Of a stretch of DNA of 64,000 nt, positions 1 to 64,000 are shown piece after piece. Each line of letters starts with the position of its first letter. Position 1 is the stretch's first letter. The position numbers were made by a program, and so were the translations under genes. Below the pieces are notes generated by a model. That model did no database searches, was not told where the DNA came from, and saw only the letters and a program-made list of their open reading frames with translations. Origin of the DNA: Eledone cirrhosa (taxonomy: Eukaryota). Location: assembly GCA_964016885.1 (NCBI GenBank), contig OZ024741.1, positions 148,366,001-148,430,000 on the forward strand, read 5' to 3'.

Positions 1-348
1 AAATGGACGAGTCGATTACGACTAAAAGGTTTTTAAGTATAGGCCTGCTTTATTAGTTGATATGCGTCTACATACTCACTGGTTGCTCACGACTGGAACG
101 TCTTTGATCATTGGCCTGCTATATTTGAGTTGATTCTAATCTACGTGATAAATATGATCTTGACTGCTCGAAAGATTTTTTTTTTTTTTTTTTTAGAGAC
201 TAAGTGTTTGGTCAAATAATTGCAGTGGATTTACTTGACCAAACGTTATTTTTTAATGCATCTACGTACACATGAGAATATTGTAAGGTTTGTATACGAA
301 CACATTAGTCTGTATATAGAGCTAAGATCAAAGTAATATTGAAATCGA

Positions 349-379
<31 letters not shown>

Positions 380-785
380 TTTATTTTTTTTTTAATGCTG
401 ACAGATTGATAGAATCACGCTTAAAGAAGCCCCCCCCCCCCCATGAAGTGGAATGGCTGATGCGACAGGCAGTGCCGAGTTTACCATTGTGATTAAGTGT
501 GCTTGGCCTCGTTGGCTAGGGAAACGCATCTTCCTGCTAACACAAATTTCTACTAACACAAATTTCTACTTCCTTCAGGGCCTCGTAAATTAACTAACAC
601 AGGGCCTCATTTGTCCTAAATCTGGCACTGGCAACAGGTATTGCTGGCTGTTCTTTGTGGAAATGTTTTGCCCATCTTGTCTGCAGGGTACAGCTGATGG
701 CATATTTTACCCTCACCTCTTATCTATTTTAAAAACCATTTTTGTTTTAATCAACTATAGATATATTCTGTTTTCTTTCCTCAAG

Positions 786-880
786 GTTCAGGACGTGTAA
801 CATTTAGTACCTATAGAAGTTACATGAAAGCTGTCCAAGCAGCATTTGTGGAAATCAAAACACCAAAGTTTTCTAAGAAG
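786..880 (+). CDS. CPEB1: CPEB1/orb internal coding exon (end of RRM2)
   Basis: Acceptor ttcctcaag| and donor AAG|gtatat. Translates (G)[31 protein letters not shown], which matches the CPEB1-subfamily motif [26 protein letters not shown] as recalled. Ends in phase 0 and joins 2079. Confidence 0.93.
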
Positions 881-1530
881 GTATATTTGTCACTAAGAAA
901 TAGATAGCACTAACACATGACTCGGATTATAGGTGTTAATGAGCCCATGTGGAATATTTATGCATAATAAACATAGATTTAGTCCCACTGAGTATTTAAA
1001 GCAGTGATCATGTTGCTACTTTAGCATCAGGGTTAGGAGTTGATACATCCATTCCATTTCATCATCGTTGCTATTCAACATTCGCTCGCTTGTTTATACT
1101 CTATGTAAAGGAGCTTTCAACGAAGGTAGTTGATTTACAAAGTCTATAACTTGACTGCCTTTCATATCTTGGCATGAGTCGGTGCTGATGACTAATTACA
1201 GTGAAACATGTATCTTACTCTGGTGCGAAGGTTGCCCTATCTCTCTCATTCTTGCGCTCTGTCTCGCTGTGCTAAACGAGAAAAGAAAACGTGAGGTAAT
1301 TTAATCCATTGTTTTACGATCGTTTCGGAAGGCAAAAGTATGACTGAACAGACTAATTCATACAATCAGCCCCGGGAAAGCACGCACTCACTGTGTGTGT
1401 GCGCCACATCACCGAATTAATATTTTGTTTGCCGTAATTCCTCTTAACTAATTATGCAATCTGAACCTGATTGTCACCAGGGTCTTACATAACCAAGTCA
1501 TTGAAATGTTTTTGCAACAAAACTTCAAAA

Positions 1531-1532
<2 letters not shown>

Positions 1533-1574
<42 letters not shown>
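1533..1574. repeat. (TA)n microsatellite
   Basis: Pure TA run. Similar runs occur at ~5678-5722, 12491-12532, 23525-23563, 41298-41378 and 47820-47852. Confidence 0.95.
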
Positions 1575-1583
<9 letters not shown>

Positions 1584-2078
1584 TACACACTGGCTCTGTA
1601 ACTGCTAACAGTATTTTATAAGGGTTCAAAACCAACTTTTTAGTTTAACAATACTTTTATTACAAGTTTTTTCACAAGTAAAAACTTGTAATAAAAGTAT
1701 TAACATAGATAACGAAGATATCTTGTGCATATACATTTTTGTACGTATACGTTTATATGTATGTTTATGTAAATATAAACACGCACACATATATAAATAT
1801 ATTTACTCACACACATACTTACGCGTGATATAAACAGCTTCACAATGATTTCTACTGTAGGCACCACAATGCCATCAATTTGGGGAGAGGTAAAAGTCGA
1901 TTAAATCGAACAATAATAGCCAATGTGTGTAGCAAATCTTAAACTGCTCGTCTTCTATAGTTTGTCACCCAACTCCTTCCTCAGTCATCTCCCTTTCAGT
2001 GTGTGACCGATAATTTTATAAACAAATAAACGCACATTGTCTATTATTAATTATGTGTATATGTTGTATTTATTCCAG

Positions 2079-2270
2079 ATTCAAATAGATCCATATCTTG
2101 AAGACGCTTGTTGTAGTGTCTGTACAATTCAAGCAGGACGGTATTTCTGCCGTGACATGCAGTGTTTTCGTTATTTTTGCCTTCAATGTTGGTATTGGCA
2201 ACACAGTTCAGAATACTTTCGTCACCACATGCCACTCACGAGAAACCGTAAACCTTCCTATGGTATCTGA
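2079..2270 (+). CDS. CPEB1: CPEB1/orb last coding exon (ZZ-type zinc finger, stop)
   Basis: Acceptor tattccag|. Translates [71 protein letters not shown] and the C/H spacing are CPEB1-type rather than CPEB2-4 (VEVKPY). Confidence 0.95.
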
Positions 2271-3512
2271 TGTTTAGGTAAGTTCCCAACATTTCTACCG
2301 ACCTTCAATAATTTCCATCTTTAAACCCGAAACGAAATAACGTAATGTCTTACATTTTTCTTTCCAGTGTCTTTGGAATTCCAAGTAATTGCATTCAAGC
2401 AAAATGACTTCTCGGAATTCGAAATTTAAACCGCATTTAGAATGACAGCCTTGTTTTAAACTGATCGTTGATTCACACTTTTTCTGTTGTGGAATGTTGA
2501 AGCAGTTATAACTTCGATTAATTTGTTTAGTTTTAAATCTACTAGCATGCCTCATTCCTATAGTTATATTTTGAAGGTCAGACGACGGGTTGATTAACCA
2601 AGACCTGCTGACTGCCTTACAAACTATGGTTTCTAAAATTTATTTTTTCACTAGATAAATAAAATTTTAAGTTTGTAATTTCTTAAGATTCAATTTGTTG
2701 GCTGTTATAATGAAGATGACCATCCCTGAATTAAGGGTCTTTTCTTACTAATGTATTTGCACAATGATTTGCAGATGTTCTAAATAAAGTCATGATTCAA
2801 ACTGCTTTTAGTTTTAATTTTTTTTTTTATTTAATTTATTTTTTTTTTTTTACTGGTTTGTCATTAAACTTGATTTGAATGAAATTTGTAACATACACCC
2901 CACCCGCTTTAAGTTTTTCCAACTTAAAAAGAATTTTGCTCCAATAATATAGTTATTTCCCAAAGTCCTAAACCATTGTTTCAATCTTTTCGTCATAACA
3001 TGATTACTTTCTATCAATAACCACCAAGTCATTGAACTTTTTAAATTCTATCGAGTTTTTAATTAGTAAATTTAGCTCTATAACATTCCTTTTACCCATT
3101 GCTGGTTTCATAATGTCCCAACATCTGAACACGTAATTATCTTTGGCCCCCACCCCTCCTCTCTATCCATGGCCTATAGACTCGCTTGTTCTTCTCATTG
3201 TACTTCCTCTGAACTTTTAAATTGTATGCATCACATATATCGGTCACTCTCCCTTCGTCAACCATGACCGCTGTTCAATATTTTCAACCAAGAATTTAAC
3301 CACTTATTTATTTTTTTTTTTTAGAAACTTTGTACCATGGCCAGAATTGGCCTTCCAATACTCAAGAAAATTGTTACAAGTCTAATCCTTTGGGTAGGGC
3401 GGGGAGAAGTTAGAGAAATGGCGTTTTAGGCAGACGGGACGTAGTGGTGTTCTAAAGATACAATGTCACTTAACGATGTTTTTAGAAATATGGTAATGAA
3501 AGCGTTAAGTAA

Positions 3513-4180
3513 TCATATTGGTGGTATCCCCACAGCCCCGGCGGACAGAATGGAGAAAGCGTTTTCCTGGAGGATGGTAAGGGAAACGCGCTGGAAAAGC
3601 CATTCCAACTCGCGACGCTCAAACCTGCGGCTGGCTAGCTCAGCGCCTATGGTGGGGAGTAGGGAGGTAGCCCTAGGGCCGAGGACACCAGAAGTCTCCA
3701 CTGCCAAGGGCATGACTGCAAACCTGTCAGAGCGACCGGTATTCGGAGAGTTTGGCTTCCTCAGCCCGACGTGAAGCAGAACCTGGGTTAATCGTAGACT
3801 ACACCAGGTTGCGACTGGAAAGTGTCGCTGCAAGTGGCAAAACAGACGAGGGGTTTGCCACCGCGGAACGGGGAGATGGTCATGCCACCTGGCCTTTTAC
3901 CGTCCCTTCGGTCCAGCCCCACCGGCTCAAGCTTGGAAGGGAAGCCTGCAGCGTCCAAGCCATGCTTTATGACCTTTTTGAGGGCAGCATGGCGTGGAAG
4001 GCGGTCGGCATTGTGGCGACAGGAAAGCGGGTGGAGGTCGAAAGAGTCCACAGCGACATTGGTGTGGCTCACAGATCCGGAGGCCAAGCCTCAAGAAAAC
4101 GCCGATGCGCAGGCTATCCAGCTGCGTGCCAATGGAGGAGGGCGGGTTGGTGATGTGAGTCGGTAGTACCTAAGTGGAAA
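3513..4180 (-). mobile_element. CRE-clade non-LTR retrotransposon 3' fragment (zinc knuckle + restriction-like endonuclease), degenerate
   Basis: Broken frames encode HPLSC...PRHAALKKVIKHGLDAAGFPSKLEPVGLDRRDGKRP(D)G...TCSDTF and [16 protein letters not shown]...RELEWLFQRVSLTILQENA. Same family as the copies at 8.9-11.0 kb and 14.0-14.6 kb. Confidence 0.85.
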
Positions 4181-4527
4181 TGGCACGAAACCAGCAAGGG
4201 TAGAGCATTGTATGTTTGTATTCCCTTTGTCCATTATTATAGTTTTACCTGCAATCGTCTTGAGGTTTGATGCCTTCCTTAACTTGTAAGATTGATTTTC
4301 AATTTGGGACGGCCTGTCGTTATGGACGACGCCTATTTTCATTTGATTGTTTATTTTTTCATTAAAAGAAAACAAAAAACTGATCACTGTCCGCTTGTAA
4401 TGCAATCTGTTGTTTATTCATTTCTTTCCCTTTAAAGGTTTGTCATTAGACACGATCATGCTGGAGCATTATCTCCAGGGGATTTAGTTGATCATACCGA
4501 CCCAAGTAATTTTATTTTATTTTTTTA

Positions 4528-4559
<32 letters not shown>

Positions 4560-5676
4560 ACTGGACATAAACAGACGCATCGCTTGTCATCTTCAGTCTG
4601 TGTACCAAATTACACACCTAATTTGCATGACCGTGTCTTAGTTTGTCCCATAACAAGCGGTTTAATGAAAAACGTCGATGAATAAGTATCGTACTTCGAA
4701 AAAAGTATTGGTAGATTTGAATCGACTAAAATCGTTTAAAGGTAGTACCCCAGTATGGCCGCAGACTTATGACTGAAATCATTAAAAGAATAAAAACTAA
4801 ATTTAAGGAAGATACAGTTCTAATTGATTTATGTAATTAATTAATTACACAAATCATTTGATGACGGCAAGTGCTGCTTTGTACATTTTCTAGATTAATC
4901 TAAAGTAGTGGTGGTAGTGTTATAAGTGGGGGTGATGATGGAGTACACGACTTGCGGCGACATGGTTCTATATTTCAGTGTAAGTAATCTGGTTTCTTAC
5001 ACCATCGGAGAAAGAGGTGGAGCTACTTACTCAGGAAGTTTCTAATTTTAGTGTCAGACTGAATACTTTTCATGCCATAGAATAAAATAAAATAAAAAAA
5101 TTGGGATGGCAACAACTTAGCTTAGTAGAATAGCTCGATGTCGAGAAAGGATAGGAGTAACTGCTGACTGAATCGTAGGGATGCCATCTTGGCATGACTT
5201 AGTGAAGATCAGGCCTGTGCGCAGCCAATTTCTTCCATAGGGGGGAGAAAGAGATATAGAGGAATCGACTCCAGTATTTAACGTACTTCTCCAACCCCGA
5301 CAAGATAAAAAGCAGAGTTAATCACGCTGGGATTTGAACGCAAAATGTCGGAACGAATACCGTAAAGCATTCTGCCCGACGTTCTAACGGCTCTGCCTAT
5401 TCGCCGACTGGAGGTCTCTCTAAAGTTGGTAAATCTCGACTAGCTGGAGGTGGGCTCACTGTGCAAGCATTGGACGCACAAGGCGAGAGCACCATCAAGA
5501 GAATTGCTATAAAACTAGTCCCTCATAATTGAGAATGTCTTGGTAGTGTGTATCCTGCTGCCACGGACCACCTGTACCGTTGATATCGTGTGACAATTGG
5601 AAAGGGAAGAGGGTTGATCAGAGTGCAGGGAGCCGAAACGAATATCGAACGTTTTTACGAAACTTTGAAGTCACTG

Positions 5677-5731
<55 letters not shown>

Positions 5732-6225
5732 AACTGGAACAATACATTTACTTCCACCTTAAATGATATTCGGAATGGCATGCGCACTACAACTTGTCCT
5801 ATACAGTGAGATAATAATCCAAAGAGACCCCCCCCCCCCCATCACTTCAGCACAACTTACATATAACAGACGAGATAACGACGTAGTCTCTACACGATTG
5901 TTCCACTTGCTAAAGATAGCAGCTAAGTTCCATCAAATCATACACTTACATAAAGACACACTGACCAATATCTTTAATACACAAATGGAATGGTCACGAC
6001 TGGTACGTCTTTGATTATGAAATGATCTTGATCTAAACAGCTAAGACTTTTCAATTGAAATTAATTAAATAAAATGTTATTAGTATCGATTCTCAATTAA
6101 AAACATTTCACTTCGCTTTTTCTCCTCTTCGGGCTAGACAAAGGCATTACAATTTCCGCCATCTCTCTAGGGGGACTGTAAGGTCGCTGCTAACATACGC
6201 CATGTAGTGAGCTCGGAAAATTTAA

Positions 6226-7556
6226 TTAATTAATAAAACAGACTTCCTTGGTGATGTTAGATCTCCATCGGTTCCAACAGCGAGTGTTCCACTTGTTCGA
6301 GCAAAAGTACAGCCTTAAACACTCCTTCCAGCGGGTCCTGTCAGAAGCAACTCTCCTACCGATCCGACTGGATCTCCAAGTGAGACAAGCCAAGCTCATG
6401 GATATTATCCAGCCATCTTGCTCGGAGTCCACCCCTGGGTCTGCTGCAGGTTGGTTTTGCTCGTAAAATCTGTCCAGCAATTCATTCCCGAGACATTTTA
6501 ACGACATGCCCATAGTATCATAGTGATCTTTCAATTCGGAACAGGTAGCAGCTCTACCTGGAGTGACTCTCTGATCTCCAAGCAATGCACTCTATCGAGT
6601 AATGTTACTCCAAAGCCCCTTCGGAGGAACCCCATTTAGGTCGCTTGTATTCGCGATCGTATTCTTTCGGTCATTACCCAAGATTCATGACCATAGGTAA
6701 GGGTTGGCACGAATATCGAATTGAAGATAACGAGTTTGGTTTTTACACCTACTCCACTTCTGATTACTGAATGCTGAAATTGACGCATTACTGCACCACC
6801 TCCTGCAATTTTTGCACTTAATTCAGCCTCATGCCTTCCATCACTCGTGAACACGGCCTCGACATACTTGAACTACTCAACCTGCTTCAGTGGAACTCCA
6901 TTTATATGTAGAGTGCATTGCGCAGGCTTCTTTGAGAGTACGAATGTCTCATGTTTCGCAGCACTGATTTTCATTCCAGCCATGCATCACTCGGCATGTC
7001 GAGTTAAGAACACCATGTCGTCTGCAAATTCCAGTCGACTGATTTTACACCCGCCAGTTGGGATACCACTTCCAAGCCGACTACGCATGTCGATCCTGTT
7101 CATGAAAATAATCAAAAAGAGAGGTGAGAGAACGCACCCTTGGCGGAGTTCGACTCCCATATCGAATGGTTTCGATTTAGCACCGAACGCAAATACTTGG
7201 GCATTCATATAGAGACATCAGGGCAGCAAGGAGATGACCATCGATCCCATACTCCCGCGGAACCTTCCACAGCAGGTCCATAAGAACGCGGTCATATGCC
7301 TTTTCAAGGTCGATAAATCAAGAATATACATTTTGGCAATGCTCCCACGATTTCTCGAAGTCCTGACGCAGTGTGTATATTTGGTCGGCTGTGCTGCACC
7401 CAGGGCGAAAACCACATTGTTCATCGTTTGACGTGGACTCGACAATCTCCCTACATCTCTTTACCAGGCCCTTAACATAGACTTTACCAGAGAGGCTTAA
7501 CAAGGAGGTCCCTCTGTAATTGGAACAATCTCTTTTTTCTCCTTTTTTGAAAATTA
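6226..7556 (-). mobile_element. RTE-clade LINE fragment (RT, no PHD insert), 5'-truncated, frameshifted
   Basis: Motifs EQCGFRPGCSTADQIYTLRQ, GVELRQGCVLSPLFLIIFM, LEFADD and PTLTYGHESWVMTERIRSRIQAT. Confidence 0.88.
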
Positions 7557-8854
7557 TATCTCCCCAGCGAAAATAAATTCTATCGGTACTGCCAGAAAAA
7601 AAATGAGATATTATATTTGTTGTTCTCTTTGTGCGTGAATAAACGCGAGGCAGCGTGATAACTTCAAATTAGGTAAGATCGGTGTTAACTTACTTAAAAG
7701 ATAGTAATGGTGACTGCACTGACACAGCGTAATTCAGAATAAGGCGTATGCGGAGATATGGTTACAGTTAAACATTCCCACAGCGGGACTAATTGGCCAT
7801 GAAAATAATGTATATGGGTTCATATACGCCTTTGTTACAATGTGTTTTAATTAAAAAAATTTTAATTAAGATATACCTATGTTTGAGGACATAGAAACAG
7901 CATAATAATGAGCAATTGTCAAGAAAGACAGGGGAGATAACCACGACGTTACAATTGTAATCTTGAAGTAAAGTGAATCATGAAAAATACAGACTTCAGT
8001 GAAAAATATTTAATGTTCTGAAAGTAATAAACACAATAAGTATTTACTGTTTATGTCCCCGTTACTTAGTGTTCGATAAAATAAATAACAGGCTTGAAAT
8101 ATATGTACTAAGATTGATATGATCAGCTAAAAACTTTGAGGTCACGTTAGTGCACATTAGAAGAAGGAAGAGAGAAATAAAAGAAAATGAACCAGAGAGA
8201 GGGAGGAAGTCAGCTGAAGTGCAGGGTCAGAGAAAGAGAAAGGAATGTAAATATAAATACATAGGAAAGAGAAAAAAAGAAAAAGAAATATAGAAAGAAA
8301 GAATGAAACAAGAAAGTTGAATTATAAAGATAGAAATGAGGAAAGAGAATGAAAAGAAAAAATAAACAAAAGAAAAGCAGGAACAAACGAAACACAAAAT
8401 AAAAAATGAAGGACGCGCGCGCGTGTGTGTGTGTGTTTTATGTTGATAATGTATAATGTATACAATGTTTTCGTTATTTTTTCGGTTGAGAGACTGTTTT
8501 ATTAGTAAAAAAAGTAAAAGTGTAATAATTTATATTTTCAAAATTAGTAGTCATTTCATTGTTTCATGCCCTATAAACACCTTCCCAAACACCAGCTGAA
8601 TAAGAGAGAAGTCTGAAGTCAATTTAAATCACTGGACTATATTTGTTGTAGTTATATATTACCAACATCTTGTCATGCTTCTCAGGTTAACTGGCTAGTT
8701 TAGTAATGCTGTTTTCTCTAGCTTATATTAAAATTACTTTATATATTGTGTATATTTTTATATACACAATTATATGTGTATCTCTTATTATATGTGTATC
8801 TCTTTCATTCACTGCCTCCGTCTCTCTCGCTATCCACAACTCTCACTATTATAA

Positions 8855-10985
8855 ACAAATGGGAGCCCACGCGCTGGCCGCCCCGTGGCCTCGGCGGACT
8901 GAATACAGAAGGCGTTTCCTCGGAGGATGGTGAAGGAGATGTGTTGGAAGAGCCATTCCAGCTCGCGAGGATAACACCTGCAGATATCCAACTCCGTGCT
9001 GATGGGGGTGAGTAGGGAGGTGGTCTTAGGGCCAAGGAGACCAGAAGTTTCCACTGCTACGGGCTCGACCGCAAACCTGTGGAGAGCGACCGATGTTTGG
9101 AGAGTTTACCCTCCTCGGCCCGAAGTGCAGCAGAGCCTGGATTAGTCGCAGACTACACCAGATTGCCGACAGCATCTGGTATCCCAGATGAGGGGTTTAC
9201 CACCACGGAACGGGAAGATGGTCATGCCGTCTGGCCTGTAGCCGTCCCCTCGGTCCAACCCAATCGGCTCTAGCCGGGAGGGGAAGCCTGCAGCATCCAA
9301 GCCATGCTTTATGATCTCGTTGAGAGCATCATGGCGTGGTAGGCAGTCGGCACTGTAGCGACAGGACAGCGGCTGGAGGCCGAAAGAGTCTACCATTGAT
9401 CCGCAGTCACACTTGTGTGGCTCACAGATCCGGAGGCCGAGCCTGAAGGAAATCCCGATTCGCAAGCTATTGTTATCCAGCTGCGTGCCAGTCGAAAAAG
9501 ATGGTAAGCCATTGAACCAGGCACCGCTGTGGGGTTGCAAGGTCAAGCGAAAACATGCGAGGCGGTACCTGTCCGAGACCATGCAGCACTGGATGGCATC
9601 CCATATGTTTTGGGGCGATTTGATGTCTACCGGGCAGAGTCCGAGCCGGTTCCAAGACTTGCAGGTGGATTCCGTTCTGGAGACCCTGTTGATGAGGACA
9701 CAGCAAGATGTTACCAACGAAAGAAACGCCGGCAAAGCCAGAGAGACCGGAGACCGAAGACCAAGGCCACCGTTTCTAATGGGTAAGGTGGTCTGTTGCT
9801 ATCCAAAGTCGTCAAACCTTACGTTGCATATCTTCTCAGCTGCCACTCAGCTACAAGTATCGGGGTCAGTGAGGATGCATGGCTGTAGCAAGGAGCACTA
9901 CGAAATGTGTAGAGGAGCTTCGGCCTGGCGAAGCAATTCCTCAACAAGAAGAGGGTTGAATGAGCGTCAATCAGGCCCAGTTTGCACGTGAGGGCCATGA
10001 GCTGCTGTAGCCGAGACCTGATGGTGGAGCGAATGGCCGGTGGGAGGATCGGTGACCCAAGGATGAGAACATCCTCTTTCGGAGTCATCTGCACATGGCG
10101 GAGAATGGATTGCACGTCCGAGACTGAGGCTGTAAAGTCCTCTGTGTCGTAGTTGACATTCACCACCTCCGACATGGCCGTGTTGACCTCACGACCGAGC
10201 AAAATGGAAGGGGCTCAAAGGGTCACCTGTTGAACCCCAGTGGCTGAAGGTATGAGAGTGCCAGCAGCAAGGAGCACCCTCGGGGCTCCATACGACAGGT
10301 AGGCCAGCGGGTAGACAGAGATGACTTGGCTGAGGCAGGCCTCGAGCAGATAGTCACGGCGTAGCATGTTAAAAGCATTCTTCGTGTCAAGTTTGACAAT
10401 GAGGTGTTTGGGTTCCTCGATGCCGGTTCCGGTTGACAGCTGTTGTGCGGCCCCCTCACATCTACCAAGCACGCCGACCCCTAGTTGCACCGGGCTGAAC
10501 TCCTCGCTCAGTTCAGCTGTGATGGACTAGCAGACAACCTTACCAGCCAGCCTCCGGAAGATATTGCCCACAGCAATAGGGTGTATGCTACCCTCTTTCT
10601 TCTTGAGAGCGGTCAGGCTGGCCGAAAAGAAGAAAGAGGGCAGCATGGATGAACTTGTTGATAAATGCCACAATTGCACTCAGCAGCTGACATCTGGCTT
10701 CGGCTGATAAGGAGGATAACAACACTTTAAGGTGGCCAGGTCGGAGACTATCAGTACTTCCGCTACTGCTAGCAGGAAAGGACTTAATGGCAGACGTGGC
10801 GTCTGCGTCTGATGCCACATATAGCAGGTGAGGATCACGTGGGGTATGGGTCTGAGGTTTGTTGGCGACTTAGGATGCTTGAGTCAGAGAGTAGCCACGA
10901 CCTCCCCGGTGGTGTGGAGAACGGTGTCCTCCGAGGCGATCACTCTGACCGCGGCCGAGACATCACTTTCGATTAGTTTGACGTT
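8855..10985 (-). mobile_element. CRE-clade non-LTR retrotransposon, 5'-truncated (RT + RLE), many frameshifts
   Basis: RT motifs LRPGHLK, PIAVGN, QLGVG, KLDTKNAFN and GVQQ. PKLLYTFRSAP, then C-x-CG..DSFG..PLSC..PRH..LN, and RPDG...WD endonuclease motifs. Confidence 0.88.
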
Positions 10986-11094
10986 CAGTATAATAAAAAA
11001 AATTTCATTATGCTTCTTGTCCTAGCGCCCTCACGCATCTATTAGTATATGCGCTACAATTTATGTACATGTTATGAAGAGACAGATGAGAGAG

Positions 11095-12050
11095 ATAGAT
11101 GTAGATATAGAGAGGGGGAGAGTTTGGTGCTAATTGATATAGAGAGGAAGGTTGGGAGAGTGCGTTGTATATTAGATATAGAGAGCGGGAGAGTTTGGTG
11201 TAAATTGATATAGACAGGGGGGTTGGAAGAGATTTCCATGTAGTAGATATACAGAGGGGGAGAGTTTAGTGCTAATCTACTAAAACCAAACTCTACCCTT
11301 CTCTTATCCCACTCTCAATATCTAAGACTAATACACTCTCTATGAATATCTACACTTCCCCAATCCCCCTTTGTATATCAATCACCCCTAAACTCTCACC
11401 CTCACTATATCTACTATATCTACTACATGGTACTCCTCCATTATCCTTCTCTGTATAGCTACAACCACCAAATTCACCCCTCTCTATATATACTACATGG
11501 TACTCTCTTCCAATACTCCTCTCTATATCAATTAACACAAAACTTTTCCCTCTATATATCTACTACATTGAACTCTCTTCCAATTCCCCTCACTATATTA
11601 ATTAAAACCAAACTCTCCCCCTCTCTATATCTACTACACGGAACTTTCTGCCAACCCCCTCTCTATATCTACTACACAGAACTCTCTCCCAACGCCCCTC
11701 TCTATATCAATTACAACCAAACTATCCCCCTCTCTATATCTACCAAACACTCTCTCTCATTCCCACTCACTCTCTCTATCAGTACCAAACTCTGCCCTTC
11801 TTTATATCTACTATACGGCCTATCTCTATCAATCCTCACCTTCTATTCATTACCAGCAAACTCCCCCACTCTCTATATCAACCATACAACAAACTCTCCC
11901 AATCCCCCTCTCTATATCAATTAGCACCAAACTATCCCCCTCTCTATATCTACTATACGGAACTCTCTCCCAATCCCCCTCTCTATATCAATAAACACCA
12001 ATCTCCCCCTTCTCTATATCTAATATACAACACACTCTCCCAACCTTCCT
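11095..12050. repeat. Degenerate ~37/74-bp minisatellite with an internal orientation switch
   Basis: Units such as ccccctctctatatctactacacggaactctctcccaa / ccccctctctatatcaattagcaccaaactc. 11095-11280 is the reverse complement of the array that follows. Confidence 0.8.
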
Positions 12051-12221
12051 GTACAGGAATTGAATAATCAAAACCTTGGCGGTATGTCGCATATCCAATC
12101 TCTCATATATCTGATGAAAACGTACTTAAACACCATTATACCTTTGAAATATGTATAATAAAATATATATTTTGGTTATGAGAATATTTTTCATTTATTA
12201 ATATTTTGAATAATATTAAAT

Positions 12222-12402
12222 ATGGCAGTATCGGTAGAGGGTCGGACGTCATGTTTTGACGCATAGAGTTACGGCCCTTGCCATTTTGAGTTCAAATCCC
12301 GCCGAGGTTAACTTTGCCTTTCATCCTTACGGGGTCGATAAAATAAAGTACCAATAATGCACTGAGTAATTGCTGGCCTTGTGCCAAAAGTAGAAACAAT
12401 TC
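12222..12402 (+). mobile_element. tRNA-derived SINE with Nin/Deu-like central domain
   Basis: B-box-like gagttcaaatcc, the domain ctttgcctttcatccttacggggtcgataaaataaagtacc, and tail ggccttgtgccaaaagtagaaacaatt. Near-identical to the copies at 38498 and 50281. Confidence 0.75.
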
Positions 12403-12489
12403 AATACTCCAGAAAAATTCTTGTCGAGTGCTTCTAATCTATTGTAAAATTGTATTCGTTGAATAATCAACGAACCATTTAAACTTTGG

Positions 12490-12532
<43 letters not shown>

Positions 12533-12534
<2 letters not shown>

Positions 12535-12602
12535 CATACGTCAAGACGGGCGGTTTCAAAAGTGAAACTAATTTTTGACATGTGTGTATATATATGTGTG
12601 TG

Positions 12603-12649
<47 letters not shown>

Positions 12650-12990
12650 TTGTATATATATATGTGTTTGTGTCATCATCATCGTTTAACGTCTATCTTC
12701 CACGCAAGCATGGGTTTAGACGTATATATATGTTTGTGTGTATATATGTGTTTGTGTGTATATATGTGTTTGTGTATATATATGTGTCTGTATATATATA
12801 TATGTGTATTTATATATATATTTATGCACACATACACATTTGTATGAATTTGTAGATGTATATATATATATGCATGTACACAATTGTATGGTTTTTAAAA
12901 AAAATAATGACATTGTGTGTGAAAGTAATCACTTACGTAACTGTCAAAAATTAGTTTCACTTTTGAGACCGCCCGTCTTGACGTATGCCC
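12533..12990. mobile_element. Non-autonomous DNA transposon (MITE) with ~48-bp terminal inverted repeats, TA-flanked
   Basis: ggcatacgtcaagacgggcggtttcaaaagtgaaactaatttttgaca (12533-12580) is the reverse complement of 12942-12989 with one mismatch. The interior is TA/TG microsatellite plus a short RTE tail. Confidence 0.85.
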
Positions 12991-13170
12991 TATATTTATG
13001 GTTTTATAAATATAGTTTCCATTTATTTAATATCATTGTATATATATATCATAGCATACAAATCAATATATATCTTAATTAGCTACCAACATGAGAGCTA
13101 TTAATATGCAAATAAATAAGGCATTTCGGGATACTACTATAAGTGAAAAGGTATATACGATCCGCGATTA

Positions 13171-13284
13171 CGTATTTCCTTGAGGCTGTTTAAATGATAT
13201 ACATACCTTCTGATAAGAGCCCAACTAAGCTTGAAAACCGGTTAAAGGTGTTTATCATTTGTTTTCAATCTACAGGGAAATACG
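13171..13284 (+). ncRNA. Type I hammerhead-like motif (core CUGAUAA, probably impaired)
   Basis: acctt-CTGATAA-gagc ccaactaa gctt-GAAA-accggt-TA-aaggt with palindromic stem III (AACCGGTT). Stem I extends as aaatgata/tatcattt and cgtatttcct/gggaaatacg. Confidence 0.6.
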
Positions 13285-13484
13285 CATATCTGGCATTTTT
13301 ACATGTCTATATATGAAAAATATGTAAATTTATATACATATTTATTTATTTACTTACTGTATAACACATAATTTTATAAAATAAATAATTGTCTCAGAGA
13401 ACGTATGTTTAGAAAGCGGCGAACGGAGTTGGAAAATTGAATTAGAAGATTTCGCCGGGTTGAATAAACATATATCGGTTGCGA

Positions 13485-13526
13485 TCTCGCGAGAAGTAAA
13501 CGAGTGTTTAACGTTACCAAGGTGAC
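13485..13526. promoter_or_regulatory. Candidate promoter: TCTCGCGAGA palindrome + RFX X-box
   Basis: TCTCGCGAGA at 13485-13494 and GTTACCAAGGTGAC at 13513-13526, in a locally CpG-rich unique stretch. Assignment to MYCBPAP is inference. Confidence 0.5.
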
Positions 13527-14017
13527 AAATAAATATAAACATTAACCTCTCTTTCACACGTTGGATTTTTATATCTATACTTTATTTTAGCGGTCGTCAC
13601 TTTCGCTCTCACACACTGTCTCTTTCTGGGGCACTCATCGATACACCGTTTTCAGGTACAACGTCTATTCAAATTTTAATAATAATTATTTGTTTATCCT
13701 CTGTTAAAACCATTATTGAATTTATGTCACACCCATAAGCGTATTGCTTTTATCATTTTTGGAGGTGCAGACGTTCATAATTTTCCGACAAAAAGATTTA
13801 TGCACACCAATCATTATTATGACATCATTATTCATTATTGTAGTGTACACATTTTATTATTTTGTGCGATTAAAATAAACGAGCAAAGTATACAATATTT
13901 TTTGAAAATTTAAGGATTTTCGACAAAACCAAATTTTCTGACAAGTTTTTGGAGGGATGCAGCTGTACCCCTAGCAATACGCCACTGGTCTCACCACATT
14001 TCTAACCATTACATTAT

Positions 14018-14642
14018 TCACCAGCTTGCGCATCGGCGTTTCCTTGAGGCTCGGCCTCCGGATCTGTGAGCCGCACCAATGTCGCTGTGGATCCACCGTG
14101 GACTCTTTCGGCCTCCACCCGCTTTCTTGTCCCCACAGTGCCGGCTGCCTTCCACGCCATGCTGCCCTCAACAAGATCATAAGGCATGGCTTGGACGCTG
14201 CAGGCTACCCTTCCCAGCTCCAGCCGGTAGGGCTGGACCGAGGGGACGGCAAAAGGCCAGATGGAATAACCATCTTCCCGTTCTGCGGTGGCAAACCCCT
14301 TGTCTGGGATGCCACTTGCACCGACACTTTTGCAGCCGCAACCTGGTGCAGTCTGCGACTAACCCAGGTTCTGCTGCACGTCGGGCTGAGGAGGCCAAGC
14401 TCTTCAAGTACCGGTCGCTCTCCGACAGGTTTGCGGTTGTACCCTTGGCAGTGGAGACTTCTGGCGTCCTCCACCCTAGGGCTACCTCCCTACTCACCAC
14501 CATAGGCGCTGAGCTGGCCAGCCGCAGGTCTGAGCCCCCGAGTTGGAATGGCTTTTCCTGCGCGTCTCCCTTGCCGTCCTCCGGGGAAACGCCTTCTCTA
14601 TTCTGTCCGCCGGGGTTGTGGGGAGGCCACCGATATGATTGA
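14018..14642 (+). mobile_element. CRE-clade retrotransposon 3' fragment (zinc knuckle + RLE), relatively intact
   Basis: [35 protein letters not shown]...PRHAALN...[30 protein letters not shown], then after a frameshift [12 protein letters not shown]...PLAVETSG. Confidence 0.9.
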
Positions 14643-15784
14643 CTGACTTGTCATTTTACCACACATTTATGAGACTGAAATCCTTACTAATGTATTTTGG
14701 AACTTGAAAAGAAAATATTTCTCTGTTCTGTGTATACATACATATTATATATATTCACCAGATAAGCTATGATAGAATGGCTTTCGTGGTAGAATGGCTC
14801 TATGTTTGTGCAGTTCCGTCGGCCATTCGGAGGGGAAGGCTAACTGGCAATAATTCTAAAATGGAGTTTAGAAATAATATGTCACATGTTTTTTGTAAAT
14901 CAGAGGGTGCTCAATTGAAGACTAGGGAGACAGTGTTCCCTCTTAGTGACGGGCCCTAGTCGAGGTACCCGTGGTAATATTCGTAAAAATATAACAGCAT
15001 TATCAAATTAGAACATTATACAAACGTGAAATATTTTTATTACACAGAGCATATAAATACATTTATCAAACAAGTATACATTCCTCCTTAACGTACACTT
15101 ACAATTTTTCAAAAGCCCCCCCCCCCCCCACTCCCCCCATAAAAAATAAAATAAAAATAAATAATTATAAATGGCAAGGAACTGCCACTAACTTCACAAG
15201 AAGAGATAACACATGGCACCATCCCATCTCCCTCTTGAAATAACCTGAATCTATTTATAGACAGGTATGACTGAAAAGTCAATCCATACTTCCATTCTAT
15301 TTCACAGAATTAGAAGCTTTGACCACTTAATAGAATTCAGGACCAGTAATGTAATCACTCTGTAATTGTAAACATCTTCTATCACTATCATTCAGGTTTT
15401 GACTTTACTGCAGGCTTGCCCACGTGGATTTTCACACAAACTCACAAGTTCTGATTTTTCTGCAGACTTACCCATGCAAAATATCACAGCCTTAGATTTT
15501 GTACTTCTAACGCTTTTATTTTCCTCCTCTTTCTCTTCCACTGTATTTACCTGCCTCTCACATGACCACATTCATCTCCACGCACTCATAATCTTCTTCC
15601 CCACCCCCCTTCTCCACTTTCTATCCCTCCCTCTCTTCACCCCTTATTTCATCCTCATGCACAGCCCACCTATGTCTTCGTTCAACCCATCGGTGGCCCT
15701 ATGTTTTGATCGAACTATCACTGGCAATTGCCGATTGATAAAGTTGCTACCATTTTAACCTAATCCACTCTAGGTGGCGGAGGC

Positions 15785-18700
15785 ATGCGTCGAATGACCA
15801 AGAGACCTGCTTGGTGGAACGACTATGTTACAACCGGTCAGCCTTCGACCTCTCATTCTCCACCAACTTCGGCATGCACGAGAGGAGCTAACTTGTCCCC
15901 ACCTACCCCTCCTCCTCTTCACCTCAGATGCCAAGCGAATTCAACCGGGCCAACCCCACCACCCCTACAACTGTTAGCCCACCACCCAATCTCCACTCTA
16001 GTTCCACTGTTAGAACCACTGTTGCCTCCTTTACAGACCGTATTCCAATGCTGGCTCTCTACTGCCGGCTGATGCCAGCCCACCACCTGATTGCGCTCTC
16101 TGTACCCGCACTAGCCGGTACTTAAAGACAATTAAATGTCGCTTATGCCACGCAAGCTACCACAGAAGCTGTGTCGGCATCACCAAAGCTCAAGCCGAAA
16201 GGCTTCAATACTGGACCTGTAATCGGTGACACTTCAGCTCCGACGTATCCCTAGGGGATGCCCCACGCTTCGATGACCAACTCTCTACCAAGGACTTTAC
16301 CACAGCCCTCAAGGCCTTCTCCAAATCAAAGCTCGTTAACCAGATCCCTAAGGGAGCTCGGAATAACTTTGCATGTACCCTCTCTAATTTATTGAAAAAT
16401 GTTTACTCGTCCAACAATAGGTCTGACTGGCAGAAATTGTTTTTGTTTCCTCTCATCTCTCTTCACGTGCACAATGCAAATTCGTGTTCCCTCGCGTCCT
16501 CTCCCAAGCGGCAGTTCCAGTTGTTTGAGTCTACCCCAACCACGTTTCACCTCATTTCGACATCGAGCCCGGTGTCCACCAACAGACAACCGATAGACCT
16601 GAAGCAAGCGGTCAATGCCATATTCAGCGAATTTTACATTAAAGGGGCTGTCCATCCCCTCTCTTCTTTGTTCTCCCTCGCTCCGTGCAACTCTGATTCT
16701 CTTGAGCGTCTGAAAGAGAAGCACCCATTGGCACCCAGATGATCAGCTACACTGGCCCGAACCACCAGAATACTCGAGACCAGTTTACACCGCCGATATC
16801 ATCAGAAAGGCGATTTCATCCTTCCCCGCTGGATCAGGCGTGGGAATTGACGACCTTCGTCCTCAACACCTCAAGGATGGTATCTCCTTATCGGCCAGTG
16901 GCGCCGGACTCGAGCTCTTGGTGAATCTGACTCAGTTTGTGAATCAGTTCTCTTCAGTGAATGTTTTCCCGTTCATTCACCCACTGTTCTTCGGTGCGAA
17001 GCTATTTGGTCTCACCAAGCCCAACGGAGACCTGCACCCCATTGCGGTTGGCTGCACCCTTTTCCGCCTCACTGCACCCTTTGCCGCCTCACTGCAAAGG
17101 TGTGTTTGCTGTTGGCCTCCCTCCGACTCACTGGCGGAGGAATTTTCCCCCATCCAGCTGGGGGTGGGTACCAAGTTGGGATGTGAAGCTGCTGTCCACA
17201 CTACCAGAGCTTTTACCAACTTGCCCTCCTCGTCCCCCAACCTCATCCTCAAACTTGACCTCAGGAACGCTTTTAACGCAGTCAGCCGCGACGTCGTCCT
17301 TGGCTCAGTAAGAGAGAGGGTCCCACAACTCTATCACTTTGCTTGGCAGGCTTATCGGGAGCCCTCCTACCTCTCTTTCGGTGACCAAATCATCACCCAC
17401 GCAGCAGGCCCACTGTTTGCACTGGGCATTGATGACGTCACCAAGATGGAGGTTGAGTTGGACCTCAATGTCTGGTACCTCAACGACACTTGTTTGGGGG
17501 GAACTCTGGATATGGTTCTCGCCACTGCCAACAAGATGGTTGAGGAGCTTGGCCGCCGGGGTCTCCAGGTCAATAGCTCTAAATGTGAGCTCTGGATCCT
17601 CAACCATCTGGCTTCTCAACACCAACAGCTAATCGACCTGTTTGCAGAGTCCTTCCCTTCCATCGCGGTCCCTCCCCCGTCGGCTTGGTGCTCCTTAGGA
17701 GCCCCAATCACAGACCTTGCCTTCGAGTCAATCTTCCAATCGAAGATGGTTGGCCTTGAGCAGCTGCTGAAGAATATTGAAGTTATCGAACCCCATCAAG
17801 GTTTCTTCATACTCAGGAACTAGCTTTCTATTCCTAAGCTCCTGTATCTGCTCAGGGTCAGCCCCTCTCACAGATTTCCGTCCTGCCTCCAACGCTTCGA
17901 TGACTTAAACTTTGAGAGACTCGAGTGCCTGGTCAATGTTAGACTCTCTCCAGAGTCCTGTGATCAGGCTGCGTTGCCCAAGCGATTTGGGGATCTTGGT
18001 CTTCATATGTGTTTGTTCCTCTCTCTCCCCTCCTTCCTTTCCTCCACCCATGCTTGCTCCACCCTGGTGAGCAGCATCCTCTCCTCTCCAACATGGACTA
18101 GTTCCAACAGGGAGTTGGGTGAAGCTCTCCAGCAATGGAGTGAGTTGGCCTTGTCTCTTCCTGAAAAGGTGGAGGACAGTCGAAGTCAGAGAACTTGGGA
18201 CAGCATAAGTTCGAAGGCCACCTTTGACTCCCTCTTCGTCCAGTCACATCAGTTTTCAGGATGCCGCTTACTATCTGCCAGTGCCAAATACTCAGGTGAC
18301 TGGGTTGATGCCCTACCCGTGGCCAATGTTGGTGGCCTACTCAGCCTGGACGAACTTCATGTCTCCATCGCCCTCAGAGTGGGAGCTGACGTCTGCATGG
18401 GTTTGAGGTGCCGATGTGGCAAACTCCTCGAATCCACAGGCCTCCACGGTCTTTCTTGCCGCCTGAATGCCAGCCACTTCTTGCGTCACATGGAGCTAAA
18501 CCTCATTCTGAAGAGAGCTTTGGCACGGGCGAACATCGCCTCAATCTTAGAACCATCTGGGTTGTCCAGAACTGACGGCAAAAACCTGATGGCCTTACTC
18601 TGTGCCCCTGGTCGAGAGGCCGGTGCCTTGTCTGGGATGTCACTGTTAGTGACTCTTTTGCCTTTTCCCACTTCCTGGATGCTGTGGTTAGGACGAGAGC

Positions 18701-18956
18701 CACAGCTTCCACAGCCGAGCGGAGTAAGACTCTCAAATACTGTGACCTGTCGGCCAGCTATATTTTTCAGCCTGTGGCTTTCGAGACGTTTGGGGGAGTC
18801 AGGCCGCTCACTGCAAGGTTCTTCTCTTCACTGGCGGCTCGCCTAATAGAGGTAACTGGCGAATCTCACGAGTGCGCTTGGTTGTTCCAGCGCATCAGCA
18901 TCGCCCTCACCCGAGGCAACACTGCGAGTGTGCTGGCTTGCCTCAAAAATCATTAG
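15785..18956 (+). mobile_element. Near full-length CRE-clade non-LTR retrotransposon (PHD finger - RT - zinc knuckle - RLE), disrupted
   Basis: One ancestral ORF broken by stops and frameshifts. PHD at 16092-16229; IPKGAR...W.KLFLF; RT motifs LRPQHLKD, PIAVG, QLGVG, LKLDLRNAFN, VWYLND; CRCG..GLHGLSC...RH.ELN; RTDGK(R)PDG..WDVT; E.SK..KY; PVAFETFG; WLFQRISIALTRGN. Probable 5' UTR from ~15400. Confidence 0.9.
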
Positions 18957-19565
18957 AGAGGTTGCCTGGTACTCCTCGCGATGTTGCTGTCTTTTGCTCT
19001 GGTGTTGGCTCCGTTGTTCACCCCTTTTTTTACATTTTCTTTAATATTGTAACATTAAAAGAATATATCTTTCTGAAATAATCGCGAGCAATTTATGATG
19101 TTATCTAAGCATTTGTAATGTTATTTATGTATATATTTAAAACATATTTGTTATGTTATTCTACTGTCAATTTATTTATACAAACTAGTTAATTTTTTTT
19201 CCAGCTTTTCAAAACTAAACCCAAACTTCGAAGTAGTCAAAATTAAAAACAAATACTTTATAGATTCCATTCACAGTATAATTTATAGATTCATTCTGTA
19301 TATGTTTAGTATATTTATTACACAAAGTGTATATAGATGAAACATCAGGAAAACAGTGCTCACTCTGTTGCAAGAGAGCTTATTTGATATAAACAAAGCT
19401 TCATACACTTAACGTCCGGCTTTCTGTTGCTTTTAATGAGTATCCCAGATCAGTATGACATACCGCTGTGTGTAATTGTGCAGAAGGCAAACAGAAATAA
19501 CAAAGCGAACAGCACAGTAAAATGAAGAAATATATTAGTTTTACATTTTATATAGTAGGAAAATA

Positions 19566-19608
19566 ATCTTAATATTTCGGATTCGGATCCTAGCCCTTCA
19601 TCAGAATA
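19566..19608 (-). ncRNA. Minimal type I hammerhead motif (Penelope-type)
   Basis: Minus strand reads tatt-CTGATGA-ag ggctaggatccgaatc c-GAAA-tat-TA-agat, with palindromic stem III AATATT. Stem I is weak. Confidence 0.5.
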
Positions 19609-19615
19609 TATATAC

Positions 19616-19958
19616 AAAATTAGAATTGGTGCTCTGAAATAGCGATATATATATGAATGTATGTATAGTGTATTTTGCAATACACTGTATGCTTAATTAA
19701 AAGCATTTTGAAGACCATACGCTATTGTTTTAAAATGGTGACAATGTCACTTATTTAAATTTTCAGCAAACAGGGGAGATAAACTGACAGAGCTCTGTTT
19801 CGTACTTTTTGGTACTTATCAAAGTTCACTACTCCTGTTCGCTAAAAATTATGTGTGTTGGATTCTTATAGAATTCCAGTAATAATCAGGAACTGATTAT
19901 ACAGAACGGTCGCCAGTCCAGCAGAAATTGAAAATTAGAATTTGTGCTCTGAAATAGC
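19616..19958 (-). mobile_element. ~315-bp hammerhead-containing element with 28-bp terminal redundancy (retrozyme / Penelope pLTR-like)
   Basis: aaaattagaatt(g/t)gtgctctgaaatagc occurs at 19616 and 19931 (period 315). The element contains the hammerhead at 19760-19847 and is homologous to 52643-53617. Confidence 0.75.
19760..19847 (-). ncRNA. Type I hammerhead ribozyme, variant core UUGAUAA (U3-A8), GUC cleavage triplet
   Basis: Minus strand: tgaact-TTGATAA-gtac caaaaa gtac-GAAA-cagagctctg-TC-agttta. Stem I continues ttttagcgaacagg...cctgtttgctgaaaa. All three helices pair. Confidence 0.8.
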
Positions 19959-20137
19959 CACACCGAGCCCAAGGTAAACCACCCCCTACACACTAACCAC
20001 CCCTACTCCTGCCTCGATTGACTCCTATAGAAACACATACTTGTACATATGTCCATACATAGATACTATTGTTTAAAATTATACATACAGAGATACTTAC
20101 ATGTATGTGTATGTGTGTATATATATATATATATATA

Positions 20138-21420
20138 TCATCATCATCATCTTCATCATCGTTTAACGTCCATCTTCCACGCTTGCATAGGTTTGGACGG
20201 GAGGTTTCCCACTTGAGGCAAGATTTGTTGTCCTGCTCATATAGGACTGTCTGGCGGGTTTTCTACGGCTGGATGCCCTTCCTAACACCAACCACGTTTA
20301 CAGTGTGGACTGGGAAATTTTTACCGTGTTACCTACACGGCCACATTACAGCATGGACTGTGTTTTTTTTTGTTGTGACACCTACACGACCTCATTTGTT
20401 TCGGACTGGATGTTGTGGTACCAACATAACTTCACATTTAAGGGGGTGGTGTGGATGGGGTGGGGTCTATTTTGTTAGAGGTGCCTACTGACTGTAGGTT
20501 TCGCTTTGTACATAGGCAAGGCGGGTCTTCTGTATGACTGTGTAGCGCCAAAGATCTCGGTCCAGTGACATTGTCTTGGAGAGGTGTAAGTGTGTGAGGT
20601 CGGAATTTATCAAGTCATCCCAGGTTTTTCTGGGTCTGCCTACTCCTTGGCTACCGTCTATTTTTATCGCCCTGCATTTTTTTATACAGCTGTCGTCTTT
20701 CATGCGCATCATGTGACCGTACCAACGTAGTCTTCTCTCGAGTAAACAACATCTGATCCCTCTTATTCCTAATTTCTCCCTTAGTTCGTTTATGCTTTGC
20801 CGTTCACGTATATTATTACATATCCAGCGGAGCATGCAAGCTTCGTTTCTCTCCAGTCTGCGTATATCCTCTGCACACAATGCCCAGGTCTCACTGCCAT
20901 GTAACATTGCTGTTCGTATGCAGGCATCATACAGCCTGCCTTTCATTTTTAGAGAGAACCACTTGCTGCTACTTATTGCACCAGAGCACCGGCCACATAT
21001 AAAATCTATATTCTTAGTTAGCTTACCTGTGAGCCCACTACATCTTTTATGCACCCATACTTTGCATTTGGGACATAAAATGGAGTTTCTGCCTACTCCT
21101 TTCCTACACACTGAGCATGGCCATTTCCCAGATGGGACCGGTGCCCTATTTTCCTTCCTACAAACTAGAACTTTATTCTTAGACAAGTTAACTTTAAGGC
21201 CTTTTGATTCTAGGCCATGCTTCCATGTTTGGAATTTCTTCTCTAGTTCAGCCATTGATTCAGCTATGAGCGTTAGATCATCTGCATATAGGAGTTCTCA
21301 TGGGCAGCCGGTTTTGAACTCCTCTGTTATAGCCTGAAGGGCAATAATAAATAGTAGGGGGCTAAGAATGGAGCCCTGATGAACACCAACTTTTACGCTA
21401 AACTCTTCACTATATTCGTT
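20138..21420 (-). mobile_element. RTE-PHD LINE copy A (5'-truncated, in-frame internal deletion, 3' UTR with (GAT)n tail in (TA)n)
   Basis: ORF 20485-21255 is highly similar to 25721-27394 and includes LLYADD and the PHD. Tail catcatcatc abuts (TA)n at ~20138. Confidence 0.92.
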
Positions 21421-23460
21421 GTGAAGATTGGTTGTCTTGCTCAGGACTGTCTGGTGGGTTTTCTACGGCTGGATACCCTTCCTAACACCAACCACGTTTA
21501 CAGTGTGGACTGGGAGGTTTTTACCGTGTTACCAACACGGCCACATTACAGCATGGACTGTGTGTTTTATTGTCGTGACACCTACACGTCTGGCGAGTTT
21601 TCTACGGCTGGGTGCCCTTCCCAACACCAACCACGTTTATAGTGTGTACTGGGAGGTTTTTACCGTGTTACCTACATAGCCACATTACAGCGTGGACTGT
21701 GTGTTTTATTGTCGTGACACCTACACGTCTGGCGGGTTTTCTACGGCTGGGTACCCTTCCCAACACCAACCATGTTTATAGTGTGTACTGGGAGGTTTTT
21801 ACCGTGTTACCTACACGGCCACATTACAGCGTGGACTGTGTGTTTTTTTGTCGTGACACCTACACGACCTCATTTGTTTCGGACTGGATGTTGTGGTACC
21901 AACATAACTTCACAATTAAGGGGGTGGTGTGGATGGGGTGGGGGTAGTGGTATGGGGGTCTATTTTGTTAGAGGTGTCTACTGACTGTAGGTTTCGCTTT
22001 GTACTTAGGCAAAGCGAGTCTTCTGTATAACTGTGTAGCGCCAAAGATCTCGGTCCAGTGACATTGTCTTGGAGAGGTGTAAGTGTGTGAGGTCGGAATT
22101 TATCAAGTCGTCCCAGGTTTTTCTGGGTCTGCCTACTCCGTGGCTACCGTCTATTTTTATCGCCCTGCACTTTTTTTTTTTTTTTTTTTATACAGCTGTC
22201 GTCTTTCATGCGCATCACGTGACCGTACCAACATAGTCTTCTCTCGAGTAAACAACATCTGATCCCTCTTATTCCTAATTTCTCCCTTAGTTCGTTTATG
22301 CTTTGCCGTTCACGTATATTACTATTACACATCCAGCGGAGCATGCAAGCTTCGTTTCTCTCCAGTCTGCATATATCCTCTGCACACAATGCCCAGGTCT
22401 CACTGCCATGTAACATTGCTGTTCGTATGCAGGCATCATACAGCCTGCCTTTCATTTTTTTCATCCCGTTCTGACTCTAGCTACTGTACTTTCAGAGCAC
22501 CCTCCCCCACTGCTGATTTTGTCACCCAGGTAATGGAAGCTGTCCACTATTTCTATAGAACCATCTGTGCAATGGAATGAGCTAGTATTCTGTGGACACT
22601 TGCTGCTACTTATTGCACCAGAGCACCGGCCACATATAAAATCTATATTCTTAGTTAGCTTACCTGTGATCCCACTACATCTTTTATGCACCCATACTTT
22701 GCATTTGGGACATAAAATGGAGTTTCTGCCTACTCTTTTCCTACACACTGAGCATGGCCATTTCCCAGATGGGACCGGTGCCCTATTTTCCTTCCTACAA
22801 ACTAGAACTTTAGTCTTAGACAAGTTAACTTTAAGGCCTTTTGATTCTAGGCCATGCTTCCGTGTTTGGAATTTCTTCTCTAGTTCAGCCATTGATTCAG
22901 CTATGAGCGTTAGATCATCTGCGTATAGGAGTTCCCATGGGCAGCCAGTCTTGAACTCCTCTGTTATAGCCTGAAGGGCAATAATAAATAGTAGGGTGCT
23001 AAGGACGGAGCCCTGATGAACACCAACTTTTAAGCTAAACTATTCACTATCTTCGTTGTTAATTCTAACCTTGCTGACTGTTTCTTTATACATGGCTTGT
23101 ATAGCTCTCACAAGCCATTCATCAACACCTAGTTTTCTAAGCGCCCACCAGATAATGGAGCAGGGGACTCTGTCAAAGGCTTTCTCCAAGTCAACAAAAG
23201 CTAAGTATAAGGGTTTACTTTTAGCTAGGTACTTCTCTTGTAGTTGTCATACAATGAAAAGAGCGTCTGTGGTACTTTTACCTGACACAAACCCGAACTG
23301 CATTTCATCTAGATCAATTCGTTCTCTGATTAGTTGCGCTATTACTTTTTCTGTGACCTTCATGACCTGGTCGATTAATTTAATGCCTCTATAGTTACCC
23401 CTATCAAGAGCATCTCCTTTACCCTTGTAGCAGTTAATGATGATGCTGCTACGCCAGTCC
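21421..23460 (-). mobile_element. RTE-PHD LINE copy B (5'-truncated, disrupted; 3' UTR has three ~139-bp tandem units)
   Basis: DWRSSIIINCYKGKGDALDRGNYRGIKL...QFGF, RT and PHD motifs. UTR units start near 21454, 21593 and 21731. The 5' end abuts (TA)n at 23461. Confidence 0.92.
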
Positions 23461-23516
23461 TTATATATATATATATGTATGTATATATATATGTGTGTGT
23501 GTATATAATGTGTGTA

Positions 23517-23569
<53 letters not shown>

Positions 23570-24295
23570 GGAATGCACCTGAGCCTGTGTTTGTGTGTGT
23601 GTGCTTGCAACGATGTGCATTGATATACACACATATGTACTTTATGCCGAAATAGGAACTGTAGTCCTTTGCATTTCCGGATTTTGACACTCAGGTTTTT
23701 GGTGTTTTACACTCCACTTTTATCTCGTTTGCTCTTAAAACGCACCACTCGATGATAGTGTAAGAATTGTAACTCTTTACACTTCTCGATTCTGACACAC
23801 AGGTTTTTTTACTTCAGTTAATATTTTTCAAATCTTTCAAATTTTGATATTGGTTGTAACACACATGCATTTTTTATTTTTTCTTTGTTTGGCACCCCAA
23901 CCATGTGAATTGGTGGCAGGATAGATGCCAACACAGACACACAAATTCTTCTGAACATAGCAGCAGCACACTAAAGCTGACCTGCCAGCTGACCCCTTTA
24001 CACCACTACCGCTACCAACACAATGGAGGAGCTCAGCTGTACTTAAACAAAAACTACTACAACAGATTGTCTTGCCTCAGAAAAATTTCTATAGACTTTT
24101 GACTGAGGAATGTTCTCACAACTGACCAATGGGATGCGAGCGTGTCCTATGATGCTGAAATTCGTTTGCTCTAACTCATATGATTCCAGTTCATAAGAGA
24201 AATAACAACACTACCAGGAGCTGGATATATCGATGGATTGACGGTGTAAAACACACTTCAACAACATGTGTACCTGTCTTTCCCACACCAATTCG

Positions 24296-24351
24296 GACTG
24301 CCTGAAGAAGTCACAGCCAATGATGGCTGTCACCGAAATATATATAACAGT
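24296..24351 (+). ncRNA. Minimal type I hammerhead motif, canonical-type core CUGAAGA
   Basis: actg c-CTGAAGA-ag tc acagcca atga tggctgt ca cc-GAAA-tatata-TA-a cagt. 7-bp perfect stem II, palindromic stem III, 4-bp stem I. Confidence 0.62.
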
Positions 24352-24541
24352 ATATCTATAATTTGTAATAACCGCAGCCAAATTTTACATATTTGACTTA
24401 ATTATTTTATATATATATATATATATTTGTACTTGATTCGCTTGAATTTGCATTCCTTATTGAGATGAAGTTCCAAGATTATTATTTTAAACTGATGATT
24501 TTTTGTTACTTTTCTGTCTGTTCCAGCCAGTCTCCATATTC

Positions 24542-24634
24542 ATGACTGAAGAAAACATGGCAGTTAAAACTAAAGAGATACTCGTCAATAAGAAATTCAT
24601 TTTTGAAAAAAAGAAAAAAAAGGAAAAAAAGCAA
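24542..24634 (+). CDS. MYCBPAP: MYCBPAP candidate first coding exon
   Basis: Acceptor ttccag just upstream. ATG...MTEENMAVKTKEILVNKKFIFEKKKKKEKKQ|gtatta, phase 0 and compatible with 29807. No recognisable homology, so based on splice signals only. Confidence 0.45.
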
Positions 24635-24738
24635 GTATTAACTTATTTTGTAAAACCTAACTTAAGATTGTTGACTGATTTCGATTTTTCCATCATTAAC
24701 TTGTAACAGTTTACAATGGTTTTTGTAATAATTCAGTT

Positions 24739-24950
24739 TTAACCAATTAGCATTTAAACCAGCTGCATCCGGCCAGAATTCTCTCACCTCTCTTTGTTCA
24801 AACCGGCCGTAACTGGTTGCTCATACTGATGTTAAGGTATTGTTCTCAAAATAAATAATATCAAAATCTCATAGATTCGATATTATGTGAGATAGATTCG
24901 ATATTATGTGAGATAAAGCCTTTATCATGAAAATATAATAGTAAATGTAG
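24739..24950 (+). mobile_element. piggyBac-type MITE, right end missing
   Basis: Body matches the TTAA-flanked family at 30711, 32394, 34497, 41859, 42230 and 60285. Confidence 0.75.
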
Positions 24951-25252
24951 TTGGTTGTCTATTTATTTCTAGTCCTAATATTTTTGTGTACTTATCTTTG
25001 TTTTTGTTAAAAGACACTTCTAAATTTTGTGTTATCGTCTCACATTGTCTCACATTAACAGAGCGGTTCTCCAATCTGTGGTGCAAATTGGTGTTACAAG
25101 TACAATACCCCTTAATGAACAAAATTGCATGGAAGTATGATGGTGATGAGGTGGAGATGCAGTTGTCTGTTCATATTTTATTTAACTGTTTTTCTGTGTG
25201 CATTTTTTGCTGATATGCTGATTATACATACATACATACATATATATATATA

Positions 25253-25553
25253 TCATCATCATCATCATCATTTTACGCCTGCTTTTCCCTGCTTGCAAGG
25301 GTGGGGCGGGAACTGATTCTGGCTTGATTTCTACAGCTGGATGCCCTTCCTAACACCAACCTCATTTACAGTGAGTGCTGGGTGCTTTTTTTCCATGGCT
25401 CCTCCACGGCCACTTTGCAGTGGAATGATATGGACCCCAGTCCCTATCATCTCATTTCTACAGCTGAGTAAACTGGAGCAATGCGAAATAAAGTGTCTTG
25501 CTCAAGGAAACAACACATCACCCGGTCTGAGAATTGAACTCATAACCTTTCGA
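25253..25553 (-). mobile_element. tRNA-derived SINE with RTE-type (GAT)n tail, head truncated
   Basis: Reverse complement of the 52972-53300 family; (TA)n on both sides. Confidence 0.8.
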
Positions 25554-25624
25554 TATATATATATATATATATATAGGAGGCACATGGCTCAAGCAAACTT
25601 CAATACTCTCATATATATATATAG

Positions 25625-27743
25625 GTAGCTTGGAAGTGTCACTATGAAAGGCTACTAAATGAGGAGAATAAATGGGAGAAAGACAGTCTCCCCCTTATCG
25701 ACCCGATAGAGGGACCAGCAGTGTTAGTCGAGGGGAGTATAATAAGTAAGGCAATCAAGGATACGAAGACTGGTAAGGCGGCTGGGCCTTCAGAAATAGT
25801 TGCTGAGATGCTGAAGGCATCTGGCACGGTGGGACACACCATGGTCACCCGCATAGTTAACCAAGTCGTACAGAATGGGGTTGTTCCAAAGGACTGGCAT
25901 AGCAGCATCATCGTTAACTGTTATAAGGGTAAAGGAGACGCGCTAGATAGGAGTAACAATAGAGGCATTAAATTAATCGACCAGGTCATGAAGGTCACGG
26001 AAAAAGTAATAGCGCAACTAATCAGAGAGAGAATTGATCTAGATGAAATGCAGTTCGGGTTTGTGTCAGGCAAAAGCACCACAGACGCTCTTTTCATAGT
26101 ACGACAACTACAGGAGAAGTACCTAGCTAAAGGTAAACCCCTCTACTTAGCTTTTGTCGACCTGGAGAAAGCCTTCGACAGAGTCCCCCGCTCCATTATC
26201 TGGTGGGCTCTTAGAAAACTAGGCGTTGACGAATGGCTTGTGAGGGCTATACAAGCCATGTATAAAGAAACAGTCAGCAAGGTTAGAATTAACAACGAAT
26301 ATAGTGAAGAGTTTAGCGTAAAAGTTGGCGTCCATCAGGGCTCTGTTCTCAGCCCCCTACTATTTATTATTGCCCTTCAGGCTATAACAGAGGAGTTCAA
26401 GACAGGCTGCCCATGGGAACTCCTATACGCAGACGACCTGACACTCATAGCGGAATCAATGGCCGAGCTAGAGAAGAAATTCCAAACATGGAAGCACGGC
26501 CTAGAGTCAAAAGGACTTAAAATTAACCTGGCTAAGACCAAAGTTCTAGTTTGTAGGAAAGAAAACAAGGCGGCGGTCCCTTCTGGGAAATGGTCGTGCT
26601 CGGTATGTAGGAAAGGCGTAGGTAGAAACTCCATCTTATGTCCTAAATGCAAAGTATGGGTGCATAAAAGATGTAGTGGGATCACAGGTAAGCTAACTAA
26701 GAACATAGACTTTACATGTGGCCGGTGTTCTGGTGCAATAAGTAGCAGCAAGTGCCCACAAAATACTAGCTCTTTCAATTGCGCAGAGGGTTCTATAGAA
26801 ATAGTGGACAGCTTCCGTTACCTGGGCGATAAAATCAGCAGTGGGGGAGGGTGCTCTGAAAGTACTGTAGCTAGAGTCAGAACTGGTTGGAAAAAGTTCA
26901 GAGAGCTTATACCACTATTAGCTGCTAAAGGGTTCTCCCTAAAAATGAAAGGCAGGTTGTACGATGCCTGCATACGAACAGCAATGTTGCATGGTAGTGA
27001 GACCTGGGCATTGTGTGCAGAGGATATACGCAGACTAGAGAGGAACGAAGCTTGCATGCTCCGCTGGATGTGTAACAGTAATATACGTGAACGGCAAAGC
27101 ATAAACGAACTAAGGAAAAAATTAGAGATAAGAGGGATCAGATGTTGTTTACTCGAGAGAAGGCTGCGTTGGTATGGACACGTGATGCGCATGAAAGTCG
27201 ATAGCTATATTACAAAGTGCAGGGCAATAAAGATAGACGGTAGCCACGGAATAGGCAGACCTAGAAAAACATGGGATGAGCTGATAAACTCCGACCTCAC
27301 ACACTTACACCTCTCCAAGACAATGTCACTGGACCGTGACCTTTGGCGGTACTCAGTAACAGAGAAGACCCGCCTTGCCAGTAGGCATCTCTAACAAAAT
27401 ACACCCCTCCCGCCGCCACCCCCACCCCATCCACACCACCCCGTTCTATGTAAAGTTATGTTGGTGCCGCGCCATCCAGGCCGAAACAAACGAGATCGTG
27501 TAGGTGTCACGACAAAAAAACACACAGTCCACGCTGTAATGTGGCCGTGTAGGCAACACGGTAAAAACCTCCCAGACCCACACTGTAAATGTGGTTGGTG
27601 TTAGGAAGGGCATCCAACTGTAGAAAACCTGCCAGACAGTCCTATGCGAGCAAGACAATCACTCTTGCCTCAAGTGGGACTACCCCCGTCCAAACCCATG
27701 CAAGCGTGGAACACGGACGTTAAACGTTGATGATGATGATGAT
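25625..27743 (+). mobile_element. RTE-clade LINE with PHD finger inside RT; 5'-truncated but uninterrupted frame (young copy)
   Basis: Open frame 25625-27394: YKGKGD...RGIKL, QFGF, FVDLEKAFDRV, GVHQGSVLSPLLF, LLYADD, C4HC3 insert, FRYLG, MLHGSETW, RRLRWYGHVMR, GRPRKTW. 3' UTR ends in (GAT)n; (TA)n on both flanks. Confidence 0.95.
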
Positions 27744-27774
27744 GATATATATATATACACACACACACACACAT

Positions 27775-28050
27775 CCAGCCCATACTGTAAAGTGGTTGTG
27801 TAGGCGTCATGACAAAAAGTACCCATCCCACAGTGTAAAGTGGTCGTGTAGGAGACACGGCAAAAAGCACCCAGCACACACTGTAAATGTGGTTGGCGTT
27901 AGGAAGGGCATCCAGCCATAGAAAACCAGCCAGAAGCTGTCCTATATGAGAGAGACATGGTCAGCTGACTCAACTTGCCTCTATTGGGACAAATCCGTCT
28001 AACCCACGCTAGCATGGAAAATAGACATTAAACAATGATGATGATGATGA
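27775..28050 (+). mobile_element. RTE-type 3' UTR / SINE tail fragment
   Basis: gttggcgttaggaagggcatccagcc...aacccacgctagcatggaaaatagacattaaac(gat)n. Confidence 0.75.
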
Positions 28051-28057
28051 TATATAT

Positions 28058-29400
28058 ATCATCATCATCATCTTCACCATTTAACATCTATTTTCTCATA
28101 CTAGCATGGGTTTGACAAGTTGTCCCATTGTAAGACAAGCTAAATCAGATGACCATGTTTTTCTCATACAGAATTGTTTCTGGCTTGATGTCTACTGCTG
28201 TATGCCCTTCCTAATGCCAATCACAATTACTGTGTGGACTCTGTGCATTTTGTCATGACACATACACAACCACTTTATTGGGTGCTTTTTGTTGTGACAC
28301 CTATATCATCACTTTACAGTGTGAACTGGGCGCTTAGTGTTGTGGCACCAACATGACCACTTTACAATGTGGACTGGGGGCTGAGGTGAGGGAGGTTAGT
28401 GGGATTAGAGAAGTTGATCTAGGGTGGGGCACTTATCTGGTGAAGGGTGGGAGTGTAAGGATGTAGATATGAGGGGTGGGGTGTTAGGACATGGATGGAG
28501 TGTTAGGATGTGGGTGGAGTGTGGAAGGGGGAGTGAAAGGTAGGGGGAAATGATGCATACTAGTTGTATGCATCAACCTGTGGACATAGGAAGGCAGTAA
28601 TTCTGTATTACTGCATAACACCAAACATCTCGATCTTGTGTCATTACCTTCGAGAGGTGAAATTGTGCAAGGTCAAGTTTTATCACCTCACTCATCCCAA
28701 GTTTTCCTAGGTCTTCTTTCTCCATAACTTCCATCAACTTTGATCACCCTGCACATTTTTATACAGCTGTCATCCTTCATACACATCACATGCTCATACC
28801 AATGTCTTCTTCTCTCTTGCACACTGCATCTGACCCTTCTTAGGCCTAGCTTCTCTATTGGTTCAGTTACACTTTGCAGTTTGTCTATATTACTGTTACA
28901 CATCCATCAAAGCATGGAAGCTTCATTTATTTCCAATCTTTGCAGGTCCTCTACACACAGTGCCCAGGTTTCACTATCATGCAACATTGCTGTTTGTATA
29001 CATACATCATACAATCTGCCCTTCATTTTAAGGGAAAATCCTCGCTCTAGCTACAGTACTTTTGGAATTCCCACCGCCACTGCTAATTTGGATGATCATG
29101 TAACAGAAACTATCAACTACTTCCACCGAGTCCTCTGGGCATTTAAAGGTGCTAGTATTCTGTGGGCTCATGCTACTTATTGCATCTGTGCAACGACCAC
29201 ATATGAAACCGGCATTCTTTGCTAGCCTACATGAAATCCCACTACGTCTCTTGTGTACCCATAGTTTGCAGTTTTGAGCATAGGATGGAGTTTCTACCTA
29301 CTCCTTTCCTGCCTTTTCTCTGGAGGAATCTGGGCTCTGTTTTCCTTTATACATACTAGGACTTTGGTATTTGCCAAGTTGACTTTAAGACCTTTAGCCA
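28058..29400 (-). mobile_element. Older degenerate RTE-PHD LINE 3' portion
   Basis: Remnants such as MCNSNIDKLQSV...ERRRHWYEHVMCMKDDSCIK...RPRKTWDE and WVHKRRSG; the inverted (GAT)n tail starts at ~28058. Confidence 0.85.
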
Positions 29401-29806
29401 ATCTGTATTTCTATTTTTGATTATTGCTGTGGTAATTTTCCATCTATAAATGATTTCTAAGTATCAAACCAGCGTATCAAACCAGTACTTTAGATGATTT
29501 TTAAGTGATCTACTTTTTAAACTCTTAATGTCCTGTACTCCATGAAACTGCGTTAGCTAGACATTCTTGAACTGTAAAAAACTGCTTTAGTTTCCTGCAA
29601 ATTTTCACAACAATCTCTCCATTAGTAAAGATACTATAAACATTTGAATTAAAAAACCTGTTTCTAGATATTTTCTGTTAAATCATTAGAAGATCTATAA
29701 TCTGTCACATGATTAAGTCAGTAATTGATGACCAATATTTGTATCAGGTTTTCAGAAGGTCCCCACAGATAGTGGTTTATCTGTCTAATTTATAGACTAT
29801 TTATAG

Positions 29807-29837
29807 GTGTGTTCCAATTCTACATCAGAAGAGATAG
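29807..29837 (+). CDS. MYCBPAP: MYCBPAP candidate micro-exon
   Basis: ttatag|VCSNSTSEEI G|gtatat. Phase 0 to 1, bridging 24634 and 31584. Confidence 0.4.
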
Positions 29838-30384
29838 GTATATTCTATCTGTTTACAACAAACCAGATACTGCACTGCAATGTAATGTGCCATCTGTCTT
29901 GTGTCCATCCCACTCTTATTATCTACTACTTGCACCCTAACAACACACACACTTCAATCTTCAATTTTCAAAATCAGGCAAATTCTGCACACCTCTATAG
30001 TCTATATCCTAGATAGCTACCCTGTTGGCACAGGCCCTGCATACATGTAAAACCTTTGAATATTGCTTTCTTCAATTGAGGAATTTTTTCATTTCAAATT
30101 GATCCTTTTTGCTTCACTTCACAGAAACCTACAATAACTACACCACAAGTATTTTAATCCTTTCATTACTATATTCTTAATGAAATGCACTTACTGTGTT
30201 TTTTAATTTATCTTGTAAATAATCTATAATTTGAAGAGATTCAGTAAAATAACTATTTCTATTATTAAGCATTTAGTACAAAAAAATTCTTTCAGAACAT
30301 TTTCATTTTTTCTACTGAAATATGAATGCTTCATAACAAGAAGTTTGTCTTCATAGAATTTTGAGGGTTAGGTTGGTATCACAA

Positions 30385-30662
30385 TAAAATAATAATAATG
30401 AAATATTGTGTACAGTGCTCAGGTGCACTACAACTCATCAAAGGTGCATGTATAATACATAGAATAATGTACAAATGTCAGGAAAGTGAACAGTGAATGA
30501 GTCATGATATACATGTGTACATGTGTATGGAGGGGGGATATCAGGTCTAGTGTTGGCGAATTTCAGGAAGTGTGGAGGTTTTAAAGGATGCAGTGTCTCA
30601 GCAGCTAACAACTGATGCAGGTAATTTGTTCCATGCTTCAGCAACTCTGAGTGTAAAGGAGT
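30385..30662 (-). mobile_element. CR1-like LINE 3' end
   Basis: Minus strand encodes FTLRVAEAWNKLPASVVSC*DTASFK (CR1-type F..RV...WN.LP..VV), followed by a UTR and (ATT)n tail. Confidence 0.7.
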
Positions 30663-30710
30663 GAAGGCCATGTTTCCTGCTAAAGCAGGAGTTAACCTTT
30701 CAGAACTGGC

Positions 30711-30909
30711 TTAACCCTTTAATGTTCAAACCGGCCAAAACCGGCCAGAATTCTCTACCTCTCTCTGTTGAAATTGGCTGTAACTGGTCACTCAAACTGA
30801 CGTTAAGGTATTGTTCTCAAAATAAATACTTTCAAAATCTCGTGAGATAAAGCCTTTACCATGAAAATATAATAGTATATATAGAGTAATGTGAATGCTA
30901 AAGGGTTAA
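30711..30909 (+). mobile_element. piggyBac-type MITE (~200 bp)
   Basis: TTAA|ccctttaatgttc...gaatgctaaaggg|TTAA. Confidence 0.85.
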
Positions 30910-31583
30910 TGATATCTATCATTGGGTGCTTTTTGAGGCAATACTTTATAGTCAAATACCCTTCCTGGTGCCAACACTTTTAGTCAGCTGTTATTATATG
31001 CAGCGATACGGTGTACCTACTCTGAACTGGATACACTCAGTTAACATGGCAAAAACCTAAATATTAGGAAAATTACTGGAACATCAGCAGCAGTTTTGAT
31101 TTAAAAAGCAGTAGTCACATGCTAAGCTATTTCGTTACCAGGCAATCATATCTAATCATATCTTATCATATTTTCTGGCTCATTAATCAATAATTATTAA
31201 GCTTGCCCACCCACCTAACATTGAGAAAAATGTTATTTGGATTATAAGTAGTAATTCGAGTTTGTTTAATATTTTACACATCTATATTAATTAAGAGGGA
31301 AAATTGGCAGAGTCATTAAAGCATCAGATAGAATATCTCATGGTATTTCTTCTGGCTCTCTGCTCTGATCTGAGTTCAAATCCTGCTATGGTCAACTATG
31401 CCCTTTCTTTAAAATGTGTGGCTTTGCGCAAACATTAGAATTCATTATTCACATTACATGTTCATACCAATGCAACCGTCTTCCTGTACATATCTTTAAT
31501 CAGTACAATTCCTGATTAGCTGTTTCCTCAAACTCACCTGTACTCATCCTTTTTCTGTGTCATTTTCTCTCTCTCTATCTCAG

Positions 31584-31668
31584 GATTAGCAACATTACTC
31601 TGTGAGAAGGGTCATGCAGAACTCTTCACAGCATCCCTTTTTCCAGAAATGTTGAAGGATTTAGCAAG
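31584..31668 (+). CDS. MYCBPAP: MYCBPAP candidate exon
   Basis: Strong pyrimidine tract ctctctatctcag|; (G)LATLLCEKGHAELFTASLFPEMLKDLA(R)|gtacta. Phase 1 to 2, fits 33022. Confidence 0.55.
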
Positions 31669-32393
31669 GTACTATCAACCTTGTCTCCTCATGGAAAAAA
31701 ATGAATATGTTACTGTAAGCATTGTATGAAATGGTTTAACTCTGCATAAAACTCTATTAGCAAAATACTCTTGAAAAGTATAAAACATCAAAAACTAAAG
31801 TCTTTGCTCCAATATTGCAAATTTTCACATCTATTTGCCCACTTGTAATGATGCTATACACATTTGAATTAACAAACCACTTTAAACCACATTAGCAAAA
31901 CATTCTTGAAAAGTATAAAACAGCACTATGACTGCATCACTGCTAAAAGTGAAGAAGGAGAAGGAGGAGGGAGAGAAGAAGAAGATCCAATAGTTAGGAA
32001 TTTATTTTAACTCATTTATTTCTTTGACTTTTGCAAATATTCTGTGTTCCTTTATTTTTAATTACCCATTTTTCGCAACTATATCGCACCAACAGACTTG
32101 CTGTCTACCTTCCCACTTTCTATCTCTAGCCCACAGATTTACTGTCTACCTCTCCTTTTACTTCTCTAGCCCACATACATGCTGTCTACCCCTCCTTTCC
32201 CTTTCTAACCCACAGACTTGTTGTCTACCCCTCCTTTTGTGGTAAACTTAAATCTGCTATAACACCACCAGCTGACCCTTGACTGCCTTTAGTGGATGTT
32301 TAGGCCAGGGTTTCGCTTTAAGGATAATATCTTCTATGCCACTAGTCTTAGAAGTTCTGGGAAGGGTTATGAATACCATCCTTTCCTTCCTTA

Positions 32394-32621
32394 TTAACCC
32401 TTTAACATTTATTCCAGCTGTATTCGGCCAGAATTCTCCCACCTCTTTCTGTTCAAACCAGCCATAACCAGCTAATCATACTTATATTAAGTATTGTTCT
32501 CAAAATACGCAATACCAAAATCTCATAGATTCGATATTATGTGAGATAATTATGTAAGATAAACCATTTACAGTGAAAATATAATAGTAAATATAGAGTA
32601 ATGTAAATGCTAAAGGGTTAA
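32394..32621 (+). mobile_element. piggyBac-type MITE
   Basis: TTAA|ccctttaacattta...taaatgctaaaggg|TTAA. Confidence 0.85.
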
Positions 32622-33021
32622 ACAGAGATCTTCTGAACATTCAAAATCAATATAAATAATAGCTGTCTGTATTTTGCTGAGTTTTATCTTGAATAAGTTC
32701 ATAGAATTTCTCTAGGACCCATTTGCTGTGTCAAAGTCATGACAACCTTCCTAGTGCTGGTACCATGATAAAATGCACCCAGTTCACTCTGTAGAATGCA
32801 GGAGCATATGTAAGCAAAAAGCAGGGTCTCCATCCTGTCTCAGAGGTCAGTGGTTCTGATTAAGTACTGACATGGTTTGTGACAGCCTACCATTCACTTG
32901 CTAACACAGTAAACAGATGTTAAATAATGTTGACAATGATGATGACAGCAGTGGCAACGACCATAACAATGAAGGGTCTTCAAATAACTCATTAATTATT
33001 TGAAGATGTTATTTATTTTAG

Positions 33022-33083
33022 GTCCATTGTCACTAAACTTGCTTCACCAGATGCCCATATCAAGTATGAAAACTTTATTCATG
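33022..33083 (+). CDS. MYCBPAP: MYCBPAP exon
   Basis: ttttag|SIVTKLASPDAHIKYENFIH G|gtaaga; phase 2 to 1. Confidence 0.7.
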
Positions 33084-33908
33084 GTAAGATAATTTTCTTT
33101 CTTAAATGGAGATTTGCAACTGAATTATATCTAAGAAGAATCTTTATGTATTCACCCTTTTCTTAGTATATGTATAATGAAATACACTGATTGTGATTTT
33201 CAAACAATTTTGAAAATAATCAAAAATTTGAAGGGATTTAGAAATATAACTAGTTACTGTGTTATCAAGCTGGTATTTAAAACAGCTTAACAAAGGTTCT
33301 TGCATAAAATTATAAACGCATTAACAGTTTCTGGTGGGTTGGTATAAACAAAGTTAAAGTTTTATTATAATATATATATTATTATTATAAAGAACGAGGA
33401 ATCAGTGTTGCATCATATCACATTTATTAACATATTACATATGTTTCTCTGTCGATGTGTGTGTGTGTATGTATATTTTATATGATTAAATTCTTACTCT
33501 GAAACAATTTTTGTTTCATTTAATGTTCTACTATAATGCTGTATGTATTTGGTTTAGAATATGTAATCCATATTTTATAAGAGGTGACAAAAAGGATTGA
33601 TGCCATAAAGGGCATCTGACCATAAACTATTGCAACCCGACTGACTCTGGCTCTACAAAACAAAAACCACTAATTTTAAAGGGTTTCTATTTAAATTAAA
33701 ATATTCCACCATTATTTGATGTAAGAACCATGTTATGTTGCTATCTTAGTAATGAGATCATTAATAATTTTAATAAACCCGTTAAAATTCGTAATTAATC
33801 AACAAGACTTTATTTTATTAGAATTACAATCACAAGAGAATTAAAAAGTAAATGTTTTTTCTAGAATATTTTTATGATGTTGATATCAATTTGTTTAAAA
33901 TATTTTAG

Positions 33909-33994
33909 GCCCTGAATTTGATGATATTGGTCGGTTAATACCACACAGTATAGCTGGAACATATGATGATTTTTGTAAAATGGCTCTCAGACAT
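33909..33994 (+). CDS. MYCBPAP: MYCBPAP exon
   Basis: GPEFDDIGRLIPHSIAGTYDDFCKMALRH resembles the MYCBPAP motif GP.FD..G..IPHSILG...DF...AL (recalled); canonical splice sites. Confidence 0.85.
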
Positions 33995-34496
33995 GTAAAG
34001 AAATATTTATATACTCCTTTATTCTTTTAATTGTTTCAGTCATTGAACAGAGACTATGCTGGGGCTCCTCTTTCAAGGGTTTTTAGTCAATTATATCGAC
34101 TCCAGTACCTACTTTTTTTCTAGTTTGGTACTTATTTTGTCGATCTATTTCATTGAATGTCTAAGTTATGAGACATAAGCAGACAGGCCCAAACATAAAC
34201 ACGGACACACACGCACATACAAACACACTCCTCCAGTTTCCCTTTACCACATTTTACTCACAAGACATTGGTCAACCTGAGGCTATAGTAAAAGACACTT
34301 TCCCAAGCTGTCATATAGTGGGTTTGAATCTGGAACCAACTGGTTGCAAAGTGAATTTGTTAATTACTCAACTATAGTGAAGTAATTCATTCATTTTCTG
34401 CATGATGCATGAATTGATAATGACACAGCATGCTGACTATGTTAAGGTTTGAGCCTATAGCTGGATAAGGATGATAGATTTAACTCATTGCCTGGT

Positions 34497-34699
34497 TTAA
34501 CCCTGCATTTATTCCGACCAGAATTCTCTCACTTCTTTCTGTTCAAACTGGTCATAACCGGCCACTCATACAGATGTTAAGGTATTGTTCTCAAAATAAA
34601 TAATATCAAAATCTCATAAATTCAATATTATGTAAGGTAAATCCTTTCCCATGAAAATATAATAGTAAATATAGAGTAATGTAAATGCTAAAGGGTTAA
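34497..34699 (+). mobile_element. piggyBac-type MITE
   Basis: TTAA|ccctgcattta...taaatgctaaaggg|TTAA. Confidence 0.85.
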
Positions 34700-35220
34700 T
34701 ATCACCACAGGGCCCATGAGTGCCTTTAGCAGAGTCCACTCTGTTGCAAGCATTTGAGTAAGGTCTTTTCTGGATTAAAAACACCTTTCTTCTTTCCACC
34801 AGCCTCAGAGTCTCTGAAAAGGGTTATGGGGACTGTCCTTCTCTTACTGACTTTAAAAAAAAAAAAAGAATGGCATGGTTTGTATGAAGCTATAACTCTT
34901 AATTGAGTTGTAGGGCCAGTGTAGTGACATACAATGTACCTTAGGAATTTTAAACCTGGCAGAGATCATCCTTCTCAAGGTTTGAACACATCCAATTTCT
35001 TCCAGAGAAAGAGAGGGTGTAAGGGAGAAAAGAAATAAGAAAGAGATATAGTAGAACTGGTATTTTTTTTATCAACCTCAAAAGTTGACCTTGGTGGAAT
35101 TTGAGAGCCAGAACAAATAATGCAAAACATTCTATCTGACATTCTAATGACTCTGCCAATTTGCTGCCTCGGGTGGGGTGAAACATTTAAATAAATTCTT
35201 CTACTCTTTTGTTATTCCAG

Positions 35221-35380
35221 AATTTTCCTTTCCCGAAATGTGAAGATATTATAGGCATCCCAGAGTTTTCATCTCGTAACAGTTACAGATCAGTACTATC
35301 TTTGACTGCTGATACCCAAGCACTAAACAACTGGTTACAAAGAAATGAGGAACAAAGACTACAACAACTTTATGTTAGCC
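35221..35380 (+). CDS. MYCBPAP: MYCBPAP exon
   Basis: ttccag|NFPFPKCED...DTQALNNWLQRNEEQRLQQLYVS|gtaagt. The ALNNW.......QQ..S motif is typical of MYCBPAP. Confidence 0.85.
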
Positions 35381-35454
35381 GTAAGTTCAACCAAAGCATT
35401 TTGTATTATTATAAATATCAGTTTCCAACCTTGAAAAAGATTGCTGTCACAATG

Positions 35455-37265
35455 AAACTAGAGGTGATACTTCTTTTTCTTCCAATGGGTCTTGTCACAA
35501 ACAACTATCTCCAGCTGATCCGGCTGGATCCCCAAGTGAGACCAGCCGAGCTCATGGATATTATCTAACCATCTTGCTTGGTGTCTACCCCTGGGTCTCC
35601 TGCTGGTTAGTTTTGTCCATAAAATATGTCCAACAATTATTTCCTGTGATATTCTAACCATATGTCCATAATATAAGAGCTGAGATCTCTCAATGAAGAG
35701 ATGTAGCAGCTCTACCTGGAGTGACTCTCTGATCTCCGAGCTACGCACTCTCTCAAGTAACGTTACTCCAAAGACCCCTTGGAGGAACCCCATTTTAGCC
35801 ACTTGTATTAGCGATCATATTCTTTGGGTCATTACCCAAGATTAATGACCTTAGGTAAGGGTTGGCATGAATACCAAATTGAAGGTAGCGAGTTTGGCTT
35901 TTACACCTACTACCCTTCTTCTGATGATCAAATGCTGAAGTTGGTGCATCACTGCATCAGCTCCTGCAATTTTTGCACTTAATTCAGCCTCCTGCTTTCC
36001 ATCACTTGTGAATATGGCCCTGAGGTACTTGAACTTCTCCACCTGCTTCAGTGGAACTCTCACTCATATGTAGAGTGCACTGTGCAGACTTCTTTGAGAG
36101 GACAAGTGTCTCAGTCTTTGCAGCATTGATTTTCATTCCTGTGTTACAGCACTTGGCAGCAAACCTATCAAGTGCATGTCAGAGATCATCTTCTGACAAG
36201 TTAAGTAGTACCATGTTGTCTGCAAATTCCAGCGAACTAATCCTACACCTGCCAGTCGCAATACCACATCCAACCTGGCTGTACATGTCCATCCTGTCCA
36301 TGAAGATTATGAACAGGAGAGGTGTCAGTAAGGACCCTTGATGGAGTCCAACTCCCACATTGAATGATTTTGACATAGCACCATTTATCTGAACACAAAT
36401 ATTGGGCATTTGTATAGAGACATCAGGGCAATAAGAAGCTGTCCATCAATCCCATACTCCTGCATAACCTTCCACAACAGGTCTTATGGAATCCAGTCAT
36501 ATGCCTTTTTGATGTCTTCAAAACAAGAATACACTTCTTGGCAGTGCTCCCATGATTTTTCAATGTCCTGCCTCAGTATGAGTATGTGCTGTGTTCGGGG
36601 TGAAAACCATACTGTTCATCAGCTAGCTTGAACTCGACAATCTCCCTACTTCTCTTTGCCAGACACTGAGTATAGACTTTACTGGGGAGGCTTAACAAGG
36701 AGATCCATCTATAATTGGAGCAATATCTCTTGTCTCCCTTTTTGAAAAGTGGGATTATCACTCCCAATTGCCATTGTTTAGGTGCCTTTTCAGAGATCCA
36801 GACCACTCGGCACACACAAGTCAACCAGAGAATACTTTCTCTATTTAAGACCTTTAACATCTTGGGCCAAATCTCATCCCCCCCAGTGGCCTTGCCACAT
36901 TTGAACTTTTTAATTGCTCTAGTACCTCAGCCTCTGTGAGATTAATCATCACTCCCAGATGCACCTCATGTACATCAGAAGATGCTGTTGTAACCAGGTT
37001 TGGGAGATCAGCAAAGTATTCTCTTCACATCACAAGGATACACCTCTCTGGAGAGAAGAGAACTCCAGATGCATTCCTGATAGCAGGAGTGGTGGCGGAC
37101 TTCTTATTCGAAGTTGGCAGATGGTTTGCCAGAATACTTTATTTGTTGATCTGGAGTTGGATTCCAGCTTAACCACAAAGTCTTCCCATATCTTAACTTT
37201 GGACGCCTCTACTGTCTCTGTTGCAACTTTTCATGCTTGCTTGTACAGCAGATCTGAGAGGTGAA
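35455..37265 (-). mobile_element. RTE-clade LINE (no PHD), 5'-truncated, degenerate; same family as 6226-7556
   Basis: WQLGVIIPLFKKGDKRYCSNYRWISLLSLPSKVY, GLHQGSLLTPLLFIIFMD, LEFADN, VEKFKYL and RRPRGR...RW. Confidence 0.88.
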
Positions 37266-38216
37266 ACTTCTACAAATAAATTCTACTTGTGATAGAGATG
37301 TCACATACAGATTATTATCTCACCCGTTTGATACCAAACTACCTGAAACCATCCTTGGTTCTATAATACAATATTGTTTATTTTAAAGTGTTTATATTTA
37401 TCTAAATTTTATGTGAGAACCTTTGTTAGGTTATGCTCAAAATATCAGCTTAATACTGATAAAGTTAGTTATTTTATTAAATTTCTTCAAATTCTTGATT
37501 ATTTTCAAAATGATTTGAAAGTCATATGGAGTGTCTTTCATTTGAAGTATACTAACAATTATATTTCTAAGGAAATATAATTACATGGCCGTACTCTCTC
37601 AGTCTTCTCTCTTGCAAACTGTATTTGGCCTTCACACATCTTCTGCCTTCAGTGCCATTGTCTCACAACCAAACAGACTGACAGTACTAATTCTATAAAT
37701 ACTGATTGTCCTTAATCATCACCATTTAACATCTATTTTCCATGCTTGAATGGTTTAGATGGGCTAGACAAGTCAGGTAACTCTGTCTCACTCATATGTT
37801 CCATTTTGACATAGTTTCTGTGGCTGGATGCTCTTCCTAATGTTAAGCATCTCCTAGCGTGTTTTATTGTGACCCTGCTGCTACCATCTAACTGGGTGGA
37901 CTGGGTACTTTTTATCATGGTACCAACACTACCACTTTACAGAGTGTGATGGATGCATTTTATTGTGACACAAACACTACCACTTATTAACTCTAGGGTA
38001 TGTAGTGTGTTGTTCTTGGCCAGGCTGAGAAGGCAGTAATGGGAGTGGGGGAAGATGAGAGCAGGGGTGGGGGTAGGGGGAAAGATATATGGCCATTCTG
38101 TTTGGATAATATGCAAGAGAAAGCTAAATGTTATGTTATTATATTCATCAATCGTAGAACAAAATACCAAAATTACTTCATTATTTTCTATTTATTGAAA
38201 TGCTATTTTTTTCTAG

Positions 38217-38309
38217 AACAAATTCATAGAAACCCAGTTGATTTGGTAATGAATCGAGCAGAAAATTTTCCTGTTTATAAGAAATTCTTGGAAACAGATA
38301 TGCCAGAAT
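38217..38309 (+). CDS. MYCBPAP: MYCBPAP exon
   Basis: ttctag|(Q)QIHRNPVDLVMNRAENFPVYKKFLETDMPE|gtaagt; phase 1 to 1. Confidence 0.85.
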
Positions 38310-38497
38310 GTAAGTAACACTTTATTTAAATGAAATGTTATTTGTTTTATTACATATTTAACATCATACTTTGTAAAATATTCTTTAATGCTGTTATTTC
38401 ACAAAAATTAAACAAATTTTCAAATTTGAATATATTTTCAATTCTTAAAGCAGAGTTAAGAATTCATTATTTCATCATAAATTTCATCATAAATAAA

Positions 38498-38687
38498 GGG
38501 CGGTGGATTGGCAGTATCAGTAGAGGGTCGGACGCCATGCTTTCCAGCATAGTTACGTCCCTTTACGATCTGAGTTCAAATACCGCCGAGGTTGACTTTG
38601 CCTTTCATCCTTACGGGGTCGATAAAATAAAGTACCAGTAATGCACTGGGTAATTGCTGGCCTTGTGCCTAAAGTAGAAACAATTAT
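38498..38687 (+). mobile_element. Full-length tRNA/Nin-type SINE with target-site duplication
   Basis: Head ggcggtggattggcag, gagttcaaat, Nin-like domain and (ATT) tail. tttcatcataaat is repeated on both sides. Confidence 0.8.
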
Positions 38688-39370
38688 TTCATCATAAATT
38701 CATTTTGCGCCTGTGTTTTATGCTGACCTGGGTTAGACAAATCAATACAGTCCGAGACTATTATGGCGAGGGAACTACATTTTTACTCCTACATTCCATA
38801 TTCAACATGGTTTCTATAACTGAATACCCTTCCTAATGTCAACCACTTTACAGAGTGCACTAGGTGGATTTTATCATTGCACCAACAACAGAGAGGTGTT
38901 GTTGCCACGATAAAATCCACCTAGTACCAGTACATTCTGTAAAGTGGTAGTGCAGGTGCTGCTATAAAAGACACTCAATACACCTTATAAATTAGTAGTG
39001 TTAATGCCATGATAAAATTAACCAGTGCACTGTTTAGGGTGGTTGGAGTTAAGAAGAGCATTCAGACATAGAAACCATGCCAAATACGGAATGTAAGAGT
39101 TAAGATGTAGTTTGTTGATTGTGGTTTGAGCTGTGATAACTTGTCCAATTCATTTCAGCATGGAAACAGATGGTCAAGCCGAGGCTATATAGTAGAAGTC
39201 ACTTGACCAAAGTGTCATTCAGTCCACTTAAACTGCAACTATATGGTTATGAAGCAAACTTCACAGCCATGCTTGTTCTTACAATATGATAGTAAAGTTA
39301 GATAAGGATAGGAATGAATAAAGAATGAACCTTACCAATTCTTTGTAAAATAATTGTTGTTATTCCACAG

Positions 39371-39434
39371 CTTATTCATCAGTTGCATTCTGGAAACAGC
39401 AGAGAAGATTTGGTGATGCAGTAAAGGGACTGCA
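39371..39434 (+). CDS. MYCBPAP: MYCBPAP exon
   Basis: ccacag|(S)YSSVAFWKQQRRFGDAVKGL(H)|gtaaga; FW.....GD...GL motif. Confidence 0.85.
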
Positions 39435-40559
39435 GTAAGAGTTTTATAATTATTTTCACTATGTTTCAAGTTCAGATCCCACCAAGGTCAACATTGCCTT
39501 TTATTCTATTGAGGGCAGTAAATTGGGAAAATTGTTAGAGCCTTAGGCAGTATTTGTTCCAGCTTTCTCTGCTTTGAGTTCAAATCCTGGTGAGGTCAAC
39601 TTTGTCTTTCATCATTTCGGGGTTGATAAAGTACCAGTCCAAGGGTAGTGCACTGATGGCATTGATAGAGTCTTAGACATGATGCTTTGCAGTGTCTCTT
39701 TTGGCATTCAGAGTTAGCCTCTGACAACTCAGATGGCAAACTATCAATGTTTTCCTTGGACAACATTGGTGGTGGAGAAGAGTGACATGTGTGCAGGAGC
39801 AACTACTGGTCTTTTATAAAAAGAACACCAAAACATTGCTTAGATCTACTTCTTGGAGATGATCTTTCCAGGAGCAGATTCGTAGTATCACAAGAAATAT
39901 ATGTATGGAACTGCAACTCCTGATGGAGTTGTTGGGGCATTTAGTGACATACAGTTTGTGTTGAACATTTTAAACCTGGTGGAGCCCATCCCCTTAATAA
40001 GTCCGAACACAGTTGATTTCTTCTGTAGGAGAGAAAGAGTGAGAAAAAGGAATAGAGAATAAGATATAGAAGAAGAATTGACCCCAGTACTGAACTAGTA
40101 CTTTTTTTAATGACCTCAAAAAGATGAAAGGCAAAGTTTTCCTTGGTGGGATTTCAACTGAGGATGCAGAAAGCCAGAACAGCTACCCTGCTAATCCACT
40201 ACCTTGACCTCACAAAACACACAGGGGTTCTAAATGAAGATATAAAAAATCACAAAATTCATTAAATAACAAATACATATACATATTTCTTGATTTAAAC
40301 AAATTTTAATTTGTTTTATTATATACATATTCGCACACATCTTTCACTAGATAAACTTATATTCATGCACATGCATACAAACATCCCACTAAGCACACTT
40401 ACATTCACGCACACACATGCATATGTCATACATTTCACAATTTTCGAAATTTTTACGCACGCTCGAAATTTTAACATCTTTTCATTTCATTTAACTTAAA
40501 TCTGCTCTCCATACAAGCAAGTCAATCCGATCGATTTTTTAAGTCTCTCATAGGGTTAC

Positions 40560-40599
40560 TCCCTTGATAATGGGTTTTTAAACCCGAAAATATTTGGGA
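40560..40599 (+). ncRNA. Minimal type I hammerhead motif, variant core UUGAUAA
   Basis: tccc-TTGATAA-t gggttt tt aaaccc-GAAA-atat-TT-ggga. Stems I and II are perfect; stem III is palindromic (AATATT). Confidence 0.62.
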
Positions 40600-40760
40600 T
40601 CGTTAAATTTGCTACGGTAAGATTCTTTTATTATCTTGGCGATTTAATGATTTAATGCATTATTTTGATTTTCAAAATTATTTAAATTTTAATTTATTGC
40701 TAAATAAAATAATATATGAATAGAAATGATTTTTTTTTATTGTTAAATATTTTATTTTAG

Positions 40761-40840
40761 TTCAACTCTCTCTATGACTGAAAAATGCAAGACAGCATAC
40801 GATCAGATAGGAGTTCCTCAAATGATTCAAAATGAAAAAT
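40761..40840 (+). CDS. MYCBPAP: MYCBPAP exon
   Basis: ttttag|STLSMTEKCKTAYDQIGVPQMIQNEK|gtatgt; phase 2 to 1. Confidence 0.8.
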
Positions 40841-41290
40841 GTATGTATAATATAAACCACTATCTCTGGAATGTATGTATATATAAACTGCTGTGTCTAT
40901 AGTGTATGTGTATATTAATATAAACTGTCGTATCTATTTTCCACTACACAGTCCATATTCACCTACACCAAATCATGTGAGGGGTTATAAAACCATACAC
41001 TCCTCTCAACCACTTTAGATATTTCCATAATCATGCTCCATGGCAAAGATGTTTAGTGATTCATTTATTGATTGAAATAAATTATTATATATTTAATTTA
41101 ATTATACAGATATGTATAAAACTGACCCTTTAAGGTTTAATAATGCACCCCCCTGAGGTCTGCACCCTAGGTGGCTTCTTAGTGGTCCTTAATGGTAATG
41201 TCAGCCCAGTATGTATATAGACTGTCGTATCTATAGACACTCACTTTCACTCACTCTCTCTCTTTTACTCTCCCTCTCTCTCTCTCTGTA

Positions 41291-41378
<88 letters not shown>

Positions 41379-41858
41379 GTTCAATGAAACAAACAACAAA
41401 ACAGAGGTACAAAAAGTCTTATGAGTTTCACGTTTTATATGGAAAAGGGGAAAGAAAGTATATATATATATCATCATCATCATTTAATGTCCATCTTCCA
41501 AGCTAGAATGGGTTTATATGAGCGAGACACGGTCACCCGACCAACCTTGCCTCAAGTGGGACAACTCCCGTCTAACCCATGCTAGCATGGAAGATGGACG
41601 TTAAACGAAGATTATGATGATGATGATATACACACATACACATATATACACGTGAGTAATTATAGTGGAACAGCCCACTATTAATTTTTGGTAAGACATG
41701 AATAGCTCAATGCACGTTTGAGGTTCTCAGTAAATAGGAATTCAAAACAATCAAAAGTGTCTTTTGAAGGTTAAAGTTCTTGCTGTTAAAGATGTTGAAG
41801 GCGGCAGAGCACAAATATTTAAATTGAACAACCCAAGGTTTTAAAATCAAATCCATCT

Positions 41859-42084
41859 TTAACCCTTTAACATTTAAACCGGCCATATCTGGCCAGAATT
41901 CTTTCACCCCTTTCTGTTCAAATCGGTCATAACCAGCTGCTCGTACTGATGTTAAGGTATTGTTCTCAAAATAAATATCAAAATCTCATAGATTCCATAT
42001 TATGTGAGATAATTATGTAAGATAAAGCCTTTACCATGAAAATATAATATTATATGTAGAGTAATGTAAATGCTAAAGGGTTAA
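41859..42084 (+). mobile_element. piggyBac-type MITE
   Basis: TTAA|ccctttaacattta...taaatgctaaaggg|TTAA. Confidence 0.85.
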
Positions 42085-42229
42085 TCTCTACAACCGTTTC
42101 TATACATGGGAGAAACTTGTATATACATGCAAACAATGAATCAATCTAGTATAGTAAGCATTATTAGGGTGAATGGGAGTTGTATCAATATAGAGAGAAG
42201 ATACAATATGACAATAGACTTACGCATGT

Positions 42230-42431
42230 TTAACCCTTTAGCATTTAAACCGGCCATTTTCTCTCACCTCTTTCTGTTCAAACCAGCTGTTACCAGCCAC
42301 TCATACTGATGTTAAGGTATTTTTCTCAAAATAAATAATATCAAAATTTCATAGATTTGATATGTAAGATAAAGTCTTTACCACAAAAATATAATAGTAT
42401 ATATAAAGTAATGTAAATGTTAAAGGGTTAA
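42230..42431 (+). mobile_element. piggyBac-type MITE
   Basis: TTAA|ccctttagcattta...taaatgttaaaggg|TTAA. Confidence 0.85.
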
Positions 42432-42989
42432 GTCAGTATATGTTCTTTTAGTACTCACTTAAAATTTTACTACTATACTTAAAATTTCACTCCTCTAAAT
42501 CAGTATGAAACATAATTCTACTTAATCATGCTGTAACACTGGACATAAATTAAACAGATTGTTTGTGCCTAAATACACCACCTCAAAGATTTAACACTGC
42601 TTTTTGTTTTGAATTTACTGCATACCATATAAATACGTATGCTGTTAGCTATAATGGCAGATTATTTTTCTGCTTCAGACTTTCTTTTATGTCAGAGTGA
42701 GTAACATGATTAACAATAAATATGAGCTTACCTGTTGCACATATATTAATACAAGAATTATTAAATTACTATTATAGGTTTTAATTAGTCTAACTGTCTG
42801 TTTCTCTCTCCATATATTACAGCATGGTACCACTATTGTACTATTGTCTGTTCTTCCATGCTAGCGTGGAAGAACGGACGTATGATGATGATGATGTACA
42901 TCCAACAAGCCTAAAAAATATATATTTCCCTCTCTTTGCCATTTATCTATATGCATCTGTATGTCTGTTTTCTTTCATTGTTTGCTAAT

Positions 42990-43781
42990 ATTCTTGCTAC
43001 ATGTTGTGTTGATCTGCATCTCCAGTAACATTCTTGTTAGCAAGGTCCTCAGCAAGACAGCCAAACATGATGTGGCCCCAGAGCTCGAGCAGGCTCTGGC
43101 TGACTGGACAGGCATAGGCCTCTCTATCTCCCAGTATACAAATGTCCAACCTAACTGTGATGACATCAAATGCAGTTCTTCCTTCAGGCGGATCGAGTCT
43201 GGTTTGGACCAACACTGCCTCACCTGACTCCGATCTGCTTCACAGCCAAACAGCTGTGTGTGGCTCAATTCAGTGCCCTCCTCATCAACCGGTACCCTTC
43301 TTGATGACGAGTGTACTCGCATCAGAGTGGCCCATTGCCTCAGCCTCCATGTGTGTAAGTCACATAAATGTCGTTGTGGGGCTGTCATTGACAAGTTTGG
43401 CCTGCATCCACTATCATGCTGCCAAAGCGCATGCCGGTTCCCCTGACTCCAAAGCGCATGCCGCCAAAGCGCATGCTGTTCCAGACTCCTTCTCAATATG
43501 TTGCTGAGAGTACTCAGCAACATATTGAGAAGGAGTCTGGAACAGCTGGCTTCCCATCACAACTGGAGCCAGCAGCCTTGCTCACACAGATGGCAAGCGT
43601 CCCGACGGAATTACCCTCTTCCTATTCAAAGGAGGTAGATCCCTCATTTGGGACACCACGTGATATGTTCTTCGCCTCCAACTTAGTCACTTCAGCCACA
43701 AACCCCAGTACTGCGTCCCTCGGTGCAGAAGAAAGGAAAACAAACAAATACCAGGGATTGTTTGGTTATTTTCAGACTTGA
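42990..43781 (+). mobile_element. CRE-clade retrotransposon 3' fragment, third subfamily, degenerate
   Basis: [53 protein letters not shown], then [20 protein letters not shown] and AEERKTNKY. Confidence 0.85.
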
Positions 43782-43950
43782 AGAGGGGCTGGGTTCTGCC
43801 AAGTTTAAATTGCCCATGGCATGACATATCTCACAACAACACTCCTATAACTCCATCAGGAGATATGGATCCATACAATACATACACACAGATATTTAGT
43901 TCCTAACTTGAAAACCAGTTATAATTGATTCCTTCCATTGTTTGCCTCAG

Positions 43951-44048
43951 GTCTAATTACTCCTAACCAACAAGTATCAACAGCAGAAAGTCACATTCTT
44001 AGAGCTTCCAACATAAAAGGAAAAAAAAGTCAAAGTTGCCTTTTGCCA
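43951..44048 (+). CDS. MYCBPAP: MYCBPAP exon
   Basis: cctcag|(C)LITPNQQVSTAESHILRASNIKGKKSQSCLLP|gtaagt. Phase 1 to 0, which exactly bridges 40840 and 44742. Sequence is divergent. Confidence 0.72.
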
Positions 44049-44741
44049 GTAAGTTTCAAGTTTTAATTTATTAAATCATAATGTCCTCTACTGCATGAAA
44101 CCACTTTAGCAAAACATTCTTGTAAAGTACAAAACAGCACTGTGACTGCATCACATTAAACATTGAAATCTAATATTGCTAATTTTCTGTCTAATAGTGA
44201 AGATATCTTAAACATTTGAATTAACAGACCAACAGGATGTTAAGAGTTAATGCCCTGTAGCACATGAAACTGCATTAGCAAGACATACTTGCTAAGTACA
44301 AAACAGCAATATGATTGCATCACATTAAAAATTGAAGTCTTAACTTTAATACTGCAAATTGTTTACAACCATCTGTCTATTAGTAAAGATATTATAACCA
44401 TTTGAATTAAATCTGTTTTTGGATATTTTCTGCTAAACCATTACAGAGTGTTAAGAGTTAAGTAATAGGAAAATTATTTGTTTGCTAAGTGAAATGTTAT
44501 ACAGTATTAATTAATATTTGGATAACTTATAGATTAACTATTTTATTGTGTTTATATCTAAAAACGATCATATTTTTTTCATGTAAGAACCTTTGTTATA
44601 TTCCAAACCCCAGTTTAATAATGAGAAAGTTGTATTACTCCCTCCAAATTCTTGATTTTTTAAAAATTATTTTAAGCATATTAGAAGTTTTCTTCAAAGA
44701 AAATATGGGTTCATGAAGATTATATTTTGTTATACTTTTAG

Positions 44742-44875
44742 GATTTCCAGAATCTTGAGGTGAGAGGGTTCCAAATTTATGATGCATCTATAACATCAAT
44801 AATCAATAATGAAGACTTGAAAGATGATGAAGTGGTTAATACAGAGGAAATAGAAAATACCCCAGTAGAAAGCAG
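44742..44875 (+). CDS. MYCBPAP: MYCBPAP exon
   Basis: ttttag|DFQNLEVRGFQIYDASITSIINNEDLKDDEVVNTEEIENTPVES|gtatct; (P)D...LEV.G motif. Confidence 0.85.
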
Positions 44876-45994
44876 GTATCTAACAGTTGTTGTTTCATCA
44901 CAGGTCAGCCCCATTTGAGTAGACCTATGATCAAAGGGGTTCTGGCCATAGCTATCCTGTCTTTTTTCTATACCTAAGATTACATTGTGCACTGCACCAT
45001 TATGTATGTAACTCTATGTGAAAGTGAATGAAGGAATAAGTTTTTATGATCAAGGGGGTCCCAGCCATGACCAACCACTGTGAATAAAGTGGTAAGATTT
45101 TATGATCAAAGCTGGCTAAAGACTAGACTTTCCTAAAGGCACTGAATGACTAAGTGGGGGTGTTAAACTGGACAATGTATTAAGTCTTCAACCTAAGGTG
45201 TTCAATATTTTTGGTGGTGATGGTGGTGGTGGTGGTGGTTGTATAAGAATACTATGTTAAGTTATTATCTTAGTAATGAAATAATTAATAATTTTAGTAA
45301 ATCCTTCAAAATTCTTCATTATTTAATTGAAATAAAATGTACCTCATTGGAAATACTGCCATGGAAGAGTTGATGCATTATCTAAAGAATAGATGTTTCC
45401 CAACTGTATATGGTAGGACCTGTATGAAAGTGATAATATCCTGTTGATACTTTGATGTCCTTCTGTGTCTGAATTCAAATCTCATCAAAGTCAACTTTAT
45501 GTCTTTTGTTCTTTTGGGAAGGTGTTAAAATAAAATATCAACCAAAGATGGCAAATTGGCAGTATTCTTAGAGTGTTAGATGAGTTACTTTGTGATATTT
45601 GTTCTAATTTTTTGTATTCTGATTTTAAATTCCGCTGCAGCCTACTTGGGTGGTAGATTTAATCTGTCACCTGGTTTAGCATTACCACCTGGCCCTTGGT
45701 GGCTTTTATTAGAGTTCATTTTGTTACAAGCATTCAGACCAATTCTTCAATTTGAATATACTTTGCTCTGTTCCTCTTGGAAGTCTTGAAAAGGGTCATG
45801 GACACTGCCCTTCCTTCCTTGACTAAACAGTAAGAAAAAAACATAAAAAAAAACATTGGAAGAAAATATTTAAAAGTGACTTTAGCTTTTGTCAAGCCCA
45901 CATTCATACTGTTAATTCATCTTATATAATGTTTCCTTTCAGTAATAAAAACACATTGGTTCCTGAATTTAATGAATATAATGTTTCCTTTCAG

Positions 45995-46211
45995 TTATAA
46001 AAACACTTTGGTTCCCGAATCTATTGAATATGGAAGTCTCATATCTGGTCCAGCTTTGGTAGTCAATGGGCACAAAGTGAAATGGCAACCAGAAAACGAA
46101 GATAAAGCAATAGATTTCATGTTTTATTTTGAATCAGCTCTTGGAGAGACAGACAAATCTTCTTTGTTTGTTCAGAACAATGGCTCCACAGCTATATTTT
46201 ATAAGTGGAAG
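45995..46211 (+). CDS. MYCBPAP: MYCBPAP exon (MYCBPAP domain)
   Basis: GPALVVNGHKVKW...FMFYFESALGETDKSSLFVQNNGSTAIFYKWK matches GP.L...G....W...L.FE...GE...S.L.V.NNGT.AI.Y.W. Confidence 0.92.
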
Positions 46212-47368
46212 GTGCATAAGATTTTGTTTACATTATGTTTCTTTTACATAAAGACTACAGCTCCTACAAGAGATGTTGTGCTGTAAAAAAAGAAAAAGAA
46301 TAAGCTATGTGTTACCAGATCAACTGGTTTACATGTAAAGCAACAAGCATTTTAAGTCAATTTTCACTGCTAATGCAGGAGTTGGCCCTGTATGATAGGT
46401 TTAATATTTATGATGGGATCCTTTTTGAAGCAATGTTATATAACCAGACACCCTTCTTGGTCTTGCTCAAGGTCAGAACATGATGCCAGGAACCAAACTC
46501 ATCACCTTACGATTGTCAGCCAAACATGATAACCATTAAGCTACACATCTTCATAAAAGAAGTTGTAATTGTAAATAGAAGGAGAATGTTATATTTATGT
46601 TGGATTATTGAATGTAACATTTTTAGTCTCCCCAAGCAAGACCAACCGAGCTTATGGAGGTTATCCAACAATCATGCTCATAGAGATGGTTGCTTCTAAT
46701 AGTACTTTCTGGAAGGCATGTCTGAGGACTCTTTTCCCACAACCTTCTTGGGAATAAGTGAGTGAAGAAGTTTTTAGTAAGTAAAATGTTTAGTAAGTAA
46801 AATTGTATCATGAAATGAAATAAAATGAAATTTACAGCTCACATCTATGTAGATTTAACTAGTCTCCTATGAAGTTGCATCTCATAGGAGGTTTCATGGG
46901 TATTTTAATGATAAGGGTCTCAGTCCTATCATAAAAAGCAATGTGAAATGATGCGTCTTGCTCAAGAACACAATGCACCAGCCATTTCAGGAATCAAACT
47001 GATGACCTTGAGTTGAACACTCTAACCACAAGGCCACATGCCTTCACACATTGTATTATCTCTCATACTGTAGGTACCATATCATTAACCTGCCTAAAAT
47101 CACACTGGTTTTATTATGTACAACTGCTCATTTTAAAATGTTCATAATTATATTAAAACCTCCCATTATGATTTTATTTAATAATTTTTTTTGGTAAATA
47201 ACATTTCAAACAGCTTACTAATGAAAAAGTTAGTTATTTCTTTAAATTCTTTAAATTTTCACAATTAGTTGATACACATAAACAGCATATTTTATAAGGA
47301 ATACAGACACAAACAGATTATTCAGCAACTTCAGTTCTTTACTCTAGGTATTTGATGACTTTTATATA

Positions 47369-47444
47369 CAGGGCATCCCCCAAAATGTATACTCACTTCA
47401 ACAGCATTCTAATAAATATGTGTGTACATTTTTTGGAGACCCTG
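47369..47444. mobile_element. Tiny Tc1/mariner-type MITE; related copy at ~53705-53802
   Basis: ta|cagggcatcccccaaaatgtatac...gtacattttttggagaccctg imperfect TIRs. Confidence 0.6.
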
Positions 47445-47487
47445 TGTTTACCAGTTGTGACTTTGAAACACTCTTTATATTTTGCAG

Positions 47488-47560
47488 AAACTTATAAAAG
47501 ACAGTCCATACAACCCTTACCAAGTACTGCATAAATATTTCTATTTCAATGATTCTAATG
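47488..47560 (+). CDS. MYCBPAP: MYCBPAP exon
   Basis: ttgcag|KLIKDSPYNPYQVLHKYFYFNDSN G|gtaaat; FYF....GVILP across the junction. Confidence 0.88.
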
Positions 47561-47814
47561 GTAAATATTTGAATTTTCAATAACCATGATAACATGCATG
47601 CAGTGGTTAGTAATAGGAAGGGCATCCAATCATAGAAACAATGGCACCATGGAACATATCTGTGTGAAATGTGATCTCCCAACCTGTCTAGGAGAACAGT
47701 AATTCCAATTAAGTACTGACTTAGTCTGTAACGACTGATCCAGTCTATGCTAACATGGAAAAATAAAGTGATGATGATAATCAAGTTGAAAGAAGTATTG
47801 CACATGAGATGTGA

Positions 47815-47856
<42 letters not shown>

Positions 47857-48343
47857 GAGAGAGAGAGAGAGTTGAACCTCCATCGTTCTCAATGAAGAGG
47901 CTTCCAGATGATTCAATCAACAGAGCTGCCTACTCATGAAATTAAAGTGTAAGTGGCTGAGCATTCCACAGTCATGTGCTCTCTAAACATTGTTCTCAGA
48001 GACATACACCATGACACAATGTGTGACAAGACTGGCCCTTTGAAATAGAGGTACCACCCATTTTTGCCAGCTGAGTGAGCTGAAGCAATGTGAAATAAAG
48101 TGTCTGGCTCAAGAAAAAATCATGTACCTGGTTTGGGAATGAAACTCATGACTTAAAAATATATATAAGGTGGGTTAGGAATATATGTGTGTGTGTGTTT
48201 ATATGTATATAAACCTACTAATAGCATCTGTAGTTGGTTTTAACTATAGACTTGTTAGTATAGTTTGTCTTCTACTTATGTCTCCAGACAACAAATATAC
48301 AACAGATGTATCACTACTTAACTCTGTAATTCTAACATTTCAG

Positions 48344-48522
48344 GTGTCATTTTACCAAACCAGACAATACAATTTCCATTTACTTTTAAATCTCCCCAAA
48401 TTGGGGTTTACTCTGAAGTATTGGAATTTGTTACCTTCCCAAAGTTACCCTGTATGATGGTCTCATTACAAGGAATTATTAAACCACTAGATCTATATTC
48501 TGTTTCTAGAACTAATCTATCG
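48344..48522 (+). CDS. MYCBPAP: MYCBPAP exon
   Basis: GVILPNQTIQFPFTFKSPQIGVYSEVLEFVTFPKLPCMMVSLQGIIKPLDLYSVSRTNLS|gtaaga; GVILP.....F.F.FKS...G.F.E.WEF.T.P motif. Confidence 0.92.
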
Positions 48523-48817
48523 GTAAGAATTATTACATCTCATTTTGCTGTCCTATTTAGTTCTCAATACTTTCATTAAGAAAAAAGAGAAAAGAAACTG
48601 ATACTCAAATTGAACTGAGGAAACAATGTGTCACTGCTTTTCCAGTGATAGGATGAAGTAGGATTTGAACTCAATGCACAGAGCCAGAACAGATATTGCA
48701 AAGAATCTTGTCTGATGCTTTCATTATTCCGCCAATCCATCACTCCTAGACTCGTACTTTACTTATCAACTGCAAAAGGATGAAAGGAAAGTTGACCTTG
48801 GTTGAATTTGACCTCGT

Positions 48818-48820
<3 letters not shown>

Positions 48821-48892
<72 letters not shown>
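48821..48892. repeat. (CA)n microsatellite
   Basis: Pure CA run of about 36 units. Confidence 0.95.
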
Positions 48893-48895
<3 letters not shown>

Positions 48896-50280
48896 GCGCG
48901 CATGCACATATAATGGGTTTCATACAGTTACTGTCTACCAATTTTACCCTTAAGGTATCAGTTGGCCCGAAGCTTTAGTTAACGACACTTGTCCAAGATA
49001 CCACACAATGGTTTAGAATTCAAAGCCTCATAGTTGTAAAGTGAACATCTTAACCACAAAACCATGCTTGCACTCTCGATACTTAGTAAAACCAACCCAA
49101 GGTTGTTGGTATCTGAAAATGTCTTTTACTACCTGGCTGAGATAAATTTAATCAGGTACAAAGAATAAATATCATGAGACTGAGCTGCTGTAAAACATGG
49201 AAGACTGCTACTCACTGAGCATGAGTTCAAACCTTATTCAAATCATCAGTTGTTTTTTTAGTCACAGAGGGAAGGCCAGTGTTCATGAAACTTTTCAAAA
49301 CCCCTGAGACTAGTACTTTATTTTATTGACCTGAAAAGTAATTGAACTCAGGGCAGACAGACCTGGAACAAATAGTACATGGCATTATGATGTGTAGTCT
49401 AACAACTCAACCAAGCCATTTTGCCATTTACATAACTTTTTTTCAGTTTGTGTGATTAACAATAGTAGGCTATGCTTTAGCTTCATGTTTGAGTTGTTAA
49501 TAGTAAGAAGATACTATCGCATGTTCAAATCTTAATACAGCTGTCATATGGGCACCTGTCAGACTGAACTGGATACAGCACTCTCTTTGCCTCAGTTGGC
49601 TTAGCATTCATTCCTGTTTTACGGTCGAGTAGTTTAACGGTTGTAAGCGTGCCTTACTGACAAACAATACAATAGCACTAGTAATAAAGAAACGTACGTA
49701 CATTCAACACAGGATACAATAGCAACAATGAATATAAAACAGTGAAAAGAAAATACCTGAAGCTTATGTAATTCACTATCTTGATGGTTACATAGTTCAA
49801 ACCATGTAAATAGCATTTTATTTGGCTCTTGGGCTAAGACTATCTGTTTTCTCTCAATGAATCTAGTTTACTTGTTGGAAATTACATAATTTCCTTACAA
49901 TTTATCATGGCATCAAGCATAACATCTTGTTAACCTTTTTGTTAACCTCTTTTTAATGAAAGACTCTATGATTTTCAAATAAATAAAAAAATTTTGAGAA
50001 TTTTAAAGGATTTAGTAATATAACTAACTTACTCATTATTAAATAAAATTATAGGCAGTGGATTGGCAGAATCATCAGAACAGTGGATAAAATGCTTTGC
50101 AGCATTAGTTTCTGCTTTTTACATTCTAAGTAGAAATCTCGCCAAAGTCAGCTTTGCCTTTCATCCTTTCAGGGTCAATAAAATAAAATACCAGTTAATT
50201 ACTGTAGTCAATAAAATTGACTTTCCACAAATTTCAGGCTTTTTGCCTAGATTAGATATCATTATTAAATATAATTATTA

Positions 50281-50446
50281 GAGGGTCGGACGCCATGCTT
50301 TCCAGCATAGTTACGTCGCATTACGATCTGAGTTCAAATCCCGCCGAGGTTGACTTTGCCTTTCATCCTTACGGGGTCGATAAAATAAAGTACCAGTAAT
50401 GCACTGGGTAATTGCTGGCCTTGTGCCTAAAGTAGAAACAATTATT
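50281..50446 (+). mobile_element. 5'-truncated tRNA/Nin-type SINE with 18-bp TSD, inserted at the tail of an older copy (50054-50270)
   Basis: attattaaatataattat flanks both sides (50261 and 50441). Confidence 0.8.
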
Positions 50447-51566
50447 AAATATAATTATGGTGGAAGGTTTTGAGATACTTTAAAACAAACATCTCAACAT
50501 TGTAGAACCAGGGGTACTTTCAGGTGGCTTGGTTTGATAGAAATCGTCAGAATCAGTTAACTGCAGTAACAGATGGCCAAAATCTTCCTCCACCAATTGC
50601 AACTTTTATAATCAGTTCTGGTCCTGTGGTCAGGTGATTAGCCCTTACTATCAGTAGGATTTGAATTCAGAATATACAGAGCCAGAATAAATACAGCAAG
50701 GCATCTTGTTCCAATGTTTTAACAATTCCACCAATACAATTCCACCCTCACTGATTGGTACTTTATTTATAGACTCCGAAACAATAAGTAGCTAACTTGA
50801 CCTTGATAAGGTTCAGTGAGTCAGAATAAATACCACAAAGCATTCTTTTTGATGTCCTAAGACCTCTGCCAATTTTCCATTGTTTAAAAAAATACATCTT
50901 TGAAAGCATATTCTTTTATTCTTTTACATTAGACTGTGGTCATGCTGCAGCACTGTCTTCAAAAGATTTAATAAACCATACTAACCACAGTACTTGTTTT
51001 TTCAAGTCTGGTACTTATTTGATTGATCTTTATTTATAAAAAGCTAAGTTATAGGATATAAACAAACAGTAAACATACACACATATATATGCATACATAC
51101 ATATATACAGAAGATATGATATATGTGCTTAGTAATGACGGTTGCAAAAATAAGCACTCAACACCATTATATAACTTTGCCTTTCATCCTTATGGGGTCG
51201 ATAAAATAAAGTACCAGTAATGCACTGGGATAATTGCTGGCCTTGTGCCAAAAGTAGAAACAATTATATATTCTACATGTGGTTGGTGTTAGGAAGGGCA
51301 TCCAGCTGTAAAATCCCTGACCAAATTTACTGTCTCGTTGGAGCAAGGTATGGTGTGGCCAATTCTGGCCAGATTTGTCTCCTGACGTAGACGACCTGTC
51401 TAACCCATGCAAACATGGAAAATGGATGCTAAATGGTAATGACGATGATGATGATGATGATTATAGTCATGTCAGATGACCCTGTGAATACACAGGAAAA
51501 CTCCAGAGGAACAAGTGAATATCAATATCACACACACACATATCTATCTATATATATATATATGTA

Positions 51567-52397
51567 CGCAGTGTGTCAGAAAAGTAACAGGACTTATGAC
51601 TGCGGTAGGGTTTAGTGGGTTATGCCATGGTGTGATATATATATCTGGGGAGTATATAACTGATCTCAGCTCTTTGTAGCCATTGTATGTTTTCCATGTG
51701 TTTTTGTTAAGGATTAGGCCAATGAGCGATGAACACAGAGCAATGAACCAACTGAATTTTCTGGTCTGGCTGAGGAAAATCTCCATCAGAAGCACTCTGA
51801 ATATTGCTGCAAGTTGTATGGGGATGAGAAATGTTGCACTCGCAGGTTTTTGAGTGGCACAAAAGGTGGAAGACGACTCCAGAAGCGGGAGGTCTTCAAC
51901 AAGCAGGACTAAGGCCAACATTGAGCATTGTGGTATGTGGCGATCATCAGCTGACTGTTCAACTGATCGCAAGTAAGCTGGGCATGAACCGCGATGGCAT
52001 TTGAAAAATTATCACAGATGATTTGGACTCGCGGAAGATCTGTGTGAAGATCAAGTCAAAGCTGCTCAACAATGATCAGATAGAGCGGTGCATGCAGGTG
52101 CGTCAGGACCTTCTTGATCATCTTGAAACCAAAATAGACTTGCTGGGGAGAGTCCTCACCAGTGATGTGTCATGGATCTTCAAGTAAACCTATTTTCTGG
52201 ATGTGGAAACATCAAGAGGGCCATGATGACAGAGTTGCAGAATCTTTCCAGGAGTACATGGAGGCATGGTGGAATAGGATGTGAAAGTGCATTAGACTCA
52301 AGGGGGATTATTTCGAAGGGGAAACTTGTAGTATGTAGTTTGGGTTTGAAATATTTTTTTGCCACCCAAAGTCCTGTTTCTTTCCTGACACACCTTG
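51567..52397 (+). mobile_element. Internally deleted mariner DNA transposon relic
   Basis: TIRs ta|cgcagtgtgtcagaaaagtaacaggactt and aagtcctgtttctttcctgacacaccttg|ta. Transposase remnants FEWHK.VEDDSRSGRSSTSRT, RKICVK..SKLL..DQ and RVLTSDVSWIF. Confidence 0.88.
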
Positions 52398-52810
52398 TAT
52401 ATATTTACATTAGAAGTGGCACTAACATACTGTGATTTGTAATAGGGATGTGTATGAAAGCATATATAATATATTTATGCATAATAAACATACAAGAGCC
52501 TCGCTATGATTTTTCTTCTTTTTTTAAAACTGTGATCATGTCACAGTATCTCAGTAGGGGTGAGAATTCCAAGATCACAGATGAAAAAAAAAAATTCATA
52601 GTGAAATCTTGTATGTTTATTATAGATCAACATATCATATATGAAAATTAGAATTGGTGCTCTGAAATAGCGATATATATATGAATGTATATATAGTGTA
52701 TTTTGCAATACACTGTATGCTTAATTAAAAGCATTTCGAAGACCTTATGCTATTGTTTTAGAGTAGTGACAGTCTCACTTACTTTAATTTTCAGCAAACA
52801 GGGGAGATAA

Positions 52811-52854
52811 AGCTGACAAAGCTCTGTTTCGCATTTTCTTATGCTTATCAAAGC
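52811..52854 (-). ncRNA. Type I hammerhead, variant core UUGAUAA
   Basis: Minus strand: gct-TTGATAA-gcat aagaaa atgc-GAAA-cagagctttg-TC-agc. Distal stem I is cut off by the rearrangement. Confidence 0.75.
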
Positions 52855-52971
52855 ATTTCGAAGACCTTATGCTATTGTTTTAGAGTAAAACAATAGCATA
52901 AGATCTTCAAAATGCTTTTAATTAAGCATACAGTGTATTGCAAAATACACTATATATACATTCATATATAT

Positions 52972-53300
52972 GGAGGCACATGGCTTAGTGGTTAGAGCAT
53001 TGGCCTTGCAATCGAAAGGTTGTGAGTTCAAGATGTGTTGTTTCCTTGAGCAAGGCACTTTATTTCACATTGCTCCAGTTTACTCAGCTGTAGAAATGAG
53101 ATGATAGGGACTGGGGTCCATATCATTCCACTGTAGAGTGGTCGTGGAGGTGCCACGGCAAAAAAGCACCCATCACTCACTGTAAATGAGGTTGGTGTTA
53201 GGAAGGGCATCCAGCTGTAGAAATCAAGCCAGACTCAGTTCCCGTCCAACCCTTGCAAGCAGGGAAAAGTGGACGTAAAATGAAATGATGATGATGATGA
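52972..53300 (+). mobile_element. tRNA-derived SINE with RTE-PHD-type 3' tail
   Basis: A box tggcttagtgg, anticodon-like cttgcaa and B box gagttcaa. The 3' part gttggtgttaggaagggcatccagctgtagaaa...ggacgtaaaa(tga)n matches the LINE 3' UTR at 27590-27743. Confidence 0.85.
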
Positions 53301-53415
53301 TATATCGCTATTTCAGAGCACCAATTCTAATTTTCAATTTCTGCTTGACCAGCAACCGCTCTGTATAATCACTTCCTGATTATTACTAGAAGTCTATAAG
53401 AATCAAACATTCATG

Positions 53416-53510
53416 ATTTTCAGCAAACAGGAGGAGTAGTTAGATTTGATAAACATCAAAAAATGCAAAACAGAGCTCTGTCAGCTTTATCTCCCCTGTT
53501 TGCTGAAAAT
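53416..53510 (+). ncRNA. Inactivated copy of the variant hammerhead
   Basis: TTGATAA-acat caaaaa atgc-AAAA-cagagctctg-TC. G12 is lost and the stem II closing pair is broken, but a perfect 16-bp distal stem I remains (attttcagcaaacagg/cctgtttgctgaaaat). Confidence 0.65.
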
Positions 53511-54153
53511 TAAAGTAAGTGAGACTGTCACTACTCTAAAACAATAGCATAAGGTCTTCAAAATGCTTTTAATTAAGCATACAGTGTATTGCAAAATACA
53601 CTATATATACATTCATATCATATATGCTTTTATATACACCTTTATTATACATACACATATATATGTAATATGTATATATATATATATATATATGATGATG
53701 ATGATAGGGTGTCCCATAAAATGTATACACACTGATTACCTGTACAGGCAATATTTATTGGAATACTGTTGAAGTATGTATACATTTTTAGGGGACACCA
53801 TGTGTATATATATATAAGTAAGGCACTTCTGTAGTTTCTGTCTACTAAATTTCATTCACATTGGTCAGTTTGAGACTATAGCAGAAGACACTTTCCTGCA
53901 GTGTTACCCAGTGAGACTGAACCTAAAACTGTGTGGTTGTAAAGCAAACCCCTTAACCACACAACTATGTCTGTGCCTGTATATGAAAATAATTTACAAA
54001 ACCATAATCCCTTCCATTTATGATATATAAATGTAAGAAAGATAACAAATAATGAGGCAAATCAACCTGTTTTTTTCTTTGTTTTTTGTTTGTATGTGTG
54101 AGGAGTTTTGCTGACACTGACTCAGCATCTCTTTCCATATTGTTCTCATTCAG

Positions 54154-54300
54154 GAGTTTTTAAATATCAAAGTGAAGAGAACTATGGCAGAACAGTTGGT
54201 TATGGAATTATGTTCCTCAGTGTGTTCTGAGGTGCAAGAATCTTACCCTGAAGATTTTAACATGGAAATTGAACCTATATTCAAAGGAAAGAACCCTGGT
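54154..54300 (+). CDS. MYCBPAP: MYCBPAP exon
   Basis: attcag|EFLNIKVKRTMAEQLVMELCSSVCSEVQESYPEDFNMEIEPIFKGKNPG|gtaagc; F...NP end motif, phase 0 to 0. Confidence 0.85.
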
Positions 54301-55095
54301 GTAAGCTTCACTTTATATATATAAGATCCACTCCCAACTGCATCACCTTTATTTTACAAAAATATCCATTGGCTGATATTGCACGAGTTATCTACCTTGT
54401 TGTTTTTACATTTTAGACAGCCCCCAAAGCAGAATTTCACAAGCTGGAGGTGCACGCCCCACTGATGGGGTGTGGGGCGTCAGGTGTATATACTTTGTCT
54501 AATCATGGTGGGGGACACACTTTATTGGAAAATTGAAATGGGGTGTGAGACAAAATAGGTTGAGAACACTACTCTAGAGGGAGTTTTGTCTAACTTGCTG
54601 ATAGTGTATAAGTTATCTTCTTCACTTATTGTTTTTACATTTTAAATAACCTCTAGAGGGAGTTTTGTTTAACCTACTGATATTATTAGAGTTAACTATC
54701 TTGCTTGTATTTAGATTTTAAATAAAAACTAGAGGGAGTTTTGTCTATCTTGCTGATATTGTATGAGTTATCTACCTTGCTTTTTGTTTTTAGATTTTAT
54801 ATGCCTTCTGGGAGGAGCTTTTGATTACTAATTGGATAATCAAAGATAATCCAAATCGCATTGGAAAATGTAGACCTAGATATACTATGCTTGAAAATAT
54901 AGAAGACAGGACAGTTTGCATGTAGAAAGCATTTGAATCATGGGTTTTCATGGTTAGGGCTGACTTTGGGATTACACAAAATAACAACAATAGTTGCTTA
55001 GAATTCTAATGTTGATATGTTGTTTTATGAAGCGAAGAGTGCTGAAAGTCAAACCTCAGTCGTGAAATAGCTTCAGTGGTGTTGTGGGAAAGTAA

Positions 55096-55380
55096 AGGCA
55101 TGTGGCCTAGTGGTTAGCATGTTGGACTCTTGATTATAAGATCATGGGTTTGATACTCTGACTGGGCAATTCATTGTGTTCTTCATTCAGTAAAACACTT
55201 CATTTCATATAGTCCACTCACCTGAAAGTACAAGCAACAGCAGTTACAGGTTTAACTTTTTGTTGGACTGGCATCCCCTTCAGAAGTGGGTTTTGTACTT
55301 TGTCATCTAACCCTGAGGAAACTGAGATAAACTTTGACCTAATGTGCACCTGACCTTGTAACAGACTTTAACTTTACTTG
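55096..55380 (+). mobile_element. tRNA-derived SINE (Meta/V-like body), degenerate
   Basis: Head aggcatgtggcctagtggttagc, ggactggcatccc and tail gactttaacttt; related to 59858. Confidence 0.6.
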
Positions 55381-55463
55381 TGGGGAAAGTTTATGATGTC
55401 CGCTAACCTCCTCATACAGTCATGTACTTATGGTGTTTGTAATGATCTTTTGTTATGTTTCAG

Positions 55464-55577
55464 TTCAATTATGAAAGCAAGATCGTTTCTAGCTTGAAGG
55501 GATTATATTATAACGTTCTCCGAAATTCTAAGAAACCTGAAATAAAATGGAATTATTCTGTGGCAGAAGTTTTAAAC
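55464..55577 (+). CDS. MYCBPAP: MYCBPAP exon
   Basis: tttcag|FNYESKIVSSLKGLYYNVLRNSKKPEIKWNYSVAEVLN|gtaagc; Y....V..L..L and WN.S motifs. Confidence 0.85.
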
Positions 55578-56084
55578 GTAAGCAATCCTGACATAACTGA
55601 GATAAATAGCTATCAAATGTATCCTTGTATGCACCCAGTACTCTCTGTAAAGTGGTTAGTAATTGAATGGAGATGATATAGAGTAGAGTGAACTCTAAAA
55701 TCTTGCCGAGTACATGATAACTTCTCTAGTGCTGGTGCCACAATAAAATGCACCCAGCCCACTCTGTAAAGTGATAGTGCTGGTACCATGATAAAATGTT
55801 TCTATACACTGTAAAGTGTTACTGCTGGTGCCACTATAAAAAGACATTCAGTATTTCAGTTGATCACTCTTAATGCCAGCTCACATACTGGTAAGTGGAA
55901 ATGCAAGGTGATGTTCAAGTGCTGTACATTCTCTTTTTATTATAGCCGCATAAATGCTGCACAGATTTACATTTTTATGAAAGAAAATTATGCAGTGCTC
56001 CAGCATGGTCTTAATCACAAAGGTTTAAATTAACTAAAGAAAAACTGATTTTCATAGTTATGCCTGCATCTATTACACGTGAGC

Positions 56085-56257
56085 GCACGCGCGCACACAC
56101 ACACATACATACATACACATACACACCACATACATATGCATGCACACACACACACAGATATATATGCATGCATACATACACACACACACACAGATTCATA
56201 TGCACGCACACACAGATACATATGCATACACACACACACAGATACATATGCATGTAT

Positions 56258-56291
<34 letters not shown>

Positions 56292-56350
56292 ACATATGCA
56301 TGCACACACACACAGATACATATGCATGCACACATACACACACACACACC
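56085..56350. repeat. Compound (CA)/(CATA) microsatellite
   Basis: Degenerate cacacacagatacatatgcatg units. Confidence 0.9.
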
Positions 56351-56434
56351 ATTTGCTGACATTCCACTGCTCTTCAGTTTATTAATATTAACATTTATTT
56401 ATAATAACGTTAATTTTTTTTTCTCTCTGTCCCT

Positions 56435-57175
56435 GCTACCACTACCATCACCATTACTACAACCTATGAATGAAAATTGCTACTGCTGCTGTTACAACCA
56501 TCAACCACCCTCACCACCACAATCATCACCATTTCACCCCACTGCTACAACTCTCACTACCACCAACACTGATACTGCTGCCACCACCAACATAATTAAC
56601 ACCAACACTACTTCTACTGCCTCTACCACTGCCACCACTACCAACGCCACCACCACCACCATCACTGCCAACACCAACACCAACACCATCACCACTACCA
56701 CCACCAATGGTACCACTGCCACCACCATTACCATCACCACCAACACCATCACCAAAACACCACAAACACCATCACCACTACCACCACCACCACCACCACC
56801 ATTACCAACACCACCAACACCATCACCAAAATACCACCAACACCATCACCACCACCACCACCACCATTACCAACACCACCAACACCATCACCAAAATACC
56901 ACCAACACCATCACCACTACCACCACAAATGGTACCACTGCCACCACCATTACCAACACCACCAATGGTACCACTGCCACCACCATTACCATCACCACTA
57001 ACACCATAATCACTACAACGCCACCAATGCAATCACCACCAACATGACCACAACCACTGCCAACACCATCACCACAACACCACACCACCATAACCATCAT
57101 AATTATCACCACCAATGGTACCACTGCTACCACCATCACCACCACTGCCATCACCATCATTGCTCCCACCCCCAC
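56435..57175. repeat. Degenerate (ACC)n trinucleotide tract
   Basis: About 740 bp of ACC/ACT/CAT triplets with a repeated aatggtaccactgcc motif. A similar shorter tract lies at 60895-61050. Confidence 0.9.
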
Positions 57176-57181
57176 CTGCAG

Positions 57182-57303
57182 GCCATTTCAGCAATGGATG
57201 ACAGTGAGGAGAAGGAATGTCATCTCAACAAAGTAGAGGAGTATGTGCGCCAGATGCAGTTTTCAACTGACGTCTTCAAGGGAAACAACCACTATTACTA
57301 TGT
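57182..57303 (+). CDS. MYCBPAP: MYCBPAP exon
   Basis: ctgcag|AISAMDDSEEKECHLNKVEEYVRQMQFSTDVFKGNNHYYY(V)|gtgagt; phase 0 to 2, fits 58617. Confidence 0.82.
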
Positions 57304-57447
57304 GTGAGTATTTTACATTGACTAATTACGAGGCTTTCATTGACAGTTTTTCTTTTTGTGCTGGAAGTTTACTATCAAGGTTTCTCCTTCCCCACTCAGT
57401 CTCTCAACTGCTGTTTACTCCTGCCAAGCCAGGGAAAGGACATAAGG

Positions 57448-57900
57448 AATTAATGTAACATGGGCAGCTGGAGTAACAGAAGCAGTTAATGTAACATGGA
57501 CAGCTAGAGTGACACAGATCATTAGTGTAATATGGGCAGGTGGAGTAACACAGACCATTAATGTGACATGGGCAGCTAGTGAAACACAGATCATTAGTGT
57601 GACATGGGCAGCTGGAGTAACACAGATCATTAGTGTGACATGGGCAGCTGGAGTAACAGAAGCAATTACTGTAACATGGACAGCTAGAGTGACACAGATC
57701 ATTAGTGTAACATAGGCAACTGGTGTGACCCAAGCAATTAATGTAACATGGACAGCTGGAGTAACTCGGACCATTAGTGTGACATGAACAACTGGAGTAA
57801 CACAAACTATTAGTGTGACATGGGCTGCTGGAGTAACAGAATCAGTTAATGTGACATGGTCAGCTGGAGTAACATAAACTATTAGTGTGACATGGACAGC
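57448..57900. repeat. 36-bp minisatellite (~12 units)
   Basis: Consensus attagtgtgacatgggcagctggagtaacacagatc. Confidence 0.92.
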
Positions 57901-58616
57901 CCCCACCTTTTCCTTCATGGAGTAAAGAAGCAGTTAATGTGAGAGCAGACAGACAGTATAGTATGATGTAATACACAGACTACTAGAGTATTCTGAGCAG
58001 TAACAGCTGCCTCAGAAGAAATTGGTGGAACATGGGCAGAATGCGACATAACTAGAATGTATGACATAGGAAGCTAACATAATACTGGCAGTTGCCCATG
58101 CCCTACTTGTGGCATATGCTACTTTAACTCTTTCCTTATATTTTTAATGTTGTTCCGAATAAAAGACACTGTTTATGGTTTTCAGTTAATTTTGAAAATA
58201 ACTAACATATTGGGGGGATTCAGTAATATTACTTTCTCATCCTTTATTAAGCTGGTGTTTGGAACATAATAAAGGCTCTTACATAAAATTATGATGGAAG
58301 GTTTTTAGTTAAATATGTACACTTTAACCTTATGCTTTTCAAATAATTTTGAAAATAATCAAGAATTTGGAGGGACTTAATATGACTAACTTACTCATTA
58401 TTAGGCTGGTGTTTGAAACAAAATAATGATAGAACGTTTTTTAAATAAATATATGCACTTTAAAATATTTGTATGGTAAAAACAAGGGAGGTTTCAGGCA
58501 GTTTCAAGTGATTACAGGCAGTTTGGCATCTAAAAGTTTAACTAGCCACAAATAGCTACCCATATCAGTAGTGACTACCGTATAAAGTGTTTCATCTCTC
58601 TTTATTTACTTTACAG

Positions 58617-58678
58617 ATATATTTTACTGGTGGATGGAATGAATACACTGACCAAACAATTAAATACAATTTCACAAG
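58617..58678 (+). CDS. MYCBPAP: MYCBPAP exon
   Basis: ttacag|YILLVDGMNTLTKQLNTISQ|gtacag; phase 2 to 1. Confidence 0.75.
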
Positions 58679-59182
58679 GTACAGATATTTACTCATATTT
58701 CTTCTTTTGTATCTGAGAGTCAGTGTATCTGGTTTAGAATAGGTACACTGTAATCCTTGCATGGTGTATAAGGTGACTAAAGAACCTTACTGAGTGCATC
58801 TGTTTCGAATAGATACACTGAATTTCATAAGGGATGACTAAAAGGGTTGGTGCCAGAAAGGGCATCCAGACACAAAACATTGCCTCACAAAGGATGTCAT
58901 GGGGAGTATGAAGCCTGTCATGTGGTTTGACTGGCTAACCCCTGGTTTAACATGGAAAATTACCTTAAAATGTTTGATGTAGTTTATGGAGAGAGGCTAT
59001 AGAACACTTAGATATGAAGGCATGGGTTAGCTAATGTTTAGTATGTAGGTTTCATGACCATTAGATGATATGTTTGATCCCCAGACAAGGTAGTGGTGGT
59101 GGTGGTGGGACGTTGTGTCCTTGAGCAAGAGATTTCTTAAGTACAGAGCTGTTGAGCATATCATAGTGAATATGTTAAACAG

Positions 59183-59625
59183 GGCTTAGTGGTTAGAGCA
59201 TTAGGCTTGCAATCGAAAGGTTGTGAGTTCAATTTTCGGACCGGTTAATGTGTTGTTTCCTTGAGCAAGACACTTTATTTCACATTGTCTCAGTTTACTC
59301 AGCTGTAGAAATGAGATAATAGGACTGAGGTCCCTATCATTCCACTGCAAAGTGGTCGTGGAGGTGCCACGGCAAAAAAAAGCACCCAGCCCACACTGTA
59401 AAGTGGACGTGTAGACGCCACGGAAAAAAAAATCCCCCAGTACTCACTGTAAATGAGGTTGGTCTTAGGAAGGTCATCCAGCTGTAGAAATCAAGCCAGA
59501 ATCAGTTCCTGTATGAGCAAGACAAGGTCAGCCGACCAGACACCGCCCACAACAGGACAACCCGTCTAACCCATTCTAGCATCGAAGAACGGACGTAAAA
59601 CGGTGGTGATGATGATGATGATGAT
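59183..59625 (+). mobile_element. tRNA-derived SINE with RTE-type (GAT)n tail
   Basis: Same head, body and tail as 52972-53300, with one extra internal repeat unit. Confidence 0.82.
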
Positions 59626-59857
59626 TGAATAATTCCCATATTCAGTTTATAACCAGTTAGTGAGTATCATTATGGCTGTTCTTCACTACCTCTACATGCA
59701 CTAGTGTTTCAAGTGGATACTTAGATAACTGTGACTTGATCAGAGCTGAAAACATTCATAGCAAGACTTATATACACAAAAATATCATATATATATATAT
59801 ATATATACCTTTATATACACCTCTGTTAAAACAAGGGTTTTTACTTTTTTCTGATAG

Positions 59858-60146
59858 AGGCATGTGGCCTAGTGGTTAGAGTGTTGGGCTCATGATTGTA
59901 AGGTTGTGGGTTTCATTCCCTGACCAGGTGGTACATGTTATCCTTAAGCAAGGCATTTCATTTCACATTATGCAAGTTCACTCAGCTGAAAAAATGAGTA
60001 CCAGCAACAGCAGTGAGTTAGTCTTGCAACAGACTAGCAACCCATCTAAGGGAGAACCTTGTATTCTCAGCCACTCAACATCACATGAAACTAGGATAAG
60101 TTCTGACCTGATGAGCCTCTAGGCTTGAGAAAAACTTTAACTTTAT
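59858..60146 (+). mobile_element. tRNA-derived SINE (Meta/V-like body)
   Basis: tggcctagtggttagag head, gactagcaacccatc and ggataagttctgacctgatgagcc...actttaacttt tail. Confidence 0.6.
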
Positions 60147-60284
60147 TATTTGGATATAATGATAAAAACTAGCAGAGATGTAAAACCTCTTTTGAATACA
60201 GAAACCAACAAGGAAATCTCTATGCAGACATGCAACCTACTAGAAATAGTAACCAAGTTCCCTCTCAAATCACATACCACTGTT

Positions 60285-60511
60285 TTAACCCTTTAGTATT
60301 TAAATCGGCCGTATTCGTCCAGAATTCTCTCACTTCTTTCTGTTTAAACTGGCCGTAACCGCCTGCTTATACTGACATTAAGGTATTGTTCTCAAAATAA
60401 ATAATATCAAAATCTCATAGATTCAATATTATGTGAGATAATTGTGAGCTAAAGCCTTTACCACAAAAATACAATAGTATATATAGAGTAATATAAATGC
60501 TAAAGAGTTAA
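60285..60511 (+). mobile_element. piggyBac-type MITE
   Basis: TTAA|ccctttagtattta...taaatgctaaagag|TTAA. Confidence 0.85.
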
Positions 60512-60692
60512 AAAGAAAAGACACATTGTATTATGTAGTCCCAATACGTTACTGACCTTATGTCTAAATTAGAAATCATTATTATTATTGCCATTTGTTT
60601 TAAACGGACGTGTTTGTATTGGCTCGTGTAAGCTTGTTGTGTTTTTTCACTTGTTTACAAGGGCTTTTTCGGTAATTTTTTTTTTGTCACAG

Positions 60693-60857
60693 ACTATTTG
60701 TAGGAAGGCGACCCCATAATATTTGGGCCTTTGACCCAAATATTGTATTTTCTTCTTTGAAAAGCCCTAAAAAACCTTCAAAATTTCCAAAAAGCGCCCT
60801 CCCATTCCATGTGCCAAAACAAAAATATTTCACACAAGAAAAGAGTGCATCTTTTCA
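60693..60857 (+). CDS. Possible further MYCBPAP exon (frame unresolved)
   Basis: Strong acceptor tttttttttgtcacag| and donor CA|gtatgt. Open only in phase 2 (LFVGRRPHNIWAFDPN...EKSASF). A direct join to 58678 (phase 1) gives DYL-stop. Confidence 0.35.
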
Positions 60858-61062
60858 GTATGTCAGACGTAGAACTGGAGGTAAATTATGCCCTTACCAT
60901 CACCACCACACAGATTAACACCAACACCAGTACAGACACTACCACCACCGTTGCTGCTGCCACCATCACTACCAACAGCATTAACACCAGTATCAGCAGC
61001 AGTAGCAACAACATTGGCAACAGCAACAGTAACAACTGCAGTAGAGATAACAAGTCCTGAAA

Positions 61063-61983
61063 GCAGGCTGGACAATATGATAGGTAAAAACTCCACCTTG
61101 ACATTCTATAGAGGATTAGTGGTGGATGAAAGCGATGACGTTCTTGGAGAAACTCTGGGCATCAACTAGCCACTCTTTTCAGGAGGATTTTCGGTCCAGG
61201 GCCCATGGATAATTTCCAGAAATCCATGGCCTGGCAGTGCTACCGAGGAGCTTTGCCAGTTCGAGATAAACTCTATAGGCATGGAAATGCCATCAGCTGG
61301 GCCTGTCTGAGATGCACACAGGGTGACGAAACCATCCTGCACGCAATTGTCCGGTGTCCAAGCATTCCTAACTTGTGGGTTTATGTCGAACATCTGCTGT
61401 TGCATGTAGGATAAATTCAGTTATCAACTGAGCCCATTGTGAAGATTGTCCCATCACCTTCTTTTAAACAAGAAGGGCAGGCGATAGTGAAAGAGGTTGT
61501 ATAGTGGACACACTTGAAAGGTTTGAAGACGAGCACTTTTCTCTTTGGTAAAGCCCTGATTAACTTCTTCAGGTTTCACTTGAAGAGGAAAATCAGAGTC
61601 GAAAAGGAAGTGTTGCTTTCAAAGCAATTTGTGGAAAGAAGGGTGAGAGAGGTGAGCATGGCCCGAGTGAATGGGCCCGCTCTGAGTGTGAGCCTGTAGT
61701 TTGGAGGAGTACAACTGGGACAGGGCACTTACCCTTGAGATCAAGGCACCCTTGGTTGTATGTTTTTTTTCCATGAGTGACCCTCAAAGGTCTCCTCCCT
61801 ATTGAGGAACCTCCTTTGTTTTAATTTTATTGTTATCTTCCTTTTTTTAACAATGTTAAAATTTGTTTACATGCAAAACCCACATGTCAACATATACTCT
61901 ATGTTTCCATCCTGTACTATCATAAATGTTTTTCTTGATGTAAACTCTTTGTGGTTAATAAAGAAATTATTATTATTATTATT
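61063..61983 (+). mobile_element. L1/Tx1-clade LINE 3' fragment (zf-RVT), (ATT)n tail
   Basis: WQCYRGALPVRDKLYRHGNAISWACLRCTQGDETILHAIVRC (C-x2-C...ET..H...C); ends aataaagaa(att)n. Confidence 0.85.
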
Positions 61984-61984
61984 T

Positions 61985-62668
61985 ATGAAAGTACTGTCAG
62001 CCGGGCCTGTTCGAGATGCGCACAGGGTGACGAAACCGTCCTGCACTCACTCGTCCAGTGTCCGAGCATTGCTGACCTGTGGGTTTATGTCAAACACCTG
62101 CTGTCACGTGTAGGACGATCCGGCTATCAGCTGAGTTCATCGTGAGGATTGCCCCACTGCCTTCCTTTAGCCGGGAAGGGCAGGCACTTTTTATCTGGTG
62201 GACACGTCTGAAAGGGTTGAAGACGGGTACTTTCCTTTTCGGTGACGCCCTCATTAACTTTTTCAGGTTTCACCTGAAAAGGAAAATCTGGGTGCAAAGG
62301 GAAGTGCTGCCTTCCAGCCAGTTTGTTGAAAGGTGGGTGAGAGAGGCAAGAATGGCCCGTGTGAATGGGCCTACCTTGAGCGTATGCCTGTAGCATCGTA
62401 GGAGGAAAACTGGAAGAGGGCACTTGCCCTAGCAGTCAGGGTAACTGTGGCTTTTTTGTGGGCTTTCCCCACGAGCGACACTCAGAAGTCTCCCTCCTAT
62501 TGGGGAATTTTTCATTGTTTCTTTTTTTTGTTACATCCTCTGTTTTTTTGGGTTTTTTTTTTTACATGCAGAAATCCCCATTTGTACCGTCCTGTGTTGT
62601 CCTTAATGTTATACTTTGTGTCAACCCTTGTGGTTAATAAAGAAAGCATTATTATTATTATTATTATT
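61985..62668 (+). mobile_element. Second L1/Tx1-clade 3' fragment in tandem
   Basis: ACSRCAQGDETVLHSLVQC...FFRFHLKRKI; ends aataaagaaagc(att)n. Confidence 0.85.
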
Positions 62669-62787
62669 CAAATCCCGTCGAGGTTAACTTTGTCTTTCAT
62701 CCTTACGGGGTTGATAAAATAAAGTACCAGTAATACACTGGGTAATTGCTGGCCTTGTGCCAAAAGTAGAAACAATTATTATTATTA
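62667..62787 (+). mobile_element. 5'-truncated tRNA/Nin-type SINE inserted in the LINE (ATT)n tail
   Basis: ttcaaatcccgtcgaggttaactttg...ggccttgtgccaaaagtagaaaca(att)n. Confidence 0.78.
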
Positions 62788-63405
62788 GTAGTAGTAGTTG
62801 TTGTAGTAAGGCGAAGGAGAAGAAGTCATTTGATACCTGATTATTCAAAACATTTTTTCTAATTTCTTCATGCTTTTTAATTGGCCAGACATTAATTTAC
62901 TTGAACAAATTAGCTGAAATGTGAGAGGAAGGTGATCTGTCTACAGTATTTTTGTTTCTTAATTAGGAAATAGTGCCTGGAAATAGAAGAGTTCTATCTG
63001 TACTCTAAAACTCATTTATTTCACTTGATTAGCTAGTAATGACTTTTTGAATAAAAAAAAGAAGTGAGTTGTAGCCTGCCTAACATTTAAATTAGCTTTA
63101 CAGTTAACTTTTTAATCTTTTGGTCTCCTCATTTCATACCATACTGCCTGAAAACACTCATGGGTCTGGTCTATGATACAAGGCTATTCTATTTTAAGTT
63201 ATCTATATTTATCTAAACCTTTCTATCAACATTTTATGTAAGTATTTTTTTAATGTTTCACACACCAGCTTATCAATAATAACATTGATTATATCACAAA
63301 ATGACTAAATATTTTTGAAAATCATTTGAAGATCATGTATGCCAATGAAGTATGCCAATGAAATGGTTAACAGTTTAGGTCCATTTAATTATGTTAATTA
63401 TCATT

Positions 63406-63661
63406 TAACTCTTTCATTGCCATATTTCTAATGAAAACATGTCCTATGATTTTCAAATCATTTTCAAAATAATCTGGATAATTTAGTAATATAACTAATT
63501 TTCTCATTATTAAGCTGGTGTTTGGAACATAACTTAACAAAAGTTCTTACATAAAATTATAATGGAAAGTTTCGAGAAATATATATAAACACTTTACACT
63601 AACCAGTTTTGTATCATAGAGCCAAGGATGGTTTCAGTTGGTTTGGTATCAAAAGGATTAA
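63406..63661. mobile_element. Older TTAA-bounded MITE family (degenerate relatives near 30155, 33155, 37320, 58125, 63105)
   Basis: ttaactctttcattgccatatttc...ttggtatcaaaaggattaa; shared internal aagctggtgtttggaacataa. Confidence 0.55.
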
Positions 63662-64000
63662 TAAAAATATGTTACCCACTGACTCAATTCTTCTGCTTCT
63701 TAACTCATAATTTCTCTTCTTTGGCAGAAGAATTCCTACAGAAAAAGTGTATTGTGTTATTTCTTCTGAGTTCAGATCCGATCGAGGTTAACTTTACCTG
63801 ATGTTCTTTTGATGTTCTTTATAAAATAAAATACAAGTCAAGCATTAGTGTTGATTTAATGGACAGCTACCCACAAAACCTGCAAATTTCCGGGTTTGTG
63901 CTTATGTCAGAAATGAATATTTAGAATATTTAGGCAAGAGAGTAACTCAGTGATATAATAGTGATGTCTAAACCCATGCTAGCGTGGAAGATAGACGTTA

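Follow-up and report, generated by a model that had tools for sequence, protein, structure and literature searches.

A dispersed 315-bp hammerhead ribozyme family in Eledone cirrhosa, a likely non-LTR retrozyme with Penelope-type insertion marks

Introduction

Non-LTR retrozymes span about 170–400 nt, and circular forms of them are expressed in coral, mussel and axolotl (PMC7229834). A 2026 preprint (10.64898/2026.07.22.740005) links these elements to, and derives them from, the pseudo-LTRs of Penelope elements, and reports cleavage in one of nine predicted Xenopus dimers and none in the other eight. Tail, inversion and microsatellite features have been described for Penelope-like elements, and the same report includes Naiad elements that spread without canonical hammerheads (PMC8557442). 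In vitro, two initiation sites make a tail, unprocessed RNA is the main substrate and ribozyme cleavage is unnecessary for insertion (PMC11167929).

The consensus of the hammerhead core (PMC7151607) and the cleavage of hammerhead dimers (reviewed in PMC6765202) are well described. Natural hammerheads in which the tertiary pair of positions 3 and 8 is U3-A8 have been reported along with earlier in vitro activity (PMC3088659), and about 1,300 U3-A8 motifs come from Penelope-like elements of Schistosoma (PMC4209133). The U3-A8 core, called non-canonical in the first-pass annotation of the locus studied here, is thus a published natural variant, known from Penelope-like elements among others.

The locus lies in a 64,000-nucleotide stretch of the Eledone cirrhosa genome (GCA_964016885.1, contig OZ024741.1, positions 148,366,001–148,430,000), hereafter the window, and belongs to a large dispersed family. 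No description of this family was found in the literature searched, including the papers found on hammerhead ribozymes in octopus, and supplements, Dfam or Repbase could already list it; in the main text of a 2026 repeat annotation of Octopus vulgaris (PMC13282606) the word "ribozyme" does not occur. The family appears to be new; neither the ribozyme nor the element is of a new kind.

Results

Structure of the window copy and its hammerhead

The copy consists of a single unit and a tail (Table 1), and its terminal redundancy was correctly described in the first-pass annotation: the two 28-bp repeats are identical at 27 positions and lie 315 bp apart. No ORF longer than 46 codons was found on either strand of the unit and tail.

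The complete type I hammerhead claimed for the minus strand was recovered as both the minimum-energy and the centroid fold of 19755–19850 (−31.6 kcal/mol, z −5.68, 0/200 shuffles), and its three-way junction is kept when the whole unit is folded (z −6.19, 0/100 shuffles), with pair probabilities of 0.60–0.97 for stems I–III in the linear and circular unit alike. Stem I pairs 19828–19823 with 19785–19780 and leads into the core TTGATAA; stem II (GTAC/GTAC) closes its loop and is followed by GAA and stem III. The distal helix measures 17 bp in the computed fold, not about 14 bp as first estimated. Every part of the type I consensus is present: three stems, the core, G12-A13-A14, A15.1-U16.1, H17 and a junction open at stem I. 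Cleavage after GUC is predicted at the place originally proposed. When two copies of the ribozyme region are folded together, they form a dimer via stem III that lies 16.5 kcal/mol lower than a pair of monomers. Owing to the long helix, the opposite strand of the 96-nt region folds well too (z −3.92); it lacks the catalytic core.

The Rfam family Hammerhead_HH9 comprises conserved single-copy motifs of amniotes. Its model (RF02275) aligned in full (77 positions) to the window ribozyme, and its stem II loop and stem I internal loop agree; the score of 22.5 bits is weak and below the gathering threshold of 52 (E 0.46 in the whole window, 0.0014 in 201 bases). Hammerhead_1 (RF00163) gave no match to this ribozyme. 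Rfam microRNA matches were discarded as low-complexity or inversion hairpins scoring below gathering.

Table 1. Positions of the element copies and ribozyme parts, numbered from the first base of the window except for locus L091 (last line).
Feature	Position	Strand	Basis or remark
Solo insertion, subfamily A1	19616..19958	−	315-bp unit + 28-bp tail
3' tail, repeat of the unit's first 28 bases	19616..19643	−	Adjoins short TA run; Penelope-type
Unit's first 28 bases, 5' copy of the terminal redundancy	19931..19958	−	27 of 28 identical to tail
Type I hammerhead, extended stem I + 17-bp distal helix	19758..19850	−	Predicted fold, Rfam alignment
Catalytic core, positions 3–9, UUGAUAA (U3 19822, A8 19817)	19816..19822	−	Sequence
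Stem II, 4 bp, loop CAAAAA as in Rfam HH9 consensus	19802..19815	−	Fold
Palindromic stem III	19787..19798	−	Fold: 4 bp + 4-nt loop (monomer), 12 intermolecular pairs (dimer)
Predicted cleavage site after GUC (C17 = 19786)	19785..19786	−	Hammerhead consensus
Second insertion, subfamily A2, 5'-truncated	52644..52853	−	Unit 135–343 with tail; most of stem I missing
Inversion junction + inverted partial pieces of second insertion	52840..52971		Unit 227–271 minus, 227–312 plus
Inverted full-length copy of second insertion	53300..53625	+	Unit 309–343 then 1–314, without tail
U3-A8 minimal hammerheads in L091	9931 and 4952	−	Element of an RT + GIY-YIG family

Further copies and unrelated features of the window

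Positions 52644–53625 form one inverted insertion, in which an unrelated repeat (about 52972–53300) separates the inverted full-length copy from the rest. The homologous copy at 52811–52854 had been credited with three compensatory changes in stem II and with intact pairing. The three compensatory changes are there: stem II has two of them and stem I the third. An inversion truncates this copy 3 bases upstream of the core, its stem III contains a G-U, and it shows no hammerhead fold (z −1.65). A third window copy (53307–53625, +) had been overlooked: it retains the core UUGAUAA and is damaged by G12A and G10.1A.

An exon-like segment with AG/GT ends lies at 45997–46210 (+) and matches Pfam MYCBPAP (E 9.5e-9); a homologue search with this exon returned no match. 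If both insertions are intronic in this gene, the intact ribozyme would be in antisense orientation to it, and the copy in sense orientation (53307–53625) would be the one with the G12A change, a single case. Decayed ORFs of unrelated non-LTR retrotransposons occupy 16714–18956 and 20485–27394, one of them with RT and PHD-finger matches.

A large dispersed family with several subfamilies

Searching the 3.0-Gb genome with the unit, as the first-pass annotation had suggested, yielded 2393 candidates, and the 40 that were scored gave near-full-length matches at 92–96% identity. The 40-base A1 core has 238 exact matches, and two degenerate core patterns in which positions 3 and 8 were left free have 884 (A1/B1) and 662 (C/D); reversed controls gave 0 in all three cases. 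The 1,546 exact matches to the two core patterns are a lower bound, subfamilies A2 and B2 being left out. Sister subfamilies were reached by stepping out from divergent copies, and at least eight share the same short unit. The core reads TTGATAA in A1, A2 and D, CTGAGGA in B and CTGATGA in C; in C1 and D, pair 10.1-11.1 is mismatched and stem III is short. Head-to-tail arrays with at least two direct ribozyme copies occur in 11 of 139 loci, one of which holds six.

It had been proposed that CUGANGA pattern searches would miss the family. This applies to the U3-A8 subfamilies; large canonical CUGANGA subfamilies exist, through which such a search would find the family. An Rfam scan (E ≤ 0.05) of seven loci of either core type missed the family ribozyme in all seven, so the U3-A8 state alone does not explain the Rfam miss.

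Opposite core states are found within single insertion clusters at two loci: subfamily B followed by A in tandem (L016, 1180–1817) and subfamilies C and D in inverted orientation (L162, 1597–2095). These mixed clusters suggest insertion into earlier copies or template switching.

Insertion marks of Penelope type

The tails of the family are 24–29 bp long; those of Penelope elements are usually given as 30–40 bp. Terminal tails adjoin a TA alternation of at least 6 bases in 82 of 103 cases, against 8.6% at random places, and at a further 133 junctions the tail is followed directly by the beginning of that 315-bp unit. The 3' ends of pieces pile up at unit positions 340–343 and 314 and the 5' ends scatter; an inverted piece is present in 67 of 139 loci. 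The family thus shows the arrangement expected of Penelope-type insertion, namely partial tandems tailed at one end and accompanied by a 5'-truncated copy in inverted orientation, and its marks correspond to those described in PMC8557442 and PMC11167929. Taken together, the fixed 3' tail, (TA)n targets, scattered 5' ends and inverted pieces bear out the original claim of a mobile non-coding hammerhead family of retrozyme/Penelope type.

The 5' ends do not pile up at the cut site: 9 of 178 lie near it. The same holds for 30 loci picked by their 3' end alone, where 5' ends again scatter, two lie near the cut and 17 copies span the whole ribozyme. Cleaved linear RNA was therefore rejected as the template; the distribution points to tandem RNA that was left uncut or to a circle that had been re-joined, and gives no visible sign of a cleaved linear monomer, as in PMC11167929, where unprocessed RNA was likewise the main substrate.

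Autonomous Penelope-like elements in the same genome

A survey for GIY-YIG motifs returned 10,596 candidates, of which 150 were scored and 44 loci examined. Five scanned ORFs contain an RT, four of them with a GIY-YIG match, and the CX2-5CxxC linker of Neptune/Nematis is present in five of six tested ORFs, this motif being the sole ground for the Neptune-type assignment. Downstream of the ORF in 24 of the 44 loci, which represent three related families, lies a minimal hammerhead with U3-A8; in 8 of the 24 loci, comprising one whole family, GCAA replaces GAAA, which is possibly a dead or variant core. The hammerhead of a fourth autonomous family has C3-G8 (5 loci). In L091 a U3-A8 motif stands on both sides of a 938-aa frame, and such elements end in (TA)n. 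The hammerheads of the three U3-A8 families (3' regions of L031–L059, L091, L094, L095, L098, L100 and L102) have a palindromic helix III CCGG and UA at the end of the cut triplet.

No sequence common to the unit and the autonomous elements was detected by BLAST, profile HMM or covariance model in these 44 of 10,596 candidates, where the unit turned up solely as separate insertions, so we infer a helper rather than name one. The L091 element, 4 kb from one family copy, was rejected as parent since its pseudo-LTR is different. GIY-YIG motifs occur near 6 of 175 element loci; the nearby ORFs were likewise set aside as parents, the element being a separate insertion across a (TA)n tract from the ORF side in the five loci inspected and in L032. 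The first-pass annotation had called for a check of linked Penelope ORFs, and no RT + GIY-YIG ORF was found in the unit or linked to it in the window; the RT-type ORFs at 16714–17823 and 25625–27394 have no GIY-YIG match, are unattached to the element and were dismissed as partners.

Two further hammerhead-like sequences were noted. An unrelated canonical type I hammerhead (L143, 2053–2097, −; Rfam Hammerhead_1, 31.7 bits, E 0.0002) adjoins (TA)n and is embedded in sequence with ends similar to the 3' terminus of the L091-type element, and represents a further hammerhead family. Another short repeat with inverted ends, located between TA tracts (L095, about 4400–4850, and L040, about 1035, +), harbours a hammerhead-like CTGAAGA motif whose stem II has 6 bp.

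Covariation and the 3-8 pair

For the covariation test proposed at the outset, 60 copies, 15 each from A, A2, B and C (D was not included), were drawn from 163 untruncated ribozyme regions after 15 truncated or unparsed matches had been dropped. Changes on both sides occur at 15 of 33 pairs, and 94.1% of cells are paired compared with 42–51% in slid controls. The covariation score was 0.314 (0/500 shuffles; slid controls 0.06–0.11), and the number of further pair types lay below that of all shuffles. These counts are of sequences, not events; scores of this sort are raised by relatedness, and conversion can make the two arms of a hairpin change together. Between subfamilies, covariation is seen in stem I, in stem II, where all four pairs change on both sides, in the distal helix and at the 3-8 pair.

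Because it lies outside any stem, the 3-8 pair is the better test of covariation. The 145 loci used here supplied 162 distinct units of nearly full length; 91 carry U3-A8, 65 C3-G8 and 6 another state, a Watson-Crick pair in 156 of 162, with the ratio of U-A to C-G set by the queries used and not by genome composition. The first 100 matches listed for the A1/B1 pattern comprise 86 U-A, 9 C-G and 5 others; the first 100 for the C/D pattern comprise 81 C-G, 7 U-A, 6 U-G and 6 others. Mismatched states are scattered single copies and do not form subfamilies. In the source elements, the 3-8 position thus appears to have to stay a Watson-Crick pair, and the structural covariation looked for was found with this pair included.

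A tree built from 219 columns outside the ribozyme core requires two 3-8 changes: A and A2 are nested within B, and the U3-A8 subfamily D groups with C. A single U3-A8 clade was rejected (p-AU 0.0003, 45 sampled rows). With the root placed at the midpoint only, the direction from C-G to U-A is taken from the nesting, and on these grounds at least two switches of the pair from C-G to U-A are likely within the family. A transfer of a few bases between subfamilies could also have supplied the 3-8 state, but A and D do not have the same stems II and III.

Private substitutions hit the nine core positions (31/1456) about as often as the rest of the unit (721/28437), so constraint acts on source elements and not on inserted copies. 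The nine core letters vary at 0 of 9 positions across eight subfamilies, against 32 of 176 outside, a difference that is not significant alone (p about 0.16). The family had been described as selected. That description fits the differences between source lineages; judged by their substitutions, single genomic copies, the window copy included, decay neutrally.

Discussion

We consider it likely that the window copy represents a 315-bp non-coding hammerhead family which is copied in trans by Penelope machinery and is best classed as a non-LTR retrozyme. Sequence, copy structure, targets, covariation and the presence of RT + GIY-YIG elements were observed; to these the likely cycle adds, by inference, transcription, cleavage, circle formation and a mobilising protein. 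Tandem source loci would be transcribed on the hammerhead strand, and the ribozymes, as monomers or as dimers joined by the palindromic stem III, would cut after GUC and so set free RNA of unit length, which may then form circles. The window copy, being a solo unit, could not by itself release unit-length RNA through two cuts. A Neptune-type Penelope protein with RT and GIY-YIG endonuclease would nick a (TA)n tract, and cDNA would start at one of two sites 26–29 nt apart (unit 314 and 340–343), which would create the tail. Copying would pass the uncut or re-joined ribozyme and stop at no fixed point, in many cases adding a second piece in inverted orientation, after which the inserted copies would decay neutrally.

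More speculatively, and with little confidence in the combination, U3-A8 may be favoured genome-wide in this lineage and the retrozyme may have been captured through the RNA structure of its tail, without sequence shared with the helper. Bearing on the first part are the two origins of U3-A8 in the family and its occurrence in three of the four autonomous Neptune-type families with a detected hammerhead; U3-A8 would be favoured because it tunes cleavage such that uncut template survives for the Penelope RT.

It is improbable, in our judgement, that the fold is vestigial, with Penelope machinery spreading a repeat that does no cutting and with the covariation reflecting shared ancestry and conversion of hairpin arms. 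Such a history would sit comfortably with the neutral decay of copies, the damaged cores of 36 of the 162 units, the lack of a 5'-end pile-up at the cut site, the broken 10.1-11.1 pair of C1 and D and the spread of Naiad elements without canonical hammerheads (PMC8557442). It has difficulty with the joint change of positions 3 and 8 in two separate lineages: these positions lie five bases apart and in no stem, so arm conversion cannot explain it. Nor does it account for both-sided changes at all four stem II pairs or for the confinement of mismatched 3-8 states to scattered single copies.

We give a small chance to the copies being 5'-truncated ends, that is, solo pseudo-LTRs, of an unsampled autonomous Penelope-like element. 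The same 315-bp unit follows the tail in the 133 junctions, arrays of up to six ribozyme-bearing units run head to tail, the short unit is conserved in eight subfamilies or more, and GIY-YIG motifs are near few loci, where those inspected are separate insertions; all of this speaks against truncated ends. Truncated autonomous copies would nevertheless leave the same tail, inversion and target marks, the preprint derives retrozymes from pseudo-LTRs (10.64898/2026.07.22.740005), and the GIY-YIG sites were examined in part (44 of 10,596 candidates). Satellite- or MITE-like amplification at the DNA level, with the hammerhead likeness incidental to a palindrome, is highly improbable. The well-folded opposite strand and the common inverted structures would suit it, but the copies are polar, with a fixed 3' end, 5' ends that scatter, a tail and TA targets, which already goes far towards refuting it; the complete catalytic core lies on one strand only, and positions 3 and 8 covary.

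Such a family matters in several respects. A large, retrozyme-like family with a direct Penelope insertion signature supports the open proposal that Penelope-like proteins move animal retrozymes. It also offers a natural experiment on the 3-8 tertiary pair, with sister subfamilies about 88% alike that differ by the double change; as this change likely arose at least twice, the natural surroundings of the core allow a comparison of rates between C3-G8 and U3-A8. That one family has changed a tertiary pair repeatedly, and that U3-A8 is prevalent in the autonomous elements of the genome, are of interest in themselves. Hammerhead annotation of this genome by descriptors with a fixed CUGANGA, or by the present Rfam models, gives too low a count.

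Comparison with known systems

The family shows every sequence-level feature of a non-LTR retrozyme and of a non-autonomous Penelope-like element that was checked, except an end shared with a partner, of which the 44 GIY-YIG loci examined gave no instance. With the published non-LTR retrozymes (PMC7229834; 10.64898/2026.07.22.740005) it has in common a non-coding, low-G+C unit whose 315 bp fall within their size range, one type I hammerhead of canonical architecture with a 4-bp stem II and loop CAAAAA, an occurrence as monomers, dimers and multimers in thousands of copies, and autonomous Penelope-like elements in the same genome. At least two complete hammerheads head to tail are found in the family, the window copy being a monomer. 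It differs in that U3-A8 is present in more than half of the sampled units, stem III has 4 bp in subfamilies A and B as opposed to 1–2 bp, and the insertions are mostly dispersed, solo or inverted, with an explicit tail and (TA)n targets. Unlike 24 of 57 Xenopus families, the family has no sequence link to a sampled autonomous element.

MRC1 of Chlamydomonas (PMC8557442) is similarly short and non-coding, has pseudo-LTRs and head-to-tail insertions and is moved by Penelope machinery. Elements of the MRC1 type have no canonical hammerheads, and their 3' sequence is generally also that of an autonomous partner, for which no counterpart was found here in the 44 GIY-YIG loci examined. The pseudo-LTR hammerheads of Cercyon from Schistosoma mansoni (PMC4209133) resemble the family in their U3-A8 core, palindromic helix III and Penelope-type insertion structure. 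Those hammerheads are minimal, with a long helix II and a loop 1 that is ill-defined, and are in or from protein-coding elements, in contrast to the canonical stems, long distal helix and non-coding unit described here, where both core states can be followed on one tree.
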